This document shows, piece after piece, positions 1 through 64,000 of a DNA stretch of 64,000 nucleotides. How positions within the stretch are numbered: the first letter of the stretch is position 1; every line of letters starts with the position of its first letter. The stretch spans positions 58,876 to 122,875 of the forward strand of contig JABCTC010000003.1 of assembly GCA_018238545.1 (NCBI GenBank), read 5' to 3'. Made by a program: the position numbers and the translations under genes. The notes beneath the pieces were generated by a model. It had not been told where the DNA came from and did not search any database. It saw only the letters and a list, made by a program, of their open reading frames with translations. The DNA is from Candidatus Heimdallarchaeota archaeon (lineage in GTDB: Archaea; Asgardarchaeota; Heimdallarchaeia; Heimdallarchaeales; Heimdallarchaeaceae).

Positions 1-84
1 AGATCAATCAGAAAATACTGTCAAACTAAAGAAATGAAACATGAAAATTTCATAGAAAATTACAGAAAATAATATTGCATCAAA

Positions 85-1158
85 TCAGTAATTTATTACT
101 GATTCAGTTGTTATCTTATCTAATGTCTCTTCCTCTTGTTTTGAAACTAATTTGCTTAAATTACTTGCTAAAACAGGAGCTAAAGAAAATTCATGTTGGA
201 GGGGCAGTAAAAACTGAATAAGTTTTGTATTGGCATATCTCTTAATACTACTGTCAGAAAGCACAGGATTTTTTACAATTGCAAACATTTCATCAACTAT
301 TTCGAGAGTATCCATATGAGGGAAAATGGAAGTAAATAATGCTTTAATCTTGCTCGTAGCTTCCTGAGGGTTAAGATCGCTTAATAGTTGAAAAATATGG
401 AAGTAACCAGCTTCTTCTAACCACATAGAAGAATTCGTATCTACATCATACAAGCTTATGCGCGGAAATTTTTCAATAATTGGTGTTGATACTTTGAACC
501 CTTTCATCTCTTGATAAGTGCTATTTGGTAAAAGATCAATTGATGTTGAAATGATGAGATTTCTAGCATTGTACGTATAATCTTTTGTAATAATACTATT
601 GTCTGATTCATCATATTTAATCTCACTATTCTCGCTTATTGTGTGGACATTGTTTTCCTCTGCAACTTTCGTATATGTAGCTATAAGACTGTGAATATCA
701 GAACATGTGAATGAATCAAATATTTCAGTCAAAAAAATATCATTTTCTAGATTTATGAACGAGTAGTTTCTAGCTATATCTTTAGCTGTATAATTGATGT
801 GTTTAATATCCGAATCTTCTATTTTGGAGAGGATCTTATCCATCAAGTTAATTGACTTCTTAGTTCGGAATAGTAGTGCTAAGGGTTTTTTAGAGAGTTC
901 AAATTGAGATGTGATAGAGTGTAAATCTTCTAGCAATAATCCAGATTTTAAATATGCTTTTGCCATCAGTGAACTTTGCAATTCAGTAACTGGAGTTAGG
1001 ACGCTTGGTGTTAAGAATGAAAACGTATCTTTCCTATCCTCTCTTTGTAATAATGTTATATCCTCGTTTGGATTGTTTAATGAAATATAATAGGCAAGAG
1101 CTGATGCAGATAATCCATCTCCTTCAATTAGAATATCTGTGCTATACTTTTCATGCAT
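85..1158 (-). CDS. FAD-dependent oxidoreductase-like protein (DAO/glycine oxidase fold), degenerate dinucleotide-binding motif
   Basis: N-terminal DILIEGDGLSASALAYY resembles the beta-alpha-beta FAD motif (GxGxxG altered to GDGLSA); length typical of the DAO family. Confidence 0.55.
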   Translation of the reverse strand: MHEKYSTDILIEGDGLSASALAYYISLNNPNEDITLLQREDRKDTFSFLTPSVLTPVTELQSSLMAKAYLKSGLLLEDLHSITSQFELSKKPLALLFRTKKSINLMDKILSKIEDSDIKHINYTAKDIARNYSFINLENDIFLTEIFDSFTCSDIHSLIATYTKVAEENNVHTISENSEIKYDESDNSIITKDYTYNARNLIISTSIDLLPNSTYQEMKGFKVSTPIIEKFPRISLYDVDTNSSMWLEEAGYFHIFQLLSDLNPQEATSKIKALFTSIFPHMDTLEIVDEMFAIVKNPVLSDSSIKRYANTKLIQFLLPLQHEFSLAPVLASNLSKLVSKQEEETLDKITTESVINY

Positions 1159-1179
1159 AAGGTAAGAATAAGGAATACC

Positions 1180-1187
1180 TATATAAA
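1180..1187. promoter_or_regulatory. TATA box (TATATAAA), probably shared by divergent leaderless genes
   Basis: 29 nt from the ATG at 1158 (- strand) and 29 nt from the ATG at 1209, which would be the start of the TIGR04076-like gene in the reconstructed empty site. Confidence 0.5.
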
Positions 1188-1208
1188 TTTAGAACATTAT
1201 CTACTGAC

Positions 1209-1425
1209 ATGAGTTATTTTTCCCACTTTCCCCATAGTGAGGAAGGTGGAGAGCAATTTTGAGGACTCTTCCCAACCCAAGAACGTACAAGGTAGCATCG
1301 CAGCAAGCAGTAGCGTAAGGGGGTTCAAGCTCTGGAATTACACCTCCAACACACAGTGTTAGCGGAGGTGAACGGGTTCATCTCCTCTCCGGGACTCATT
1401 TCTGGAGGCAATGTTGTTGAGCACC
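1209..1425 (-). ncRNA. Putative TnpB omegaRNA/reRNA scaffold
   Basis: About 215-nt GC-rich non-coding stretch 3' of tnpB with hairpins CACCTCC-AACAC-aca-GTGTT-agc-GGAGGTG (1341-1370) and CCACTTTCC...GGAAGGTGG (1223-1249); position matches known reRNA location; boundaries inferred. Confidence 0.6.
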
Positions 1426-2977
1426 TTAGGTACTCACTCCAGCTCCGGGGGTAAGCAGATGACTCTGCTTTGTCTGTAGCCATTGGCTCAAGACAGGGAA
1501 AACACGAAAAGAACTGAGAGGGAAATATTTTCCTGTAAGTTGATCTTTTATTGAAGTATACTTTGGTTGCAGAACATATTTGATCAGTCTTTTAGCTATA
1601 TTCTTCGCTCCATTCAAGTCAGCATTGAGGTTATACCCACAAGTCTGGCAGGTGAATGTAGGTTGGTTATGACGAGTAGTGAGATAGGAACCACAGCGAG
1701 AACAAGTAGAAGAAGTCCATGATTCATTGATGGCTAGTATCCTGTGTTCTTCCCAGCCATTAAGTGAGAGCTTGAATTTGAGTAATTCTATCACTCTCCT
1801 ATAATTCCATTTGTGGACACTTTTACGTGTGCTCGGTTTTTGGTTTCCCCTATATTGACTCTTACGGATGTTATGGGGGAAACCTACTACCACATGGAGA
1901 TCATACCTCTTTCCTAAGGAGAGAATGTACTTGACAAGTTTGTTGACATAGGTATGGTCGGTTAGCTTATGTTCCGTTCTTTGTCTCTTTCGGAGTAGTT
2001 TAAGTTGATAAACAACTTGTTTTCTTTTTCCAAAACTCAAACTAGGTTTAGCTAGAACCTTTTGCAGTTTAGAGGTTTTTTGTTCAGTTTCCTTTAGCAG
2101 TTTTTTTCTTGTCTTATCAGACCAAAATCTGATCTCATGTTGGTTGATTGTTCCTTTCGGAGTTAGAAGCGCACTTACTGCACGTTTATTGATTCCTAGA
2201 TCTATCCCCAGCACAGCTGGAGGACGAGATGAAGAATATTTATCTGGAACATGAAGCAGGATGAAATGTACCCACCATTCCTTTTTCTTGGGAGAGTATA
2301 GTACTTCTAGAGCTTGTATTTTCCCTTGGTGGATTTTGTACTCGTGATAGGGTGAACAAGCCAGAGGTAACCATAGTTTCTCGTGATTGCGAGTGTTATT
2401 CTTCTTTGTATCTAAGGAGTCTCTTATCCCCACCCACCATCGAGCGATGGAGTTTGAAGGAGTACAAGTAAGAACAAATCTCTTCTTATTCGCTGATTGT
2501 GTTCGTGGTATTTTCTTTGGTAAGGTTTTTTTTGTAGGGGAAGAGTTGAGTGCTTGTTGGCTGTGATAAATAGCTGTAGCATTGTCTCTACATTCTTGTA
2601 GTTCATCATGAGAGGAGCGAGGAAAGCGCCTCTTCAAATCATGTCTAACCTTAGGACGAGATGCATGTGTAGTATTTTTTGTTGTTGTCAAGGTAAGTTG
2701 ATCTAGTTTAACTTTATTCACCTTTTTCTTCCCACTTTTTCCACTGATAAGGTGATCTTCATTATGGTAAATGACCTTAAGAAAATGGTGAATGGTTCTT
2801 GTATCTCTCCCTGTAATCTGTTCCAACCTTCTCTGTTTACGAGCTGTGAGCACTTCTGTTTTAATTCTCGCTTTTACAGTTGTTCTCACTCTACTTCTCG
2901 TCATTCAGGAATCATTACTTATAGTAGATTTTCCTATAAAAAGCTAACATTAATATGGGAAAATGGGTAGAAACTAC
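1212..2977 (-). mobile_element. Non-autonomous tnpB-only element (IS200/IS605- or IS607-related)
   Basis: Contains only tnpB; visibly more GC-rich than flanks; bounded by CATG at 1208-1211 and 2978-2981; imperfect inverted cores CCCACTTTCCCCATA (1222-1236) and TATGGGAAAATGGG (2954-2967), each 10 nt inside the CATG; subterminal hairpin 1223-1249. Confidence 0.7.
1426..2904 (-). CDS. tnpB: RNA-guided endonuclease TnpB, 492 aa, rearranged RuvC-II
   Basis: RuvC-I VLGIDLG; RuvC-II position reads VVGFP (no Glu); alternative Glu in INESWTS; zinc finger CSRC...CQTC; RuvC-III NADLNGAKNI. Confidence 0.93.
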   Translation of the reverse strand: MTRSRVRTTVKARIKTEVLTARKQRRLEQITGRDTRTIHHFLKVIYHNEDHLISGKSGKKKVNKVKLDQLTLTTTKNTTHASRPKVRHDLKRRFPRSSHDELQECRDNATAIYHSQQALNSSPTKKTLPKKIPRTQSANKKRFVLTCTPSNSIARWWVGIRDSLDTKKNNTRNHEKLWLPLACSPYHEYKIHQGKIQALEVLYSPKKKEWWVHFILLHVPDKYSSSRPPAVLGIDLGINKRAVSALLTPKGTINQHEIRFWSDKTRKKLLKETEQKTSKLQKVLAKPSLSFGKRKQVVYQLKLLRKRQRTEHKLTDHTYVNKLVKYILSLGKRYDLHVVVGFPHNIRKSQYRGNQKPSTRKSVHKWNYRRVIELLKFKLSLNGWEEHRILAINESWTSSTCSRCGSYLTTRHNQPTFTCQTCGYNLNADLNGAKNIAKRLIKYVLQPKYTSIKDQLTGKYFPLSSFRVFPVLSQWLQTKQSHLLTPGAGVST

Positions 2978-2978
2978 C

Positions 2979-3251
2979 ATGGCTCACGATATAGTGTTAA
3001 AAGTTATCAAACAAGAAGGTAATTGTGCAGCTGGTCACAATGTTGGAGATGAAATCATTATAAGCTTCGAAAATAATGAAATCAAAGGTAAAATATGCCT
3101 CCATGCACTTTATTCTGTTTTCCCTAAAGTGTTTGCGATGGCTTATGGGGCAGAATTTCCTTGGCTAGAAGATGCTGATATATCAACTCATGCTTGTCCT
3201 GATGCTTGGAACCCTCTTGTTTATGAAGTAAAAAGAAAAAGGGAAAAGTAG
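2979..3251 (+). CDS. TIGR04076-family small Cys-containing protein
   Basis: GNCAAGHNVGD, ICLHAL, CPDAWNPLVYEV pattern; ATG 2979 preferred over track start 2955, which lies inside the tnpB element. Confidence 0.75.
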   Translation: MAHDIVLKVIKQEGNCAAGHNVGDEIIISFENNEIKGKICLHALYSVFPKVFAMAYGAEFPWLEDADISTHACPDAWNPLVYEVKRKREK

Positions 3252-3259
3252 GATAGTTA

Positions 3260-4180
3260 CTATATTATTAAGTAAACTATCTTGTCGACTATAAAGAGTG
3301 TTAAGAAAACTAGGAAGACTATTAGAAGTATTTCCTTTGTGGTATAAGCCCACTTAGGGCTCTGGTTTATCAAGATAGCTACAGCTAAGAACAACACTAA
3401 CGCGATTACAAGATATCCAATTATTTGGCTTGCCAAGTAATGTAAACCGATAAAAACAGCTGTCCCCCCTCCTGCAAGTAGACAAAATAGAAAGAAGGAT
3501 CCTATAATAGCAGCTTTTTTAACTCCAAATTTCACGGCTAATGTTCTAACTCCTGCATCTCTATCTCCTTCAACATCTGGTAAGCCTTTTATTATTTCTC
3601 TACCAATATTTCCAAGACCTGCTGCAGCTCCTACTATTATGGGTACATATTGGAACTCTCCACCATATACTAAATATGAGTGTAATGCACCATAAGCAAA
3701 CAATGCAGTAACATTCATTCCTATTGTGGTATTCCCCCAAATTCCAAGTTTCTTTAGTTTAAAATCATAAAGGTCAAGAGAACCTCCAAATAGTATTACT
3801 GTTAATACACTCAAACCATACAAACCGTTGATTACATCAATTACAACACCTGTAATTAATGCAAGAATAGCAACAATTACTCCATAAATATACGCCGCTT
3901 TAATAGATATTTTTCCGGAAGGTATAGGTCTATGAGGTGCATTAGTTTTATCTTCTTCTATATCAGCTATATCATTGAAAATCATAGCTTGACAGGAAAC
4001 AAGTGCCGCTGCTAGGACTACCAGACCTAAACTTAGATAGTCGATGTTTGATACAGAGTCGGGAAGCGAAAGCACTAATCCGAATGCTGCTGCAGCTCCT
4101 GATACAATTCCATTGACTATTCTTATAATAGTAAAATAGGAAAGTACAATTTGTCCTTTTGAAAATTGGGTTTTAGACAT
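3260..4180 (-). CDS. UbiA-family prenyltransferase, probable digeranylgeranylglyceryl phosphate synthase
   Basis: NDIADIEEDKTNAPHRPIPSG and REIIKGLPDVEGD motifs; multiple TM segments. Confidence 0.85.
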   Translation of the reverse strand: MSKTQFSKGQIVLSYFTIIRIVNGIVSGAAAAFGLVLSLPDSVSNIDYLSLGLVVLAAALVSCQAMIFNDIADIEEDKTNAPHRPIPSGKISIKAAYIYGVIVAILALITGVVIDVINGLYGLSVLTVILFGGSLDLYDFKLKKLGIWGNTTIGMNVTALFAYGALHSYLVYGGEFQYVPIIVGAAAGLGNIGREIIKGLPDVEGDRDAGVRTLAVKFGVKKAAIIGSFFLFCLLAGGGTAVFIGLHYLASQIIGYLVIALVLFLAVAILINQSPKWAYTTKEILLIVFLVFLTLFIVDKIVYLII

Positions 4181-4228
4181 GATGCTATGATACCATCAAG
4201 TCAGATATAAAATTTACCTAGCATTCTT

Positions 4229-4393
4229 TCAATCAGCTAGCGTAATAGATAGTTCTATCTCTTTAAGATTCTTTTCGTCAACACCTTTAAGAGAGGTAAT
4301 TAAAGCAAGGTTTAATTTCTTAAATAATTGTTTAATGTAATTGTTCATCGGAACTTTTTCGTTATTAATTTTTAATAGAATCCTGTCTGTCAT
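4229..4393 (-). CDS. Small 54-aa protein absent from the ORF track, resembling the C-terminal domain of archaeal MobB-like proteins
   Basis: Hand translation MTDRILLKINNEKVPMNNYIKQLFKKLNLALITSLKGVDEKNLKEIELSITLAD; fills the gap between co-oriented genes. Confidence 0.65.
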   Translation of the reverse strand: MTDRILLKINNEKVPMNNYIKQLFKKLNLALITSLKGVDEKNLKEIELSITLAD

Positions 4394-4435
4394 TTATGTC
4401 ACTAATAACAATAAAAAAAAGAGTATAATAAAAAG

Positions 4436-5233
4436 TTATTTTAGCTTGATAGTTGGGTTGGGGTCATCTTTTCCATGCATTTCGATATCAACAAGTCCTG
4501 CAGATTCTAGCATTTGTACATATCTTAGAATTGCATGAGTTGATGAACCGGTAGACATAGCTAATCTTTTCAGTTCAATTACTTTGTATTTTTCAAGAGT
4601 GCCAAGCCAGCTATAGGATGGATCATTTTCTGCTATGATTGTATATCTTCTAACAGCTTCCTCTTTGTCTTTTAATTGATCTTTTATTTGATCTAATCTA
4701 GAAGATTCAGCTAGAAACTCATTATGTTTGTTCTCAAGTGTTGCATTCTCGTCTTTAAGTTGCTCTAACTGTGCTTTAAGTTCAGTTGTAACACTTTCAG
4801 TCTCCGCTAAATTTTCTCTTAGCTTGTCTATTGTTTGCTGTTTTTCTTGAAACTCGTCTTTATCAGTTTCTACTTCTCTCTTGAAATTTCCAATTTCTGT
4901 TTCCTTTTGTAATAAGTCATTTTTTAATTGTTGAATCTCATTTTGGCTGTCTTCTTTCTCAGTTTGAAATTCGGAAATTTGTTGATTTAGAGCTGATATT
5001 TCTGTTTCTAGGTCAATCTTTTTAGTTTCTAGTTTCCCAAGAACAGCTGATTTTCCTTTAATGTCAGTTAGCTCTTCAATGAGAGAATTGTTTTTGGTTT
5101 CTAATTCTCCGTTTTTTGTTTCAAGTTCTTCTATCTTTTTCTCAAGATTCTGAACTGTATTTTCTAATTCTGTAATTTTAATTGCGTCACTAACTGAAAT
5201 ACTTCCATTTTCTTCTGCCAAATAAATCACCAT
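4436..5233 (-). CDS. Long coiled-coil protein with C-terminal winged-helix-like domain
   Basis: About 180 aa of E/K/Q heptads followed by LKRLAMSTGSSTHAILRYVQMLESAGLVDI (wHTH pattern). Confidence 0.7.
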   Translation of the reverse strand: MVIYLAEENGSISVSDAIKITELENTVQNLEKKIEELETKNGELETKNNSLIEELTDIKGKSAVLGKLETKKIDLETEISALNQQISEFQTEKEDSQNEIQQLKNDLLQKETEIGNFKREVETDKDEFQEKQQTIDKLRENLAETESVTTELKAQLEQLKDENATLENKHNEFLAESSRLDQIKDQLKDKEEAVRRYTIIAENDPSYSWLGTLEKYKVIELKRLAMSTGSSTHAILRYVQMLESAGLVDIEMHGKDDPNPTIKLK

Positions 5234-5299
5234 GTTATTGAAAGAATCTTAATTCTAACAAAAATATCTGAATCGAATTACTTAAACCTTGTGACTTTC

Positions 5300-6412
5300 C
5301 TAGTCAATTTCAGCTACATCAGCTATCCCGTCATTTGTTATTGCAAATATGGTTTCAATTTCTGGTATGTGGGGACTATCTATTACTCTAGCAATCCTTT
5401 TTTCTCCTTTTCCTTTTCGTAGGAAAACACGTGTTGTGCATGAATGAGCGACTATATTTCCACCAATTGGAAAAATTGTTTCACCATATAGAACGTCGGG
5501 TTTTGAGAGTACTTGGTTGGTTGCAACTATTGCTATGTCATAAACTTCTGCAAAACGTAACAGTTGATGTAAGTATTTGTTTAATTTTTGTTGTCTTTCA
5601 AGTAGCGATCCTCTACCTGTATACTCAGCTCTGAAATGGCTAGTGAGAGAATCAATAATCATCAATTTAACATTATTTTCTTTAATTAATTTAGGACTTT
5701 CAAGCAGCAAAACCATTTGATGATCAGAATTATACGCTCTTCCAACATGTATTCTGCTCAAAACTTCTTCTGCTGGGGCACCAAATTTGTTGCACATTTG
5801 AATTACCCTTTCAGGTCTGAAGGTCCCTTCAGTATCAATATAAATTGCACTTGAACCTAACCCGCCATATTTTTTATCCATAGCAGTCATAACACATAAT
5901 TGAAAGCAAATTTGTGTTTTACCCGTTCGGAATTCGCCAGAGATTTCTGTTAATGAACTTGTCTCGACTCCTCCAGCGAGTAATGTGTCAAGAGATTTGC
6001 TTCCAGTGGGAATTTTAACCAATTTTTGTCGAGTTTCAAGTAGAATTTTAGCGCTTTGAAATCCAATGCCCATCTGACTTCTCGCAGCTGTTATTAACCT
6101 CTTTGCGGTTTGTTCTCCAATTTCGCAGTGCTCTACTAGTTCCATAGGTGATGCATGACCGACCGCAGCTAAAGTTAAGTAACCAGAAGTTATCAGTTTT
6201 TCCGCTATTGCAGGACCTATGCCCGGAATCTGATTGACAGCTATGTCACTAAGATCCTGTTTTTTTGGTTTTTTTGGAGTTGATTTCATTTGTTTAGGAA
6301 TGATATCTTTAATCCAATCCTCTTCTTTTTTGTCACTCGCTCTTTTAATAGATGACTTCTTAGCTGTTGTGATTTTTTTTGCATTTTCTGGAGCATTTTC
6401 TTTCTTTGACAT
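5300..6412 (-). CDS. radA: DNA repair and recombination protein RadA (Rad51-like)
   Basis: N-terminal HhH (IPGIGPAIAEKL), FxxA motif GFQSA, Walker A GEFRTGKTQ, YIDTEGTFRPER, Walker B LMIIDS, GGNIVAH. Confidence 0.97.
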   Translation of the reverse strand: MSKKENAPENAKKITTAKKSSIKRASDKKEEDWIKDIIPKQMKSTPKKPKKQDLSDIAVNQIPGIGPAIAEKLITSGYLTLAAVGHASPMELVEHCEIGEQTAKRLITAARSQMGIGFQSAKILLETRQKLVKIPTGSKSLDTLLAGGVETSSLTEISGEFRTGKTQICFQLCVMTAMDKKYGGLGSSAIYIDTEGTFRPERVIQMCNKFGAPAEEVLSRIHVGRAYNSDHQMVLLLESPKLIKENNVKLMIIDSLTSHFRAEYTGRGSLLERQQKLNKYLHQLLRFAEVYDIAIVATNQVLSKPDVLYGETIFPIGGNIVAHSCTTRVFLRKGKGEKRIARVIDSPHIPEIETIFAITNDGIADVAEID

Positions 6413-6514
6413 ATTTTCACTTTCTATTCTCGCTATTAGACAATTTTGTTTTTAATATATAAAAAATGCTGTTACCATATGGTTTTTGCTACTAAACTGA
6501 AACTAATATTGCAA

Positions 6515-6991
6515 TTATCGCTCATTTTGATATGTTCCAGAATAACCTTTCTCTGTTTCTTTTTGAGTTTTGATGAACATAATCTGTGCAATTCGTGCAT
6601 TTTTGTGAAAAGTTATTTCTGAATAAGTTATCATTAATCCTATCCCTCTTCCCTTATATCCAGAATCCCAGACAGCTGAACACAAAGTCCCTCCTGTCCT
6701 CATGAGACTAGACCGAGGTAGAACTATTCCAACTGCATCCAAAGGAACTTCCACAATTTCATTATATCTGACGAGATACCCACCCGCTTGAAGCTTCCAT
6801 TTATCATTAATTGGTTTAATAGTTTCATGATCGGGAATCTTTCTGCTCGAGTTATCAAAATCTATCTCACCACCATCACTTAGTTTCATGATATCACGAA
6901 TAGTCAAATCGAAACCAGCTATTTGGGTTTGCAATTTAGCATCGATATATTCTTTGATGATGTTATTCGAAAAAGGGGGAAGAAATACCAT
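6515..6991 (-). CDS. Archaeal dUTPase / dCTP deaminase family protein
   Basis: AGFDLT, PRSSLMR, AVWDSGYKG, RIAQ, GYSGTYQ motifs of the trimeric dUTPase superfamily. Confidence 0.88.
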   Translation of the reverse strand: MVFLPPFSNNIIKEYIDAKLQTQIAGFDLTIRDIMKLSDGGEIDFDNSSRKIPDHETIKPINDKWKLQAGGYLVRYNEIVEVPLDAVGIVLPRSSLMRTGGTLCSAVWDSGYKGRGIGLMITYSEITFHKNARIAQIMFIKTQKETEKGYSGTYQNER

Positions 6992-7039
6992 GGCATAGTA
7001 TTTAGTTAATTATGGTTTTTAACCTTTTCACTATTAAAA

Positions 7040-7951
7040 TCATAATTGGAACATTCTTGCAACAAGCTTCTTTCTACAATTTGGGCATTGAGGCTTAACC
7101 TTTATCCATTCTACAATATGAGCATAATGTGATGGTATCTCACAGAACGGACATCGCACGAAACTTTCTCCAGCTTTTATTGGTGACATACACACACTGC
7201 ATCTCTCATCTAAATCGGTTGTAGCAACTTTCAGTGGTTGAGTTCCTCTAAAAACTTGTTGTGGTTCAGGTTCTTCTTCTACCTCAATTTTTTCAATAAC
7301 TTCTGAAGCTATAACTTCAAGTTCTTCAAGACTTTTTTGGGTTTCTAAAGTTTCATCTACTGTGGCTGTTGCTTCAATTTGTGTTACTTCAACTGTACCT
7401 GATGGTGCTATATCTGCGATGGATTTTCCAATAGTTGCTAAAACAGCATTTGCTTCGTCGGTTAAATCTTTCTCATAGAGAATCATTGCAGATATTTCAG
7501 TTTCTCCACTGTCAAAGAAATAACGTGATAGATTTCTAACCATTTCTTCTTCTCGTTCAGGAGCATATCGGGTTATAATCTGCAAAGCATCTTGAACAAA
7601 TTCTCCCCCTTTTGCTGCAACAGATTTGCTTGCTCCGAAGATTCTACCAGTTTTTAGATATTCTTCCTTAGCTCTATCATACATGCCAGCTCTAAAATAT
7701 TCATCAGCACTAGCATAAGCTGCTCGAGATTCTACTTGAGTTCTAGCATAAGGTGAAGCAGTTGATCTGGACCTGGATGACTGCGTAGAGGATCTATATG
7801 GTTGTACTGTCTGTTCTACTAAATCTCGATAGGGGCGATATCTCTTCTTTGGTGTTCTTTTCTTCTTTTTTCCTTTGATAGCAGCTCTTGCTGCCACTAT
7901 AAGAGATATTGATATAAACACCAGAAATAATAGAAGTCCCAAATCAGCCAT
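7040..7951 (-). CDS. Membrane-anchored RING-finger protein (putative E3 ubiquitin ligase)
   Basis: N-terminal TM followed by a basic patch; helical middle; C-terminal CSVC...CPFC...HYAH..EW...CPNC. Confidence 0.75.
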   Translation of the reverse strand: MADLGLLLFLVFISISLIVAARAAIKGKKKKRTPKKRYRPYRDLVEQTVQPYRSSTQSSRSRSTASPYARTQVESRAAYASADEYFRAGMYDRAKEEYLKTGRIFGASKSVAAKGGEFVQDALQIITRYAPEREEEMVRNLSRYFFDSGETEISAMILYEKDLTDEANAVLATIGKSIADIAPSGTVEVTQIEATATVDETLETQKSLEELEVIASEVIEKIEVEEEPEPQQVFRGTQPLKVATTDLDERCSVCMSPIKAGESFVRCPFCEIPSHYAHIVEWIKVKPQCPNCRKKLVARMFQL

Positions 7952-7957
7952 ATTTTA

Positions 7958-9673
7958 TCAACCATGAATATAATTCATTTTTATTTTTTCGTTAATTTGA
8001 TTAACTTTTGCATATCCGAAACGCTCAAGTTGAATTATTTCTCCAACTTCGAGCTTTTTAAGGTTTATCTCACCATAGCCTTGTATTTTCTTCAAGCTAT
8101 TCTTATCTATTCGATTATTTAAATATAACATTTCGGGCTTAATGATTTCGACAGGAATATATTCAGAAACCCATTGAATTCGTGGAGCGTCTGATAATAA
8201 TGCATGTCCATGAAACTCTGCTAGATATTCATTCTGAGATACTTCTTCTGCGATTTTAATGTTATACAAATCTTTCAAACGAAGTATCTTACCCTTCTTT
8301 AACAATCCTCTATCATCTCCACTTAAGTAAACAATATCTTTGACATTAACCTTCCTTTTTCCCAAAGAATCTTTCTTTGGGTGATAGGACATTTCTACTT
8401 CTTGGGCATCAACATTTGCTATTTTAACCTTAATTGGATCTTGAACAAAGAATAAGTGTTTTGAAGTTGGTTCAACGAAATTTCTGTTAATTGAGAATAT
8501 TAAAGACCAGTCTATACTTGTAGCTGATTTAGTTGCTCCTATTCTTTTAATAATCTCTAGAAAAACTTCGGGTTGGATTCCTCGTTTCTTTAACGCTTGA
8601 TAGGTTACTAATCTATAATCATCCCAGCCAGTTACAATTCCCTTCTCAACTAATTCTCTTATTATTCTGCCTTGAGTAGGCGCACCGATGATTTTAAACC
8701 TTCTATATTCTGTAAAATTTGGTGGAATGATTTCTAATTTTTTCGAAATTAAACTTTGAAGTTCTTCTCTCATTTTACCAAATTCACTACTACGTAAAAT
8801 ATGCGTTACTCCAGTGATATTTTCCATAATTGGTGATTCAAAGTCATACATAGGCCAAACTCTATATTTATTCCCATGTATTGCATGCGGTACCGTTGAT
8901 ATTCTTAGCAGAACTGGATCTCGAAGAACATGATTCTTTGATTCCATATCTCCTCGCAATCTAACTATAGCTTCTCCTTCTGCATACTCTCCCTTTAGCA
9001 TTTTATTGAAAAGATCTAAATTGATTTCATCAGTATTTTCAGTGTTGCAGGAACACTTCTTACCTTGTTCTCTATATCTTGACATTAATTCTCGGGAACA
9101 TCTGCAAACATAAGCATCATTATTTTTTAGTAATTCCTCAGCTTTAGTGTAGTAAAGTTCCATGTAATCAGAAGCGCGAACCTCTTCATCAATCTTTAAA
9201 CCCATCCAAAGAATAGCTTCTCTAAAACTATCATAGAATTCTTTTCCCACTTTCCCTGGGTTAGTATCATCAAACCTCAGAATGCGCTTCCCTCCAAATC
9301 TCTCAGCAATAAGGTGATTTATGCAGAAAGATAGCATTTGTCCTATGTGAGGGTGTTTGGAAGGTTCAGGAGGATATCTAACTACAACTTTTCCTTGCTG
9401 TACATTTGTAAGCGGTGGGAGAAAATCTCTCTCCTTTTTCTCTTCGATTATTTCTTTAGGATACTTTTCTTTTGCTATTCTCTCGATTTCTTCTCGAGGG
9501 AGAGCATTAATCTTCTTTATCATTGGATCTAACATAGCTTTTACTTCTTTAGCCTGTTTTCTTAATTCAGGGTAATAAGACATGATTTTTTGAAAAACTA
9601 TTTTAGATTCTGCGGTACCGTATTTGTATGCATTGATCAAAGTTTCTTTGTAAATAATATCCTTAGCATTCAT
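7958..9673 (-). CDS. gltX: Glutamyl-tRNA synthetase (archaeal/eukaryotic type)
   Basis: VVVRYPPEPSKHPHIGQ, LRFDDTNP, WPMYDF, THILRSSEF, GWDD, IQLERFGY. Confidence 0.95.
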   Translation of the reverse strand: MNAKDIIYKETLINAYKYGTAESKIVFQKIMSYYPELRKQAKEVKAMLDPMIKKINALPREEIERIAKEKYPKEIIEEKKERDFLPPLTNVQQGKVVVRYPPEPSKHPHIGQMLSFCINHLIAERFGGKRILRFDDTNPGKVGKEFYDSFREAILWMGLKIDEEVRASDYMELYYTKAEELLKNNDAYVCRCSRELMSRYREQGKKCSCNTENTDEINLDLFNKMLKGEYAEGEAIVRLRGDMESKNHVLRDPVLLRISTVPHAIHGNKYRVWPMYDFESPIMENITGVTHILRSSEFGKMREELQSLISKKLEIIPPNFTEYRRFKIIGAPTQGRIIRELVEKGIVTGWDDYRLVTYQALKKRGIQPEVFLEIIKRIGATKSATSIDWSLIFSINRNFVEPTSKHLFFVQDPIKVKIANVDAQEVEMSYHPKKDSLGKRKVNVKDIVYLSGDDRGLLKKGKILRLKDLYNIKIAEEVSQNEYLAEFHGHALLSDAPRIQWVSEYIPVEIIKPEMLYLNNRIDKNSLKKIQGYGEINLKKLEVGEIIQLERFGYAKVNQINEKIKMNYIHG

Positions 9674-9786
9674 TGGTATGTAAATCGTAGGTTATTTCAA
9701 GTTTAAATATTTGATTATCGTGAATAACTTTGAGTATTAAATAGCATGCTACTTTAAACTCAAGTTGAAAACTAAATTTACAGATT

Positions 9787-10134
9787 CTAAGAAATCAAAC
9801 CTGTAGGATAGATAGCTAATTGTTCTTTTTCTAGAATCTTTTCATTTTCTCTTAGTATATTTAATTGACTGACGATTTTTCTACTGATTCTAATTTGATG
9901 TTTATCTATTTGTATTTTAGAACAAAGTAATCCAAGATTGCATGATCCTTTACCAAAATAATCTTCTTTTTTAGTATCATAGTAAAGAGACCCCCCTTTA
10001 CTGGGACAATTACAAATCTCCAAAAATATAGGGGAGTTGTTGTAACCATGGTGTGTCTTAATTTTAGCAATAGCTTTTTCCAACTTGAAACTAAGAAATG
10101 TGTCCTTGGTACTCATATTATTCAGTATACACAA
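9787..10134 (-). CDS. Hypothetical Cys-containing protein
   Basis: 115-aa ORF filling the gap, with CNC and C...C; no recognised family. Confidence 0.45.
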   Translation of the reverse strand: MCILNNMSTKDTFLSFKLEKAIAKIKTHHGYNNSPIFLEICNCPSKGGSLYYDTKKEDYFGKGSCNLGLLCSKIQIDKHQIRISRKIVSQLNILRENEKILEKEQLAIYPTGLIS

Positions 10135-10275
10135 TTATTTGTACAATATGTCCTTTTGTAATATCCAGAAATTATACTTGTCATGTCCCAGATAAATTTG
10201 AGATATCATCTAGGTAAAACTTCACTCATTCTATTTTCATGGGTAAACTATTAAAATCCATTCGAACATAAGCAT

Positions 10276-10998
10276 TTGAGGGTACCTAAATTGTGGTTTG
10301 CAAAAATATCTGGTGTTACAAATTTCGATGCTGCTCTATCTATCGATGTATCTTCGGAATTTGCAATTGGCGTTATAGTCGATGATATATCTGATGTTAG
10401 GTCAATTAGCAAGTTTGATGCAAGACGAATATTTGCGAATATAGAACACTGTGTGAAGATTGCTCAAGTTGCGCCTAGCTCTCTTGACGAAATATTTGAT
10501 ATGTTTGAAACATGCCAACCAAACATGATTCAAATAAATGGAGATTTTTTCAACGACATGAATAACCTAATTTCTTTACAATCTATTGCAACAGTCCCGA
10601 TTATTGGTTCCATCTTTCTCGATAAAGAAACTTTAGAATCTAACATTATCAATCCTTCACCTCTATCAGCTGCCCAAGAAATAGCACCTTTTGTTTCAGT
10701 AGTTAACATCAATCTCCCACTAGGTTCGTCGTGGAGTTCACAGAAGAAAAAAGCAGAAGTAGTTGATTTAGTAACCAGTATCAAAAACTCGATTGACAAA
10801 CCATTGATTATAGGTGGGGGATTAAATTCATCAAATGTAGGGAAGATTATCTCTGAATTAACGCCCAATGCAATCGATATTTCATCTGGGGTTGAAAAAG
10901 TGTCAGGCATAAAAGATCCTGCACTAATGCAAGATTTCCTTGATACCGTCTTTGATTACAAGACATTTCTCTTAGGTGTATGGGCACCACAAAAATAG
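10276..10998 (+). CDS. trpF: Phosphoribosylanthranilate isomerase (TrpF)-like TIM barrel with catalytic residues altered
   Basis: AKISGVT, IQING, LIIGGGLNSSNV, IDISSGVE, GIKDP motifs. Confidence 0.75.
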   Translation: MRVPKLWFAKISGVTNFDAALSIDVSSEFAIGVIVDDISDVRSISKFDARRIFANIEHCVKIAQVAPSSLDEIFDMFETCQPNMIQINGDFFNDMNNLISLQSIATVPIIGSIFLDKETLESNIINPSPLSAAQEIAPFVSVVNINLPLGSSWSSQKKKAEVVDLVTSIKNSIDKPLIIGGGLNSSNVGKIISELTPNAIDISSGVEKVSGIKDPALMQDFLDTVFDYKTFLLGVWAPQK

Positions 10999-11006
10999 GC
11001 ATTATT

Positions 11007-11762
11007 TCAGAATAAAGATTTGAAGAATTTCCAGATAACTTTTTTGTTAATTTTTGATTCACCAAAATCCCTTGTACCAAATACGTAATTAACATGACTT
11101 ATCTTTAGTTTGTTTTTGTGTATTTTCAAAAAATCAAAAAGAACCTTATAACCTTCCAGAATGAAGTCTTTTCCATGATTGGATATAGTTTGTTTCCAGA
11201 TATTAGTTTCTGAAGCAAATAAGCCAGACATTATGTCTTTTACTCTGTTTCTTCTTCTAATCATTAATGAAAAACTTCCTAAGTATCTAGCAACATATGA
11301 CATGAGTTTCCGTTGAATTGGCCACTTCCCAATCACTTTCACTCTATTCCCCGCAACTAGATTATACCCTTCTTCTAACTTCACATAAAATTGTGGCAGT
11401 GATTCTGCAGGATGTTGCAAATCGCCGTCCATTACAAGAAAATATCTGGTTTTACATTCTTCTATTGCATCTAGGACACTTATAGTTAATCCATGTATTG
11501 GTTCATTTTTCCTATCAAGAAATTTCACACTTAAATCTCCTTCAAACCCATCTACCAATCTCTTTGTATTATCCTTTGATCCATCGTCAGATACTATTAC
11601 ATTAGCATGGGGTGTGATTCCTTCTATCTTTTCTAAGAGCATTGAGATAGTTTTCTCTTCGTTTAAGGTTGGGATTATCACTGTTAAATTTGTATAACTT
11701 TCATTTGACGGTTTCATTATCTCTGATGGTCTCTCGAAAATGCCTTTAAAAATCTTAAGCAA
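11007..11762 (-). CDS. GT2 glycosyltransferase, dolichol-phosphate mannosyltransferase-like
   Basis: VIIPTLNE, DDGSKDNT, MDGDLQHP, DIMSG, RDFGESK. Confidence 0.88.
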   Translation of the reverse strand: MLKIFKGIFERPSEIMKPSNESYTNLTVIIPTLNEEKTISMLLEKIEGITPHANVIVSDDGSKDNTKRLVDGFEGDLSVKFLDRKNEPIHGLTISVLDAIEECKTRYFLVMDGDLQHPAESLPQFYVKLEEGYNLVAGNRVKVIGKWPIQRKLMSYVARYLGSFSLMIRRRNRVKDIMSGLFASETNIWKQTISNHGKDFILEGYKVLFDFLKIHKNKLKISHVNYVFGTRDFGESKINKKVIWKFFKSLF

Positions 11763-11852
11763 ACTCTTTGAAAAAAATGTTTGTTCCTGTTTTTACTAAA
11801 ATTCAATGAAACTAAGAAAATACTCAAATACACCTCAAAGTTATTTATTCTA

Positions 11853-12386
11853 ATGAGCTTATCGCCTAACGTAACTTACATAATAAAAATCATCAATGCT
11901 GGGGATTATGCAGTAGGCAAAACTAGCTTAGCAGTACGTTATACTCAGAATCGTTTCTCTTCATCTTACCTTCCAACACTTGGTGTTGATTTCTATAGTA
12001 AGAACATTCAATATGATGAAGATACTATCCTCCGAATAGTTCTTTTTGATACAGTTGGTCAAGATAAATTGGCCACTTTAAGAAAACGATATTATACTGG
12101 TGCTCATGGTGCAGTTATTGTTTATGATATAACAAGAAAAGAATCATTTGACCATATAAATAACTGGATTAATGAAGTTGAAGAAAAATGCCCAGAAATT
12201 CCCATTATCATCGTTGGCAATAAAACTGATTTAAAGGAAAAACGTGCAGTAAAGGCTGAAGAAGCTGTTGACAAATGGGTAGAAAAAGGTTACATGGTTC
12301 TTGAATCTTCAGCTAAATTTGGTGAAGGTGTCGACGATATCTATACTATCATTGCCAAAAAAGTTATGGAAAAGATGGGCTATTAA
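11853..12386 (+). CDS. Rab-like small GTPase (eukaryotic signature protein)
   Basis: G1 GDYAVGKTS, G2 YLPTLGVDF, G3 DTVGQ, G4 NKTD, G5 ESSAK; no C-terminal prenylation Cys; ATG 11853 preferred over track start 11781. Confidence 0.93.
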   Translation: MSLSPNVTYIIKIINAGDYAVGKTSLAVRYTQNRFSSSYLPTLGVDFYSKNIQYDEDTILRIVLFDTVGQDKLATLRKRYYTGAHGAVIVYDITRKESFDHINNWINEVEEKCPEIPIIIVGNKTDLKEKRAVKAEEAVDKWVEKGYMVLESSAKFGEGVDDIYTIIAKKVMEKMGY

Positions 12387-13123
12387 GTAGCTCTCCACAA
12401 TTCAATTGCTATTATCTTACCATTTTCTAAGAATAATCTTGGAATATAATCATCTGCTACAAATGAACCATCTTGTAATGAAACTTTGGATTCAGTACCA
12501 GGTTTTTCAAGATTTTCTGGAGCAATGTAAAGCGAATCATCTATAATAATGTAATCTCTAATGCTCTTATCTATTGGTGGTAGTATTTCTAATTGTTTTA
12601 TGACGTGTTCTACATCTATGACCTTTGTATCAATAGTAGAACTATATCTACGTTCAGTTTTAGCGATTACTGCTTTCTTAGTTTCAGTTTTTGGTTTTGG
12701 TTTAGCCTTTGGTTTAGCCTTTGGTTTAGCCTTTGGTTTAGCCTTTGGTTTAGTTTCAGTTTTAACTGTTGGCTTTGGAGTAGATCTTTTAATTACTGCA
12801 GCTTTGACTGCCCCAGATTTTGGTTTTGGAGCAGATTGACTTGTAGCTTGAAAGTTGCACGCTTCATCTACTGCTTGAAAAAATTCGTCGGTTGAATATG
12901 ATTCTTCTAAGTTAACAATTTTGTAACCAAGTTCCATCCGAACTCTTGCTGTTTCCCTTGCACAAGCAAATTTTGAATGTGGAGATGCTTGTTCTCCTAT
13001 CCAAGTGTAAATTTTCTTCTGTAAGTGAGAAATCACTAACAAGACGTTTTCGGATTTTATTGCTACTTCCCTATTAGAACATTCAGCTAACTCACCTGAA
13101 GATTGTATAATGTAAAGACTCAT
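12383..13123 (-). CDS. Single gelsolin-domain protein with Lys/Pro linker and C-terminal extra domain (1DGelX-like architecture)
   Basis: N-terminal VLLVISHLQKKIYTWIGEQASPHSKFACAR matches the gelsolin-repeat pattern; KPKA repeats; compact C-terminal beta-rich domain. Confidence 0.7.
   Translation of the reverse strand: MSLYIIQSSGELAECSNREVAIKSENVLLVISHLQKKIYTWIGEQASPHSKFACARETARVRMELGYKIVNLEESYSTDEFFQAVDEACNFQATSQSAPKPKSGAVKAAVIKRSTPKPTVKTETKPKAKPKAKPKAKPKAKPKPKTETKKAVIAKTERRYSSTIDTKVIDVEHVIKQLEILPPIDKSIRDYIIIDDSLYIAPENLEKPGTESKVSLQDGSFVADDYIPRLFLENGKIIAIELWRAT
12696..12753. repeat. 12-bp tandem repeat (TTTGGTTTAGCC) x4.8 encoding (KPKA)n
   Basis: Four perfect units at 12696-12743 plus a partial unit; flanked by direct repeat TTAGTTTCAGTTTT (12678 and 12750). 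Confidence 0.95.
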
Positions 13124-13418
13124 ACAAGAAGGTTACCCATACTTCATTTTTATACTTGGTGATAGCTTCAAGAGATTTTCTAAATTTGTTCAATAACTGG
13201 TATTCTATCTGGGTTCCTTTCCGCAAAAAAATTAATGTTTTTTCCTTCTATAACAAGAGAATTATAATCATCAGATATAGAATGCATAATTTGATGTGAT
13301 ATAAAAAGAACTTTCTTATATTAGTTCACAAAAGTTTTTACGAGCAAATGTTAAATACTCATTCTACAATATAGTTTTGTAGGATATAGTCTTAATATTT
13401 ACAGCAGAGGATAATATT

Positions 13419-14282
13419 ATGAGTTCAAAAGTTATTGAATCAATTGCTTATTCATATATTGGTAGATTAGTTGAACCTTATTTAGCTGAATTTGACGGTC
13501 TCAAAATGACTTTAAGAAAAGCTGGAATAGATAAAAGCGTAAGAATGTACCTAAGTGTAAGAATCTTTTGGGCAATAATTTTAGCTGTAGTTTCATTGAT
13601 ATTTCTGATTGCTATTTATATTATAGTTCCAGAATTTTCGATAATTTTAGTGATAATATTACCTATACTAGTTCTTACGAGTATGTTTGTATATAGTTGG
13701 GTTTACCCTAGTTATCTTGTAGGAGAAAGAAAACGAAAGTTGGAAGCGGCTTTACCGACTGCAGCAAGTTACATGACTGCAATGGCCTCAGCTGGGGTTA
13801 CACCAGATAGGATTTTTCTTTCTTTGACAAAAGAAAAAATTGGTGAAGCTATTGTTAAGGATGCAAAGAAAATTTCTAGAGATATTCAAGTTTTTGGTTA
13901 TGATATTGTTCTTGCTTTAAGTCAAGCATCTCTTAGATCTCCATCACCCAAATATTCAAGCTTCCTTGAAGGAATTGTTGGAACTTTTACTTCAGGAGGA
14001 GAACTTCAAAGATTTCTTGAAGTATCCACTGAAACTCTAATGAATGATAAAGTTCAAAGTGAAAAGAATTTCATTGAAGTCCTAGGAATCATGGCCGAAC
14101 TATTCATGGTTCTAGGTGTAGTCTCTCCAATCTTCTTTATAGTTATTTTAGCTATGATGTCAATGCTTGGAGGATCATCTGGAAATTCTACAACAATGAT
14201 GGCAGTTTTAGTTTATATAATTATTCCAGTTTCAGAAATGGCGATTATTGTGCTCATAGATGCACAACAACCAGAAATGTAG
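13419..14282 (+). CDS. Type IV pilus membrane platform protein (T2SS F / TadC / ArlJ family)
   Basis: LRKAGI, LEAALPTAASYMTAMASAG, SPSPKYSSFLEG, SGGEL; TM segments. Confidence 0.9.
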   Translation: MSSKVIESIAYSYIGRLVEPYLAEFDGLKMTLRKAGIDKSVRMYLSVRIFWAIILAVVSLIFLIAIYIIVPEFSIILVIILPILVLTSMFVYSWVYPSYLVGERKRKLEAALPTAASYMTAMASAGVTPDRIFLSLTKEKIGEAIVKDAKKISRDIQVFGYDIVLALSQASLRSPSPKYSSFLEGIVGTFTSGGELQRFLEVSTETLMNDKVQSEKNFIEVLGIMAELFMVLGVVSPIFFIVILAMMSMLGGSSGNSTTMMAVLVYIIIPVSEMAIIVLIDAQQPEM

Positions 14283-15221
14283 GTGAATGAAATGTCAGTA
14301 GGTGAAGAAGTAGAAGTAGAAACAAAACAGTTTCAAATTACACAAGATATAATTTATTGGGCGATAGCTATCGCTTCTGGATTAATTTTAGTTACACTCG
14401 GTATAGTAGATGTTATTGCCACAAGTCAAGGTAGTGACTTTATAACGATTTTAGACATTAATGATTTCGTCATCTTAGCAATAATCGTTGTCATAGGTAT
14501 CCCCACATTTCTAATTGTTCTAAGAGAAGAAAGAAGACAATCAAGAATTGACGAAAATTTACCTTATCTTCTTCGAGAGATTAGTAATGCACAACGAACA
14601 GGTATGAGTTTACCTAGAGCAATTCAAGAATCTGCTAAAAGGCATTATGGACCATTGACTCCTGAGCTGAGAAAAATGTCAAGCAAAATTACTTGGGGAA
14701 TTCCATTTAGCAAAGCAATGACTGACTTTCAAACTGCTGTAAATACTCCTTTGGCCCAAAGAGCAACTGTACTTATACTTGAAGCAGAGAGGTCTGGAGG
14801 AAATCTCGAAGATATTTTTGAAGCAACTGAGAACCATATTCAAACTCTTCTTAATCTTAAGAAAGAAAGAGAAGGGGCAATGAAACCTTATGTTATGATA
14901 GTCTACGCTTCCTACATAATTTTCATCATGGTTGTCGTTATCTTATTTGTAACATTCTTTATTCCATTCGGTTCAGCAAATATCTCGCCAGATCAAACAG
15001 CTGGGATGTTTTTACTGGAAATAGATTTAGATACGTTGGAGATATTATTTTTACACATGCTTGCTGTTCAAGGCTTTTTCTCGGGTCTTGTAGCAGGAAA
15101 GATGTCTAAAATGTCTGTTAAGGCTGGCTTTATGCACTCAGTTGTGATGATGTTTATTGGTTGGTTTGCATTCAAAATACTTATTCAACCTGACAATCCA
15201 TTGATTTCTATAAATGTATAA
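14283..15221 (+). CDS. Second type IV pilus membrane platform protein (T2SS F family)
   Basis: IDENLPYLLREI, GMSLPRAI, YGPLTPEL, EAERSGGNLEDI, QGFFSGLVAGKM; probable true start ATG 14292 after AGGTGA. Confidence 0.9.
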   Translation: MNEMSVGEEVEVETKQFQITQDIIYWAIAIASGLILVTLGIVDVIATSQGSDFITILDINDFVILAIIVVIGIPTFLIVLREERRQSRIDENLPYLLREISNAQRTGMSLPRAIQESAKRHYGPLTPELRKMSSKITWGIPFSKAMTDFQTAVNTPLAQRATVLILEAERSGGNLEDIFEATENHIQTLLNLKKEREGAMKPYVMIVYASYIIFIMVVVILFVTFFIPFGSANISPDQTAGMFLLEIDLDTLEILFLHMLAVQGFFSGLVAGKMSKMSVKAGFMHSVVMMFIGWFAFKILIQPDNPLISINV

Positions 15222-15239
15222 TAAAACGGTGAAACTAAA

Positions 15240-15668
15240 ATGCCTAAATTAGAAGATGATGTCAAATCTCTAAAAGATGAGATTGAGGAAGTTAAACGAG
15301 TTGTAAATCAAATCAGTTTTAATATTGTAAGAATGATGGGTAACCTAGACAAAGCAGGGGGAACGAGCTCTTCAGGTGATTCTGAAGGATCTATTGGTTC
15401 TGTTTCGGTTGATTTGGGTCCTTTAGAGGATAAGATTGATAGAATAGAATCAATGATGAGCACTAAATCAGATTTAGCTGAACTAAGAGAACAAGTTGAA
15501 AACGTTGCATCTGAAAAGATAAAAAATGCAGAGAGTATGCAAGAAAGAGCTACTAATCTACTTGAAAAAGGCATGGAACTAGTTGAACTAGAAGCCACTT
15601 TAGCAGAGATTAAATCACTACTAGAAGAACGCATATTGGGCGATGATTCAGAAGAAAAAGGAGAATAA
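15240..15668 (+). CDS. Coiled-coil protein in the pilus operon
   Basis: Acidic heptad-rich 142-aa ORF preceded by GGTGA; co-oriented with platform and pilin genes. Confidence 0.65.
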   Translation: MPKLEDDVKSLKDEIEEVKRVVNQISFNIVRMMGNLDKAGGTSSSGDSEGSIGSVSVDLGPLEDKIDRIESMMSTKSDLAELREQVENVASEKIKNAESMQERATNLLEKGMELVELEATLAEIKSLLEERILGDDSEEKGE

Positions 15669-15671
15669 AAA

Positions 15672-16829
15672 TTGATAAAATCTAATAAGAAGCATATGCT
15701 GAAGAGACTCAGAAAGAGCAAGATTGCACAAATTAGAGGTGTTGACTTTGCTTTAGCTATGCTGATTTTTATTCTGGCGTTTAGTCAAATTGTATTGGTT
15801 CTAACAAATTTACTGATTCCTTCACTTGTTCAGATAGAAACTTATTCACAGGAACAAGATTTGAATAAGGTACATCACAATATATTTCTTACAGAGGGCA
15901 CCCCCTCTAACTGGGGACAGATAGGAACAGCTTCAATGTCTGATTTCCGATTAGGTTTGTTGAATAACCAAAATTCTCTTGATTTCACAAAAATCAATAG
16001 ATTAGTTTCTAGCATAACTAGTTATTGGAGTATTAATTATATCAATGTCAAAATGTCTTATGGGTTAATTGCTGATTTTGCTATTGAAATTAGCTCATCA
16101 ATTCGAGTATCGATTGATGAATATACATCTGCATTTGGCAACATAAATCTTTATGGCTCCGTTAAGGAATTCCAAACTAATATTGAAGATGCAAAAATTT
16201 GGGCATTTGTTATTGATGCCAATGGCAATGTTGCAATAAATTCTACTACAACACAAGATATCTCTGATTCTATTATCTTTCACTCTTCATTCTCAACAAC
16301 AATAAGCGATTATTATACAATAGTGGTTTTTGCAGAGGTTGGAGAACTTTATCAAGATTATACTGTAATGAGAATATACAAAGGAGGGGGACTAGAGTAT
16401 TCAGAAATTGCAATGGATTATACTCCTTTTGTAAGAGAGAATACTGATGTAGATTATAGTGCAGTTGATGTAAGTGTTACTAGAGCTCCTTTGAGTGATG
16501 AGGCTCAAGCTATAGTTGTTTTTCCATTTGAAGATCCTAGTGTTTCTTACTTTAAACAGAATCTTCAACAAATCGGGAGTGTTGAAGGAGAAATTTATTT
16601 TGGTGAGCAAGTAGCTATGCCAGCTGATGGTTTAGCAGTGGTTGTTGTACATGAGCGAGAAAACATAGAATATAGAGCAGGATATCTCGGTGTTCCTATG
16701 TTCTTGAGACAATCTGATGGGGGAATTTACGGTCCCTATTCCGAACTTAATCAACAAACCTACATCTCTGAAACTTATACAATGAATATGAGAGGTCTAC
16801 TGGTTAAATGCCGAATTTGGTATTGGTGA
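15672..16829 (+). CDS. Large pilin-like protein with class III signal peptide
   Basis: Basic leader then KIAQ-IRGVDFALAMLIFIL hydrophobic helix; GTPSNW...GL motif of archaeal minor pilins. Confidence 0.75.
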   Translation: MIKSNKKHMLKRLRKSKIAQIRGVDFALAMLIFILAFSQIVLVLTNLLIPSLVQIETYSQEQDLNKVHHNIFLTEGTPSNWGQIGTASMSDFRLGLLNNQNSLDFTKINRLVSSITSYWSINYINVKMSYGLIADFAIEISSSIRVSIDEYTSAFGNINLYGSVKEFQTNIEDAKIWAFVIDANGNVAINSTTTQDISDSIIFHSSFSTTISDYYTIVVFAEVGELYQDYTVMRIYKGGGLEYSEIAMDYTPFVRENTDVDYSAVDVSVTRAPLSDEAQAIVVFPFEDPSVSYFKQNLQQIGSVEGEIYFGEQVAMPADGLAVVVVHERENIEYRAGYLGVPMFLRQSDGGIYGPYSELNQQTYISETYTMNMRGLLVKCRIWYW

Positions 16830-17302
16830 TGAATATGAAAAGAGGAATAATGAACAAAAAAGGTCAGCTGTTTATTATTGAAGCATTCATTGCAGTTTCT
16901 GTAATGATTATCATGGTAACTGCTCTATATGAAGTACAACTTGCGACACAACCTCCAATAGAAACAGGATACAATGTTGAGATATATGATATTCTGACAT
17001 CTCTAGACAATAATGGACAATTGGATGAATTTCTTATAGCTATTAATTCTGGAACATCTGAAGATATATCCTCAATAAAGAATTTAATTAATCAAGCTAT
17101 TTCTGGAGTTCTGCCTGACAATGGTGTATTCACTTTATATTGTGAAAATCTCGTTACGGGAGAAGTTATTACAAACAGTTGGATAAATGAAGGTTATTCC
17201 TATACAGGAAAAACTATGGGATTGGACTATCTTTTGCTGTCAAGAAATGGTGATTATGCTCCTCACCAAATTCATATTCAATACTGGTTAATAGGTGTTT
17301 AG
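16829..17302 (+). CDS. Pilin-like protein with class III signal peptide
   Basis: NKKG-QLFIIEAFIAVSVMII; ATG 16829 overlaps the upstream stop (track start 16808). Confidence 0.8.
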   Translation: MNMKRGIMNKKGQLFIIEAFIAVSVMIIMVTALYEVQLATQPPIETGYNVEIYDILTSLDNNGQLDEFLIAINSGTSEDISSIKNLINQAISGVLPDNGVFTLYCENLVTGEVITNSWINEGYSYTGKTMGLDYLLLSRNGDYAPHQIHIQYWLIGV

Positions 17303-17987
17303 AATGGGTAAGAACATATTCAAAATAAGAAAAAGAAAAGGGCAAGTCTTTCTTCTTTTAGCTATAACTATCTTGATTTACCTGGTACTCCTATCAACAA
17401 CGGTATATCGCATTACTCAAAGCCCATATATCTCTCCAGCACCAAATCAAGAACAAATCAATTTCTATGTAGAAAATTCTGTTTCTTCATTAGAGAAACT
17501 TGTTGATGTTGCAATCTCCCAATTCTCAAGAAGCTATACTGTTAGTAGCATTATTTCGATTATTACTGAAGGGATTGCTATGGTAGAATCCTTCCTAGAT
17601 GAACACAATCTACCGGCAACATTGATGTTCGACAATTCGACATTTACCTTATCAAACTCTAGCACTGCTACAAATCCAACGTATATTACTTGCTCCATGG
17701 AAGTATCTATTCATATTGATAGTCCAGATTTCTATTATGATGCAACGTTCGTTTTTGATACAACATATTATCTAGAAATATCAGAAACAACAGGAACTGA
17801 AAATTATATCTATACCTATAAGATTAGCAATGGTTATAGAACCATTATCAATGATGCAACAATTACTATAGAACCAACAACTCCCGTGAGTAACCTTCTA
17901 GATGGAAGATATGAAGCAGATTTACAGGTTGGGCAAATGATTTTCGCAACCATTCCAACTAATATTCTTCTATGGTTAGAAGTTTAA
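17295..17987 (+). CDS. Pilin-like protein with class III signal peptide
   Basis: RKRKG-QVFLLLAITILIYLVLL. Confidence 0.78.
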   Translation: MFRMGKNIFKIRKRKGQVFLLLAITILIYLVLLSTTVYRITQSPYISPAPNQEQINFYVENSVSSLEKLVDVAISQFSRSYTVSSIISIITEGIAMVESFLDEHNLPATLMFDNSTFTLSNSSTATNPTYITCSMEVSIHIDSPDFYYDATFVFDTTYYLEISETTGTENYIYTYKISNGYRTIINDATITIEPTTPVSNLLDGRYEADLQVGQMIFATIPTNILLWLEV

Positions 17988-18008
17988 AGAGAAATTAACT
18001 CTCTTTAC

Positions 18009-18680
18009 TTACTCTACCTCAATTTTATAGTCTTTCTTCTTATTTTTATCTTCTTTAACTTCAATGATTACTTCTAGAACACCGTTTTTGTATTTGGCTT
18101 TAGCTGTATTGATGAGAACAGCAACTGGCAAACTTACGGATTTTTCATACTTTCGGGATTGAGAATGAGCTTTTATTGTGAGAGTTCTTTCAGATCCACT
18201 TAATTTTATATCTCCTTTGTTGATCCCTGGTACTTCCGCGATTACTCTTACTTTGTCTTCTTCTTTGAAAACATCAATTAGCGGTTCTCTAACATCTGTA
18301 GCTTCAATATCCCCATATGCTTTAGGTTTTAGGTTTCCAAATTGGCCAAAACTGGGCTTTCCATCAGGTCCAATCCCGATGTTGAAACCAAAGACATATG
18401 GATTATTCATTATATCTTCAAGATTTCCTGAATCTATTCCCTCTTCTATATTTTTCATAAGATTTTTCATCAATTCATCCATGATTTTTCCAAAGGAGGA
18501 CCCCTTGAAATAAGGTAGGAACTTTTCCATTATTTCATCTATATTACCAAACTCTCCACTTATTTTAGATAAATCGAAAGGAAAAGCGAAATCATCATCT
18601 TTATCATCTTCGGGTTTTTTCTTTTTCTTTTTATTTTCATCATCATTTGAGTTCAAGTTACTGCACCTATGTTTACACAT
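18009..18680 (-). CDS. hsp20: Archaeal small heat-shock protein Hsp20
   Basis: PYVFGFNIGIGPDGKP...FGN, REPLIDV, AEVPG, AKYKNGVLEV, C-terminal IEV. Confidence 0.92.
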   Translation of the reverse strand: MCKHRCSNLNSNDDENKKKKKKPEDDKDDDFAFPFDLSKISGEFGNIDEIMEKFLPYFKGSSFGKIMDELMKNLMKNIEEGIDSGNLEDIMNNPYVFGFNIGIGPDGKPSFGQFGNLKPKAYGDIEATDVREPLIDVFKEEDKVRVIAEVPGINKGDIKLSGSERTLTIKAHSQSRKYEKSVSLPVAVLINTAKAKYKNGVLEVIIEVKEDKNKKKDYKIEVE

Positions 18681-18762
18681 TGAAAACTTAGTTCTCTAAT
18701 TATTTAAACCCGATTATTTGAAGAAAATAAAAAATGAGAAATAATTAGAAAGAGAAAAAGGA

Positions 18763-20298
18763 TTATGCTTTTAGTCCTTTTCTAGCTTTTTCCAAAGCTC
18801 TATCTGGATCAGAATTATATTCTTGAATAACAGACGCTACATCTTCGAAGTATCTGATACGTTTCTTAACCATCCATCGGAGAATAGTTTTTCTTCTTTC
18901 TAATTCATCGAAGATATCTTGTTCTTCCAATCCTGTTATTTCCATAATTTTCTCGAGAACGTAACTTCTCCCAAAGTAGATGAAAGTATCATCTTTTGGA
19001 TTCCACTGGAACAATTTATTTGTCAGTATTTCTTCTGTTACGGGGTCAAGACCAATCAATTCTGTTATTGATTGGGTTCTACGAGCAAATTTAGATTGCA
19101 ATCGGACTTTACGAATAACATGGATTAAATCAAGAGATTTCATCATTGAACGTGGAATATTCATTGGTTTACTTTCTAATCTGTGGATGATACCTTCAAC
19201 AGAGTCACCATGAATAGTTCCCAGACCTCTGTGACCTGTACTCATTGCTTGGAACATAGCATAAGCTTCACCACCACGGATTTCTCCCACGATAATATAG
19301 TCAGGTCTCTGTCTCATGGCCGCACGAAGCAATTCATACATAGAAATCTGACCTCTTCTGTATCCAGTTTCAGTCGCTTCACCGAAACCTGAACGCACGA
19401 CACTTGGTATCCAGTTCTCGTGTGCAAGATTCAATTCTGCTGTATCTTCAATGGTTATAATCTTCAAATCTGGTTTAATCATCATAGATATGGTATTTAG
19501 TAGAGTGGTTTTACCAGCTGCAGTGCCCCCTGCAATGAGAGTGCTGACATTGTGTTCCATTGTGAACCAATAATATGCAGCTATGTCTAAATCTATTGTA
19601 TTGTATAGAATAAGATCTGTTATTGTGAATGGATCTGCTTTGAATTTTCTTGCTGTGAATGTAGATCCTCTTTGAGTAACTTCTTTTCCATAAGTTAGTT
19701 GGATTCTACTACCATCTGGTAGAGAAGCATCCAACAGTGGATTAGCTATACTAATATGTCTGTTTGCTCTTTGAGCCAATTTTATGATGAAACTATCCAA
19801 AATTTCTGCATTGTCAAAAGAAACATTGGTAGAAATAGATTCATATTTCCTGTGCCATACATAGATTGGGATACCTATGCCGTCACATGAGATGTCTTCT
19901 ATATTTGGATCTAACATAAAAGGTTGGATTTTTCCGTAACCTATAAGATCTCGAGCTAGATAATACATGATTTTCTCAAATTGTGATTCATTTAGTGAAA
20001 TACGATATCGTTTAATTATATCAACAATTTTCTTTTTAAGAAACTCTTCAGCTTTTTCTGTAGATTTTAAAACGGAAAGATCAACATCAAGTTCATCAAT
20101 CATAATATCCAAGATTTTCTTGTAGATTGCTTGTTCTTTGCTGTCAAGTGGGATTTCAACAACCATATATTGTGTTCTTTTAGAAACTGGGTCAGTTTGG
20201 ATTAGTACATAGGAAAATGGAGGACTGACAGGATATGTTTCTTCAAGAATCGGAACAGCAGCTGTATCAGTAAAAGCTTCGCCTGTATCTTCTTGCAT
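18763..20298 (-). CDS. Type IV pilus assembly ATPase (TadA/VirB11/ArlI family)
   Basis: DPNIEDISCDG, Walker A GGTAAGKTT, IEDTAEL, RQRPDYIIVGEIRGGEA, TGH...TIH. Confidence 0.95.
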   Translation of the reverse strand: MQEDTGEAFTDTAAVPILEETYPVSPPFSYVLIQTDPVSKRTQYMVVEIPLDSKEQAIYKKILDIMIDELDVDLSVLKSTEKAEEFLKKKIVDIIKRYRISLNESQFEKIMYYLARDLIGYGKIQPFMLDPNIEDISCDGIGIPIYVWHRKYESISTNVSFDNAEILDSFIIKLAQRANRHISIANPLLDASLPDGSRIQLTYGKEVTQRGSTFTARKFKADPFTITDLILYNTIDLDIAAYYWFTMEHNVSTLIAGGTAAGKTTLLNTISMMIKPDLKIITIEDTAELNLAHENWIPSVVRSGFGEATETGYRRGQISMYELLRAAMRQRPDYIIVGEIRGGEAYAMFQAMSTGHRGLGTIHGDSVEGIIHRLESKPMNIPRSMMKSLDLIHVIRKVRLQSKFARRTQSITELIGLDPVTEEILTNKLFQWNPKDDTFIYFGRSYVLEKIMEITGLEEQDIFDELERRKTILRWMVKKRIRYFEDVASVIQEYNSDPDRALEKARKGLKA

Positions 20299-20407
20299 AA
20301 AATATTATTATGATTTACTCTTTTTAAATGTATTTTTCATATTAGATGTAAAGTTAATCAAAAAAACTGTTTGTGGACTAAAATTTAAGAAAAAAATAAG
20401 AAGTTTT

Positions 20408-20872
20408 TTAGTCTTCTAAAATTATGTTACTGGTTATACCATTATAAGTGAATCTTACTCTTGGAACTTCTCCCGTACTTTCTATTAATCCTGATATTGA
20501 AATACTTTCAGGAGATATTAACAATGATACTGTTACAGAAACATCTGTATTACCAATTAAGCTTGCTTTTAGAGAGTAAGTTAGATTATTGAAAATTACT
20601 TCTATTTTATATTCTTCTTCTTGTATTTGTTCTGGAATAGCCAACATTATATGTATGTCAAGCTCTGTTGCACCTTGAGCTATTTGCTGTTGTGCACTCT
20701 CCTTGAGACCATATATTGATTCAGCAATGTTTTGGAGAATATTTTCCATTCCCGTTTCTATGGCCCTGTCTTCCATAGAATTATTTATCGAAATCATTGT
20801 AACAGAAATCCCTCCAATAGCTAGGGATCCAACAAGAAGTATTGATAGATACATAATATATTCGCTTGGCAT
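20408..20872 (-). CDS. Pilin-like protein (N-terminal hydrophobic helix, no basic leader)
   Basis: MPSEYIMYLSILLVGSLAIGGI; IPEQIQEEEYKI resembles archaeal minor pilins; lies between a pilin and the ATPase. Confidence 0.6.
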   Translation of the reverse strand: MPSEYIMYLSILLVGSLAIGGISVTMISINNSMEDRAIETGMENILQNIAESIYGLKESAQQQIAQGATELDIHIMLAIPEQIQEEEYKIEVIFNNLTYSLKASLIGNTDVSVTVSLLISPESISISGLIESTGEVPRVRFTYNGITSNIILED

Positions 20873-20881
20873 TTTATTCTC

Positions 20882-21739
20882 CTATGTCAATGTTACAGAT
20901 ACTAACATGTTTATTATATTTATTCTAATTAAATGGCTTATAAAAGCTGGGTTAGCTGGATAGTATATTGGATACTCGTATTGGAAAAAACCTCCACCAT
21001 GTAATATACGAATCTCACTATAAATATCATTTACAAAGCTTACGTCCTCTAGCTCTTGCTTTTCAGTTCCTAAATAATTTAACTGCATTGTTACAAAATG
21101 AGCAGTAGTTCTTTCTTGTGAAGTTTCATTTAGGAATAATTTAATATTAATTATATCAAGATTATAGATTTCGGTAGCTCCTTCTGTTGTGTAATGTGTT
21201 GATAAAACATATCTGTAGTAAAGTGCTAAATCTAAATAATTCGAAGCGTACACCGATCTTGTTGCATTAATTACAGTAATATCATTGTAAAGGGTACTGG
21301 AACCGTTTAAAAATACGTAATCTTGATTTTCAGGACCAACAATATATCTATGCTCTCCTACATCATAATCAGCTACAGCTGTACTTCTGTGCACAATTCT
21401 TGTAATATTTTCCTCAAAAAGGAGTTCGTTCTGTGCCCCGGTTACATCTTTGAGTAGAAATATGACTAACCAGCTTGAATCAACATATAGTTCCCCTATT
21501 TCTTGGTTGAAGTAAAACTGTCTATCGCCTGGTGGTGGGCTATTGACGAGGTCTTGTATCGTGGCATCTAGTGCGACATAATACAAGTTGTTGCTGTTGT
21601 TGTAACTTTTATCTTTGAATCCGTTGATACTAGGCATCATATACACCAATGATATGCCTATTGCAGCGGTAGTTAATACAAACATCAATATAATTGCAAC
21701 AATTGGAGAAACCGCTCGTTTTTTCTTCATGAATTTCAT
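20882..21739 (-). CDS. Pilin/archaellin-type protein with class III signal peptide
   Basis: KKKRA-VSPIVAIILMFVLTTAAI, a canonical prepilin peptidase site. Confidence 0.85.
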   Translation of the reverse strand: MKFMKKKRAVSPIVAIILMFVLTTAAIGISLVYMMPSINGFKDKSYNNSNNLYYVALDATIQDLVNSPPPGDRQFYFNQEIGELYVDSSWLVIFLLKDVTGAQNELLFEENITRIVHRSTAVADYDVGEHRYIVGPENQDYVFLNGSSTLYNDITVINATRSVYASNYLDLALYYRYVLSTHYTTEGATEIYNLDIINIKLFLNETSQERTTAHFVTMQLNYLGTEKQELEDVSFVNDIYSEIRILHGGGFFQYEYPIYYPANPAFISHLIRINIINMLVSVTLT

Positions 21740-22070
21740 TGTATAAAGTTACAATAATGTGCACCAATTAAAATTTATCGGAAACAGTAAGCTGTTTTTT
21801 GTGTAAGGCAAACTATTTTCAACTTCTCTTTTATATCATTTAAAAATGACTGCTTTTTCTAAGTTTTTTAATCCTTAGAGATTTCTCTCTCCAAAGCCTT
21901 AAATCAACTTTAGCGAGTGTTATAAACGCTTAAATAGTGTATTATATTTCCTATTATAAACATCTGTAACAACAAAATTGCTAGTATCTCTCCAAGATTG
22001 CAAGTAATTTGGTGTTCTGAATTTCGGGGTTTAAAAATCAATTTGTTTACTAAAATAATAAGGGGATACA

Positions 22071-25000
22071 ATGACTGCAATCGAATTAACTAAAAATGCT
22101 TTAATAGTTTTAGAAAAACGCTATCTGTTACGCGATGAAAACAAGAAACCGTTGGAAACACCAGAAGGGTTGTTTAAACGCGTAGCGGATTTCATAGGAG
22201 AAACAGATGAAGAAAAAGAGAAATTCTTTGAATTGATGGCCTCACTAAAGTTCCTTCCAAATTCTCCTACGTTAATGAACGCAGGCACTAAGCTAGGAAT
22301 GTTGTCGGCTTGTTTTGTCCTTCCAGTAGAAGATGATATGACATCGATATTTGATGCAGTGAAGCATGCAGCTTTAATTCAACAAGGGGGAGGCGGGACA
22401 GGTTTTAGCTTCAGCAAAATTAGACCAACAAATGATGTGGTTAAGACAACTGGAGGAGTAGCTTGTTTCCCTTCATCTGTTCGCATTCATACAGATAAAG
22501 GATTAATGAAAATAGACGATATAATGAAATTTAATGGCTCAATCAAGGCTCTTACTCATAAAGGTTTTCGCAAAATAACTAACAAATATGAAAATGGAAT
22601 AGCTACAATCTATGAAGTAGAAGTTTCGAATGGTTATGTTTTGAGAACAACTTCTAATCATAAATATTCAACGATCAAACAAGGTAATATAATCTTAAAA
22701 CCTTTATCTGAACTTAAAGAAGATGATCAACTACTTCTTCTTGCAAATGAAGTGGAAGAAAACAGTCCTAGTGTCATAGCATTAACAACTAAAATATCTG
22801 AAAATGAAGATTATTCAATCGAACTAGATGAAGATTTAGCCTATTTGATAGGTCTAACCTACGCTGATGGAAATATTGTAAATGATGGTCGTCATTATTC
22901 TATCAATATTTCTTTAAATATAAATCAGAACGATGTAATTGACAAAATTAGAAATATTTCTAAAAAAAGATTTGATTATGATATCAAGGAATACAAGAGG
23001 GAAAAATTTAACAGAGTAGAATTAAGAATTCATGGAAAAAAATATGTGAAACTTTTAGAAGAGAACCAACTTCTAAAAGAGAAGTGTGAGAAAATAAAAA
23101 TTCCTGAGAAAATATTTCAGAGCCCATTTAAAGTTGTTTGCTCATTTATTGCTGGCTATTTTGATGGAGACGGTAATGTTGGAACGGATGGTAGAATAAG
23201 TATCAAAACAGTTTCTAAGCAAATGAGTGATGATTTTGCATTAATAGTTACAAGATTGGGTGTTTTGACTACTAGTTTTCGGGATGAATCTAATTTTGTA
23301 ACTAGAAATAACAAGGTGTCATACAGACTATCCATTCCTACAGCAATATTCAAAGAAAGGTTTGTACGATACATCTCTAAATATTCCATGAAACTTCGAG
23401 ACTATGAATTAAAAAAAGGATCGACAAATAGAAAGTTTTCATATCCATTCAACATTCTTCAGAAAATAAGTAATCCAAAAACAAGAGCTAAAATCTCAAA
23501 AACCATAATTCCATATAATAATAAAGTTACAACTAGAAAAGCTCTTAGAAGATTGTTAGATGAAAACGAGATCTCTAATCTTTCTCAAAAAGAGTTACTA
23601 TATATAGAAAAACTAGACAAATTATATCCTGTTAAGATAAAAAGAATTACAGAAATAGGAAAAGAGGCAGTTTATAATCTAGAGGTTCATGAGGTAAATC
23701 GTCTTTCTGCAAATGGTTTTTATGTTTCCAATTCGGGACCAATTTCTTTTATGGAAGTTTTCAATGCAGCAACAAATACAATAAAACAAGGGGGGTGTGT
23801 TGCTACAGATAGTTTGATCCGTACAGATACAGGTTCCATACCAATTGGAGAGCTCCTTAACTGTCCACCTTTAAGTGATAATCCTACTAAATCCCTAGTA
23901 TATGATGGCGAAGATTTTAATCATGCATATATTTCCATGGACAATAGCATCGCTGAAGTAATAAAAATAACCACAGATATAGGTATAGAAATAAAACCAA
24001 CTTACAACCATCTTATTGCATCCATAAACGAGGAAGGTGATTTTGTTTGGAAGGAAGCAGAAAATCTAAAGGTGGGTGATTGGTTAGTTATCTCATTAGA
24101 TGGGCACTGTGGGAGCGATGCTTTTCTACCTTCCATCAAAAAACAGCATCATAATGCTAATCCGATAGTTATTCCAGAAAAAATAACACCTGAACTTGGA
24201 GAGATTTTAGGTTTATACATGGCAGATGGTTGTATCAGTACGCAAGGAAGAATAGTTTTCAGTTTAGGCAATAAGGATCCTGACTTAATTCAAAGGATTA
24301 AAGATCTTATGATAAAAACATTTAACCTTCCTGTGGGCATGGTTGATGATAAGAACACTTATTCTGATTTATTCTTTTATTCTAAAGATTTATGCAAATA
24401 CTTTGAGAAAATGAACTGGAAGAAAACCTCTTCAGCTGATGCTTTTGTTCCACAAATCATATTTCAATCCTCTATTTCTGTTGCTAAAAGCTTCATTAGA
24501 GGTTTGTTTTCTGGCGATGGGGATGTACATGTTGATGGTTATCCACGTTATCACTCAATTTCAGGGACTTTAGTGAAAAAACTTCAGCAATTATTGCTTG
24601 GTCTGGGAGTTGTTTCCTCAATTTCGTTAAATAAAAACCGTTTAGGAAGTTTTGGAGACAAACCAATTTATTGTCTCTCCATTGTTCCTGAGAGGAGCTT
24701 GAAAATCTTCAAGGATGAGATAGGTTTCGCAGTTAGTAGAAAAAATAATCTCCTAAGAGAAAGGTTTCCTCAGAAAGCATTTGAATATGTGGACTATATT
24801 CCACATCAAGGTTCTAAATTAAAACAAAAGTATAACTATGTGGGAGCTGGAACTAATAAGGGTATAACTAAACGAGGGGCAGATAAGGTATTCTATAGAG
24901 CGATCTATCATTACATCTCAAAATCCCCTAATTCATACAGAAATATTACAAGAAAGAGACTTCTCATATTATTTGAAAAATTCCCCTTTTTGAGGGAAGA

Positions 25001-28000
25001 TTCACATTTCAAAGAAATTTCGAATCCAAGATACTATTATTCCCAAGTTCGTTCTATTGAAAAAGAAGATTGCTATACTATGGATATCGAAGTATCAGGT
25101 TCAAATAAATTTGTGGCAAATGGTGTATTAGTTCATAACCGTCGTCGTGGAGCGAACATGGGCATTCTCAGAGTTGATCATCCTGATATTCTCGAATTTA
25201 TTTCCTGCAAAGAAGATCAAACTAAATTAACTAATTTCAACATCTCTATTGCAATAACAGATGTTTTCATGAAAGCAGTAGATGAGAACAGTGATTATGA
25301 TTTAATAAATCCTAGAAATAAAGAAATTGTCGGCAAACTAGATGCAAGAGGAGTTTTTGATAAAATAGTAGAAATGTCCTGGAAAAATGGAGAGCCAGGG
25401 ATGGTTTTCATCGATAGAATAAACAGAGACAATCCAACACCAGAAATAGGAGAAATTGAGAGCACGAATCCTTGTGTGACAGGTGATACTCTTATTTCAA
25501 CTGAAAAAGGATTAATGAGGATGGAGAAGCTAGTAGAGCAATATGGAGAAGGGGGCATAGCAATTGCTACAGACAATCGTGTTCCTGTTCAAGTTCCCAA
25601 TGGTGATGGAACTGTTAGTCTGATGGAAGTTAAAGAAAAAGGTGTAACTCTAAGACCAATTACAAGAGCTTTTTCTACAGGTATAAAAGACGTTTATAAA
25701 CTTGTTACAAAAGCAGGCTACGAGCTTAAAGCTACAGCTGATCATAAAATGGTAACCAATGAAGGTTGGGTTGAACTCAAGAATCTTGATCCAGCCAAAC
25801 ATCAGATCTTGCTACAGTCGGGAAAAGGATCATTTAATTCTTCGTATGATTTACCCTTTGAAGTACAAAACAATTTTATTGGTAAAAATGGTAGGTCTTA
25901 TTCCTTTAACTTTCCAACAAAATGGTCTAAAGAACTAGGTCAAACATTAGGTTGGCTTATAGGTGATGGATGGTTACGGGCAGGAGACAAAAATTGTCGT
26001 GTTGGGTTTACTTTTGGTGAAAGAGATAAGAAAATTATGTGGCATCTCAAACCCTTCATTAACAAGTGGTATGGTTCAGAAATAGAGGAAATTAAAAGAA
26101 AGAATAACGTTTATCATCTTTCTTACCATTCGAAATATTTTGTAGAATTTTTCAAAAAATTAGGCGTTAAACCAGTCAAAGCAGGTGAAAAGGTTGTTCC
26201 AGAAACAATATTTACTGCTCCTGAAGAAGCAGTAATTGGTTTCTTACAAGGATTATTCAGTGCAGATGGAACAGTAAATTATAGAGAAGATCATTCATCT
26301 TATGTCAGATTGACATCCAAATCAAGATTGCTCTTGAGTGAAGTGCAGATATTATTAGCTAATTTTGGAATTAAATCCAGAATCTATAACAGAAGTAGAA
26401 AAGCAAGGCAAGTATTCAATTATATCTCAAAATCAGGAGAAAAAAGAAACTACATCAGCGATGGTATCTGTTTTGAACTAGAGATTTCAAGAAAAAGTGT
26501 TTTACGCTTCTTATCAGAGATAGGATTTCTTCAAGGATTACATAAAAAGAAAATAGTTAAGTTTTCTCATAAAAATTTCAGAGAAGATATCTATCTTGAG
26601 AAAATCAAATCAATCAAAAAAGTAGGTAAAGAAAGAGTATATGATTTAACCGAACCAAAAACCTTAACCTTCATTACAGGCGCTCTAGTGACCGTTGATT
26701 GCGGCGAACAACCACTTTTGTCCTACGAATCTTGCAATTTAGGTTCTATCAATCTTCTTAAGCACGTCAAAGATTCTGCTCTTGATTGGTCTCTTTTAGA
26801 GGATTCCATTCGTTTAGCTGTTCGTTTTCTTGACAATGTTATTGACAGGAATCAATACATTCTTCCTGAAATTGAACACATGACTAAAACCAACCGCAAG
26901 ATCGGTCTTGGCATCATGGGCTTTGCTGATGTTTTGGTCTCTCTTGGCATTTCTTATAATTCTAAAAAAGCTCTAGATTTAGCAAATAAAATTATGTCTT
27001 TCCTTCAAGAAAAAGCAAGAGATGAATCATCCAAACTGGGTAAAGAACGTGGTAATTTTCCTAATTTTGAGAAGAGTATTTACAAGGATAATTATGAATA
27101 CATGAGAAACGCTACAACAACTACAATTGCCCCAACTGGGACTATATCCCTTATAGCTGGATGCTCCAGTGGAATAGAACCTTATTACGCAATAGCTTTT
27201 ACTCGCAATGTCCTAGATGGCAAGAAATTGTTTGAAGCTAATCCGCTTTTTGAAGAACAATTAAAAGCAAAAAATATTTACTCTGAGGAACTTCTAGAAA
27301 AAGTTTCAAGTACAAACTCAATCCAAGAATTAGAAGAAATACCAAAGAAAATACGACAGCTGTTTGTAACTACTCACGATATAACTCCTGCAGATCATAT
27401 CGAAATGCAAGCAGTCTTTCAAGACTATGTTGACAATGCCGTCTCAAAAACTATCAATTTCTCTACTACAGCAACTAAAGAAGATATAGCTGAATCCTTT
27501 TTACTTGCCTATAAGAAGGGTTGTAAAGGAATAACAGTCTACCGAGATGGTTCGAGAAAATATCAAGTATTATCAACAAAGAAAACTGAAGCAAAATCAA
27601 AGTTGGAAGATCAAATTAGGCACATAGAAAAACTTGAACCTCGAGAAAGACCTGAGATAACTATTGGTCAAACTCACAAGATAAGAGCAGGTTGTGGTAA
27701 TCTCTATGTTACGGTTAATCAAGATGATGAAGGGGTCTGTGAGGTTTTTGTGCAAGTTGGTAAAAGTGGTGGGTGTATAGCAAGTCAAAGTGAAGCGGTA
27801 GGTCGGTTGATTTCCTTATCCCTTAGATCTGGGGTAAAAGTTGAATCTGTAGTAGATCACCTCGCTGGTATAAGGTGCCCCAGCCCTAACTTCTATCAAG
27901 GTAAAACAGTCTTGTCTTGCGCTGATGGTATATCTCAAGTTTTAGCAAATTACATTAATGGTGATCACGTTGTTAAGCATAACGGACTAATCGCTTGTCC

Positions 28001-28076
28001 TGACTGTGGTGGGATGTTAGACTTCGCCGAGGGGTGCTATACTTGCAGACAATGTGGTTTCAGTAAGTGTGATTAG
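22071..28076 (+). CDS. nrdJ: Adenosylcobalamin-dependent (class II) ribonucleotide reductase with three inteins (mature about 721 aa)
   Basis: FLPNSPTLMNAG, LSACFV, GGGTGFSFS, RRGANMG, TNP/CGEQPL, TTIAPTGT, GCKGITVYRDGSR, C-terminal TSCPD-like domain and Zn ribbon. Confidence 0.97.
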   Translation: MTAIELTKNALIVLEKRYLLRDENKKPLETPEGLFKRVADFIGETDEEKEKFFELMASLKFLPNSPTLMNAGTKLGMLSACFVLPVEDDMTSIFDAVKHAALIQQGGGGTGFSFSKIRPTNDVVKTTGGVACFPSSVRIHTDKGLMKIDDIMKFNGSIKALTHKGFRKITNKYENGIATIYEVEVSNGYVLRTTSNHKYSTIKQGNIILKPLSELKEDDQLLLLANEVEENSPSVIALTTKISENEDYSIELDEDLAYLIGLTYADGNIVNDGRHYSINISLNINQNDVIDKIRNISKKRFDYDIKEYKREKFNRVELRIHGKKYVKLLEENQLLKEKCEKIKIPEKIFQSPFKVVCSFIAGYFDGDGNVGTDGRISIKTVSKQMSDDFALIVTRLGVLTTSFRDESNFVTRNNKVSYRLSIPTAIFKERFVRYISKYSMKLRDYELKKGSTNRKFSYPFNILQKISNPKTRAKISKTIIPYNNKVTTRKALRRLLDENEISNLSQKELLYIEKLDKLYPVKIKRITEIGKEAVYNLEVHEVNRLSANGFYVSNSGPISFMEVFNAATNTIKQGGCVATDSLIRTDTGSIPIGELLNCPPLSDNPTKSLVYDGEDFNHAYISMDNSIAEVIKITTDIGIEIKPTYNHLIASINEEGDFVWKEAENLKVGDWLVISLDGHCGSDAFLPSIKKQHHNANPIVIPEKITPELGEILGLYMADGCISTQGRIVFSLGNKDPDLIQRIKDLMIKTFNLPVGMVDDKNTYSDLFFYSKDLCKYFEKMNWKKTSSADAFVPQIIFQSSISVAKSFIRGLFSGDGDVHVDGYPRYHSISGTLVKKLQQLLLGLGVVSSISLNKNRLGSFGDKPIYCLSIVPERSLKIFKDEIGFAVSRKNNLLRERFPQKAFEYVDYIPHQGSKLKQKYNYVGAGTNKGITKRGADKVFYRAIYHYISKSPNSYRNITRKRLLILFEKFPFLREDSHFKEISNPRYYYSQVRSIEKEDCYTMDIEVSGSNKFVANGVLVHNRRRGANMGILRVDHPDILEFISCKEDQTKLTNFNISIAITDVFMKAVDENSDYDLINPRNKEIVGKLDARGVFDKIVEMSWKNGEPGMVFIDRINRDNPTPEIGEIESTNPCVTGDTLISTEKGLMRMEKLVEQYGEGGIAIATDNRVPVQVPNGDGTVSLMEVKEKGVTLRPITRAFSTGIKDVYKLVTKAGYELKATADHKMVTNEGWVELKNLDPAKHQILLQSGKGSFNSSYDLPFEVQNNFIGKNGRSYSFNFPTKWSKELGQTLGWLIGDGWLRAGDKNCRVGFTFGERDKKIMWHLKPFINKWYGSEIEEIKRKNNVYHLSYHSKYFVEFFKKLGVKPVKAGEKVVPETIFTAPEEAVIGFLQGLFSADGTVNYREDHSSYVRLTSKSRLLLSEVQILLANFGIKSRIYNRSRKARQVFNYISKSGEKRNYISDGICFELEISRKSVLRFLSEIGFLQGLHKKKIVKFSHKNFREDIYLEKIKSIKKVGKERVYDLTEPKTLTFITGALVTVDCGEQPLLSYESCNLGSINLLKHVKDSALDWSLLEDSIRLAVRFLDNVIDRNQYILPEIEHMTKTNRKIGLGIMGFADVLVSLGISYNSKKALDLANKIMSFLQEKARDESSKLGKERGNFPNFEKSIYKDNYEYMRNATTTTIAPTGTISLIAGCSSGIEPYYAIAFTRNVLDGKKLFEANPLFEEQLKAKNIYSEELLEKVSSTNSIQELEEIPKKIRQLFVTTHDITPADHIEMQAVFQDYVDNAVSKTINFSTTATKEDIAESFLLAYKKGCKGITVYRDGSRKYQVLSTKKTEAKSKLEDQIRHIEKLEPRERPEITIGQTHKIRAGCGNLYVTVNQDDEGVCEVFVQVGKSGGCIASQSEAVGRLISLSLRSGVKVESVVDHLAGIRCPSPNFYQGKTVLSCADGISQVLANYINGDHVVKHNGLIACPDCGGMLDFAEGCYTCRQCGFSKCD
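22464..23732 (+). mobile_element. Intein 1 (423 aa) with LAGLIDADG homing endonuclease
   Basis: GGVA|CFPSSVRI ... TTSNH ... LIGLTYADG, FIAGYFDGDG ... GFYVSN|SGP. Confidence 0.93.
23796..25139 (+). mobile_element. Intein 2 (448 aa) with LAGLIDADG endonuclease; +1 residue is Arg
   Basis: KQGG|CVATDSLI ... PTYNH ... LGLYMADG, FIRGLFSGDG ... GVLVHN|RRRGANMG. Confidence 0.92.
25473..26699 (+). mobile_element. Intein 3 (409 aa) with LAGLIDADG endonuclease; C-terminal Asp
   Basis: STNP|CVTGDTLI ... ATADH ... LGWLIGDG, FLQGLFSADG ... VYDLTEP...LVTVD|CGEQP. Confidence 0.93.
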
Positions 28077-28162
28077 AGCTAAAATGCACGTAACTTTCCA
28101 TAGAACAAACAAGATACATTCTCATCACAAGATTTTTTTGCAATGAATATAATTCTCCATTA

Positions 28163-29221
28163 ATGATAATCTGGTTTGACACTGTCACTGCTAAAGAACC
28201 TTTGTTATTTAATGCATTAGCTCTTGAACTTGAAAAAGAAGGTCATGAGACATTATTCACATGTAGAGATTATGATTATATTGTAAGTTTATTTGACTTG
28301 TTGCAGAGAGATGTAGAAGTGTTTGGTAAGCATGGAGGAAGTTCACTCTATGGAAAATTAATGGCTGGTAATAAGAGAATAGAGTTACTTGCAAATTATA
28401 TTAACAATCTGGATGCAAAACCTGATTACCACATCTCATTTTCAAGCCCTGAATCAACACGAGTTGCTTTTGGACTCGGGATTCCAACAATTACTATTAA
28501 CGATTCACCTCACGCTAAAGCCGTTGGAAAGCTAACAGTTCCTCTTTCAAAATATTTAGTTTATAGTTCGAGTATACCCAAAGAAAACTGGTTAGTTTTA
28601 GGTGCACTAGAGGAACAACTACAACCTTATGATGGAATTGATGAAGTAGCATGGCTTCTAAATTTCGAGCCAAATCCTGAAGTTCTAAGTCAGCTCTCTC
28701 TTACTGTGGAAGATCATTTTATTGTAGCTAGACCCGAAGAAAGCAGTGCATCTTACATGCTAGAACTAGGAATCGGTGGTCTTACCTATCTTGATTTGAT
28801 CCTAGAAGAAATTTTTAAAGAATATGAGGGAAAAGTTGTGATGTTTCCTAGATATGAAACACAAAAAGAAGCTTTGGTGAAAAAATTTGGAGACAAACTC
28901 ATCATTCCACCTAAAGCAGTGGATACGTTATCCCTCTATTACTATTCTGATCTCTGCATTACTGGAGGAGCTACAATGGCAAGGGAAGCCGCTGCAATTG
29001 GGACGCCTTCCATTTCATACTACCCTCAACCTTTAGATGTGTTAGAATATATTTCTTCTATTGGTATACCTTTGTATAATGAATACACAGTAGATCAAGC
29101 AATTGAAAGGGCCAAAATTTTAATTAACAATACAGCTGAGAAAAGTTCGATTAGACAAAAAACAAAACTAATTTTACAAGAACTTGAATCTCCCATAGAA
29201 AAAATTGTGAACCTATTGTGA
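28163..29221 (+). CDS. DUF354-family GT-B glycosyltransferase-like protein
   Basis: IWFD, GKHGG, SFSSPESTRVAFGLGIP, ARPEE, GGATMAREAA. Confidence 0.85.
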   Translation: MIIWFDTVTAKEPLLFNALALELEKEGHETLFTCRDYDYIVSLFDLLQRDVEVFGKHGGSSLYGKLMAGNKRIELLANYINNLDAKPDYHISFSSPESTRVAFGLGIPTITINDSPHAKAVGKLTVPLSKYLVYSSSIPKENWLVLGALEEQLQPYDGIDEVAWLLNFEPNPEVLSQLSLTVEDHFIVARPEESSASYMLELGIGGLTYLDLILEEIFKEYEGKVVMFPRYETQKEALVKKFGDKLIIPPKAVDTLSLYYYSDLCITGGATMAREAAAIGTPSISYYPQPLDVLEYISSIGIPLYNEYTVDQAIERAKILINNTAEKSSIRQKTKLILQELESPIEKIVNLL

Positions 29222-29295
29222 CATTTCTATCAAGATTCCTCATGTTTTTACGCAAAGATTTAATTTTGATATATTTTATCAATAGTTGAATATAG

Positions 29296-30456
29296 ATGAA
29301 TTTCACCTCTGAGAAACTTAAAAAAATAAAACCAAGCGGGATAAGGGAGCTGTTTGCTAAATCTCAAGGAATAGAAAATGTTATCTCTCTTGGAATAGGT
29401 GCTCCAGATATACACACTCCAGCTGAATTGAAGGAAGCACTTAAACAAGCTGTTTACGATAACTTCAACAATTATGGACAAACCCCAGGGCATCTAGGAT
29501 TAAGAGAAGCAATCACCAAGAAATACAAAGCAGAGTATGGTGTTGACTATAGTTCTGTTGATGGTACAATTGTAACTTGTGGTGGCGTTCAATTAATCTA
29601 CATAGCACTCCAAACTTATCTTTCACAAGGAGATGAAGTATTAGTCCAAGATCCTTGTTTTCTAACTTATCCTAGGCAAGTTACTCTAGCTGGAGGCAAA
29701 ACTGTCTGGATGCCTTCCACAGAAAATTTTGAGATTGACATTGAAAAGACAAAGGAGTTAATTACGGATAGAACTAAAGCTATAATGCTAAACTTCCCTT
29801 CCAATCCAACAGGGGCTGTAATGAGTAGAGAAGAATCGAAAGCAATGGTGGATATTGCGGTTGATAATGATCTGCTTATTCTTAGTGATGAAGTGTATGA
29901 ATATTATACCTTTGATGATTCTAAACATGTTCATATAGGTTCAATTGATGGTGCTTACGAAAGAACAATTACAATTAACTCCTTCTCCAAAACATATGCC
30001 ATACCTGGTTGGAGGATGGGCTATGGAGTAACAACACCTGAACTGATGAAACCTATGTTAGGTTATCATGGATTTGTTGTAGCAAATGCAACAACACCAA
30101 CACAAGTTGCTTTAGCAAATTTCATGCACACTCCTGCAGCTGTGAAATTTAAGAAAAATATTAGAGGAATCTTTCAGAAAAGAAGAGATGTCATAGTTGA
30201 TGGCTTAAATTCTATAGATGGCATTACTTGTCAGAAACCTGTTGGTTCTTTCTATTGTTATCCTGATATATCTCAAACGAAATACCCAGATGGTAATAGT
30301 TTCTCAACAAAAGCTTTTGATGAATCTAGAGTTATCTTAGTTCCAGGAACTGAATTCGGTCCCAGCCAAACAAATTATGTTAGAGCGAGTTTTGGGTCAG
30401 CTGATGTCACACAACTTGGAGAAGTGGTAGAACGATTAGCCTCTCTTGTTTCCTAG
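29296..30456 (+). CDS. PLP-dependent class I/II aminotransferase
   Basis: NFPSNPTG, SDEVYE, SFSKTYAIPGWRMGY. Confidence 0.93.
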   Translation: MNFTSEKLKKIKPSGIRELFAKSQGIENVISLGIGAPDIHTPAELKEALKQAVYDNFNNYGQTPGHLGLREAITKKYKAEYGVDYSSVDGTIVTCGGVQLIYIALQTYLSQGDEVLVQDPCFLTYPRQVTLAGGKTVWMPSTENFEIDIEKTKELITDRTKAIMLNFPSNPTGAVMSREESKAMVDIAVDNDLLILSDEVYEYYTFDDSKHVHIGSIDGAYERTITINSFSKTYAIPGWRMGYGVTTPELMKPMLGYHGFVVANATTPTQVALANFMHTPAAVKFKKNIRGIFQKRRDVIVDGLNSIDGITCQKPVGSFYCYPDISQTKYPDGNSFSTKAFDESRVILVPGTEFGPSQTNYVRASFGSADVTQLGEVVERLASLVS

Positions 30457-30511
30457 AAAGCCCTATGCAAATAACTTAAAAACAATAAATATAACGATAA
30501 AGTGAATACTA

Positions 30512-30697
30512 ATGGTAGACGAAAAACCAACATTGAGAATTTACTGCAAATTTTGTGAAGAAGAGTGTGATCAAGAATTTATTGGAGAGAATAGAAAAGA
30601 TACTTTTTCACTAACTTTCGTTTGTAAGTCGTGTGGGAATTATCACACATTCGAATTCTTCGGGAGCCAATTTGTACAACCTACCGAGCTGGATTGA
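30512..30697 (+). CDS. Small zinc-ribbon protein
   Basis: CKFC...CKSC in 61 aa. Confidence 0.65.
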   Translation: MVDEKPTLRIYCKFCEEECDQEFIGENRKDTFSLTFVCKSCGNYHTFEFFGSQFVQPTELD

Positions 30698-30899
30698 CCA
30701 AAACTCTCTTTTCTTACACTTTTAGCAAGTCTAATAATTGTATAGTTTTACACAATAGTATATTTTTGTAAAAAGTATTAGAAAGGCAGAAGTCTTCGGA
30801 GGTATAAATCTACACATATGTTTCGATAAAACTAGAACATTAGGTTTTTAAATGACATTTTCAATATGTAATATTAGAATCCAAGAAGGGGTTTAAAAC

Positions 30900-33767
30900 A
30901 TGAAAAAAAGAATATTTTTAGGCATTAGCCTTTTATTGATAATGCTGCCTTTAATCGTGCCCACTTCTGTAGTTAATACGAGTGCGAGTGACAACCCACT
31001 AAACACTGGATCAGCAGAGTTAGATGCTATTGATGCTGGTACAAAACTTACTTATGATATCACCACATTTGAATATGGTGAAGGAATATGGGATGTCCTT
31101 GACTTATTATTAGCACAGACAAATGCACCTGACTTCGACAAAGGTCTTGCAGGCACTTTAGAAGGTAGTGAATTTATTGTATATGTGACAGCAACAGGAG
31201 ATATAACTCTCTACAAATACAACTATACAAGTGGGTTATACTACGATCCAATAACAGTGACAGCTGAACAGATATTTGGGTTTTTGAAACTCAATACAGA
31301 TATAACTGCTTACGCAAATGTATCAATGTTCTCTTTTCCTGACGATTTCTTAGAAGGTAACTTCACCCTCTATTACGATTATTGGCCATGGAGTGATTTT
31401 GTAGATCCTGTATTAGACGATCCTACTGACATCTTTTGGATGAATTTCAATAGCACCTTTATAAGTGAATTTGAAAGAGGATTTGATGATGCTGCACTAG
31501 AATACCTCTACGGAGGCTACTACTGGAACCCATCTGTATGGGATGAACCATGGGCAGACTGGTATGGCGATTATGACATATCCTGGTTTGGACAAGACAA
31601 GGGAGCATATCATGGCTACCAATTTGGTTACGATGCCGTTTGGCATAGTAGTTTAAATCTAGCCTGGAATGATTCCGCAACAGCACTAGATGCTTATTAT
31701 GCCAGCTACTTTGATGGCAGAGATGATGGTTTCGCTGAAGGACAAGCAGATTATTTGAATAACAAAATACCAGATAATAATCCTCCTACACTACCTGCTC
31801 CAACAAATCTTGGAGAATGGGTATATGAGAGAGATTACCAAAGATATTGGAGTGATTTCTACCAAATGGGTTTCAGATATGAAGCTGATTTAGATAACTT
31901 CAATTTCGAACTCTATAAGGATCTTTATGAATCCTGGAATACCTGGTTTAACGGATATGTTGACGGTTACCAAAATTATTATTGGAACGGTAGAAATGAC
32001 GGATACTGGGATGCTTTCAATTCAGAACTATACGGAACAAATTACTATCCTCCAGATTACTTGGGTGGTTACTATGATGACTACGATTATGGTTATGAAG
32101 CAGGTATGTACGATGGATATGACCAAGGATACTCTGACGGCTACTATTCGACGTTTGTTGGAGAAGAAAAACTAAATGGTTATCACAGTGTTCTATACTC
32201 AGCTTATCAAGAAGGTTTTGCAGAAGGTTCTGCTGATAATTTAGCATCACAACCTTACGATGAAACTCCTACACTACCATATCCGTCTCCAGCAAATACA
32301 TTTGAAGAAGCAGCTAACGATTGTTATGACCAACAATATCGTGAAGGTTATGGCAATGGTTTCCTATATGCTACTCTAGTATCAAGTCCAAATTCATTAG
32401 ACTGGTTAAGAAGTTTAGGACCATTCTACAATATGACTCTACCTGATGTTGAAGTCAGTCTTCAAGGTGGTTCTCTATTACCAACACCATTAATGGATAT
32501 GACAACATTTACAGAAGTCGATTTGAATTTAATGGATGAGTATGAATTCGATAGAGGAACACACGATTATGGTGTATTCAGCAGTAATTTCATGTCATTC
32601 ATGTCTTTTGATGCTGTAGACCAAAATTGGACTGCATTCGATGAAATAGATTTTGCTCTAAATGAAACAGAAGGTTCTCCAGGATTTAATACAACTTGGG
32701 ATGTTGCGGATGATTCCTTCGTATTTGAAGTTCATATCAATGCTACAGAACCAGGTATTGCAGCAGACATCTATATGGGATATGATACTCTCACTGGAAA
32801 ATTACTCAACATTTCAGCAAGTTTAGATTTCTATTCTCAGACTGATATTTGGGCAAATATAGTTCTTAAGCTCAACGAAGGCAAAACAGAAACATGGACA
32901 CCACAACTGCCTTCTGCATATGGTGATCCAAATTCGTGGACTTACTCTATAGACAATTTTGTCTTCTACTATGACTTACCACCTACAGTTCCAACTGATT
33001 TTGCAGATGGTGTAGCTGAATTCAAGGCTGATGGAATATCTACAATCGGAAATCCATTACTTGGAGTTGATATGAAAAGCTATGATGGTATATGGGCAAT
33101 CGCTGATTATACTTTCTACGATCCTACCAACACTTCAGAACTACCAAATACAGAAGAATATAGATATCCTATGATTTTCCCTGCAGGTCATCAGATTTTG
33201 CCTGATTGGGATTTCTATGATGGATTCGCAACAACTGTTTCTTCAGTCTTTGGTCATGCAGATTACCTAGTGGACGCTGCAACAGCCCTATCAGGAAAAA
33301 ATACTAATGTCAATATAGTTAATATCGCTTTCAATCCAGTAATTGGTTCTTATCACCATGTTGCTACTGGACTTGATGTAATGTATTATTATGTCTCATT
33401 AGAAGCAGATGTTGATATGACATTCAGTATGTTGAACGGTGACTATGTTTGGGAAACAACAACTGTAGATGGAACGATCGATGCATTCCTTTGGGTAGGT
33501 ATTGATTATATTACTGGTGTTGTTCTAGGAGCTGGTGTTAAAACTAGTTTTGACTTTGAATTAACAGCAGTGCCAGACTATGGAAACAATGGTGCAATAG
33601 CAGCTTACTTAGAGGTTACTGTAGGTGTAGACTTCAGAGCTATCCCACATATTGATACTCTGATTGGTACATTACCAACAGTCTTTGAGTTCAGTTTATT
33701 ACCACTGTTAAGCATTATCGGTTTAGCAGGAATGGTAAGCGCAGTAATATTCTTCAAAAAGAAATAA
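30900..33767 (+). CDS. Large acidic cell-surface glycoprotein with GYxDG-type repeats and C-terminal sorting/TM anchor
   Basis: Sec signal peptide; Tyr/Asp/Gly-rich repeats; many N-x-S/T sequons; C-terminal VFEFS + TM + KKK. Confidence 0.8.
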   Translation: MKKRIFLGISLLLIMLPLIVPTSVVNTSASDNPLNTGSAELDAIDAGTKLTYDITTFEYGEGIWDVLDLLLAQTNAPDFDKGLAGTLEGSEFIVYVTATGDITLYKYNYTSGLYYDPITVTAEQIFGFLKLNTDITAYANVSMFSFPDDFLEGNFTLYYDYWPWSDFVDPVLDDPTDIFWMNFNSTFISEFERGFDDAALEYLYGGYYWNPSVWDEPWADWYGDYDISWFGQDKGAYHGYQFGYDAVWHSSLNLAWNDSATALDAYYASYFDGRDDGFAEGQADYLNNKIPDNNPPTLPAPTNLGEWVYERDYQRYWSDFYQMGFRYEADLDNFNFELYKDLYESWNTWFNGYVDGYQNYYWNGRNDGYWDAFNSELYGTNYYPPDYLGGYYDDYDYGYEAGMYDGYDQGYSDGYYSTFVGEEKLNGYHSVLYSAYQEGFAEGSADNLASQPYDETPTLPYPSPANTFEEAANDCYDQQYREGYGNGFLYATLVSSPNSLDWLRSLGPFYNMTLPDVEVSLQGGSLLPTPLMDMTTFTEVDLNLMDEYEFDRGTHDYGVFSSNFMSFMSFDAVDQNWTAFDEIDFALNETEGSPGFNTTWDVADDSFVFEVHINATEPGIAADIYMGYDTLTGKLLNISASLDFYSQTDIWANIVLKLNEGKTETWTPQLPSAYGDPNSWTYSIDNFVFYYDLPPTVPTDFADGVAEFKADGISTIGNPLLGVDMKSYDGIWAIADYTFYDPTNTSELPNTEEYRYPMIFPAGHQILPDWDFYDGFATTVSSVFGHADYLVDAATALSGKNTNVNIVNIAFNPVIGSYHHVATGLDVMYYYVSLEADVDMTFSMLNGDYVWETTTVDGTIDAFLWVGIDYITGVVLGAGVKTSFDFELTAVPDYGNNGAIAAYLEVTVGVDFRAIPHIDTLIGTLPTVFEFSLLPLLSIIGLAGMVSAVIFFKKK

Positions 33768-33800
33768 TTTTCTTTTTCTTTTTTCCTTTTTTTATTTTTC
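33768..33800 (+). terminator. Oligo-T archaeal terminator between convergent genes
   Basis: About 30-nt T-rich run immediately after the stop codon. Confidence 0.5.
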
Positions 33801-33830
33801 AATCAGAAAAAAAGATGATGTGATAAAAAA

Positions 33831-35288
33831 TTAAATGAAGGGATTTTTTGCTAATCCCAGTTTAATCATAGCTTTCAAAACTTTTATTCCAAAACGAAGT
33901 TTAAAGTCAAGCTTCTTTGCCGCTACACTAAGTTGAGAAACTCTCAAATAGGGAACTTCACTCATCAATCCTCGCACTCTTTCTTTTGATATCATGTCGA
34001 TTTTTAGTAGCAAATCTGGTATAGTTCCAGATATAGAAATATCTTGAACAGGATATTTGATTTCTCCTTTCTTTATGTACCAACCTGAACCTGTGACAGC
34101 AAATCTTCCACTACTCAAATCTGACATGTGAATACCCATGAAATTTTTTAACATGAAACCCTCTTGAGTTTCACTAATCATCTCATCTAAGGAAGAGTCA
34201 CCAGGTTCGATTTTTGTTGCAAAAGAACCAATACTTGGTGGAGATTTTACTGGATTTCCACCTAAGAAACCTCCTCTAGAAGCTTTACCATTGCTTTCCA
34301 TGTTCAGTTTATTACCATAGTAAGTGTCAAGGTAATAGGTTTGAAGAACCCCATTCTCAATTAGTTTTGTTTGCTCAGTTGGAACACCTTCTCCATCGTA
34401 ACTAGCAGATGTAACCATGTCGGGATCAAGAGGGTCATCTATCATAGTAAAATTCTCATTAGCTATCAAATCGCCAATTTTATCCGCAAAAACCGTTTCT
34501 CCGCGTGAAGCTTTATCTCCATGCAATAACCTGTTTAACACATTGAACAATCCACCCATGATACCATAAGAGCCATCAGGCGATATTATGATTGGATACT
34601 CACCTGAAATAGAAAGCGTTCTTGGTTTTGCTATCTCAAGGACTTTATCTATGGCTTTAATGCCAAGTTGTTTTGTATTGATTGACCCAAGCTTTCTTGC
34701 TCCTTCGATATGAAAATCATAATTTGGGAACCCATGAGTGGATAAGTAGGCTAGACCTAAACCATAACCAGCATCCTGATCATGCAAATCAATACCTTGA
34801 GAATTCTTTAGGAAAGTCTCTCCCATCCCAAAGAATCCCATTGATTGTAGAAAGAATATGTCTGATGGTAGTTTATCAACGTGTATTTCTTCAAACAAAT
34901 CAGCTGCACCATCTGCTTCGATTTCAAGCAGTTTCTTGTCTACATCTAGCTTGTGTGTTGCTTCTTTGGGATCTGGAAAACCCATTAAATCGGGATCTGG
35001 TTTTTTTGTTTTTGCATTTTGTATAGCTAAGTTCACAGTGTATTTGATATCTTCTTCACCGAATGATGATGTATAGGCAAAACCTTTGGCTTGTTGTGCT
35101 ATAACACGAAATGAGAGACCATGTTGTATCCCAATGCTGTGTTTAGGTTTGTTCTTTTCTAACTCTAGGTTGTAAGCTTTTTGGTTTACTCCATAACCCT
35201 CACAATGAGACGCACCTTCTTTCTTAGCATGTTTCAACCCTATGTCTATTGCTTTTTTTATCTTTACGTTTAAATCGTTTTCAGTCAT
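33831..35288 (-). CDS. pmbA: TldE/PmbA family protein
   Basis: YDGEGVP, IENGVL, SSGRFAV, no HExxxH; directly downstream of tldD. Confidence 0.88.
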   Translation of the reverse strand: MTENDLNVKIKKAIDIGLKHAKKEGASHCEGYGVNQKAYNLELEKNKPKHSIGIQHGLSFRVIAQQAKGFAYTSSFGEEDIKYTVNLAIQNAKTKKPDPDLMGFPDPKEATHKLDVDKKLLEIEADGAADLFEEIHVDKLPSDIFFLQSMGFFGMGETFLKNSQGIDLHDQDAGYGLGLAYLSTHGFPNYDFHIEGARKLGSINTKQLGIKAIDKVLEIAKPRTLSISGEYPIIISPDGSYGIMGGLFNVLNRLLHGDKASRGETVFADKIGDLIANENFTMIDDPLDPDMVTSASYDGEGVPTEQTKLIENGVLQTYYLDTYYGNKLNMESNGKASRGGFLGGNPVKSPPSIGSFATKIEPGDSSLDEMISETQEGFMLKNFMGIHMSDLSSGRFAVTGSGWYIKKGEIKYPVQDISISGTIPDLLLKIDMISKERVRGLMSEVPYLRVSQLSVAAKKLDFKLRFGIKVLKAMIKLGLAKNPFI

Positions 35289-35296
35289 TTTTCACA

Positions 35297-36715
35297 TCAT
35301 CCTATTACTATACTTTTCACGGCTAACCATCCGCCAGAAACTCCTACAGGAGCTGATTGCCCATCCTTCCCACAGAAACCTATAGAGTCTAAAGGATTCT
35401 CCATCTCAGGGGATATTCCTGTGATTTTATTTAGAGTTTCAAGAGTGTTGCCTGCTAATGTTGTTGGTCTGTATCTCTTTCCAACTTCCCCGTTTTTGAT
35501 TTCATAGAGTTCTGCTACTCCGAAATTAAAGGTGCCCTTGATTGGGTCTACCTGTCCACCTCCACCTTGCATGAGGAGAAATCCGTTCTTTATTTGTTCT
35601 AGCAATTCTTCTGGTTTCATTGGATTAGATGCTGGAGAAATATATGTGTTAGTCATTCTGACTATTTGAGGAACATTATAAGCTTCAGCTCGAGAATTTC
35701 CTGTAGGTTTCAATTCGAAATAAGCAGCTGTTGATCTATCATTAAGATATGTTTCTAGAATGCCATTTTTAATGATGTATGTTTTCTGACCTGGAACTCC
35801 TTCATCGTCGTATTTCAAGTAACCAAAGGTTTTGATTCCTGTAGATTCTTGTAGCGATCCATCGTCTATTAGATTCACAATGGGTGCAGCCACTCTCTTC
35901 TCAAGTTTCCCTTTCAAAACACCTGCTGTTTGCACAAAATCTCCTTCAGCACTATGTCCAGCTGCTTCATGAGCAAAAAGATGGTTTATTGTACCATCTA
36001 AGACAACTGGGTATCTACCACTCTTAACCTTTGGAGATTTTAATCCTTCTAGCGCTCTTTCTTTAGCTTTTTCTCCGATTTCTGTTGGAGATCGAAAATC
36101 AAAGACCTCTAAGCCACCCAAATGTCCAATCCTGCTTCTCCCTTCTATTGTTTCAGATTCCTCTCTTGCAACTGATAATCCATACATCATTACATATGGA
36201 ACATTATATTCGATGATTGTACCTTCTGTGGTTTCTAGAACCATTTTACGTAGAACTTCTCGATAAAACGAAGTTCTTGATTTAATTCTTTCATCCTCTT
36301 GTGCTTTATCGGCTTCCATTGTTAATTCTATCTTTTTGTCAAAGCCGACATCGTGGAGTTTCTTCTTTTGTGCTCCTTCAAACTTATCTTGAATTGTTTT
36401 TACTTCTGCAAGTTTTATATCCTGTGTCTTATTTCGCAAATTTAGTCTGTTTGCTTGCAGAGCCATTTTGACTATATCTGAACCGCTTTCTACAGGTCCA
36501 CATGAAAATCCCCAAACTCCTTCTTTTAGAATTCGCAACCCTATTCCTGATTCAATCCCAGTTATACTCTCTTCTACTTTACCATTGACAGTTTTGATTA
36601 CTGTCATGTGCGAGTTTTCTAACCGTATATCGGCATAGTCAACTTTCTCTTTTCCAAGAGTTTCAAACATTTTTGAAATTATTTTGTCTGACATTTCATA
36701 AAAAAGGGGATTCAT
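35297..36715 (-). CDS. tldD: TldD metalloprotease
   Basis: HEAAGH, DDEGVP, TGNSRA, RMTNT, CGKDGQ. Confidence 0.93.
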   Translation of the reverse strand: MNPLFYEMSDKIISKMFETLGKEKVDYADIRLENSHMTVIKTVNGKVEESITGIESGIGLRILKEGVWGFSCGPVESGSDIVKMALQANRLNLRNKTQDIKLAEVKTIQDKFEGAQKKKLHDVGFDKKIELTMEADKAQEDERIKSRTSFYREVLRKMVLETTEGTIIEYNVPYVMMYGLSVAREESETIEGRSRIGHLGGLEVFDFRSPTEIGEKAKERALEGLKSPKVKSGRYPVVLDGTINHLFAHEAAGHSAEGDFVQTAGVLKGKLEKRVAAPIVNLIDDGSLQESTGIKTFGYLKYDDEGVPGQKTYIIKNGILETYLNDRSTAAYFELKPTGNSRAEAYNVPQIVRMTNTYISPASNPMKPEELLEQIKNGFLLMQGGGGQVDPIKGTFNFGVAELYEIKNGEVGKRYRPTTLAGNTLETLNKITGISPEMENPLDSIGFCGKDGQSAPVGVSGGWLAVKSIVIG

Positions 36716-36776
36716 GCTTTTATAAGTATAACCAAATATAGAGTAAATTTAAAATCTCAAGAACAACATTACAATC

Positions 36777-37613
36777 ATGGATTTACAGTTAAAGGGAAAA
36801 CATATCTTAGTTACGGGAGCAAGTGGAGGAATTGGAAAAGCTATCGTAGAAGCATTGTATGAGGAAGATTCAAAGATTACTCTACATGTGTTTAAGAATA
36901 TCGAAGTAGCAAAGGATCTAGTGCTTAAATTAGGTGATGAAGAACGTTTACATGTCATTCAAGCTGATTTGAGGAAGGAGGAAGACGTCTCCAACATGTT
37001 TAGATCTGCAAATAAAAGGTATGGGAGAATTGACGGTTTAGTAGCTAATGCCGGAATCTGGTCTTCTGAACCTAAATTCACTTCTCAGCTAAGTTTAGAA
37101 CAGTGGAATAACACTATTAAGGTAAATCTAACGGGAGTTTTTCTCTGTGTTAAGGAATTCTTCAAGAATTTAGAAAAACACCCAGAGAAACAAGCATCTG
37201 TGGTTCTTATTGGGTCAACTGCTGGAAGTTTTGGTGAATCTGGATATGCGGATTATTCAGCAACAAAATCAGCACTGATGTATGGTTTAACTAATACATG
37301 GAAAAACGAAATAATTCATTTTGCGTCATTAGGTAGGGTTAATACGGTAGCTCCAGGGTGGACTTTCACTCAAATGGCAATGGAATCTCTTAAGGATGAG
37401 ACAGAAGTGAAAAAAGTTCTTCAAACCATACCTCTTAGGAAAATAGCTAGTGCCGAGGATATAGCTTCATCTGTTTTGTTTTTACTATCAGACAAAGTAG
37501 CAGGACATGTGAGTGGTGAAACACTTATGGTTGATGGAGGAATGGAAGGTAGGAGATTGTTCGATCAGAATGAGATTGATGTCAACTTTCTGAAGAATCT
37601 AAGAAAAGAATGA
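36777..37613 (+). CDS. Short-chain dehydrogenase/reductase
   Basis: TGASGGIG, ANAG, YSATK, VDGG. Confidence 0.93.
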   Translation: MDLQLKGKHILVTGASGGIGKAIVEALYEEDSKITLHVFKNIEVAKDLVLKLGDEERLHVIQADLRKEEDVSNMFRSANKRYGRIDGLVANAGIWSSEPKFTSQLSLEQWNNTIKVNLTGVFLCVKEFFKNLEKHPEKQASVVLIGSTAGSFGESGYADYSATKSALMYGLTNTWKNEIIHFASLGRVNTVAPGWTFTQMAMESLKDETEVKKVLQTIPLRKIASAEDIASSVLFLLSDKVAGHVSGETLMVDGGMEGRRLFDQNEIDVNFLKNLRKE

Positions 37614-37663
37614 GGTAAGTTCGTAGCAATATCTTTAATTTATACATGAGGTTGTTTACGTAG

Positions 37664-38386
37664 ATGTCATATAACTCACTTGAAGTTGATGTTGCAGCTA
37701 ATTACAATAATGTTTTACAAAGGGTAGAGAATAGTGCAAAAATATCTTCTCGAGATGGTTCAAACATAACTGTAGTGGGAGTTTCTAAAAGGATTGAGCT
37801 TTCAAGGATTAAATCTGCTATCGATGCTGGTTTGAAGATAGTGGGCGAAGTAGCAGGAACAGAATTAAAGAAAAAATTGCCAGATATTATTCGATACAGT
37901 CCTTCGACTGAAATACAAATCGTTGGTCATCTTCAATCAAATAAGATCAAATATTCTGTAGAAAACTGTCAACTAATACAGAGCATACAATCAGAGAAAA
38001 TACTAATACTTGTAAATAAGTTCGCACAGAAACAAGATAAAATCTATCCGATTTTTCTACAGGTCGATTTTAGCAATATTTTGAAACAAAAAGGTTTGAA
38101 CTTGGAAGAAACTCTGAAGATGTTAAAACTTAGTGATTCACTGGCTAACGTTGAAACCAGAGGTATTATGACAATAGCTCCTCTTGAATTAGAAAAAGAT
38201 GAACATAATCTGCGTAAATTTTTTGCTAAAACTCACAAAATATTCCAAGAAAAAATAAGACCCAAACTGTCCAATACAGATGTTCAATTATCAATGGGGA
38301 TGTCTAATGATTTCGAAATCGCAATTCAAGAAGGCTCAACTATGGTGAGAGTAGGAACAGCTATTTTTGGTCCGAGGATGAACTAA
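37664..38386 (+). CDS. yggS: YggS/PLPBP pyridoxal phosphate homeostasis protein
   Basis: VGVSK, GHLQSNK, LSMGMSNDFEIAIQEGSTMVRVGTAIFG. Confidence 0.92.
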   Translation: MSYNSLEVDVAANYNNVLQRVENSAKISSRDGSNITVVGVSKRIELSRIKSAIDAGLKIVGEVAGTELKKKLPDIIRYSPSTEIQIVGHLQSNKIKYSVENCQLIQSIQSEKILILVNKFAQKQDKIYPIFLQVDFSNILKQKGLNLEETLKMLKLSDSLANVETRGIMTIAPLELEKDEHNLRKFFAKTHKIFQEKIRPKLSNTDVQLSMGMSNDFEIAIQEGSTMVRVGTAIFGPRMN

Positions 38387-38463
38387 TTCTTTTTTATATT
38401 GAGCAATTTAGATGAGTTTAAAAGTGAGTAATAGTAAGTTAAAATTGTAAACAATTATACACG

Positions 38464-39669
38464 GTGTTAGTTATGGCTATGTGGCGATTAATTAAAAATT
38501 CGGTACGCTTTGCTTTTCGAGCTAAAAAGCGTTGGATAACTTTTGTTGTAATTTTTGCATTTCTTTCTGCTTTCATTACTTTCTTCGCAGGTACATTCAA
38601 TCAATATGCAACTGATGATTTACTTGAACAGAAAGGATTTTACATAAAAGCACAAAATACTGAAAGTTTGAAGGTCAATGCTAGTCAAGCTGAAGCTCTA
38701 GTAGCTCAAATTGAAGATCTGCCAGGAATCGAATCAGTTGCGATGTTTCGTTTCTTTGATCTTGGTGACTATATTAGGGTTTTTGGTGTCGATCCTGGGA
38801 GTAGTTGGATGTTCAAATCTGCTAAACCGTCTTTGATTAGAGACGGGCATTATATCTCAGATAGAAGTGATGTGGTGATATCTACAGGATCTGCCATTAA
38901 AGCTGATTTGGGTACATTTTCCAGTAATGTCAGTGCAACAATACATATTGGAGAACAAATTAACTTTGTTAATGCAGCTGAAACAACTTTTGAATTAAAT
39001 GTTGTAGGTGAAATCAACGATACAGTTAATGCTCCAGATAAACTGAGAATGTTTATTTCGGATGAAGATTTTGATTATCTTCATGATAATTTTGCTGATA
39101 CAACTCCAATTTATTGTGAGAGTATTTCAGTACTAGTAATTGGAGATCTCTACAATCCATTCAGTGATGAAATTTTTGAAAATATGATTCTTTATGATGA
39201 ACCCTCAGAACCTCTGTTCACATTGGTAAATGAAGGTTCCTATGGAAATTGGATACCTCCTGATACTGTTGCAGAATCAGTGAAAAAACAGAGAGCAACA
39301 GACTTTCTTATTTTCATTTTTGGTATAACTGGTGGTATTTTACTTACAATATTGTACAACTTCTTGATTGTTTGGTTTAGAAGAAGAGAAGTAGCAGTAC
39401 TTCGAGCAATGGGTTACGAGAAAAGAGAAATTCGAGTTAATCTATTGGGTGAAAGTCTTACGATAAGTTTCGTAGGTTATCTTATAGGAATTCTTGCAAT
39501 AGTAATCTATTTCTGGGTTCAACAAATGGCTTTCAGTAACTATCTATTAACTTGGACCACATTACTGATTTCATTTGTTATAGTTGTAGTATTAACTATC
39601 CCTGGACTGTTATTATCAAGTTTATCGTTCGTTAGAGTATCTCCAGTGATACTGTTTAAGGCAAGGTGA
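38464..39669 (+). CDS. ABC transporter permease (FtsX/MacB/LolE family)
   Basis: One N-terminal TM, extracellular domain, RRREVAVLRAMG, three C-terminal TMs. Confidence 0.9.
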   Translation: MLVMAMWRLIKNSVRFAFRAKKRWITFVVIFAFLSAFITFFAGTFNQYATDDLLEQKGFYIKAQNTESLKVNASQAEALVAQIEDLPGIESVAMFRFFDLGDYIRVFGVDPGSSWMFKSAKPSLIRDGHYISDRSDVVISTGSAIKADLGTFSSNVSATIHIGEQINFVNAAETTFELNVVGEINDTVNAPDKLRMFISDEDFDYLHDNFADTTPIYCESISVLVIGDLYNPFSDEIFENMILYDEPSEPLFTLVNEGSYGNWIPPDTVAESVKKQRATDFLIFIFGITGGILLTILYNFLIVWFRRREVAVLRAMGYEKREIRVNLLGESLTISFVGYLIGILAIVIYFWVQQMAFSNYLLTWTTLLISFVIVVVLTIPGLLLSSLSFVRVSPVILFKAR

Positions 39670-40430
39670 TTATGGTGTCAGATGCAATATTAAAAATTGA
39701 TAAAGTGACAAAAATTTATAGAAGAGGAAGATCTGAAGTAGTAAGAGCACTTGATAAGGTAAGTATGGAAATTAATCCTGGAGAAATATTAATGGTGATA
39801 GGTCCTTCAGGAAGTGGAAAAACAACTCTTCTCAATGTTTTATCTGGTCTAGATAAGCCTACAAATGGGAAGATTTTGTTCAATACTTCAAGAGCTGGTG
39901 AAGGTTTCAAATACATCTCAAAGCAAGAAAATGAAGACAAGAAACGAGGTGATGACAAACACTTTGTTGACATCACTACGTGGGATGAAAAACAGTTAAC
40001 AAAATATCGTCGTCATAACGTGGGTTTTGTGTTCCAAGCATGGGAGCTAATTCCTACACTTAAAGCTGTTGAGAATGTTGAATCAAGTCTTTATCCCTCA
40101 AAAATACCAACACCGGAAATAAGAGAAAAAGCAATTAAATTAATTCGGAAAGTTGGGTTACTTGATAAAGAATACGCTTATCCTGATCAGATGAGTGGTG
40201 GAGAACAACAAAGAGTTGCAATATGCAGAGCTCTAATTAAAGAACCAAGAATCGTTTTTGCTGATGAACCAACAGGTAATCTTGACAGTGAATCAGGAAA
40301 TCAAATTATGCGACAAATGAAACTTATGTCTCGTGATGGTGCTGCTGTTTTAATAGCAACACACAACATGGAATTGAGAAAATTTGCAGATAGGATAATT
40401 AAGATTCATGATGGTCAGATAACTTATTAG
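39666..40430 (+). CDS. ABC transporter ATP-binding protein (LolD/MacB-like)
   Basis: [35 protein letters not shown]. Confidence 0.95.
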
Positions 40431-40440
40431 GTGAAATGAA

Positions 40441-42057
40441 ATGGCAAATGAAATATTTCTTAAATTGATTACTTCTGAATTCACAGGAGATGAAGCTAAG
40501 CAAGTTGAATATTCATCTATAGTTGGGTATGCACTAGACAATATAAAGCGAAAAGAAATTTTAGAGGGAGTTTACACTTGTTATGTTCCTTTTTATGCTG
40601 TAAGAATAAGTGACGGTAATTACATTGTCATTAATACATTACAACTTGAAAAAAATAAACTACTTGTTAGTAAAATTCCAGAGCTTTCAGAAATTAAAGC
40701 TGTCCTAGAAGAAGAATACTCCTCTTTAGAAGCTCACTATAGAGCCATTGAAGAAGCACTCGTATCCATGAACATTTTTCATTTAGAAATTAGTGGTGTT
40801 TTAGTTAAGAAAGGAATTGAGGGAACAGCTAAGCTAGTTACTCAACATGGTTCAACTCGTAACAATTCTTTCAAAAAAATATCTCCATTGGTTTCTAGAG
40901 AAGACATCAAAAGAGAGATTGCTTCAGCTGGCAAATACGCCATCACTGACCATGAATTAGAAACTAAGCTCAATGTCCTTCTAGATGAAGTTGAAAAACA
41001 CCTCCAATTTGTTGTTGAAAAGAAAAAACGTGATAGAGACAATATCGAGGAAAGATACGATCAAAAAATAAAAAACCAGAAGCAAGAAAATGCTAAAAAA
41101 ATTCAACAATTCAAAGAAGATGAGAGGCAGCAACATAATTCAATAGAGTCTGAATCAAACAAAGAAAAGCGTGACCAAATTGCTTCTGTTAAAGATAGTA
41201 AACGTTGGAATCAACTAAAAAAAGATATTTCTTCCTTGCAAGAATCTTACAATCATTTGCTGACTAGTCTAGATAAAGTCAATACAGAAAATGATTTTGA
41301 CGTAGTGATAAGTAGAATTAGAGAAGTACAAGATGAGACTCAATCCTTTGGTGTTGGACTCAATAGTGCAGTTTCTGAGATAGAATATAGAAAAATTGAA
41401 TATGAAGACATAGGGCATCAAGAAGATGTAGACAAAAGAAATGTTTCCGATAGGTTAAACACAGCTAAAGAAGATTTGAACCTACATGTAGTTGATATTC
41501 AGGATGAAAAGCGTAAAAAACTTGAAGAACAAGATAAAGAAATTCAGAAAGCGAATAACATCTTTGATAAATTCAAGAATAATCGCAACAATCTGATTAA
41601 AAGAGCTCAAAACAATTATGTGATGATTTCTGCTTATTCCTTATCCTCAGATTTACTTGGTATTTCGGATAACGAGCAACTTGTTACTATCAATGTACCT
41701 GTTGCAATATGTAAGTATAAAGACAAAAGTGGGTTCATATACAACGTTATTCCTCCATTCGAAATAGCTAACAACATGAAGAAACCAAGATCTCTTGCTA
41801 TACATGGTGCGAATGGTTTAATCGGTTTTGACTGTATAGCTAGGGAATCTTTTGATTTCTTAAAACATCCGCTTGAGAATCTTTTGGCAAGTAAACAAAA
41901 CTTGCAAGCAGAAATACAAGCTGAGAATAATGAGCTAACTCAGACTGGCGATCTGTCATCTTTAAATTCTGGACTTGTTCTATTAGAACAAAGAAAGAAA
42001 TATTCAAAGAAAAATGCAGATGCAATATTAGCAAAATCAAGAAGTTTCTTATCCTAA
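40441..42057 (+). CDS. Hypothetical protein with long central coiled coil between globular termini
   Basis: About 250-aa charged heptad region flanked by beta-rich segments (CYVPFYAV; INVPVAIC). Confidence 0.7.
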   Translation: MANEIFLKLITSEFTGDEAKQVEYSSIVGYALDNIKRKEILEGVYTCYVPFYAVRISDGNYIVINTLQLEKNKLLVSKIPELSEIKAVLEEEYSSLEAHYRAIEEALVSMNIFHLEISGVLVKKGIEGTAKLVTQHGSTRNNSFKKISPLVSREDIKREIASAGKYAITDHELETKLNVLLDEVEKHLQFVVEKKKRDRDNIEERYDQKIKNQKQENAKKIQQFKEDERQQHNSIESESNKEKRDQIASVKDSKRWNQLKKDISSLQESYNHLLTSLDKVNTENDFDVVISRIREVQDETQSFGVGLNSAVSEIEYRKIEYEDIGHQEDVDKRNVSDRLNTAKEDLNLHVVDIQDEKRKKLEEQDKEIQKANNIFDKFKNNRNNLIKRAQNNYVMISAYSLSSDLLGISDNEQLVTINVPVAICKYKDKSGFIYNVIPPFEIANNMKKPRSLAIHGANGLIGFDCIARESFDFLKHPLENLLASKQNLQAEIQAENNELTQTGDLSSLNSGLVLLEQRKKYSKKNADAILAKSRSFLS

Positions 42058-42081
42058 TATTTTAAGGAGATTTATTCCTTT

Positions 42082-45000
42082 CTATTTCTTTACTTTTTCT
42101 TCGATTACTTGTGTAGGGTATTCTGATAATCTGAATAGAGCCTCTTTCAATGTTTCAGACAGATCTATAATGTTGGTGTCACCGTTTTCTATAAGGTACG
42201 GAATGACAGATTTTAAACCTTCTATAACGGGACCAGTATTTTCTTCAAACTTCATTCGAGCAACAAAACGAATAATATCACTCATTACAATTAACCGTTC
42301 CCTATTTTCATCCATAGCTCTTCTATATTCTGGTTCTAGAAACAGCCTTATTTCCCAGTCTTTACCACTACTTACTGCTTCAACATTAGGAAAAGTGAGC
42401 ATTGATAGCACCTCAGTTTTTGTTTCGTAAATTTCTTTTGGTATTAATCCCAGTGTGATGAAATGGCCGTTCTTATCGCTAGACAACTCTATATCATTTT
42501 TAATAAAAAATGTACTAGTTAATCTTCCGTATGTATTGATGATTTCAGTGAAAGTATTTCCTAGAGCTCGCATATTCAGATAAAGATTGTTCTCAAACTC
42601 ACTTCTAGATTTACTTTTACCCCAAGCTCGAAGCACTGCATCTGCTACACGTTTTTCGCCACTAATCATCTGATTATATGATTCATCTATAACATAATCA
42701 GGTATTCTTCTGTACAATAGGATTGACAATGCTATCTCCATGAAGTTTTTGGGTAAATCTCTAAATTCTTTTGGATGAATTTCATTTATTGTGTTTAGTA
42801 TCTCTTTTTGTGCTCGTTTGAGCGATATCGTGAATTTACCATATTCTAATCTTTGTAATTTGAATATATCTCCAGTCCAACTGGTAACATTCCTACTAAC
42901 CTCATTAAGGTGACCACTAAGATCTATACTAACATCTTTTGACCATTTCTCAACAACTTTTGTCATTTGATCATTTAATGGATTCCAGTTTTTGAGTAGG
43001 TTTTTTCTAATATCTTTCAGCTCTTTGCTTGCCTTATTGTATAAACGCATAGCTTTCTTCTTGTAGCTCAAATCGTTCTTTCTCAAGTTAGAAAATCCTG
43101 TTAAAAGATTTTGAATGGTTTTATGGATTTTTGGCGCATAATCATTCCAGCTTTCTTGACACCTAACATGGAAATGTTTTCCTGCGAACTTCTGAGGTAT
43201 ATCTCGAATCTGTGGGAAGGATGGGAAACCATTTTGAATGTCTGGTAATCGGTGGGCTGGTGTTAGTTTACCCACCATTTCTCTGTTGAAAACTGTTATC
43301 AACGTATCTATAAGATTTATGACCTTTCCTTCAAATGTAAACATTTTTTGTAAATATGAGGAAACCATCCCTCGTAGAATTGCTTTAGCATAGGCTTTCT
43401 TTAGGGTTTTTGAATTCGTAAAACAAGTAGTGAGAAACTCAGCATCTTTTTCAACATCTCGTAATGGAAATATCTTATTTCCTAAACTAACTGTAACTCC
43501 CTGTTTTTGTAGAAGTTCATTTGATGAGATTGTTCTACCATCAAAACGTAGATACGATTCTCTGAAAAATGGGCGTTTATTTTGCACAGGAACCGAATTA
43601 ACATATGCTTTAATTTCACCTTCATCAATTGCTGCACCAATTAGATCTTTTGCTGTTAAACTCATTTGTTTAGCTGTTTCATAACCCCTATACTTGACAT
43701 CAACTATGACTTTTGATAGAATATTGACAAGTACAGTCTTTGGCGCAATCTCTCTAAATGCATTGATCATATAGGTAAAGATATCCCCAAGATTGAAATT
43801 AAACAGCTGGTCTTTCACCATTTTCTCTAATGTGGTGATAATCGCTCTTTCTAATGCGCTTGCAAACAGCACAGATTCTTCAATATTGGAAATTTGCAAC
43901 TGTTTTCCAACTCCCATAGTATTGAATTTATCAATAAGTTGTTTGATCCATTCAGGATGAATATTTGTTAGTTTGGATAATCTATCCTTTACAATTCCAC
44001 GTTTAAATTCAATAGAAGTTTTAGCTGTTTTCTTAGTTGTAGACTTTTGAACAATCTTCTTTTCATCTAATATTGAAAAAGTGAAATCAATTATGACATT
44101 CCATATGCTTGTAGGTAATTTTCTGCCAGCAAAGGGATCGATTAGTTGTTTAAAGAACAGTCTTGCTCCTTGTAGAACTAAAGGAGTAACATCTTCTATA
44201 AGACCATTACAGATTATACTTCCAGGGTCTGGAACATCTGTTAAAGTTGTAATTTGATTTTGTATTGCAGTATACAGCGGAATATTACGAAAATCAGTTA
44301 GAGTATGTAATGGGTTATCTTTTGCAATCTTGTAAATGATCTCTTTTGCGAGATTATTTGCTATGAAGGTTTTTGCAGTGTGTATCTCACTTATATTCAG
44401 TTTCTTCAAGTGAACATCAACGTTCTCTTGAAGGTTTTTCGCTAAGTAGAGATCTATTAATTCCTCTGGTTTGAATTGCTTCTCACGTAAATATAATTCA
44501 ATGGTATTCCTTATTTCTTCAACCGTATATCTCGGTGTTTCATATTCTAGTATAACAAATGGATCTTCTAAGATGATTTGATTGAGAATATCTTGTGCTA
44601 CCATCTGTACTAATAATTGTCTCTTAAAGGGGGAAATTGACCCTTTATCCCAAGATGTTTCTTCTTCTCCAATCCATTGTTTGATGTCTTTAAGCTGTAA
44701 GACCGTGGGAAAATCCACAGGTTTATTTTCTATTAATTTGAGTTTTGCTTTTATCAGATTAATTAAAGCATCATTATTCTTACTTACTGCAACCTTCTGT
44801 TTAGCAATTGTACAAGCTTTGAGATATGCTTTCGATACGTAATCTAAAGATATCATTTTTCCTGTAGCTAAATTCCTGTGAAAGTTTGGTGTCAAGGTGA
44901 TAAATTTACAAAATGAAAGTGCTAATTCTTGAACTAACATTTCATTTTCTTTTGAGAGTTTGTTTGCTTCATCTGATTTGACAACATATTGAACAACAAC

Positions 45001-45231
45001 GGTGTCAGATTCTTCAGATATTGTAAAGGTACCAAATTTTACAAACTCATTTTCACCTGTCATAAATTGTGAATTTGAAACCTCAACTTCTGTAGTCATT
45101 AAAGATTGAAGCGAAAGTAAGATTCCTTGCATCATACTTGAGTCTTTAGCTAATCTACCTACTGTTGCAAAACTTATTCCGGAATCACTTCCAGTTGAAA
45201 TCCATAAGTCGAAAGGGAAGTTTTTTGACAT
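42082..45231 (-). CDS. Large 1049-aa protein with probable N-terminal longin-like domain and helical body
   Basis: DLWIST..SGISF...MMQGILLSLQSLMTTE...beta strands...helix fits the longin pattern by eye. Confidence 0.55.
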   Translation of the reverse strand: MSKNFPFDLWISTGSDSGISFATVGRLAKDSSMMQGILLSLQSLMTTEVEVSNSQFMTGENEFVKFGTFTISEESDTVVVQYVVKSDEANKLSKENEMLVQELALSFCKFITLTPNFHRNLATGKMISLDYVSKAYLKACTIAKQKVAVSKNNDALINLIKAKLKLIENKPVDFPTVLQLKDIKQWIGEEETSWDKGSISPFKRQLLVQMVAQDILNQIILEDPFVILEYETPRYTVEEIRNTIELYLREKQFKPEELIDLYLAKNLQENVDVHLKKLNISEIHTAKTFIANNLAKEIIYKIAKDNPLHTLTDFRNIPLYTAIQNQITTLTDVPDPGSIICNGLIEDVTPLVLQGARLFFKQLIDPFAGRKLPTSIWNVIIDFTFSILDEKKIVQKSTTKKTAKTSIEFKRGIVKDRLSKLTNIHPEWIKQLIDKFNTMGVGKQLQISNIEESVLFASALERAIITTLEKMVKDQLFNFNLGDIFTYMINAFREIAPKTVLVNILSKVIVDVKYRGYETAKQMSLTAKDLIGAAIDEGEIKAYVNSVPVQNKRPFFRESYLRFDGRTISSNELLQKQGVTVSLGNKIFPLRDVEKDAEFLTTCFTNSKTLKKAYAKAILRGMVSSYLQKMFTFEGKVINLIDTLITVFNREMVGKLTPAHRLPDIQNGFPSFPQIRDIPQKFAGKHFHVRCQESWNDYAPKIHKTIQNLLTGFSNLRKNDLSYKKKAMRLYNKASKELKDIRKNLLKNWNPLNDQMTKVVEKWSKDVSIDLSGHLNEVSRNVTSWTGDIFKLQRLEYGKFTISLKRAQKEILNTINEIHPKEFRDLPKNFMEIALSILLYRRIPDYVIDESYNQMISGEKRVADAVLRAWGKSKSRSEFENNLYLNMRALGNTFTEIINTYGRLTSTFFIKNDIELSSDKNGHFITLGLIPKEIYETKTEVLSMLTFPNVEAVSSGKDWEIRLFLEPEYRRAMDENRERLIVMSDIIRFVARMKFEENTGPVIEGLKSVIPYLIENGDTNIIDLSETLKEALFRLSEYPTQVIEEKVKK

Positions 45232-45341
45232 ATTCTCACACTTGTACTGAATTCTAACGCTCTTATTTCTTAATGTATGATAGCGTTAATATTGTTTTTT
45301 CTATTGGTAACTAAACTAATAGAATATTTATACATCAAACT

Positions 45342-46775
45342 ATGATGAGTTTTTGTCTTGTTGTCATATAAGGACAGCTTTAGTTGAGTATATTTATTAG
45401 AGGTCAACATATAAAACTATAACAGTTCTATACTAACTCTGAGTGGATACATCACGTATCCTCCTACCCCGTTCACCGTGCGTTTAGGCAAGGCTTTCGG
45501 ATCGCTTTTGAGTAGAATATTGTATGCAGCATTGACATCAGCGTTAATGAGATGACCTTGAGCGGTTCGAAACAACCCTCGAGTAACTCTCCGACCAGCA
45601 TAGTTTTTCCTGGCTTGGGGAAATTCATTATCAAGGAAACTAGACTTGGAAGTGTATTCTTCGGGAATCATCTCTACCTTTATCCCTCGTTCTGCGCCCT
45701 TATACTTCAAAATGTTGATAATACGTAGAAAGGGGATGGTGACGAACATTTGGTTGATCTTCTTCCAGAACTGCACCCCTTGTTTCCACTTCTCATTGTA
45801 ACCGATGATAACCTCGTGCAGCCCTCTTTCCACCCACAAGTCAAGTAAATAGCAAGTGAGTTTGTGGATAGCGTCCTTCAATTTCCTCCTCCACTTTTCT
45901 CGGAGTTTGTAGTAGGTATGACCATAGGTCAATCGGTTCTTTCCTGTCAGTTTTTGTCTTTGCTGTTGAGCGTATTGTATCTGTAATTGTTTCTGTTTTT
46001 TTAGATAATATTGGGTTATGGATTTTATCCCTTTCCCTGCATCTTTGACAACAATCGGTTGCCCACCGAGGTTATCCACAAAGGTAGCAATGTTGATTAT
46101 CCCTAAATCTACCCCTCCTTTTCGTATAAACTTTTTACGAAGTTTAGGCAGAGTTTTCTGATAGACTAACTCAAGGGTATACCCAGGTCTTCTTGGGACG
46201 ATTCTCACCTCTCGCAAATCCGTGTGAGAAGTCAATCGTGTCTTGTAAGTGAATCCCACTTTCTTCGGCAGAACCAGCCATCCATTGACAATCCTCGCTT
46301 GTTGGTTGGTAAAAATAGCTACCACTTCCCCATCCTTTTTTTTGTAATTAGGTGGGCGGGGCATAGCGAAGAAATCTCCAGGGTTGACTTTCCACTCTTT
46401 CATTGCTCGGAAATACCCCTTCCAGTTTCTACAGAGGAGTTTGAGCGAATGTTGGGCGGTGTGAGCAGGGAGAACACGATAACACTCTTCATGGTTGAGT
46501 AACTTGTTGAGATCATTGTAAAAGAGGAGTTTGTTCTGTTTGTTCAATGAGGTTTTTATCAGAAAATTCGCTCGATTATAGAGATTTTTAGTTTGATGAC
46601 AAAGCTTGCTCAAGACAAGATGATACTTTACTTCTATACACTCCACCCTAGGAACTTTAGCCATCTCTTATTTATCTAGAGATTCTTATAAAAACTCCCG
46701 TAATATTCACTTTAACCACCCATTTAAACTGATACAATTGTTAGTTAATATGACTGCATGACAAAAATATATCAT
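45342..46775 (-). mobile_element. Non-autonomous tnpB-only element with imperfect terminal inverted repeats
   Basis: 45341-45369 TATGATGAGTTTTTGTCTTGTTGTCATAT versus reverse complement of 46748-46776 TATGATATATTTTTGTCATGCAGTCATAT (23/29 identical); AACT at 45338-45341 and 46776-46779; higher GC than flanks. Confidence 0.75.
45417..46664 (-). CDS. tnpB: RNA-guided endonuclease TnpB, 415 aa, rearranged RuvC-II, zinc finger absent
   Basis: NLYN, GVDLG, IIGYNEKWKQ, PEEYTSKSSFLD, RVTRGLF, INADVNAAYNI. Confidence 0.95.
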   Translation of the reverse strand: MAKVPRVECIEVKYHLVLSKLCHQTKNLYNRANFLIKTSLNKQNKLLFYNDLNKLLNHEECYRVLPAHTAQHSLKLLCRNWKGYFRAMKEWKVNPGDFFAMPRPPNYKKKDGEVVAIFTNQQARIVNGWLVLPKKVGFTYKTRLTSHTDLREVRIVPRRPGYTLELVYQKTLPKLRKKFIRKGGVDLGIINIATFVDNLGGQPIVVKDAGKGIKSITQYYLKKQKQLQIQYAQQQRQKLTGKNRLTYGHTYYKLREKWRRKLKDAIHKLTCYLLDLWVERGLHEVIIGYNEKWKQGVQFWKKINQMFVTIPFLRIINILKYKGAERGIKVEMIPEEYTSKSSFLDNEFPQARKNYAGRRVTRGLFRTAQGHLINADVNAAYNILLKSDPKALPKRTVNGVGGYVMYPLRVSIELL

Positions 46776-46848
46776 AACTGAACAACGTAAAGTTTAATAA
46801 TCTCCCGATAAATCTTTCCATGAATTACTATTAACATGGGATTAAAAG

Positions 46849-47169
46849 ATGGCAGAGCCCTCAAAAAGTGTCCGCATAAGAAGACTTGTATTAGACGTTT
46901 TAAAGCCCCATCAGCCACGAATTGATGTTTTAGCAACTGCTATTGGGGAATTGGAAGCTGTTGAATCTGTTAATGTTGTTAGAACAGAAACAGATTCTAG
47001 CACTGAAGGAATTATTGTAACAATTGTTGGTCCTGATCTAAATTATGATGATATTGAAGCAGTTCTAAGAGATTATGGAACATCTGTTCATTCTGTAGAT
47101 GAAGTTGTTGTCGGTGAAAAAATAATAAACACGGTAAAAATTCCAAACCAAGAACCATTTAATGCATAA
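46849..47169 (+). CDS. DUF211-family protein
   Basis: IRRLVLDVLKPHQP ... SVHSVDEVVVG. Confidence 0.88.
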   Translation: MAEPSKSVRIRRLVLDVLKPHQPRIDVLATAIGELEAVESVNVVRTETDSSTEGIIVTIVGPDLNYDDIEAVLRDYGTSVHSVDEVVVGEKIINTVKIPNQEPFNA

Positions 47170-47215
47170 CGTTCTAATTTTATTCAAATAAAAAGAGGAA
47201 AAAAATTCCTCATTT

Positions 47216-47815
47216 TTATGTTTTTACAGCTCTGATTCCTAAATCAAATGCTTTTAGATTCACTTCTAGAAATCTGGGGGGGACTCTAATTTTCAAAGCC
47301 TCTCTTAGTTCATTATCTGTTATGGGAAAACCTTCCACTTGGGATAAGGCACCAAGTAGAACAATGTTTTGTGTTAAAGCTAAACCTGTTTGATTAGCTA
47401 AGCCTTCTGCATCAATGAAATAAATAGTTGCATCGAATTTTCCAAGATTGCCTTTAATGTTTTCTCTAGCTTTATCTGCAGCCTCCTTATCTTTTTTCCA
47501 TGTAATTGGAAAAAGTACCGTTTCAGATGTTATGACAGTACCTCCAGGTTGCAAATATTTGATATACCTCAAACTTTCATTTTGCTCTAAACCAACGAGC
47601 ATTTTGCTAGTACCGATGGGAATAGTTGGTGAATTAAGATTCTTACCAATTTTGAGATTTGTTATGACGGATCCTCCTTTTTGAGCCATCCCATGAACTT
47701 CTGAACCTAGAACATTCAATCCTTTCTTCTGCGCTGCAATTGTAATGATATCGGATATTGTTAGGATACCTTGTCCCCCGACTCCACAAATAACCATTTG
47801 ATATGTTTCAACCAT
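47216..47815 (-). CDS. iorB: Indolepyruvate:ferredoxin oxidoreductase beta subunit
   Basis: GVGGQG, SEVHGMAQKGGSV, NIVLLG; ATG 47815 preferred over track start 47869. Confidence 0.93.
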   Translation of the reverse strand: MVETYQMVICGVGGQGILTISDIITIAAQKKGLNVLGSEVHGMAQKGGSVITNLKIGKNLNSPTIPIGTSKMLVGLEQNESLRYIKYLQPGGTVITSETVLFPITWKKDKEAADKARENIKGNLGKFDATIYFIDAEGLANQTGLALTQNIVLLGALSQVEGFPITDNELREALKIRVPPRFLEVNLKAFDLGIRAVKT

Positions 47816-47816
47816 T

Positions 47817-49673
47817 TTATTCATCCACCTTTGAGATTGCTCCAACAGGACAAATTTGAGAACAGACACTACAACCTGTGCACATGGTTGGATCTATAAT
47901 TGAATATTTCTTTCCTTTAGAATTTGTGTCTAAACTCCATCTTATTGCTGGGCATTGATATTGTACAATACACGTTCCACATGCGATGCAAATTTCTGGG
48001 TCTATATGGAAAACCTCTATTTTCTCGCCTTTTCTTCTCTTTCTTCTCCAATCTTCATTGGCACAGATTTTTCTCATTATTATTACTGTTGGCCCTTCAT
48101 GTTTTAATGCATCCTCAAAAACCTTTTTACCATTCTCGAAATCGTAAGGATCAAACACAACAACATATTCAACTCCTAATGATTTAGCTACCTCTGCGAT
48201 ATCTATCTCCTCTGTAGGATTAGGTTGGAAACCTGTCATGGCGGTCATTCTGTTATCTAAGACTAGAATGTTAATGTTTGCTTTATTATAAACAGCATTA
48301 GCCAATGCAGGCATACCTGTGTGGAAAAATGTGCTATCTCCGATATAAGCAAATATAGGTTTGTCTTTTATCACCTTTGAAAAACCATTTGCCATACCTA
48401 TCCCTCCGCCCATACATAGTATGGTATCAGTTACCCAAGGATCTAATGAATAACAACCAATATCTGAAGCAAAAACACCTTTGTTTTTTCGTACAACTTT
48501 AGATAATTCCCAAAATGCTGCTCTATGTTGACATCCTGCACAAAACAGAGGTGGCCTGAAAGGAACAAAATCTTTAGTTTCTTCAACTGATTTCTCAATT
48601 TCAATTACTGGAACTATTGACCCCCCAACTACTTTAACTAGAGCTTCAGCAACTAGTCTAGCGTTTAACTCATGATATCTCTTAGTAATCTCTGAACTTT
48701 TCCCATGTATTTTAGGTATGACTCCGTTTTGAATAAAAAGAGCACATATGCGATCTTCAAGATAGGGATCTACTTCTTCAATGAAGATAATATTTTCCTT
48801 ATCCTTCGCAAATTCTAGAATAGTTTGCTCATCTAAAGGAGCTACCATACCCAGCTTCAAAATGGGTAATTCTTTCTTTAATGTCTTCAAAGCATCTTTT
48901 ACATAAGCATAGCTAATGCCACTTGTGATTATCCCAAATTCTGTATGACTATCTGGTCCCTCAATTGTTGAAAAACCACTTGTTGGTAACCATTCCTTTA
49001 TCTTTTCCATCCTTTCCAATAGCTTTGGATGATTAGCTCTTGCCAATGCAGGGAGACATGCAAAGCGGTTTGTTTTCTCATATTCTCCTTCTCTGAAATT
49101 TGATTCAAACTTGTTGAATTGTACATCTGTTCTTGCATGAGATACTCTTGTTGTTGAACGAAGTAGCATAGGCATCTCGAATTTTTCACTCACATCAAAA
49201 GCTCTTTTTACATATTCTTTCGCTTCTTGTGGACTAGATGGTTCGATAACAGGAAATTGTGCTGATACACCAAGCCATCTAGAATCTTGCTCATTTTGAC
49301 TTGAGAAACAATGAGGGTCATCCCCAACAACTGTTACAAAACCACCTTTACACCCCATATACAAAAACGAATAAAAAGCATCAGCAGCTACATTTAGTCC
49401 AACATGTTTACAAGCAGTCATTGCTCTTACACCACTTATAGATGCAGCAAAAGCTGTTTCCATAGCTACTTTTTCATTTGTGCTCCATTCAGCATAAAAT
49501 CCTAGTTTTGGAGCAGCTGCAATCATTGCCATACTTATCTCAGAACTTGGCGTTCCAGGATAAGCAGCAAAAACTTGTACCCCAGCTTCAATAGCTCCCC
49601 TTGCTATAGCTTCATTTCCTAAACAAAGTACTCTGTTTTCTTCGTTTGCAATAATCTCTTCTAACTTTGCCAT
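47817..49673 (-). CDS. iorA: Indolepyruvate:ferredoxin oxidoreductase alpha subunit
   Basis: GNEAIARG, YPGTPSSE, KHVGLNVAAD, RPPLFCAGC, IGDSTFFHTG, two C-terminal CxxCxxC ferredoxin motifs. Confidence 0.96.
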   Translation of the reverse strand: MAKLEEIIANEENRVLCLGNEAIARGAIEAGVQVFAAYPGTPSSEISMAMIAAAPKLGFYAEWSTNEKVAMETAFAASISGVRAMTACKHVGLNVAADAFYSFLYMGCKGGFVTVVGDDPHCFSSQNEQDSRWLGVSAQFPVIEPSSPQEAKEYVKRAFDVSEKFEMPMLLRSTTRVSHARTDVQFNKFESNFREGEYEKTNRFACLPALARANHPKLLERMEKIKEWLPTSGFSTIEGPDSHTEFGIITSGISYAYVKDALKTLKKELPILKLGMVAPLDEQTILEFAKDKENIIFIEEVDPYLEDRICALFIQNGVIPKIHGKSSEITKRYHELNARLVAEALVKVVGGSIVPVIEIEKSVEETKDFVPFRPPLFCAGCQHRAAFWELSKVVRKNKGVFASDIGCYSLDPWVTDTILCMGGGIGMANGFSKVIKDKPIFAYIGDSTFFHTGMPALANAVYNKANINILVLDNRMTAMTGFQPNPTEEIDIAEVAKSLGVEYVVVFDPYDFENGKKVFEDALKHEGPTVIIMRKICANEDWRRKRRKGEKIEVFHIDPEICIACGTCIVQYQCPAIRWSLDTNSKGKKYSIIDPTMCTGCSVCSQICPVGAISKVDE

Positions 49674-49736
49674 ATACTATCAAGAAAAGGTGACACGCTA
49701 GCTATAAAAAAGATTTTGAAATGAATATCCAACAAA

Positions 49737-51542
49737 TTAATTGACAATGTTGCTGGTTAGTTGAGTTTGATATAAATCATAATATCTTCCCTTCTTTTTA
49801 AGCAGATCTTGATGTGTTCCCTCTTCCACTATCTTTCCATCATCAATTACAACTATCTTTGATGTATTTTTAATCGTGCTGAGTCTATGAGCAATAATTA
49901 TCGAAGTTCTCCCTTTCAACATATAATTTATTCCTTTTTGAATCAATGATTCAGTAATTGGGTCTACTGAACTACTGCATTCATCTAGAATAAGTATGCT
50001 TGGGTTAGCAATTACAGCTCTAGCTAAGGATATTAGTTGTCGTTGACCTAGAGATAGCCTTGCTCCTCCTTCTTTTACATCAGTTTCATACCCTTGTGGC
50101 AATCTTAAAATATAATCATGAAGACCAAGGACAAGGCATACGCCATAGACCTCATCATCTGTAGCTTCCTTTTTACCATACTTCAGATTCTCCATTATAG
50201 TTCCACTAAAAAGATAAACATCTTGTGGAACAACTGCTATATTTTTTCGTAAAGTTTTCAAATCGATGTCTTTAATATTGATTCCATCCACTAACAGTTT
50301 ACCATTTGTAACATCATAATAACGAGACAGCAATTTGGTGATTGTGGTTTTACCTGCGCCCGTTTGACCCACCAAAGCAATGCTTGAACCTTCTTCAATG
50401 GTTAGATTAATATTTTTCAATACTTGGACTTCTTCTTGATAATTAAAATCTACTCCTGTCAACTCTAATTTGCCTTTTATCTCTCTAGGAAATACAGGAT
50501 CTAGGGAATTTTTAACAGATGGTTGTTCATCTAGAACATCAAAAATTCTTTCAGCACTTGCAAATCCTGACTGTATGATTGTATAAAAAGTAAAGAGACT
50601 AATCACAGGTGCAAAGAAACGATTCGAATAATCTAAAAATGCGTAGAGCACTCCAATAGAAATTCTCCCAGATATAAATGCAGACCCTCCAAAGATAATA
50701 ACGATTGTACTTCCTAGTGCTGCAATAATTTGAATCAAAGGCATAAATAACGAAGATACACCAGCAGCTTCTACGTTCGCATCGTAATTTTCTCTGTTCA
50801 AGTCATCGAAGTTTTCAATATTTTTCTCCTCCCTAGATAAGGCTTTGGTAACCCTAACTCCAGTAATCGTTTCTTGTAAATTAGCAGTAACTTTAGCGAT
50901 TGCAACTCTTGTTTTTCTATAAACAAATCTTACTCTCTTTTGGAAAAAATATGCTGTAATTAGCAGAATTGGTATCACAGTAAATGTGAGTAAAGTCATT
51001 TGCACATCATAAACGAACATGATTACTAATATCCAAATTAAACTTACAAAATCTGCAAATATGTCAATTATTCCTGTTGTAAGCAGTTCTCCTAAAGCAT
51101 CAACATCATTTGTAACTTTAGAAATTGTCCTCCCAGATTCTGTTTCTGTGTAGTAATCAAAAGAAAGATATTGAAGTTTAGTAAATAAGTCATTTCTTAT
51201 TCGATAAATCAGTTTTTGACCCAATCTGGCAAAGAAAATCGTTCTTGCCAGGATAAGGAAGAAATTCAAAATGATGAATACAAGATAACACGCACCCATG
51301 ATTATGATTTGTGTAGTGTAATCTGCAATCCCAGGTTTGATAAACATATCAATTATTTGTTGCATTAGTATAGGTAAAGAAGTGGAAAAAACAGAGACTG
51401 TTAAAACGATAGCAACAACAGATATTGTTTCGCTTTTATAATATCCAAAGATTCGAAATAATCGCTTGAATAAAGTCCAATCAGAGTATTTCTTCTCTCT
51501 TTCTTCTTCTTCTCTTGTCATACGATGAAATGCCCAACCCAT
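49737..51542 (-). CDS. Heterodimeric ABC exporter subunit with catalytic Walker B Glu
   Basis: TMD plus NBD; GQTGAGKT, LSLGQRQ, ILDE, AHRLST. Confidence 0.93.
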   Translation of the reverse strand: MGWAFHRMTREEEEREKKYSDWTLFKRLFRIFGYYKSETISVVAIVLTVSVFSTSLPILMQQIIDMFIKPGIADYTTQIIIMGACYLVFIILNFFLILARTIFFARLGQKLIYRIRNDLFTKLQYLSFDYYTETESGRTISKVTNDVDALGELLTTGIIDIFADFVSLIWILVIMFVYDVQMTLLTFTVIPILLITAYFFQKRVRFVYRKTRVAIAKVTANLQETITGVRVTKALSREEKNIENFDDLNRENYDANVEAAGVSSLFMPLIQIIAALGSTIVIIFGGSAFISGRISIGVLYAFLDYSNRFFAPVISLFTFYTIIQSGFASAERIFDVLDEQPSVKNSLDPVFPREIKGKLELTGVDFNYQEEVQVLKNINLTIEEGSSIALVGQTGAGKTTITKLLSRYYDVTNGKLLVDGINIKDIDLKTLRKNIAVVPQDVYLFSGTIMENLKYGKKEATDDEVYGVCLVLGLHDYILRLPQGYETDVKEGGARLSLGQRQLISLARAVIANPSILILDECSSSVDPITESLIQKGINYMLKGRTSIIIAHRLSTIKNTSKIVVIDDGKIVEEGTHQDLLKKKGRYYDLYQTQLTSNIVN

Positions 51543-53356
51543 TAATCCTTCCTCCTATATTTGGTGTCAGTATCAATTTTCGTACTATCCTCTACATAGC
51601 TTTGAGCAAGAGTTTTGTAGATTTTGAGATATAAACCTCCAATTTTTATAAGTTCATCATGAGTCCCATCTTGAACTATTTTTCCCTTTTCAAAAACCAA
51701 AATTCTGTCAGCATAATGTACAGAAGAAATGCGTTGTGAGATGATTATCGTGGTTCTTCCAAGACTTAGTATATTCAAAGCTTCTTGAATCTGAGCTTCA
51801 GTTTCTGCATCCACTGAAGCTGTTGAATCATCAAAAATGAGTATTGTGGGATCTATAAGAAGAGTCCGCGCAATTGATATTCTCTGTTTCTGCCCTCCTG
51901 ATAACGTTATTCCTCTATCTCCAACCTTTGTTTCATACTTATCAGGAAGCATCGCGATGAAGTCATGAATTTTTGCGGTTTTTGTTGCTGAAATAATTTC
52001 ATCAATTATAGCATCTGGTTTTCCGAATGCGATATTTTCTTTAATAGAGTCATTAAACAACATTGTTTCTTGGAGTACCAGACCAATTTGTTGTCTCATT
52101 TTTTTCAATTTGTAACTTTTTATGTTCTTTCCATCAATAAGTACTTGACCTTCTAATGGATCATAAAATCTCACTAATAGATTTACAAAACTGCTCTTCC
52201 CACTTCCTGTCCCTCCCAAAACAACAACTTTCTGTCCATGTGGAATCTTTATGTTTATATTTTTCAGAATTGTTACTCCTTCTTCATATCCGAAATGAAC
52301 TTTTTGATATTCGATATCACCTTTAAATTTGGGGGGGTCAATAGCGTTAGGATCCTCTTGAACTTCTCGTTTGGCACTGATTAGTTCAATGATTCTATCT
52401 CCACTTGCTAACATTCTTTGAATTATGCCTACTAGCCATGTTAGTTGTCTTGTGGGTCCAGGTAATAAAGCTAAATATGACAAGAAGGCTATAAAATCTC
52501 CTAAATCAAGACTTCCATTAGTAACAAAAATACCTCCAATAACAACTACCAAAGTTGTACCAACTCCAATAAGCAAGGTCATACTTGAGAAATATATCGC
52601 TCTATAAACTTGTGTTTTGACTCTTAGGTCTCTATAAACGATATTAGAGTCATCAAACTTTACAATCTCATTTTCCTCCTGAGCAAATCCACGAACAATA
52701 TGTGCTCCTGTAACATTTTCTTGCAATATTGATGTAACTGCTCCAAATTGTTTACGAGCTTGATAAAATAATGGCCTAACCTTAGTGCTAAACCAATATA
52801 TTAGCCAGATAAATCCAGGGAACAATGCAACAAGTATCAATCCTAGTTGCCAGCTCATGATGAGCATGGCTATATATGCTCCAATAAAGAAGATAGCACC
52901 GTTCATGACCAATCTAATTGTGAAACTAACAAAACCTTGAATCGCATTAAGATCAGTTGTGACTCTGGTCATTATTTGACCTGTATTTTCATCATCATAA
53001 AACTCTAAACTCAGCTGTTGGAGTATTTTATAAATATCATTTCGTAGGTCAAAAATCACTCTTTGAGCATAAACAGCTGCATAGTATCTAGATAGAAATT
53101 GCATAACACCTCCAACTACAGCTGTTCCTAACATCGCCCCTCCAATGATCCAAATAAAAGGTATACTCTTTGAATCGATAGCGTTATTGATAGCCTCTCT
53201 TATCAGTAAAGGAGTCGCCAGACCTAAAACAGCTGCTAGGAAAGCAACAGAGCTAACAAAAATGAGCAGAGGCACATTTTTTGCTAGATATGGAGTGATA
53301 ACTGCCATTATCTCTCTAAAAGAGTGGATGCGTTTTCTATTATCTAGCCATGCCAT
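51542..53356 (-). CDS. Heterodimeric ABC exporter subunit with degenerate Walker B and H-switch
   Basis: TMD plus NBD; GGTGSGKS, LSGGQKQ, IFDD, SQRISS (TM287/288-type pair). Confidence 0.93.
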   Translation of the reverse strand: MAWLDNRKRIHSFREIMAVITPYLAKNVPLLIFVSSVAFLAAVLGLATPLLIREAINNAIDSKSIPFIWIIGGAMLGTAVVGGVMQFLSRYYAAVYAQRVIFDLRNDIYKILQQLSLEFYDDENTGQIMTRVTTDLNAIQGFVSFTIRLVMNGAIFFIGAYIAMLIMSWQLGLILVALFPGFIWLIYWFSTKVRPLFYQARKQFGAVTSILQENVTGAHIVRGFAQEENEIVKFDDSNIVYRDLRVKTQVYRAIYFSSMTLLIGVGTTLVVVIGGIFVTNGSLDLGDFIAFLSYLALLPGPTRQLTWLVGIIQRMLASGDRIIELISAKREVQEDPNAIDPPKFKGDIEYQKVHFGYEEGVTILKNINIKIPHGQKVVVLGGTGSGKSSFVNLLVRFYDPLEGQVLIDGKNIKSYKLKKMRQQIGLVLQETMLFNDSIKENIAFGKPDAIIDEIISATKTAKIHDFIAMLPDKYETKVGDRGITLSGGQKQRISIARTLLIDPTILIFDDSTASVDAETEAQIQEALNILSLGRTTIIISQRISSVHYADRILVFEKGKIVQDGTHDELIKIGGLYLKIYKTLAQSYVEDSTKIDTDTKYRRKD

Positions 53357-53501
53357 CTGGTTTAAGAATTCCTTTTAACGATATAAAATTTATGTTTTTA
53401 CCTTTTTTAAGAAATACTTTTTTCACAATAGAACTTATCAATAATCTTTATAAATGTCATACAATCCTTTCTTTCAGAAGATATGATTTGGAGGAACATG
53501 A

Positions 53502-54341
53502 GTGAAACATTCCAGATTTATTAGTATAGCATTCATTATTTCGCTTTTAGTAGCTCCTTTCCTTTCGACTTCAACAACTACAGTTAATGCTGTTGTTGGG
53601 GAGGAAAATTGGGATTATCAAGGCGTTGTTAAACAGCAGAAACACAGATTGAAAATTATTCCTTCGTTTACTGTTGATCCTTTACAAATGCGAACATTTC
53701 TATTTTGTTTGGATCAAGACGATATTACAGGTGTCGATGCTCTGGTTGCATTATATGGGATACAACCTATACGAGACTCCCCACTGTATTCAGATTTCTT
53801 TGAAACTACAAGTTTGGGAGGAAAGTATGGTTTCAATGTAACTGGTGAAGGAATGTCTTGGATAACCATGACTGAAGATGTGATGGATAATGAAACGGCT
53901 GAGTATGATGAAATTCTTGCACCAATATATAATACACTTCTAACCAAATTAAAATATACACATGAAGAATTATTTGTTGCAGAATTATATGACCAATCAA
54001 TATTTGTACTAAGATTACCAATCCATATAGCTATATTGAATAGTCAAATTGGTAGTGTAGGTCTCTGGCAACAAATAAACAAAGATCAGACAATTATCTA
54101 TGGTAATTTAACAACCTATGGTGCATTAAATCCATTATATACTGATCCTAAAGAACCAGAAAATCCTGATTATTGGTGGCCTCAATATAATGTAACTATA
54201 GCTCAAGATTTCCTGAGAACATCTTTGCCGAGAACCCATAGTTTGACAGTGGCTTTCCCATTTCTAGCATCTCTTGCAGCATTTGGTGGTATAATCTTTC
54301 TATTAGCGATTGTTCAGAACGTTAGGAGGAAAAACAAATGA
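53502..54341 (+). CDS. Secreted, C-terminally anchored hypothetical protein (paralog A)
   Basis: Signal peptide; C-terminal TM plus RRKNK; sequons. Confidence 0.75.
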   Translation: MKHSRFISIAFIISLLVAPFLSTSTTTVNAVVGEENWDYQGVVKQQKHRLKIIPSFTVDPLQMRTFLFCLDQDDITGVDALVALYGIQPIRDSPLYSDFFETTSLGGKYGFNVTGEGMSWITMTEDVMDNETAEYDEILAPIYNTLLTKLKYTHEELFVAELYDQSIFVLRLPIHIAILNSQIGSVGLWQQINKDQTIIYGNLTTYGALNPLYTDPKEPENPDYWWPQYNVTIAQDFLRTSLPRTHSLTVAFPFLASLAAFGGIIFLLAIVQNVRRKNK

Positions 54342-55111
54342 AAAACAAGTATTTAATTATTGCAAGTTTCTTGATGGTGACAATTTTTATCACTTCATCC
54401 TTCTATCAGTCTACACTAGCACAAGAGGAAGAAGAGGACGTGTGGGATTTTGAAGGCGTAATGAGAATAGGAAGTGATGAAAAGCGTGTCCTACTCTTCG
54501 ACCCTCAAATTGATGGTGGTCTGAACGAAACAGTAGGTGAGTATGAGAGACCTAAAGTGTATTTTAACATTATAGGACTAGACTCAGATGAAGACGAAAA
54601 AATGGATGTTTATTTTGGTTTTTATGGTGTAAATGTATTTGATTTATCGCACATTGGATACAAAACAGAACTCGAACTATTTAGAATTATCATTAACGCT
54701 AAGTGGAAATTGAGAATACCAGTTGAATCGCAAGCAAGATGGCAGGTGCTCTATTATCCTGATCCACTCTTCGATGAAATAAGTATTAACTTGCAGTATG
54801 AAACACCTATTTATTTCATAAATCTCACTGAACATGTTGGGGTTAATCTTCAATACAGAATAGATTTAGGGATAAATTATACTACTGGGAATTTTACAAC
54901 ATTTGGCCCAGGAAGTCCTCTAGTTCCTGAATATCCGACTTTTCCTGAATATAATGTTTCAGTCCCCATATTCACAGAAACGCAATTTCTTGGTGAGGCA
55001 ACAGCAGGACTTTATGATAGTCCAATTAGTTTCATAACAATTACAGGATTAACATTTGTCTTATTATACGTCTTCCGGAAAAAGCGGAAGAAGAAAACGA
55101 AAATAACGTGA
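54338..55111 (+). CDS. Secreted, C-terminally anchored hypothetical protein (paralog B)
   Basis: ATGA overlap with paralog A; signal peptide; C-terminal TM plus basic tail; shares WD.xGV and GNxTTxG..xPL...P.YNV motifs with A. Confidence 0.75.
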   Translation: MKNKYLIIASFLMVTIFITSSFYQSTLAQEEEEDVWDFEGVMRIGSDEKRVLLFDPQIDGGLNETVGEYERPKVYFNIIGLDSDEDEKMDVYFGFYGVNVFDLSHIGYKTELELFRIIINAKWKLRIPVESQARWQVLYYPDPLFDEISINLQYETPIYFINLTEHVGVNLQYRIDLGINYTTGNFTTFGPGSPLVPEYPTFPEYNVSVPIFTETQFLGEATAGLYDSPISFITITGLTFVLLYVFRKKRKKKTKIT

Positions 55112-55165
55112 TTCTGTTACCAAAAACTTTTATTTTTCCTTTTCTTTATCTTTCTTTGACCAGTA

Positions 55166-55849
55166 ATGTTTGGGATGTCATATCTTTTGAGTACGATCAT
55201 TCTATGTTTACTTAGTTTAGTAAATATTATTTTTCTAGCATTACCAAACGTTTCAAAATTAAAAGATTTGAATTGGTCATTAATCAAAGTGACTGTAATT
55301 ACATTCATCACTATTTGGATTATAGTTATACCTGAAGAGATTCATGAATTTTACTTCTATATTGGAGGATCTTTTGGTTTAGGTTTTCTAATAAACGGTT
55401 TTCTAACAAAAAAAGGTAGTAAATACGTATTTCATGTTTTTGCATATGCTGCTTTTTCCTTTATTTTTCTTGCTGTTAACCAGACATTTTTGTTCATTAT
55501 TAACGTTGGTCTCTCTTATATTCTCTTCTTGTTTATATTCTTTTACAATCTAAAAACTGACCCATTGGAAGATGCTGAAATAACAAATAGTAATGGTTCA
55601 AAACTGGCTATAAATGCAATTATTGTTCTCGCTTTTGCTTCAATATTTGGTTTCTTAGTTTTCTCTATTATAGGTGGAGACATGATAGATGTAATAACTA
55701 ACCCTCTTGCCAATTTATTTGCTTTTCATACAGATTATCGAGCAATGCTCGCAGTAATAATCATTGCAATGTTTTTTGCATTTATTTTAATTATAGCTGA
55801 ATTTTACACTCAATCAAAAAAGAGAGATGATGAACAATGGTATACCTGA
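55166..55849 (+). CDS. Multi-TM membrane protein, possibly NuoJ-like
   Basis: About 6-7 TMs; last TM preceded by LFAFHTDY as in the NuoJ layout; first gene of the antiporter-like cluster. Confidence 0.45.
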   Translation: MFGMSYLLSTIILCLLSLVNIIFLALPNVSKLKDLNWSLIKVTVITFITIWIIVIPEEIHEFYFYIGGSFGLGFLINGFLTKKGSKYVFHVFAYAAFSFIFLAVNQTFLFIINVGLSYILFLFIFFYNLKTDPLEDAEITNSNGSKLAINAIIVLAFASIFGFLVFSIIGGDMIDVITNPLANLFAFHTDYRAMLAVIIIAMFFAFILIIAEFYTQSKKRDDEQWYT

Positions 55850-56124
55850 GCTTCATCTTATCAATTGCCTTCATTTGTTTCTTATGTGGGATTATATTCA
55901 TTTTATTTAGTAAGAAGAGCTTACAAGTTTACATAGGTTTAGTACTGATTTTTCTTGCTGGTATGTTTTTCCTATCAGCTGCACAATTAACTGCTGAAAC
56001 ATTAACATTTTCACTGCTTGGGGTATTATCTATTATCCTTATATTGTTCTTTTATGTAAGAGATAGGGTGTTTTGCGTAGTACCTACAATTGATGAAAGG
56101 AGAGAAGATAATGAACATAATTAA
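55837..56124 (+). CDS. Three-TM membrane protein, NuoK/MnhC-like
   Basis: 95 aa, three hydrophobic helices, placed before the NuoL-like gene. Confidence 0.5.
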   Translation: MVYLSFILSIAFICFLCGIIFILFSKKSLQVYIGLVLIFLAGMFFLSAAQLTAETLTFSLLGVLSIILILFFYVRDRVFCVVPTIDERREDNEHN

Positions 56125-58036
56125 CATACTATTACTAATACAGATGGGGATATTATTCACATTTCCACTTTTTAGAAGATTAATTGGAGGAAGTGCCAAA
56201 AATCAGAAACAACATCAAAATTTCTTCTCTTTAATCAACATTTTCTTATCAATAACAGTTTTAGCAATGGTTCTCTATTATAATAGCAATTATGAAATTT
56301 CTATAGATTTATTCAGTATTGATAATCTCTCCTTCAGTTTTGGTTTTTCAGTATCAATTCTACGAACAATTTTTTATGCTGTCATTATAATTTGTTTAAC
56401 CATATATCTAAACTATTTGACAGCTGAAAAACAAGATTTATCAAAGTCAACTCTGGATCATTTGCCATATTTTGCAATGCTTATAATCCCCTTTGTATTC
56501 TCACCAAATTTCTTCCAACTAATAGTAGTATGGTTTATTTTAGATATTTTATATCTAGAGTATCTCAATTCATTATCAAAAGACTCTGGATTAGAGAACC
56601 GATTAGGATTCAAACAGCTGTTCTTCAGTTTAATAATTGCTAATACCTTGATTATTACTTCCTTTATCTTACTAATAACAAGAGCAGGTTCCTTCAATTA
56701 TACCATGATAATCAATGATATTCAGTTAAAGTTCTTTATTCACAATCAATACTTTCTCCTGCTAAACACTCTGTTTTTTGTTGGTGTTTTAGCAAAAATT
56801 TCCATTTTCCCCTTTCATACATGGTTTAGAAATGCAAATAAGGATAATTTATCCTGGAACATACCAGTTTTAGCCTTCTATATTTTTGCTAATTTGTTTA
56901 CATTTGTTTACACGCCTTATTTCAATCTTATACCTGTTCTAGCAGATGCTTTTGCGTGGGTTGGTATCACTGTAGCAATAATTTCCATCACCATTGCAGT
57001 TTTTACTAACAATAGAAGTTCACTACTAGTTCTGATTCTTTCAGCACTATTTGCTTACATTCTCTTCACATTTGGTTCAGGAAGCTATGCAATAGGATTT
57101 CATGCCATGATTACAACAATAATTGTAGGAACAGCAATTCCGATTATAATTACAAGCAGAAGCAAGGAAGAATCACTAGATGAAGTGGGGACAACTAAAC
57201 CTCAATTGTTTACTAAAATAATCTTCTTTCTAACAACCGCTATAATCTTCCTTGGGCTTATTGGAATCCCCCCTCTCAACAGTTCAATTCTAAGTATAAT
57301 CATAGTTTATGCATCCCAATCTAACTCTCTCTCTTTAGCATTATTCGTAATAGGTTTATTATTCATATTACAGCTTGGAATAGTTGGCATCAAACTTGTT
57401 TATGATCTTTGGAGTAAAAGAGCAGAGCGTAAATCTATTAGAAATGTCATTTTGGTCGCAGTTTTAGCAATAACTCTTATACTTACATTTGCCATTTACC
57501 CATATTTCCATATTATTAATCTCTTTGATACTCCAATTGCAATTGAAAACACTATGTTACTAGTATCTGCTCTGCCTTTGGGTATACTTTTTCTCATAGC
57601 GATAGTAGTCTTTGTTTTATTGAAGACCGTATTCACTGAATTTAATGATTTGATGGATCCATATTTACTTAACATTGAGAGAACTTATCAGAAAATATAC
57701 TATTATGATTTTCTCTATTCTCCTCTAGAGCTTCTATATCTTAAACTCCTCTTTCCTAGTATTAAATGGTTTTATCGGTATTTCATTAAAGCATTTTTAG
57801 TAGGAGTTATTTTTGCTGGATTGGCGCAAATTAGCACATACATTTGGAAAAAATTAAAGAATTATGTTGTAAAAGTAGCAATACCTAAAATTGTATCGTT
57901 TTTCATTGTTTTATCTAAAACTATCAGAAAATTTGAATCTGCTTCAGAAAAATCACAGTTGATTTGGGTCCTTTTCTCTATTGTTATAGTACTTCTACTT
58001 ACTATCTTTCTATTTATAGGAGGTGTTATCGTATGA
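56111..58036 (+). CDS. NuoL/MnhA-like antiporter-type membrane subunit (divergent)
   Basis: AKISIFPFHTW, LGLIGIPPL, YYYDFLY before a long amphipathic helix and final TM; ATG 56111 preferred over track start 56090. Confidence 0.8.
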   Translation: MNIINILLLIQMGILFTFPLFRRLIGGSAKNQKQHQNFFSLINIFLSITVLAMVLYYNSNYEISIDLFSIDNLSFSFGFSVSILRTIFYAVIIICLTIYLNYLTAEKQDLSKSTLDHLPYFAMLIIPFVFSPNFFQLIVVWFILDILYLEYLNSLSKDSGLENRLGFKQLFFSLIIANTLIITSFILLITRAGSFNYTMIINDIQLKFFIHNQYFLLLNTLFFVGVLAKISIFPFHTWFRNANKDNLSWNIPVLAFYIFANLFTFVYTPYFNLIPVLADAFAWVGITVAIISITIAVFTNNRSSLLVLILSALFAYILFTFGSGSYAIGFHAMITTIIVGTAIPIIITSRSKEESLDEVGTTKPQLFTKIIFFLTTAIIFLGLIGIPPLNSSILSIIIVYASQSNSLSLALFVIGLLFILQLGIVGIKLVYDLWSKRAERKSIRNVILVAVLAITLILTFAIYPYFHIINLFDTPIAIENTMLLVSALPLGILFLIAIVVFVLLKTVFTEFNDLMDPYLLNIERTYQKIYYYDFLYSPLELLYLKLLFPSIKWFYRYFIKAFLVGVIFAGLAQISTYIWKKLKNYVVKVAIPKIVSFFIVLSKTIRKFESASEKSQLIWVLFSIVIVLLLTIFLFIGGVIV

Positions 58037-59532
58037 GCGATAAGGTCTTACTTCTAATTAAATTCATTCCCCAACTTATCTTAATATTGGGTGTTATCAT
58101 AAATCTGATAATTGGTCTTTTTGCTGATAAAATAACAAAAAAACTAAAATTCCTAAAACAGCGGATGAGAATAATCTACGGCTATTTTTCTGTGATAATA
58201 AGTGTTATTTCATATCTTACTTATCTCTATATACTCACTCCTTTCCAAGGAACTAAAATTGAACTTCTTCCAATTGAAATAGATATATTTTCAGCTTCGA
58301 TCTATAGTGTAGTTGTTCTATCATCTATTGTAATTATTTTCTTCTCTATTGTTGAGGCTAACCTGAATTCCGAGAAGAGTTTCATGGCTTTTATTTCTCT
58401 ATTGCTTATTCAATCGTCATCCTTTTTCATTGTATCCTCACTAACATGGATTTTCGTTTTCTTTGGTTTTGTTATACTATTTTCGAGTATGAGTTTTTAC
58501 ATACGCTCTTTGTCTCCAACAACAAGTTCACCCGAAAAAACGAAGTCTATTTCCAGTACAACTCTGTTGAACAGTATTTCCCTTACCTTGTTATTTGTAG
58601 GTATATCCATTTTATATTTCTCCCAGAGAAGCTTTGAAATCTCATTAGGATTATATTCAGGTTTGTGGAGTTATTTAGGTATAATACTTATTGTTATCAG
58701 TTTGTTTGTTAACTCTGGAACTCCTCCTTTTCATTTTTGGATATTTGATTATTCTAATGAAAATGGTATCTCTACATCTTCTTACCTTCTAGTTGTTCAA
58801 AGAGGAATAAGTTTAGCTTTTATGAGCAAATTCTGTCTACAACTCTATACATTGGGTCTTTCCAAATTGTTAACCTGGTTGTTCATGATATTAGGTGTTA
58901 TTTTTGTGCTCTGGGGATCTATTGCTGCGATGACGGTTAACAAACTCAAGAAACTCCTACATTATACAAGTTTGATTCATCTAGGAATTATTTTTATGTT
59001 AATGTCGAACATTATGGCTTCAACAAAAAATGGCGCTTTTCTCAATGAATCAATAAAATCGCTTTCCTTCCTTATAATATTGTACTTTTTGATATTTATT
59101 TTTTCATTCAGTATCATTGGTTTACTCTCCTCAAGATACGGAAATGATGATTTTACTGTACTGAAAGATTTAGGAAGGCGTTCGAATTCCTTATTCCTCT
59201 TTACTAGTTTAAGTTATCTCATAATCTTTGCTCTTCCAATCGCTTTACCTTTTATTTCTCGTGATATTTTCTTCAATAAAATGCTAGATATTAGAAGTTT
59301 GTTGCTCTCAATTACTTGTGTGATTCTGCTGGTATTTTCATTAGTGTATATGATACGATTGGTTAAATGGTTCTTTGTAGAAAATTACAGGAAAACAACA
59401 GGCATGAATTTTGTGGAGGCGGGATTTCACATCTCGTTTATCGTATCGTTAGTTTATGTTGTTCTACTACTAGTTTTCGTGAATTCTTTTCTAGAATACT
59501 TGTCTATGATAGTGGAATCTCTCACAAAATAG
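58033..59532 (+). CDS. NuoN/MnhD-like antiporter-type membrane subunit (divergent)
   Basis: SGTPPFHFWIFD, KLKKLLHYTSLIHLG, LKDLGRR; ATG 58033 overlaps the upstream stop after AGGAGGTG (track start 57964). Confidence 0.8.
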   Translation: MSDKVLLLIKFIPQLILILGVIINLIIGLFADKITKKLKFLKQRMRIIYGYFSVIISVISYLTYLYILTPFQGTKIELLPIEIDIFSASIYSVVVLSSIVIIFFSIVEANLNSEKSFMAFISLLLIQSSSFFIVSSLTWIFVFFGFVILFSSMSFYIRSLSPTTSSPEKTKSISSTTLLNSISLTLLFVGISILYFSQRSFEISLGLYSGLWSYLGIILIVISLFVNSGTPPFHFWIFDYSNENGISTSSYLLVVQRGISLAFMSKFCLQLYTLGLSKLLTWLFMILGVIFVLWGSIAAMTVNKLKKLLHYTSLIHLGIIFMLMSNIMASTKNGAFLNESIKSLSFLIILYFLIFIFSFSIIGLLSSRYGNDDFTVLKDLGRRSNSLFLFTSLSYLIIFALPIALPFISRDIFFNKMLDIRSLLLSITCVILLVFSLVYMIRLVKWFFVENYRKTTGMNFVEAGFHISFIVSLVYVVLLLVFVNSFLEYLSMIVESLTK

Positions 59533-59592
59533 AATAATTCTGCAATTACAATAAGTTTTTTTAGGCAAATTAGAGTAGGAGTTTAGATAACA

Positions 59593-60567
59593 GTGTCCTT
59601 AGCTAACTTAGATTTTACCGAAGAGGTAAAAGAAATAAATGATTATCTTTCAACTCTTAAAGATCAGAGTCCATATGATGATGAAATAAATGAGCTAATA
59701 ACTCAGATTCTCCAGAATGGTGGAAAGCGGATTCGTCCTCTTATATGTTTATTATCTTTTGAGATGATTTCAAATAAAGTACGTGACGACTCAAGTTTTG
59801 CTGCTGCTTGTGCCCTAGAAGTCATTCACAACGCTTCTCTGTTAGTTGATGATATCTTTGATAAGGACATTTTCAGAAGAAATGAGAAATCTTTCTATTT
59901 ACAATATTCAACTTTTGCAGCTATTTCAATTTCATATTCGATGAGTAGTCTTGCATTAAGTTTAGCAACAAAAACTAAAGTGATTGATGTTGTAGATGAG
60001 CTTGTTAAAACTATTCATAATCTATCCTCCTCGTTGTTTTTGGAAGCGAAATTCCGTTCAGGGAAGAAAAAAATGTCGAAAGAAGAAGCTTTACTGCTAA
60101 TAGACAGAAAAACATCTAGTCTTTTTGAAGCATCTTCAGTAATTGGCGGAGTTCTAGGGACTTCAAGCAAAGTAGACAGAAAGAACATGCAAGAATTTGG
60201 TAAATATTTTGGTCGAGCTTTTCAGTTAAGAGATGATCTTTTATCAATTACATCTACTGTAAAAGAGCTTGGAAAATCAGGTGCTTTAACTGATATTTCT
60301 AATAGAATCCAGACTTATATAGTGCTTGAAACAATAGAATTAGCAAAGAAAGAAGAGAAAGATATCTTAATTCGATATTATATGGAAAAGAAAGAGTATT
60401 CCCCTAACAAAATCCGAAAAATAATTGCAAAATCTTCATCTATTGATTCAATAAAAAAGGAAATCAGAAATTACATTAAATTAGCTATTGAGATTCTTGA
60501 AAAATACCCTCAATCAGAACCAAGAGATAAACTGGTATCTATTACAAACACACTTAGAATAAAATGA
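59593..60567 (+). CDS. Polyprenyl diphosphate synthase family protein
   Basis: GGKRIRP, HNASLLVDDIFD...RR, KT, AFQLRDD. Confidence 0.9.
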   Translation: MSLANLDFTEEVKEINDYLSTLKDQSPYDDEINELITQILQNGGKRIRPLICLLSFEMISNKVRDDSSFAAACALEVIHNASLLVDDIFDKDIFRRNEKSFYLQYSTFAAISISYSMSSLALSLATKTKVIDVVDELVKTIHNLSSSLFLEAKFRSGKKKMSKEEALLLIDRKTSSLFEASSVIGGVLGTSSKVDRKNMQEFGKYFGRAFQLRDDLLSITSTVKELGKSGALTDISNRIQTYIVLETIELAKKEEKDILIRYYMEKKEYSPNKIRKIIAKSSSIDSIKKEIRNYIKLAIEILEKYPQSEPRDKLVSITNTLRIK

Positions 60568-60586
60568 GAAAAAGAGCAGAAATATA

Positions 60587-61657
60587 TTATTCTGTTCTTA
60601 TGCCTTCTAGATATTCGTTAAACCATTTATGTGCATTATGTCTATCTGAGAATACTGGCGGAGCTTTGAACCCATAAGCACAAATAGAACTTATAGGACC
60701 ACTTCCTGCTCTGTTAATAGCCACCTTTGTTGCACGAATAACGTCTATTAAAGTTGCTGCACCATTGGGTCCATCCAGTGTTTCTAATCTCATATCAATT
60801 TTAACAGGCATCCCCATAAACCCTTCTCCTCGGATCCAGAAGTGACTTATACGGCGATTTCCAAGAAATTCTAGATAATCTGAAGTCCCACTTGCCAGAT
60901 TAATATTATTCTTGAAAGACTGTTTCAAAGTTCTCTCTTTAACTTCTCGTTTGTACTGTTTTCTATCATCATCCAATGTATTAAGAGTCTCAAGTCCACC
61001 TGCAACATCGAGTTGGTAGGTATCTTTAATGGTTACACCTTGCTCTTTGAGAACATCAAGGAAACCTTTATGCAGAACGGTTCCACCAGCTTGGGATTGT
61101 AAATCATCACCAATTAAACAAACATTGGCTTTCTTGAATTTTCGAGCCCAAGAAGGTTCACAAGCAATTGTAGTAGGAGTACAGTTTATGAAAGCTACTT
61201 CAGCTTCTAAAGCTGCTTGTGCATAAGTTATGACAGCTTCCTCTGCCCCTGTTGGGATAGCACATACAAGTATGTCTGCTTTTGATTCTCTTAGTTTTTC
61301 TACAACATCAACTTCTTCACCCTCAGCTATTGTTATAACCTTCTTCAAATGATCTGATAGACCGTCCTTTACAGGACCTTTATTGACAATCACTCCTGTT
61401 TCTTCAACTTCTATGAATTTTGGTGTGCTGTTAATTGGAGCAAAAATAGCTTTTGCAATGTCCTTTCCAACTTTTGTTGAATCAACCTCAAAAGCAGCAA
61501 CGATTTTAATGTCTCGTGCTTCAAACCGTCCAATAGTTTTGTGTAAGAGATTTTCTCGTTCATCTGGATACTCCTTACAATAAGCAATACCTTGTACTAT
61601 CCCCGAGGCAATTGTTCCTACTCCAGCAATAGCTACTTTAATTTCATTTTCTAACAT
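60587..61657 (-). CDS. Inositol-3-phosphate synthase paralog with divergent active site
   Basis: AGVGTIA, IGDDLQSQAGGT, DGPNGA, FKAPP; collinear with the neighbouring copy. Confidence 0.85.
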   Translation of the reverse strand: MLENEIKVAIAGVGTIASGIVQGIAYCKEYPDERENLLHKTIGRFEARDIKIVAAFEVDSTKVGKDIAKAIFAPINSTPKFIEVEETGVIVNKGPVKDGLSDHLKKVITIAEGEEVDVVEKLRESKADILVCAIPTGAEEAVITYAQAALEAEVAFINCTPTTIACEPSWARKFKKANVCLIGDDLQSQAGGTVLHKGFLDVLKEQGVTIKDTYQLDVAGGLETLNTLDDDRKQYKREVKERTLKQSFKNNINLASGTSDYLEFLGNRRISHFWIRGEGFMGMPVKIDMRLETLDGPNGAATLIDVIRATKVAINRAGSGPISSICAYGFKAPPVFSDRHNAHKWFNEYLEGIRTE

Positions 61658-61667
61658 TCATATCACC

Positions 61668-62750
61668 CTAATTTGTTATTTCTCCCTTGATAAATTGTTC
61701 AACAAGTCGTACTGCTTCAGCGTCATGAATCTGCTTTGGTGGGTGTTTAAAGAAATAGCTAGAAACACCAACTAAAGGTCCTCCTATATTTCTGTCTTTT
61801 GCAATCTTAAGAGAACGAACTACATCGATCATAACACCTGCACTATTTGGAGAATCTTGAACCGAGAGTTTAAGTTGTACACTTAAAGGTTGCTCACCAA
61901 AATTCTTTCCTTTCAACCAAAGATAACAAATCTTTTCATCTTCAAGGAAAGGAACATAATCAGAAGGTCCAATTCGTGTGGGAACTTCATAAGGTATCAT
62001 GCTTGTTACTGCTTCAGTTTTGGAAATCCTCTTTGTGGTCAATCTATACTCTTTTTTCATGTTTTCAAAATCTGTATTACCACCGATATTCAATTGAAAT
62101 GTTTCATCAAGCTTGATACCTCTCTCATGTGCTAAGCTTACTAGCATACGATGTAAAATTGTGGCACCTAACTGTGATTTAATGTCATCTCCAGCAACTG
62201 GGATGTTTTTGTCAGTGAATTTTTGACCCCATTCTTTGTTTGATGCAATAAATGCTGGAATACCGTTTGCAAAAGCAACATTTGTATCAAGACATGCTTG
62301 AGCATACATCTGAGCTCCAGTTTCACTCCCAACAGGAAGGAAATTTATCAAAACATCTACACCTGATTCTTTCAATACATCAGCAACATTTACTGGTTCC
62401 ATTTGTGTAGGATCATAACAGTGAAAAGATTCTTTCATATGAGGAGCTACACCATCCATTATAGGTGCTGGGAGAACAGTAACTCCTTTATGAGGAACAT
62501 CCGAAAACTTCTTACTCAGATTTGGACTTTGCCAGATTGCTTCGGAGATGTCTTTTCCAATCTTTTTAGTATTTACCTCAAATGCAGAAACTACCTCAAC
62601 ATCAGATAAATGATAATCGCCAAATTTAACGTGCATTATTCCGGGAATGAAATCTTTTTCATCAGCATTCTTGTAATATTCAAGCCCTTGTATTAGTGAT
62701 GAAGCACAATTTCCTAACCCTGCAATTGCGATTCGTACCTTCTTCGTCAT
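61668..62750 (-). CDS. ino1: myo-inositol-3-phosphate (1-phosphate) synthase
   Basis: GLGNCASSL, GDDIKSQLGAT, QLNIGGNTDF, KRISKT, DSPNSAG, FKHPP; ATG 62750 preferred over track start 62795. Confidence 0.95.
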   Translation of the reverse strand: MTKKVRIAIAGLGNCASSLIQGLEYYKNADEKDFIPGIMHVKFGDYHLSDVEVVSAFEVNTKKIGKDISEAIWQSPNLSKKFSDVPHKGVTVLPAPIMDGVAPHMKESFHCYDPTQMEPVNVADVLKESGVDVLINFLPVGSETGAQMYAQACLDTNVAFANGIPAFIASNKEWGQKFTDKNIPVAGDDIKSQLGATILHRMLVSLAHERGIKLDETFQLNIGGNTDFENMKKEYRLTTKRISKTEAVTSMIPYEVPTRIGPSDYVPFLEDEKICYLWLKGKNFGEQPLSVQLKLSVQDSPNSAGVMIDVVRSLKIAKDRNIGGPLVGVSSYFFKHPPKQIHDAEAVRLVEQFIKGEITN

Positions 62751-62848
62751 TAGACCACCAGTCGTATTCTTGTCTATTAAAATTGTCATAGACAACGATA
62801 GTGGAAATGAACGGTATGCTTTTAAAAAGTTTTAGTATAAGAATATGT

Positions 62849-63766
62849 ATGCCTAAACATGCTGAAACCGTATTAATCACAGGAGGTCTAGGACAGATTG
62901 GATATTACACTTATCTTCTTTTAAGGAACAAATATGAAATTTGTATTCTGGATAATTTGTCAAATTCGAAATTTGAGGTACCTGATGATGTCACATTTAT
63001 CCAAAATGATGTTCAAAATAAAGACAGTTACAAGAATTTGCCTCGTATTGATTACATAATTCATTTGGCTGCACAGCTAAGCATTAATAAATCTATTTCA
63101 GAACCTATTTTTGATGCTGAAAACAACATATTGGGAACATTACAATTACTAGAGTATGCAAGAAATGAGAATATTAAACGGTTTATTCACATCAGTTCAG
63201 CTTCGACTTTCGGTGACCCTAAGTTTCTTCCAATAACAGAAGATCATCCTAGAAACCCTATATCTCCATATGGTCTGAGCAAATTGGTTTCAGAAAAGTA
63301 TGTTTGTTTATATTCAGAACTATATAATTTGGAAACGATTATCTTGATTCCCTTCAATATTTACAGCCCACTTCAACATGCTGATGATCCATATGCAGGT
63401 GTGATCTATAAATTCATAGAAGCAATAAAGAAAGGTGATACATATTCTATTGAAGGAGATGGAAATCAAACAAGAGATTTCATACACGTGAAAGACGTGG
63501 CAAGGGCAATTGCGATGGCTCTTGAGTCAGAATCAGCTGTTAATCAAGTGATAAATATAGGTTCTGGGGTTCCGTATTCTATTAATGATTTATCAGACAC
63601 TTTGTTGAAACTTAGTGAATCCGAAATGAAACCCAAAAGGATTGAGGAAAGGCAAGGGGATATTTACGAGAGTTACTGTTCTATTCAGAAGGCTGAAGAA
63701 ATACTTGGTTTCACGCAATCTATTCCGATTGAAATTGGGTTAAGTGAATTATTGGAAAGCATCTAA
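62849..63766 (+). CDS. NAD-dependent epimerase/dehydratase (GalE-like)
   Basis: TGGLGQIG, HLAA, YGLSK, GDGNQTRDFIHV; ATG 62849 preferred over track start 62801. Confidence 0.92.
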   Translation: MPKHAETVLITGGLGQIGYYTYLLLRNKYEICILDNLSNSKFEVPDDVTFIQNDVQNKDSYKNLPRIDYIIHLAAQLSINKSISEPIFDAENNILGTLQLLEYARNENIKRFIHISSASTFGDPKFLPITEDHPRNPISPYGLSKLVSEKYVCLYSELYNLETIILIPFNIYSPLQHADDPYAGVIYKFIEAIKKGDTYSIEGDGNQTRDFIHVKDVARAIAMALESESAVNQVINIGSGVPYSINDLSDTLLKLSESEMKPKRIEERQGDIYESYCSIQKAEEILGFTQSIPIEIGLSELLESI

Positions 63767-63767
63767 A

Positions 63768-64000
63768 TTCACTGTAAGCAACAGTTGAAAGAAATATTGC
63801 TCAATCTTGCCAAAAAACAGAAAATTTTTCGTAAGAGCAGTAAAATTAGAACTATGTTAGTAAGAATTGGCAGAGCAGCATACATGCAAGGAGTATCAGC
63901 TAGCACTATGAGGAGGTGGGAGAAGGAAGAAAGAATCCTCCCTTGCAAGAGGACAAGAGGAGGACACAGGAGATACAAACTCTCCCAGATGATAGGAGAA
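63768..64000 (+). mobile_element. Left part of an IS607-family element
   Basis: TnpA start at 63854; palindrome ACTGT-AAGCA-ACAGT at 63771-63785 just after the epimerase stop; left boundary approximate. Confidence 0.6.
63854..64000 (+). CDS. tnpA: IS607-family serine transposase, N-terminal part truncated by the window edge; absent from the ORF track
   Basis: Hand translation MLVRIGRAAYMQGVSASTMRRWEKEERILPCKRTRGGHRRYKLSQMIGE is the MerR-like HTH of IS607 TnpA. Confidence 0.85.
   Translation, partial: MLVRIGRAAYMQGVSASTMRRWEKEERILPCKRTRGGHRRYKLSQMIGE

Follow-up and report, generated by a model that had tools for sequence, protein, structure and literature searches.

The window, a 64,000-nucleotide stretch of Heimdall (Asgard) archaeal DNA, contains a mobile element of 1.77 kb whose gene content consists of TnpB and a guide RNA only. 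The sole open reading frame within the element is tnpB, on the minus strand (Table 1). On one side of the element lies a divergent host gene together with a bidirectional TATA box, and on the other side lies an intact gene of the TIGR04076 family (profile match above cut-off, E 4.9e-17). A first-pass annotation of the sequence had proposed that this TATA box is common to both host genes, and it was indeed found at the same distance from both ATGs. The insertion event itself is ordinary; the noteworthy part is the grammar of the element's ends, for which no published description was found in the literature searched. Wu et al. (2022) gave the repeats of Heimdallarchaeum only as transposase families.

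Table 1. Features of the tnpB element and its host locus (positions in the window).
Feature	Position	Strand	Remarks
Whole tnpB-only element	1209..2980	-	AT core counted at both ends; empty orthologous sites, copy boundaries
Divergent host gene, 357 aa, retains TATA box	85..1158	-	
Host bidirectional TATA box TATATAAA	1180..1187	.	In the empty allele, 21 nt away from both start codons
Intact gene of the TIGR04076 family, its TATA box now 1.77 kb away	2979..3251	+	
tnpB, 492 aa, intact; RuvC D235, alternative E394, D429; C4 zinc ribbon	1426..2904	-	
Archaeal TATA-like box TTTTTATA, putatively for tnpB	2935..2942	-	Kept in copies and mini-elements; predicted function
Left-end arm: G, T-tract at 10-13 from the core, tandem TTTTCCC-like units	2955..2978	-	
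Target motif and predicted TAM, 5'-CCAT (family VCAT)	2979..2982	-	41 sites; putative role as TAM
Right end: TCAT-terminated inverted arm; AT core 1209-1210	1209..1234	-	
Predicted omegaRNA scaffold, ~285 nt, 50% GC, overlaps last tnpB codons	1209..1495	-	
Internal ATGAGT, predicted pseudoknot with terminal ACTCAT (1209-1214)	1394..1399	-	
Last scaffold stem-loop; 3' arm doubles as right-end inverted arm	1223..1249	-	
Predicted guide, host flank, first 20 nt (reverse complement of 1189-1208)	1189..1208	-	

The first-pass annotation had placed the insertion exactly at the start codon of the TIGR04076 gene and had predicted the boundaries of the element. When the source genome (G000) and its relatives were searched, both empty alleles and further copies were found, and the boundaries held. 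Of 21 congeneric loci that retain the divergent gene, 20 displayed an empty site, in which the two ATGs were 50 to 53 nt apart, and exactly 50 nt apart in 17. The junction reconstructed for the present locus was identical, base for base and across the CATG, to that of G021, so that the insertion is precise, with a net gain of 1770 bp for an element with AT at both ends. The empty orthologous alleles therefore show that the intact TIGR04076 gene was moved 1770 bp away from an equidistant TATA box. Furthermore, two additional copies in the source genome, one a frameshifted second copy and the other a right-end fragment, share the right-end base 1209, and loose contig ends at 1209 and 2982 were present in public sequencing runs.

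The CATG reported on both flanks is present at the positions first given (1208-1211 and 2978-2981), but the element is better written as 1209-2980, with only AT shared between its exact ends. The fourth base of CATG recurs because the next base of the target is a G (29 of 41 sites), and the AT core at 2979-2980 also serves as the A and T of the TIGR04076 start codon. As annotated, imperfect inverted CCCA cores begin 10 nt inside each CATG. Compared in register, the two arms are identical at 16 of 26 nt, a match that is reached by 0.35% of random CATG pairs in the source genome; across the copies of the family, the match ranges from 12 to 23 of 26.

To define the target rule we used 41 insertion sites, 40 of which are independent while one is common to two genomes. 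The left junction reads VCAT followed by G, with C at 39, A at 41, T at 40 and G at 40 of these sites. At the variable position, C was found 12 times, G 17 times and A 12 times. T was never seen at this position (-4) as compared to a background of 36% (p ~1e-8 if the sites are independent); one TCAT target was present in public contigs. The right end reads TCAT, as predicted, with TC in 41/41 and AT in 40/41 sites, and it is followed by G (29), A (10), C (1) or T (1). Depending on the copy, the letters common to both junctions are thus CAT or CATG, never a fixed four. One of two models initially put forward, a 4-bp target duplication, was rejected because the base following TCAT is not constant, and a second family (see below), which has the same arms, shares only AT. 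The other model, which combined IS200/IS605 logic with a TCAT right end and the TAM 5'-CCAT, stood as far as TCAT is concerned and with CCAT as one case of VCAT, but not with CCAT as a fixed motif.

Close copies of the element in relatives are 73-87% identical to it, and a further clade, at 42-45% identity, has about 15 copies in each complete genome (G026 and G029). The left and right arms match at ~14.5 of 21 positions within a clade and at 7-8 of 21 across clades. As they match within but not across clades, both arms evolve together. The arms are real, and they are atypical for IS200/IS605: the left end lacks a conserved hairpin and has an inverted arm instead. In G024, at least five complete gene-less derivatives of 352-355 bp were detected, which consist of the left end, the TATA box, the scaffold and the right end. 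Copies that are 99.2% and 99.4% identical occupy different sites, and this indicates recent movement. The contigs of four DNA runs, an assembly form that drops rare forms, contained no joint representing a circle or an empty allele. In viral contigs, only distant TnpBs were found, along with eight matches to a short pattern.

Sequence conservation across the copies spans the end of tnpB up to TCAT and then stops. The gene-less mini-elements set the 5' limit of the predicted scaffold, for which we took the joint between promoter and scaffold. The consensus fold comprises several stems, with double changes at 11 of 67 pairs, while the single-sequence fold was only modestly better than that of shuffled sequences (z -1.9). 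The hairpin at 1223-1249, noticed earlier close to the right end, was confirmed and represents the final stem of the predicted RNA. The pseudoknot predicted between the internal and terminal hexamers forms all 6 of its pairs in every copy tested, whether from the family or from the sister clade. Moreover, compensatory pairs were found in the Heimdallarchaeum clade (ATGATT/AATCAT) and in one divergent copy (ATAAGT/ACTTAT), so that the scaffold end covaries; in subtype L072 the fit was not clean. The RNA of IS607 TnpBs depends on a pseudoknot of this kind (PMC10711439). The pseudoknot therefore fixes the guide start at 1208, and the right-end CAT is constant because it pairs within it. This covariation, together with the end of conservation after TCAT, backs the guide boundary that had been predicted. 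No other target of the guide, taken as CAT plus a seed of 10 nt, was detected in the source genome, and an Rfam search returned chance matches only. Among public runs, no RNA data set was listed as containing the element, a result that is neutral with regard to expression. Judged from the sequence, the locus would represent a TnpB/omegaRNA (OMEGA) system, with putative RNA expression, a putative TAM and putative cleavage activity.

The encoded protein has a TnpB fold with RuvC and zinc ribbon (PF07282, E 3e-15). It scored 88.8 bits with the guided_TnpB profile, below the cut-off of 100, and 38.9 bits with the IS607 TnpB model, far under the cut-off of 350. The catalytic triad is conserved, D235, E394 and D429 being invariant in 35 homologues. 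The RuvC domain is rearranged: the canonical RuvC-II glutamate position is occupied by glycine, an alternative glutamate is located six residues before the zinc ribbon, and the RuvC-I motif is DLG, not DPG. The present TnpB fits the published non-DPG pattern with the alternative glutamate, D{P}G...E (PMC10711439). For the predicted structure (pLDDT 83.6), the best fold matches were Cas12f/TnpB proteins (AsCas12f, ISDra2 TnpB); Fanzor2 appeared at rank 18, and there was no Fanzor1 entry in the top 50. A resemblance to Fanzor, which the first-pass annotation had raised, thus holds for the alternative glutamate but neither for the DPG motif nor for the top fold matches. What is on offer here is a 492-aa nuclease with a rearranged RuvC and a predicted short VCAT TAM.

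The nearest relatives outside the family, several of them annotated as Thorarchaeota, are the Asgard aCas1-TnpB proteins (Cas1H-Asgard groups, PMC10691335), which are 35-39% identical and have the same rearranged RuvC. In this sister clade, defined as such by identity ranks, a giant protein of 1400-1900 aa adjoins tnpB in divergent orientation at 32 of 88 loci, and one of these giant proteins displayed an N-terminal Cas1 match (E 1.7e-7). The sister-clade loci also carry the motif GTTCACTCA, which was described as a 3' motif of aCas1-TnpB loci (PMC10691335), and the ends of their elements differ from those of the present family. Both the aCas1 gene and the GTTCACTCA motif are restricted to the sister clade and missing at the present locus. 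In addition, the giant Cas1-like partner was not detected in 29 Heimdallarchaeaceae genomes, except for one fragment (E 6e-4). Unlike its relatives, the present element has no aCas1 partner, has other ends, and occurs in multiple solo copies with mini-derivatives. This would show that the TnpB has changed its mobilising partner, with aCas1-linked relatives on the one hand and recombinase-type ends on the other. Such a change parallels the moves of Fanzors between transposon types, but does not make the element a Fanzor ancestor.

Three more tnpB-only families were identified in the source genome, with TnpBs that are ~24-33% identical to the present one where they can be aligned. In family 2, the left end could be read in 11 copies, and in each of these the left junction is TCAT followed by G. 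The right end of this family is (T/C)GAT; its terminal bases are not inverted repeats, and only AT is shared between its ends. The insertion target is (T)TAT for family 3 and GAT for family 4, each with TCAT as the right end. All four families display AT at both junctions and inverted T-rich arms. Specifically, a T at positions 10-12 from the core was found at both ends in 83-98% of 52 ends of families 1 (the present one), 3 and 4; this T-tract is missing from the target flanks, and the ends of family 2 show the same tract. In each family, moreover, the target and the right end are unlike each other immediately before AT. Self-discrimination between TAM and right end has been reported for IS607-type TnpB, where CboIStron offers a parallel, TGGG being different from TCGG (10.1101/2023.11.20.567912). 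Families 3 and 4 have relatives in another archaeal family that terminate in ATAACCT; one of these relatives is located inside an element with an IS607 tnpA gene. The end grammar common to four families points to IS607-like mobilisation by a serine recombinase in trans.

No copy of the element contains a recombinase or transposase gene. Likewise, an autonomous element with these ends was not found, and a repeat census of the source genome yielded no transposase-bearing element that has them. IS607 TnpA was not found in the complete genomes G026 and G029, and resident IS607 TnpA elements elsewhere have GT or GG cores with other ends, those of the source genome having a GT core. One IS607 TnpA in G024, with CATG upstream, was considered as the missing autonomous element and rejected, since its second copy ends further out and with a GG core. 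In G026 and G029, the search for serine recombinases turned up just two, both of them stand-alone, XisF/Ccr-like proteins, with lengths of about 240 and 249 aa. Their genes are syntenic, and the proteins are 75-80% identical across genera as compared to 39-50% for their neighbours. The catalytic motifs are intact in the source genome, G026 and G029; one paralogue is devoid of the catalytic serine in two genera. The recombinases are present in 27/29 Heimdallarchaeaceae genomes and in 0/52 other members of the class, and a sample of 200 genomes revealed none in other Asgard families. Neither they nor their extra copies are bracketed by AT-core ends. These host recombinases are the leading candidates for the moving enzyme, a tentative assignment that reflects a correlation within one lineage rather than independent events.

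The mode of movement of tnpB-only elements is a long-standing question (PMC3627910). For the present element, we consider it probable that a serine recombinase acts in trans through exchange over the AT core, in combination with homing by TnpB with a VCAT TAM. The recombinase would bind both inverted arms and excise the element as a double-stranded circle, which would reinsert through the 2-bp AT overlap and leave no true duplication. TnpB loaded with the right-end RNA would then cut empty sites that read VCAT plus guide, upon which homologous recombination would restore the element at the cut site. Its own right end (TCAT plus guide) would be spared by virtue of the T at position -4. Such a self-avoidance filter would explain why the families that share a genome each retain a flank preference of their own around AT. 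The proposal is testable, since it names a candidate enzyme and specifies the ends, the guide, the target rule and the rule by which the element avoids itself.

Conceivably, a DDE transposase could act in trans on a true terminal inverted repeat element with a 2-bp AT duplication, comparable to the TA of IS630/mariner, which would make the element a prokaryotic parallel to the Fanzor1 TIR transposons. This corresponds to the TIR model of the first-pass annotation, with 2 bp duplicated in place of 4. The arms are symmetric, equidistant from the core and co-varying between clades, both ends of this family start with G after AT, and the mini-elements of ~350 bp are MITE-like in their behaviour. 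TnpBs that are linked to a DDE enzyme and bounded by inverted ends are also known (PMC10691335), and SPu-1 has 33-bp TIRs with putative TA duplications (PMC3627910). However, positions 4-9 of the arms match poorly, the terminal base is unmirrored in families 2 and 3, and the target preference is directional, not palindromic. Moreover, a search that covered some of the DDE families found no matches to the Pfam profiles of IS630, IS110, Harbinger/ISL2-type (DDE_Tnp_4) and IS427-type (DDE_Tnp_1_2) transposases in five genomes, two of them complete. The ISAzo13 profile also matched nothing in these five genomes, but this is a weak test as its control matched nowhere either. Two multi-copy Heimdallarchaeum DDE families were dismissed as movers, their TIRs being unrelated. 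We therefore regard a DDE transposase as unlikely.

Peel-and-paste transposition by a Y1 TnpA in trans, with CCAT as TAM and TCAT as right end, is the mechanism implied by the IS200/IS605 logic of the first-pass annotation. TCAT does resemble IS605 right ends and forms the pseudoknot, a right-end hairpin exists, and Y1 TnpA is present in G024, G028 and G029. This logic was nevertheless abandoned, as the left flank varies (VCAT), the left end is without a conserved hairpin, and Y1 TnpA was found neither in the source genome (92% complete) nor in the complete G026, which has ~15 copies of the element. The resident IS605 elements of G024 and G028 have different ends (TTTAC-like left, TTCAAA right), and the co-varying inverted arms would have no role in this mechanism, which we judge highly improbable. 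Equally hard to credit is that the element is moved by a Cas1-type integrase of Asgard archaea, the kind of protein that partners the sister TnpB clade. The giant neighbours, the Cas1 match and the GTTCACTCA motif of the sister loci would speak for it, but the giant protein was, one fragment apart, not detected in the 29 genomes of the family, the ends of the sister elements are different, and the AT-core families 3 and 4 have IS607-linked relatives instead.

Elements of the IS607 type are distinguished by a 2-bp core, imperfect subterminal inverted repeats, short tandem motifs and the lack of a duplication (PMC6188088, PMC4058570). Like IS607, IS1535, ISC1926 and CboIStron, the present element has a 2-bp core in its ends and target, which is formally indistinguishable from a 2-bp duplication, as well as imperfect subterminal inverted repeats with short tandem motifs. 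It also shares with them a pseudoknotted right-end RNA and, upstream of the core, a difference between the target motif and the right end of the element. In contrast to most IS607 members, its core is AT instead of GG. Its copies are without tnpA; its two arms have the same spacing from the core, while the repeats of IS607 are unequally spaced from the two ends, and the nearest relatives of its TnpB are aCas1-linked, not IS607-linked. The element would thus work like a non-autonomous IS607 element, but its core and the missing transposase place it outside IS607. With the tnpB-only members of IS200/IS605 (IS1341 group, ISDra2), it has in common that tnpB is the sole gene, that the scaffold overlaps the end of the ORF, that the guide derives from the right flank, and that a TCAN-type right end takes part in a pseudoknot. 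It differs by its inverted arms in place of a left-end hairpin, the AT overlap, the absence of a cognate Y1 TnpA and the glycine that replaces the RuvC-II glutamate. Fanzor1 TIR elements such as SPu-1 (PMC3627910) and pro-Fanzors (PMC10711439) likewise have one nuclease gene between inverted ends, a 2-bp AT/TA junction and the alternative glutamate six residues before the zinc ribbon. However, the RuvC-I motif of the present TnpB is DLG rather than DPG, no DDE partner was found, and the pseudoknot reported to be lost in Fanzor1 is retained. The element is neither IS200/IS605 nor Fanzor.

A broader reading, which we offer as speculative, is that four divergent TnpB lineages, one from the aCas1-linked clade and the others IS607-linked, converged on AT-core ends, hijack host-encoded, domesticated serine recombinases as their transposase, and partition targets by TAM (VCAT, TCAT, TTAT and GAT). 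If true, one of the close relatives of eukaryotes would possess an OMEGA network that is transposase-free and operated by a host enzyme.

At the present locus, positions 2935-2942 read outward as TATAAAAA, 36 nt before the ATG of the TIGR04076 gene, and this box could drive transcription of that gene. The first-pass annotation had further suggested that a CCAT target biases insertions toward ATG codons. Insertions at ORF starts, including the present one, amounted to 5 of 41, as compared to 3.7% of all VCATR sites (p=0.02). When intragenic sites were set aside, the excess was gone (5/29 versus 55/344 at ORF starts, p=0.8), and start-codon targeting was discarded as the mechanism. The initial excess rather fits selection against intragenic insertion.

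Departures from the terminal rules of the window family, to which the tnpB-only element at 1209-2980 of the window belongs, were noted. The sole exception to the rule that A, C or G precedes CAT at the left junction was another copy, detected in the public sequencing runs X1 and X2, in which TCAT, as read on the strand of the element, forms the left flank (window position 2982); possibly, this flank runs on into the start of an open reading frame on the opposite strand. Among the divergent members, L010 (G011 C121) displayed an altered right end, CTTAT, and the TCAT end was not recognisable in L041 (G028 C28). A frameshifted second copy was present at the identical site in two species, namely as L001 (G000 C62:31318-33056) and as L037 (G016), and we conclude that it is a shared insertion of old date.

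The TCAT sequence that the window family avoids as a target proved to be the exact target of the family 2 tnpB elements, the right terminus of which is (T/C)GAT. In L431 (G028 C249), this right end was broken at GTAC by a stretch that matches one terminus of a DDE element of 383 aa. The family 3 element is delimited by a TTAT|G left junction and an ATCAT right end, its arms forming a TTGTC tandem, and its group gave at least 21 matches across the G000 genome, from which the window derives. Family 4 combines GAT|G at the left junction with TCAT at the right end and TTTCCG arms.

Elements devoid of genes were also encountered. Mini-elements of 270-355 bp (L085, L086, L087, L090 and L091 in G024; L103 in G028; L098 in G029) consist of the left end and TATA box fused directly to the omegaRNA, and each could be the source of a different guide in trans. 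Furthermore, a repeat of ~240 bp, with what appear to be a TTAT left junction and a GTCAT right end, is a further AT-core mini-element.

Coordinates of tnpB families and associated features
Feature	Location	Remarks
Family 2 tnpB elements	G000 C33:57150-58412 (L423); L420-L433	
Family 3 tnpB-only element	window 45338-46776	TnpB 416 aa; unrelated to window-family element
Family 4 tnpB elements	G000 C124:29739-31107, C62:24333-25699, C78:13426-14794, C8	TnpB 418 aa
Gene-less repeat, ~240 bp	G000 C43:118038-118293 and six other places	TGTACAAA arms
Giant proteins, 1400-1900 aa	L142, L149, L209-L230, L022	divergent to TnpB in 32/88 loci
IS607 elements, GT core	G000 C71:12851-15573, C82:18169-20891, C43:96153-96566	
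Stand-alone serine recombinases	G000 C6:7212-7922, C88:39720-40421, C26:28982-29686; L119, L124	highly conserved

A sister clade at 44-47% (L153-L167; G012, G010, G023, G001, G011, G004 and G006) has the AACTCAT right end of the window family. Its TnpBs lie 3′ of a HerA/VirB4-like ATPase of 800-900 aa inside larger elements, which are truncated on the left to differing extents. Where TnpB is located beside giant proteins, one of which has a Cas1-like match at its N-terminus, the flanking motifs are GAGTGAACTC/GTTCACTCA and AGAAACAGGTC.

The GT-core IS607 elements of G000 encode a TnpB-like protein of 647 aa with His as the third RuvC residue, and have numerous mini-derivatives of 400 bp. The stand-alone serine recombinases were found only in Heimdallarchaeaceae. 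Since the phage-integrase profile detected no tyrosine recombinase in the complete genome G026, nor in G024 or G028, they possibly have a housekeeping function, for instance in the resolution of dimers. The neighbouring genes at 3260-6412 of the window are housekeeping genes; they encode a UbiA-family prenyltransferase, a coiled-coil protein and a RadA/Rad51 recombinase.

Follow-up and report, generated by a model that had tools for sequence, protein, structure and literature searches.

An RNR gene interrupted by three inteins

In the window (the whole 64,000-nucleotide stretch of DNA analysed here), positions 22071..28076 encode NrdJ, a class II (B12-dependent) ribonucleotide reductase (RNR) with a C-terminal TSCPD domain; this and all features below are on the plus strand. 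The precursor is a single open reading frame (ORF) of 2001 aa containing three inteins, and 721 aa are left once all three are removed. The protein has the barrel, the redox Cys pair, the Asn-x-Cys-x-Glu finger loop and the loop-2 Arg of class II enzymes, and no class I small subunit was found. The catalytic Cys (26700), Glu (26706) and second Cys (26733), at 26700..26735, are all intact, and position 22311 encodes the other redox Cys. The original prediction had named another functional RNR in the genome, if combined with a lack of splicing and cleavage, as a finding that would count against it; no second RNR locus was found in this genome (G000, a 91.8% complete MAG). In two single-contig relatives (G026 and G029), NrdD, NrdB and monomeric RNR were not found either, and NrdJ was the sole RNR found there. 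Intein 1 (22464..23732; 423 aa) ends in SN with Ser at +1 and is missing from the close relatives P0286 and P0288-P0290. Intein 3 (25473..26699; 409 aa) lies before the radical cysteine; its C-terminal residue is Asp, it has no penultimate His, and its +1 residue is Cys.

Intein 2 (23796..25139) consists of HINT and LAGLIDADG domains, measures 448 aa, and interrupts loop 2 of NrdJ without a nucleophile at +1; its predicted structure has a mean pLDDT of 90.3. The N-junction at 23784-23798 reads aaa caa ggg ggg / tgt (KQGG/C), in which KQGG (23784..23795) is the N-extein end of loop 2, and the C-junction at 25131-25151 reads gtt cat aac / cgt cgt cgt gga (VHN/RRRG) in the same ORF. Both junctions and the Arg at +1 had been described in the original prediction, and the same letters were re-read in ORF 22071-28076. 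The span first given for the intein, 23796-25151, starts correctly but includes four extein codons at its end, the true end being 25139. The assignment to RNR loop 2 also held, since the +1 codon CGT (Arg, 25140..25142) encodes the native host residue that aligns with T. maritima R206, and the +2 Arg (25143..25145) aligns with T. maritima R207 (E. coli R298 by motif), the invariant substrate-binding arginine of loop 2.

All residues listed earlier as intact are present, and most are strongly conserved in the lineage to which intein 2 belongs. Cys1, the N-terminal nucleophile (23796..23798), is found in 100% of 42 lineage members, as is His447-Asn448 of block G (VHN, 25131..25139). In block B (TYNH, 24000..24011), Thr69 is conserved in 100%, Asn71 in 95% and His72 in 90%; in block F (TMD, 25077..25085), Thr428 is conserved in 95% and the position of Asp430 is Asp or Glu in 96%. 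LAGLIDADG motif 1 (24192..24236) has Asp144 at the catalytic position (90% conserved), and motif 2 (24483..24527) has Asp241 (95%). Gly-1, Gly-2 and Gln-3 before the intein are invariant (42/42). The residue preceding the penultimate His is Val, Ile or Ala in the lineage, compared to Ser or Thr in 30/30 same-site inteins with Thr or Ser at +1.

Intein 2 departs in at least one feature from each of the three established intein classes. It has the Cys1, block B Thr-x-x-His and C-terminal His-Asn of class 1, but Arg replaces the Cys, Ser or Thr at +1 that serves in transesterification. Class 2 inteins combine Ala1 with a Cys+1 nucleophile, whereas intein 2 has Cys1 and Arg+1; class 3 inteins have no nucleophile at position 1, a WCT triplet and a block F Cys, whereas intein 2 has Cys1 and Asp/Glu in block F. 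It nevertheless has the HINT fold of inteins in general, inserted in frame at a conserved host site for which intein-free alleles exist, and the two motifs of a homing LAGLIDADG intein, with catalytic acidic residues under selection. Bacterial intein-like (BIL) domains are not known to contain homing endonucleases, and their hosts are variable secreted or surface proteins. Intein 2 shares the His-Asn end without a +1 nucleophile with type A BILs but differs in its intact LAGLIDADG domain and in its host context, the conserved RNR loop 2.

The Arg codon at +1 is genuine

CGT differs from TGT or AGT by one base, and thus a sequencing or assembly error could in principle have created the Arg codon. 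The HN/R junction is repeated in three other assemblies whose inteins are 99.6-99.8% identical and in five at about 96%, and in 11 other genomes the +1 residue is Arg (CGT, CGC, CGA, CGG or AGG) or Lys (AAA). The intein-free alleles have R (n=11), K (n=6) or T (n=4) at the site, so exact excision would restore the native loop. With the same residue in eight independent near-identical proteins, in orthologues using five Arg codons and in empty alleles, the probability of an error is negligible. The original prediction was therefore right to read the CGT as real, and the missing +1 nucleophile beside intein 2 is confirmed. A shifted junction or a nearby extein nucleophile was also considered and rejected, since the register is fixed by the empty alleles and positions +1 to +12 have no conserved Cys, Ser or Thr.

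A widespread lineage of loop-2 inteins without a +1 nucleophile

Database proteins in which this intein precedes K, R, I, M or V number at least 125 and come from many archaeal groups. In 113 of the 120 top homologues the +1 residue was K (89), R (16), I (7) or M (1), and more distant homologues add further K, R and V. A tabulation of +1 residues in homologous inteins had been proposed as a check, and with these five residues recurring, the homologues do not all have Cys, Ser or Thr there. A non-nucleophile at +1 was also seen in 35 of 73 metagenome loci, none of which had an in-frame stop. Gly+1 in P0188 was a parsing artefact, the site being empty in that protein.

The inteins with K, R, I, M or V at +1 form a single lineage (SH-aLRT 97-99), and the Thr+1 inteins of the same site are most likely its sister group in these trees, with a support of 89-100; the relation was absent from one FastTree run, which had just two outgroups. 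Occupancy is patchy within a genus (two alleles occupied, seven empty), and local tree conflicts were found at P0012 and P0026; horizontal spread gained no significant support from an AU test (p = 0.24), in which one host clade was not rejected. One member, P0139, is inserted one codon upstream, before Ser. Viral contigs yielded just two inteins, both Ser+1, and among the best matches listed, annotated phages had solely distant inteins (≤24% identity). A limited search among shorter proteins gave 6 hits, none of them a mini-intein of the lineage. No description of the lineage was found in the literature covered, which did not extend to InBase and most subscription journals.

The dN/dS values were about 0.08-0.22 for the HINT domain and about 0.13-0.23 for the endonuclease (HEN), which indicates purifying selection, and the complete conservation of both Cys1 and His-Asn points to selection on the chemistry at both ends. 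These values, together with the intact catalytic residues, argue against an intein that remains joined to one or both exteins, or a dead gene compensated by deoxynucleotide salvage or an undetected RNR. The incompleteness of the MAG leaves some room for the latter, but the two single-contig genomes without NrdD, NrdB or monomeric RNR and the persistence of the lineage across many archaeal groups make this explanation very unlikely. The occurrence of more than 100 related archaeal inteins without a +1 nucleophile suggests that another route of RNR maturation probably exists.

Bulge-helix-bulge (BHB) introns are spliced in archaea. Removal of the insert as such an intron, or a +1 codon changed by editing, would place the solution at the RNA level. 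In 12 orthologues, each of the 13 offsets examined lacked a complete central 4-bp helix, the +1 codons of the lineage are diverse (they include CGN, AGG, AAR, ATA and ATT), and residues catalytic at the protein level are conserved, which makes an RNA-level event exceedingly improbable. Taken together, the best explanation is that intein 2 belongs to a conserved, probably mobile loop-2 lineage that dispenses with the +1 side-chain nucleophile.

Probable maturation by direct aminolysis

Judged from sequence and by analogy, the maturation route probably proceeds through a Cys1 thioester, Asn cyclisation and direct aminolysis by the freed alpha-amine. Cys1 would form a thioester with Gly-1, aided by the block B Thr and His, and Asn448 would cyclise without a branched intermediate, which would free the alpha-amine of Arg+1. 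This amine would then attack the unhindered glycyl thioester to give a native Gly-Arg bond. Since both exteins would co-fold as the RNR barrel, the ends of the short loop may be kept near each other, and the adjacent Arg residues may lower the pKa of the amine. For type A BILs, attack of the alpha-amine on the N-terminal thioester has likewise been put forward as the splicing route (PMC4031507). Gly-1 is also found in Thr+1 inteins and empty alleles, and thus reflects the host.

The original prediction had offered two mechanisms, aminolysis and cleavage at both ends, of which aminolysis is favoured. In double cleavage, the Cys1 thioester would be hydrolysed and Asn448 cyclised, and the RNR would be active as two chains with the nick in loop 2. 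This requires the same conserved residues and fits the conservation pattern equally well; conservation, insertion point and +1 spectrum by themselves cannot separate the two. In BILs without a +1 nucleophile, cleavage products predominate (PMC4031507, PMC7664689), phage Aeh1 NrdA functions as two chains (PMC3045599), and RNR loop 2, which transmits specificity, is flexible, being disordered when no ligand is bound (PMC8772380). However, the nick would fall one residue ahead of the substrate-binding Arg, and ligation is favoured because such a break would separate the Gln from that Arg within the specificity-transmitting loop. In addition, Aeh1 NrdA activity depends on special tails (PMC3045599), and no gene split in loop 2 was seen in 12 orthologous genome matches or 73 metagenome loci, in searches that favour intact copies. 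We thus regard double cleavage as unlikely.

Ligation could also pass through a relay, in which the acyl group moves from Cys1 to an internal Cys or Thr of the intein, or to an active-site Cys of the host, before aminolysis. Cys23 is lineage-specific (71% compared to ≤20% in Thr/Ser+1 inteins), and 83% of the lineage has His104. However, whole sub-clades replace Cys23 by Ala, Ser, Gly or Val; block F position 4 is Asp or Glu rather than Cys; Thr428 is common to the Thr+1 inteins; and nothing examined supported a host cysteine, so that a relay appears improbable. As an obligate nucleophile Cys23 was rejected, being invariant in 11 close orthologues yet present in 71% overall.

With direct aminolysis as the preferred reading, we lean, on sequence grounds, towards placing intein 2 in an additional mechanistic class of true inteins, as part of a homing lineage that would ligate its host efficiently by aminolysis with any of K, R, I, M or V at +1 and occupy alleles closed to canonical inteins. 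Cys, Ser or Thr at +1 is regarded as obligatory in all three intein classes and is what chiefly restricts protein ligation with inteins. That a lineage lacking it has endured under selection, in many archaea within their sole RNR, makes nucleophile-free splicing testable in a natural and probably efficient system, for which the Thr+1 same-site relatives are ready controls. If the lineage ligates, the intein mechanism would be widened and the lineage could supply a candidate ligation tool that is less demanding at the junctions; aminolysis, if true, would here operate in a homing intein whose host enzyme is apparently essential. If the lineage only cleaves, class II RNR would tolerate a broken specificity loop, and to our knowledge this would also be new.

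Comparison with known systems

The closest known systems are the Thr/Ser+1 class 1 LAGLIDADG inteins at the same NrdJ site (for example P0069, P0121, P0124 and P0130; L106-L148), at 32-37% identity. They share with intein 2 the insertion after QGG, Cys1, the block B Thr/His, the block F Thr-x-Asp, His-Asn and the LAGLIDADG domain, whereas the lineage of intein 2 has K, R, I, M or V rather than T or S at +1 and a block F without the H/N-T-Y pattern. TliVMA (7QSS) and PI-PfuI (1DQ3, an RNR intein), the best structural matches, have the same overall fold (Foldseek E values of 8e-27 and 4e-21), but are 16-20% identical, occupy other insertion sites and both have a canonical +1 nucleophile. In phage Aeh1 NrdA (PMC3045599), too, a homing endonuclease interrupts an RNR, and two-chain activity is possible for the host of intein 2 as well; however, Aeh1 NrdA is encoded by two genes, has special tails and lacks a HINT domain, compared to a single ORF here whose HINT domain is conserved. 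Type A BIL domains (Dassa 2004; Aranko 2013, C. thermocellum BIL4; reviewed in PMC4031507) resemble intein 2 in the HINT domain and the His-Asn end without a +1 nucleophile. These BILs mainly cleave (PMC4031507, PMC7664689), whereas intein 2 groups with true inteins, has a LAGLIDADG domain and resides in an active-site loop of its host.

Arginine at the intein 2 junction

A single 2001-aa ORF (22071-28076) encodes a class II ribonucleotide reductase (RNR) that has a TSCPD domain and is interrupted by three LAGLIDADG inteins, and close relatives of this protein are named Candidatus Heimdallarchaeaceae. Intein 2 (23796-25139, 448 aa) has the junctions KQGG/C and VHN/R, which places Arg at +1, the first C-extein residue. 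The location in RNR loop 2 was confirmed by alignment to T. maritima NrdJ, in which the C-extein starts at residue 206 (+1 = R206, +2 = R207); by motif, the +2 residue equates with E. coli Arg298, a substrate binder in loop 2 (PMC8772380). The AlphaFold model of intein 2 is confident (mean pLDDT 90.3), and solved LAGLIDADG inteins are its structural matches.

The CGT codon for Arg noted in the original prediction is real. Sequencing error was ruled out by eight other database proteins with an identical HN/R junction and inteins 96-99.8% identical, by orthologues (~53-76% identical) in eleven other genomes with Arg or Lys directly after the intein (Arg codons CGT, CGC, CGA, CGG and AGG), and by intein-free Asgard alleles. 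Since these alleles read QGG-x-RRGA, where x is R (11), K (6) or T (4), Arg is evidently the native residue of the host, and exact excision would restore the normal loop.

Intein 1 (22464-23732) ends SN/S and is missing from four close relatives (P0286, P0288-P0290) whose intein 2 is ~96% identical, which indicates a recent gain or loss. Intein 3 (25473-26699) ends TVD/C, with a terminal Asp and without the penultimate His; this Asp is common to at least eight close homologues, with Gln or Asn as the last residue of more distant ones. Both terminal Asp and terminal Gln are known variants (PMC4031507). Elsewhere in the source genome (contigs C59, C114 and C39), inteins were found in a gyrase-A-like gene (Thr+1) and an MCM-like gene (Ser+1), plus two further matches. 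Upstream and divergent lie a FlaI-like type IV pilus/archaellum ATPase, pilin-like ORFs and then Hsp20 (18763-21739, minus strand), which have no link with the intein finding.

A lineage of loop-2 inteins without a +1 nucleophile

The best 120 homologues were all at the loop-2 site, and Lys and Arg recurred at +1 (K 89, R 16, I 7, M 1, T 7). A profile search added further inteins (K 12, R 4, V 1, T 22, S 10). Both junctions were in frame at 73 metagenome loci, none of which had a stop codon; of these, 35 carried K/R/I and 38 carried T/S at +1. In all, 125 protein entries combine a non-nucleophilic +1 with both junctions. The lineage is widespread: source names on the entries include Heimdallarchaeaceae, Promethearchaeota, Odinarchaeia, Micrarchaeota, Aenigmarchaeota, Woesearchaeota, Bathyarchaeia, Methanoperedens, Methanosarcinales and Thermoplasmata, and one divergent member is on a virus-like contig. 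Two inteins that also occupy loop 2 but are highly divergent, and that have Lys or Val at +1, P0215 (L067:8001-13748, a virus-like contig with PolB, thymidylate kinase and dCTP deaminase) and P0165 (L151:61-6054), share a long branch and could have a separate origin, misplaced through long-branch effects.

In quick trees without bootstrap, the nucleophile-less inteins formed one branch (FastTree 0.997 and 0.993; SH-aLRT 99, and 97 after adding 52 inteins from other sites). Because its sister in the latter tree (support 89) consisted of Thr+1 inteins that share its insertion site, the lineage likely, but not certainly, derived from a canonical same-site intein; one FastTree run with only two long outgroups did not recover this relation. 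No branch member has T/S/C at +1 of the loop-2 site. One member, P0139 (L150:1332-4667), lies one codon further upstream, following KQG, and has Ser at +1; this may represent a shifted insertion or a reversion. A dUTPase gene adjoins it, and its contig is possibly viral. Occupancy within the genus is patchy, and the well-supported placements of P0012 and P0026 in the intein tree disagree with those in the host tree; in an AU test, a single host clade was not rejected (p = 0.24). Homing of these inteins is likely.

Selection on intein 2 and the need for RNR

The expectation that the intein is not decayed held. In 42 diverse members, Cys1, Thr69 and His447-Asn448 were invariant, with His72 at 90%, block F Asp/Glu at 96% and the LAGLIDADG aspartates at 90% and 95%. 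Pairwise dN/dS, from unsaturated dS only, was ~0.08-0.22 for HINT and ~0.13-0.23 for the endonuclease. The catalytic Cys, Glu, Gln and Arg of the host RNR are all intact. Searches of the source genome (91.8% complete) and of two single-contig relatives (G026, G029), in which the intein-bearing RNR is the sole RNR, yielded neither NrdD nor a class I small subunit nor a monomeric RNR. Given conserved termini and catalytic residues, low dN/dS and the failure to find a second RNR, self-processing of intein 2 very probably yields an active RNR; that the intein stays unprocessed is highly improbable. Removal at the RNA level is more improbable still, as a search for a bulge-helix-bulge motif gave none.

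Individual members vary: the G029 orthologue (L015:1501-2643) has a 67-aa internal deletion after the endonuclease core, P0285 lacks most of block F through an internal deletion (possibly an assembly artefact), and P0013 (Odinarchaeia) has Glu for the block B His, as in 7% of the lineage.

Splicing chemistry and standing among inteins

To our knowledge, all three described intein classes use Cys, Ser or Thr at +1. Intein 2 departs from class 1 at +1, and it does not match class 2 or class 3. We consider its most likely route, with some confidence, to be that proposed for type A bacterial intein-like (BIL) domains without a +1 nucleophile (PMC4031507), in which the freed amine of the +1 residue would attack the N-terminal thioester directly and ligate the exteins. 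This is favored by selection on both termini, a Gly acyl donor, co-folding exteins, which would keep the two ends near each other, and the lack of any substitute nucleophile conserved at +1 to +12 of lineage members. A relay via another Cys or Thr is improbable; Cys23 is lineage-specific and, since it is conserved in only 71%, is not obligate. The residue preceding the penultimate His is Ser/Thr in 30/30 Thr/Ser+1 inteins of the site and Val/Ile/Ala in 42/42 nucleophile-less ones, and the latter have likewise lost the H/N-T-Y pattern of block F; these changes, a single evolutionary event and not repeated evidence, fit the loss of residues that would serve a +1 hydroxyl.

The main rival, which we regard as unlikely, is cleavage at both ends to a nicked, two-chain RNR. 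The Aeh1 enzyme is a precedent for such an RNR (PMC3045599), and cleavage predominates over ligation in BIL domains (PMC4031507; PMC7664689); however, the nick would separate the loop-2 Gln from the Arg that binds substrate, and a gene split at loop 2 occurred in none of 12 orthologous genome matches or 73 metagenome loci, from searches biased toward intact copies.

In a literature search of incomplete coverage, no description of the lineage was found; a 2018 survey of eukaryotic inteins treated the +1 nucleophile as a requirement, and one remark in its supplement queries an unrelated intein without one. Taken together, the nucleophile-less lineage is potentially a new mechanistic class: intein 2 resembles type A BIL domains in its predicted chemistry, but its architecture, context and ancestry are those of a true LAGLIDADG intein.

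Follow-up and report, generated by a model that had tools for sequence, protein, structure and literature searches.

The window (the whole 64,000-nt stretch of DNA analysed here) belongs to a metagenome-assembled Heimdallarchaeota genome of 3.63 Mb in 128 contigs that is 92% complete. Between a 1049-aa open reading frame (ORF) with no Pfam match on one side and a DUF211 gene on the other lies an element of 1.43 kb (window positions 45342-46773, minus strand), whose sole long ORF is an intact tnpB gene. Inspection of ORFs and Pfam matches revealed no transposase gene inside the element, as the preliminary description of this DNA had stated; in particular, a serine transposase of the IS607 type (N-terminal HTH, C-terminal resolvase domain) is absent, and only 109 nt lie between the left boundary and the tnpB start codon. 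The features of the locus are as follows.

45322-45341, minus strand: host DNA directly 3' of the right end (20 nt), predicted to serve as guide template
45342-45369, minus strand: right-end inverted repeat (23/29 against the left end), ending in TCAT
45342-45510, minus strand: predicted omega-RNA scaffold of ~170 nt, covering the last ~95 nt of tnpB
45360-45378, minus strand: right-end terminal hairpin, the 3' arm of which is the inner repeat motif
45417-46664, minus strand: tnpB, 415 aa, intact (Pfam OrfB_IS605 and Cas12f1-like_TNB)
46665-46773, minus strand: left end, the 109 nt upstream of the start codon, marking the start of between-copy homology
46748-46773, minus strand: left inverted repeat with two GTCAT motifs
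46774-46777, minus strand: target-adjacent motif TTAT (ATAA on the plus strand), host DNA outside the element

What lies here is one unexceptional copy from a TnpB-only family that is distributed across the Heimdall group of Asgard archaea; the preliminary description's placement of the host in the lineage closest to eukaryotes is thus borne out. This genome contains at least 10 full-length copies together with short derivatives that have the same ends; partial copies number more than 20. Copies in this genome are 72-92% identical at the nucleotide level, and 9 of the 10 full copies retain ORFs of 415-421 aa. The short derivatives, on contigs C111 and C48, retain both ends: that on C111 is 205 bp long and keeps only ~35 nt of the left end. 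A sister genus from the same taxonomic family (g9) carries 7-11 copies of the element and also has Y1 transposases.

Two sets of boundaries had been put forward for the focal copy: one flanked by the tetranucleotide AACT, read as a target duplication, and an alternative in which the element follows the target-adjacent motif TTAT and ends in TCAT. The alternative matches both the multi-copy alignment and the empty sites exactly. At right ends (in TnpB orientation) homology among all copies ceases immediately after CATCAT, with flanks diverging beyond, and this terminus is invariant across 19 copies. At left ends the element is preceded by TAT in 23 of 23 copies: the full motif is TTAT in 17, ATAT in three, CTAT in two and GTAT in one (two rows of this tally were shifted by a 2-nt offset correction). 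Target preference over these 23 copies is thus one-sided, being confined to the left. The predicted guide, AGTTTGATGTATAAATATTC in the TnpB sense, follows from the TTAT/TCAT boundaries just as the preliminary description had it; by analogy with known TnpB biology, it is the host DNA at 45322-45341 that would supply this sequence.

AACT does occur on both sides of the element (45338-45341 and 46776-46779). However, under the boundaries that it implies, identical 4-nt flanks are found in one of 23 copies – the focal one – and two of the four bases belong to TTAT. The focal site is empty in three congeneric genomes, where the plus strand reads ...CAAACT|ATAA...: in the TnpB sense, TTAT is joined directly to AGTTTGAT, and the allele predicted from a duplication, CATCAAACTGAAC, is not seen. 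Five further copies, located in other Heimdall genomes, correspond to clean empty sites here, all of which consist of (N)TAT plus the right flank. Across the 8 empty sites there are no repeated bases beyond the AT that is common to TTAT and TCAT. Given these empty sites, and flank identity in a single copy out of 23, the AACT repeat is a coincidence: 22 of the 23 copies lack a duplication, and none of the 8 empty sites shows one. Duplication of TA, as caused by elements of the IS630/mariner type, is rejected also, the empty sites keeping TTATAG and not TTAG. The family therefore inserts 3' of a 4-nt motif without target duplication, as IS200/IS605 elements do, and has a core dinucleotide (AT) common to TTAT, TCAT and the empty sites, again with no duplication, as found among IS607 elements.

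The protein encoded by tnpB matches, in addition to the two Pfam families listed above, the NCBIfam model guided_TnpB (135.8 bits). An AF2 model based on an alignment of 29 relatives (pLDDT 86, pTM 0.82) was used for a fold search, in which the TnpB of ISFba1, the TnpB of ISDra2 and Cas12f were the best matches (E ~1e-16); a direct sequence search of the PDB returned only an AI-designed nuclease. Three acidic residues, D186 (in VDLG), E335 (in IPE-x-YTSK) and D376 (in NADVNAA), are invariant in the 29 relatives. The canonical RuvC-II position is taken by G288, itself an invariant glycine (IGYN), and the glutamate is shifted C-terminally, to a site six residues ahead of where the first zinc-finger cysteine would be. 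The CxxC pairs of a C4 zinc finger are missing from every copy; in the focal protein the region reads YTSKSSFLD...RGLFRTAQGHLINAD. Together the invariant residues and the predicted structure point to a RuvC-like fold with an Asp-Glu-Asp triad in which the glutamate is displaced, placing the protein among TnpBs. Rearranged catalytic sites and loss of the zinc finger (the latter in some large branches) are on record for TnpB (PMC10691335).

A shifted glutamate recalls the parallel with Fanzor elements that had been suggested for this locus. It has been described for several TnpB clades and for Fanzors, and the motif DPG defines pro-Fanzors (bioRxiv 10.1101/2023.08.09.552727). The Heimdall TnpB resembles the RIIr clades, pro-Fanzors and Fanzors in that its glutamate is shifted and the canonical position is a glycine. 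Of the pair of features that mark pro-Fanzors and Fanzors (DPG in RuvC-I plus the shifted glutamate), however, only the glutamate was found: RuvC-I reads VDLG, and zinc-finger cysteines are absent. The hosts differ as well, the systems with a shifted glutamate being those of a cyanobacterium, a eukaryote or a giant virus, whereas the host here is an archaeon. Among the fold matches Fanzor2 ranked 20th, behind TnpB and Cas12f. What is left of the parallel is the displaced glutamate common to both; with neither DPG motif nor target duplication the link is weak, and a target-duplicating, Fanzor-like transposon in Asgard archaea finds no support in these data.

A structured RNA that overlaps the 3' end of tnpB and ends at the right boundary is predicted, as had been anticipated from the short distance between stop codon and terminus. 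Alignment of 36 right ends reveals conserved stems with compensatory pairs in the scaffold: one position pairs as CG in 19 cases, AU in 9, UG in 3, GU in 2 and UA in 1, and another as GC in 23, AU in 6 and UA in 3. The GGATAC/GTATCC hairpin at 45445-45461, to which the preliminary description had drawn attention, is one of the conserved stems and is replaced in one relative by the compensatory GGGTAC/GTACCC. The hairpin at the right end occurs in nearly all of the 36 copies with stems that vary in sequence (GTTGTC/GACAAC, CTTGTC/GACAAG, CTTGG/CCAAG, TAGTC/GACTA), and also constitutes the last stem of the predicted scaffold. A search of the scaffold region against Rfam gave no match. Pairing of the left end with the right end in a transcript was considered and set aside, the mismatches of the focal copy not being wobble-compatible (a comparison made by eye, and weak evidence).

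The two ends of the element are related to each other. Positions 45341-45369 match the reverse complement of 46748-46776 at 23 of 29 sites, a score reached by none of 2000 shuffled sequences (maximum 21) and none of 2000 random pairs of 60-mers from the window (maximum 22); the match noted in the preliminary description thus withstands the comparison with shuffled sequence proposed there. Each arm carries two motifs, 8 nt apart, that had been called GTCAT-like and are here defined as GTCWT. More fully, each end contains two tandem TTGTCWT units with a period of 8 nt, the first of which lies 11 nt from the terminal AT, and the ends are mutually inverted; in the TnpB sense the right-end repeat reads ...ATATGACAACAAGACAAAAACTCATCAT, with two tandem GACAA motifs. 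The result is a terminal inverted repeat of ~30 bp, equidistant from both ends.

This arrangement extends to the rest of the family. The motif pair, sought with a strict pattern, occurs 42 times in the genome, nearly always at the ends of family copies. With a weight matrix of the end, 47 sites were identified. Of these, 46 are family ends, left and right ends lying in opposite orientations, and one is a weak match (17.7 bits) that is probably due to chance. The two ends also co-vary by subfamily: some relatives have GTCAAT at both ends and others GTCTCC at both. In 23 copies the similarity of a left end to its own right end averages 22.2 of 36, compared to 20.9 against the right ends of other copies, an excess reached by 6 of 10,000 permutations – although, because the copies are related to one another, this measures co-variation between subfamilies and not a set of independent events. 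The inverted repeat is real, and is a property of the whole family. Since matrix sites coincide with family ends, the autonomous partner that the motif search had been expected to reveal was not found in this genome: no other element in it combines the family ends with any other gene.

Ends that are conserved and co-vary require selection on end recognition, which argues against a reading in which the copies no longer transpose. According to this reading old insertions are kept by TnpB-guided cutting of empty alleles followed by repair from the sister chromosome, and presence or absence between species reflects ancient events or precise loss. No transposase has been found, and the copies are 72-90% identical yet 9 of 10 full copies keep their ORFs: with identities only in this range, recent activity is not demonstrated. 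Archaea have, moreover, been reported to carry many tnpB genes that show little recent mobility (PMC10691335). Homing, however, cannot create new loci, and within one genus the species differ in whether they carry the focal insertion and at least five others; short derivatives with both ends, such as those on C111 and C48, exist too. We regard this reading as quite improbable.

IS200/IS605 elements are characterized by a Y1 transposase and by ends with subterminal hairpins, both on the same strand. Elements that carry tnpB only are known as the IS1341 group, whose means of movement is unknown (PMC9956272, PMC4615843), and it is this group that the Heimdall element resembles in layout: a single tnpB between conserved ends, a length of ~1.4 kb, many copies and an RNA that runs over the 3' end of the gene. 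It could accordingly be moved in trans by a Y1 (HUH) TnpA through single-strand 'peel and paste', with TTAT as the left and TCAT as the right cleavage site, and with the inverted repeat as a by-product of similar recognition sequences. Consistent with this are insertion 3' of a 4-nt motif with no duplication, a preference restricted to the left side, and the conserved, covarying hairpin 19-20 nt from the right end. Y1 transposases are present in sister genera of the taxonomic family, one of which (g9) carries the element, and plasmids or viruses that might encode the enzyme are often absent from metagenome bins.

Several observations nevertheless tell against a Y1 transposase. PF01797 had no match in this genome, which is 92% complete, nor in 23 further genomes from the genus, although the same profile detected Y1 transposases in 6 of 14 control genomes and in the sister genera. 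The Y1 elements of those sister genera are classical hairpin IS605 elements; with hairpin ends and a TnpB that are both unrelated to those of the family, they were rejected as partners. Subterminal hairpins are expected at both ends on the same strand, and only the right end has one: left ends contain no conserved hairpin, and those of one subfamily fold at 0.0 kcal/mol. Finally, the similarity between ends is inverted rather than direct and is built of tandem direct motifs. The label 'IS605-type', which had accompanied the TTAT/TCAT boundaries in the preliminary description, is therefore not retained, there being no left-end hairpin and, in 24 genomes of the genus, no Y1 transposase, and movement by a Y1 enzyme is in our view unlikely.

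Relatives that still possess a transposase were sought among viral contigs. Scans with the single TnpB protein found 0 loci in the viral collection and 4 in a metagenome collection; a profile scan of the viral contig collection gave the 80 closest loci on which the following is based. Their TnpBs are 32-41% identical to the Heimdall protein and share its signature, YTSK[CS]SFL. At 16 of the 80 loci a gene of ~200 aa for an IS607-type TnpA, recognized with our own profile model, lies directly upstream on the same strand; in four of these 16 Pfam identified an N-terminal HTH and a Resolvase catalytic domain. In contrast, our own model found a Y1 gene at none of the 80 loci, and Pfam found none in ten upstream neighbours of the closest TnpA-less loci. 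Two of the loci (L124 and L125) are copies of one 1956-bp element with a serine TnpA. From the two copies its ends can be placed: the element follows GTAT, terminates in ACAT and carries tandem TGATCAAA-like motifs that are inverted between one end and the other. Judged by sequence, these ends follow the same NTAT/NCAT pattern as the Heimdall family.

In a tree of 160 TnpBs the Heimdall family forms a clade with support of 1.0. It is sister to, and not nested in, a large clade that holds all serine-associated relatives (weak support, 0.26-0.46), and it is separated from Y1-associated outgroups with support of 0.96. The nearest protein relatives outside Heimdall (P0121-P0128) are ~45% identical. 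Literature on ISTvo1, and on Asgard TnpBs with inverted repeats, yielded nothing useful.

Elements of the IS607 family (IS607, IS1535, ISC1926, CboIStron and ISXfa1) pair TnpB with TnpA, a serine recombinase. Known members have GG as core and repeats that lie at unequal distances from the two ends. The dinucleotide AT is palindromic and so gives a serine recombinase no cue to orientation. The family is reported to have imperfect inverted repeats and short, directly repeated motifs at its ends, to share a core dinucleotide with its target and to cause no duplication, even though IS607 is described as being without terminal inverted repeats (PMC6188088). In CboIStron the TAM is TGGG and the right end TCGG: the two differ only at position -3, and TnpB thereby spares its own template (bioRxiv 10.1101/2023.11.20.567912). 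The Heimdall element shares many of these properties. There is no duplication, and the target motif, the right end and the target have their last dinucleotide in common; the right end departs from the target motif at -3 (TTAT and TCAT here, TGGG and TCGG there); each end holds short direct repeats of a motif, the two ends being mutually inverted and making up an imperfect inverted repeat; and the guide RNA of TnpB is predicted to end at the right boundary. Those of its closest TnpB relatives that have a transposase have one of the IS607 type. It differs in its lack of tnpA, with no gene-bearing partner of matching ends in the genome, in its AT core, and in repeats that are truly terminal and equidistant.

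From this combination we hold, with slightly better than even confidence, that the element is a non-autonomous, TnpB-only insertion sequence (with the layout of the IS1341 group) within or derived from the IS607 kind. A transposase-less variant of that kind, with symmetric repeats that are truly terminal and a core of AT, is the best reading of the family; by homology and analogy, the best candidate for its mover would be an IS607-type serine recombinase acting in trans. Against this stand the absence of a serine transposase from every copy, the symmetry of the repeats, an AT core that offers no orientation cue where known IS607 elements use GG, and a placement in the tree that is sister rather than nested and has low support. 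The strong, asymmetric preference for TTAT would also be expected from a Y1 transposase. This genome does contain an IS607-type element, with a TnpA of 234 aa and a TnpB-like ORF of 648 aa, but its end motifs are unrelated and it was rejected as the partner. A virus or plasmid that the bins do not include may carry the transposase; alternatively, the copies may be close to inactive.

A further explanation is that some other end-binding enzyme is at work: a DDE transposase (with a 2-bp AT or a 4-bp AACT duplication), the Asgard Cas1-like transposase or a small serine recombinase. IS630 relatives duplicate TA. The ends of the family are symmetric and co-vary, and the AT at both junctions could formally be a 2-bp duplication. 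There are precedents in TnpBs linked to Asgard Cas1 homologues and in those linked to IS630 DDE transposases, the latter (DDE-6 branch, Altae-Tran et al. 2023) with symmetric transposon ends around tnpB (PMC10691335). The Heimdall element is like the IS630-linked systems in its symmetric ends, but has no DDE gene and no TA duplication; both AACT and TA duplications are refuted by the empty sites (AACT also by the flanks, identical in 1 of 23 copies), and the target preference is one-sided. Nor does any element with family ends in this genome carry another gene. Of a Cas1-like transposase the genome has only a 106-aa fragment, and that candidate was dropped. The small serine recombinases (C6, C88 and C26), in all three of which the catalytic domain is N-terminal, have a wider distribution: across the taxonomic family, 27 of 29 genomes have them, every genus with the element included; they also occur in genera without it, behave like vertically inherited host genes and, lacking a specific association, are unspecific candidates at best. 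On this evidence we consider another enzyme of these kinds rather doubtful. The idea that the element is mobilised in trans by a transposase that recognizes terminal inverted repeats, with which the preliminary description had begun, accordingly loses its duplication, and keeps the recognition of double-stranded ends by an enzyme supplied in trans.

Under the IS607-kind interpretation that we favor, movement might proceed as follows. A recombinase that acts on double-stranded DNA and is supplied in trans, most probably a serine transposase of the IS607 type, would bind the repeated motifs at both ends and exchange strands at the AT core. The element would leave as a circle closed by the near-palindromic joint CATC-AT-GAT, and the donor would be rejoined without a scar as TTAT plus the right flank. 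As deduced from sequence, the joint of the circle would read ...CTCATC-AT-GATATA..., with the motif pairs placed symmetrically about it. The empty donor joint would next be cut by TnpB, whose guide RNA would be transcribed across the right end into the flank, and the element would thereby be copied back in; with C in place of T at -3 (TCAT instead of TTAT), the element's own right end would escape cutting.

TnpB-only (IS1341-type) elements raise the question of how they move: they may be autonomous, or decayed copies of IS605 or IS607 elements. The Heimdall family offers a clean case in which to ask it, having exact boundaries, co-varying ends, an AT core and no cognate transposase in 24 genomes. 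There is a small chance that the Heimdall lineage maintains and occasionally moves the element with no dedicated transposase at all, by means of a host recombinase (for example a small serine recombinase acting at the AT core) or of TnpB itself. If true, this would be a new route by which TnpB elements spread, and one operating in the archaeal group closest to eukaryotes. Independently of how it moves, a compact TnpB that lacks the zinc finger, with a shifted glutamate, a simple TTAT motif and a defined scaffold, may be of interest for genome editing.

The window holds a second TnpB-only gene, and a second multi-copy TnpB family is present in the genome to which the window belongs (G000; C-numbers are its contigs).

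TnpB genes other than those of the focal family
Window 1426-2904, minus strand: second TnpB-only gene in the window, 492 aa
C8:73366-74538: copy of the second TnpB family
C62:24430-25605: copy of the second TnpB family
C78:13524-14696: copy of the second TnpB family
C124:29837-31009: copy of the second TnpB family
C80:20-1150: copy of the second TnpB family

The 492-aa protein scores under the NCBIfam guided_TnpB cut-off and matches the models for IS607_TnpB and Cas12f2 weakly; it is a member of another family than the focal TnpB. Proteins of the second multi-copy family share approximately 41% identity with the focal protein, and the copies have in common conserved flanks that lie outside the gene, short end fragments being found elsewhere.

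Recombinase, Cas1-like and IS607-type features elsewhere in G000
C71, about 12850-15580: resident IS607-type element, with a TnpA (HTH plus Resolvase, 234 aa) and a TnpB-like ORF of 648 aa
C6:7206-7922, C88:39681-40478 and C26:28943-29692: small serine recombinases of 238-265 aa, three paralogs
C36:20616-20831 (locus L117:1489-1809): Cas1-like ORF, 106 aa

The IS607-type family is also represented by more than 10 solo right-end fragments (each of about 86 nt) dispersed on other contigs. At the contig end, window positions 63768-64000 match the resident element's left end at 98% identity. The small serine recombinases carry an N-terminal catalytic domain and are conserved in 27 of the 29 genomes of the taxonomic family; none was found in 52 other genomes of the class. 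The Cas1-like ORF matches the Cas1 N-terminus weakly (29 bits) and is not a complete Cas1.

Neighbor and short derivatives of the focal element
Window 42082-45231, minus strand: 1049-aa ORF adjoining the right end of the focal element
C111:9862-10066: miniature derivative of 205 bp, in which about 35 nt from the left end and about 165 nt from the right end are fused
C48:4559-5325: miniature derivative, a copy with an internal deletion

A Pfam search with the 1049-aa ORF returned no match. Window positions 49726-49731 are a candidate empty site for L077, a focal-family copy carried at this position by another Heimdall genome: both L077 flanks map around these positions, but because they do so at only about 75% identity the junction is not cleanly readable. 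Of the miniature derivatives, that on C111 retains the predicted RNA scaffold.
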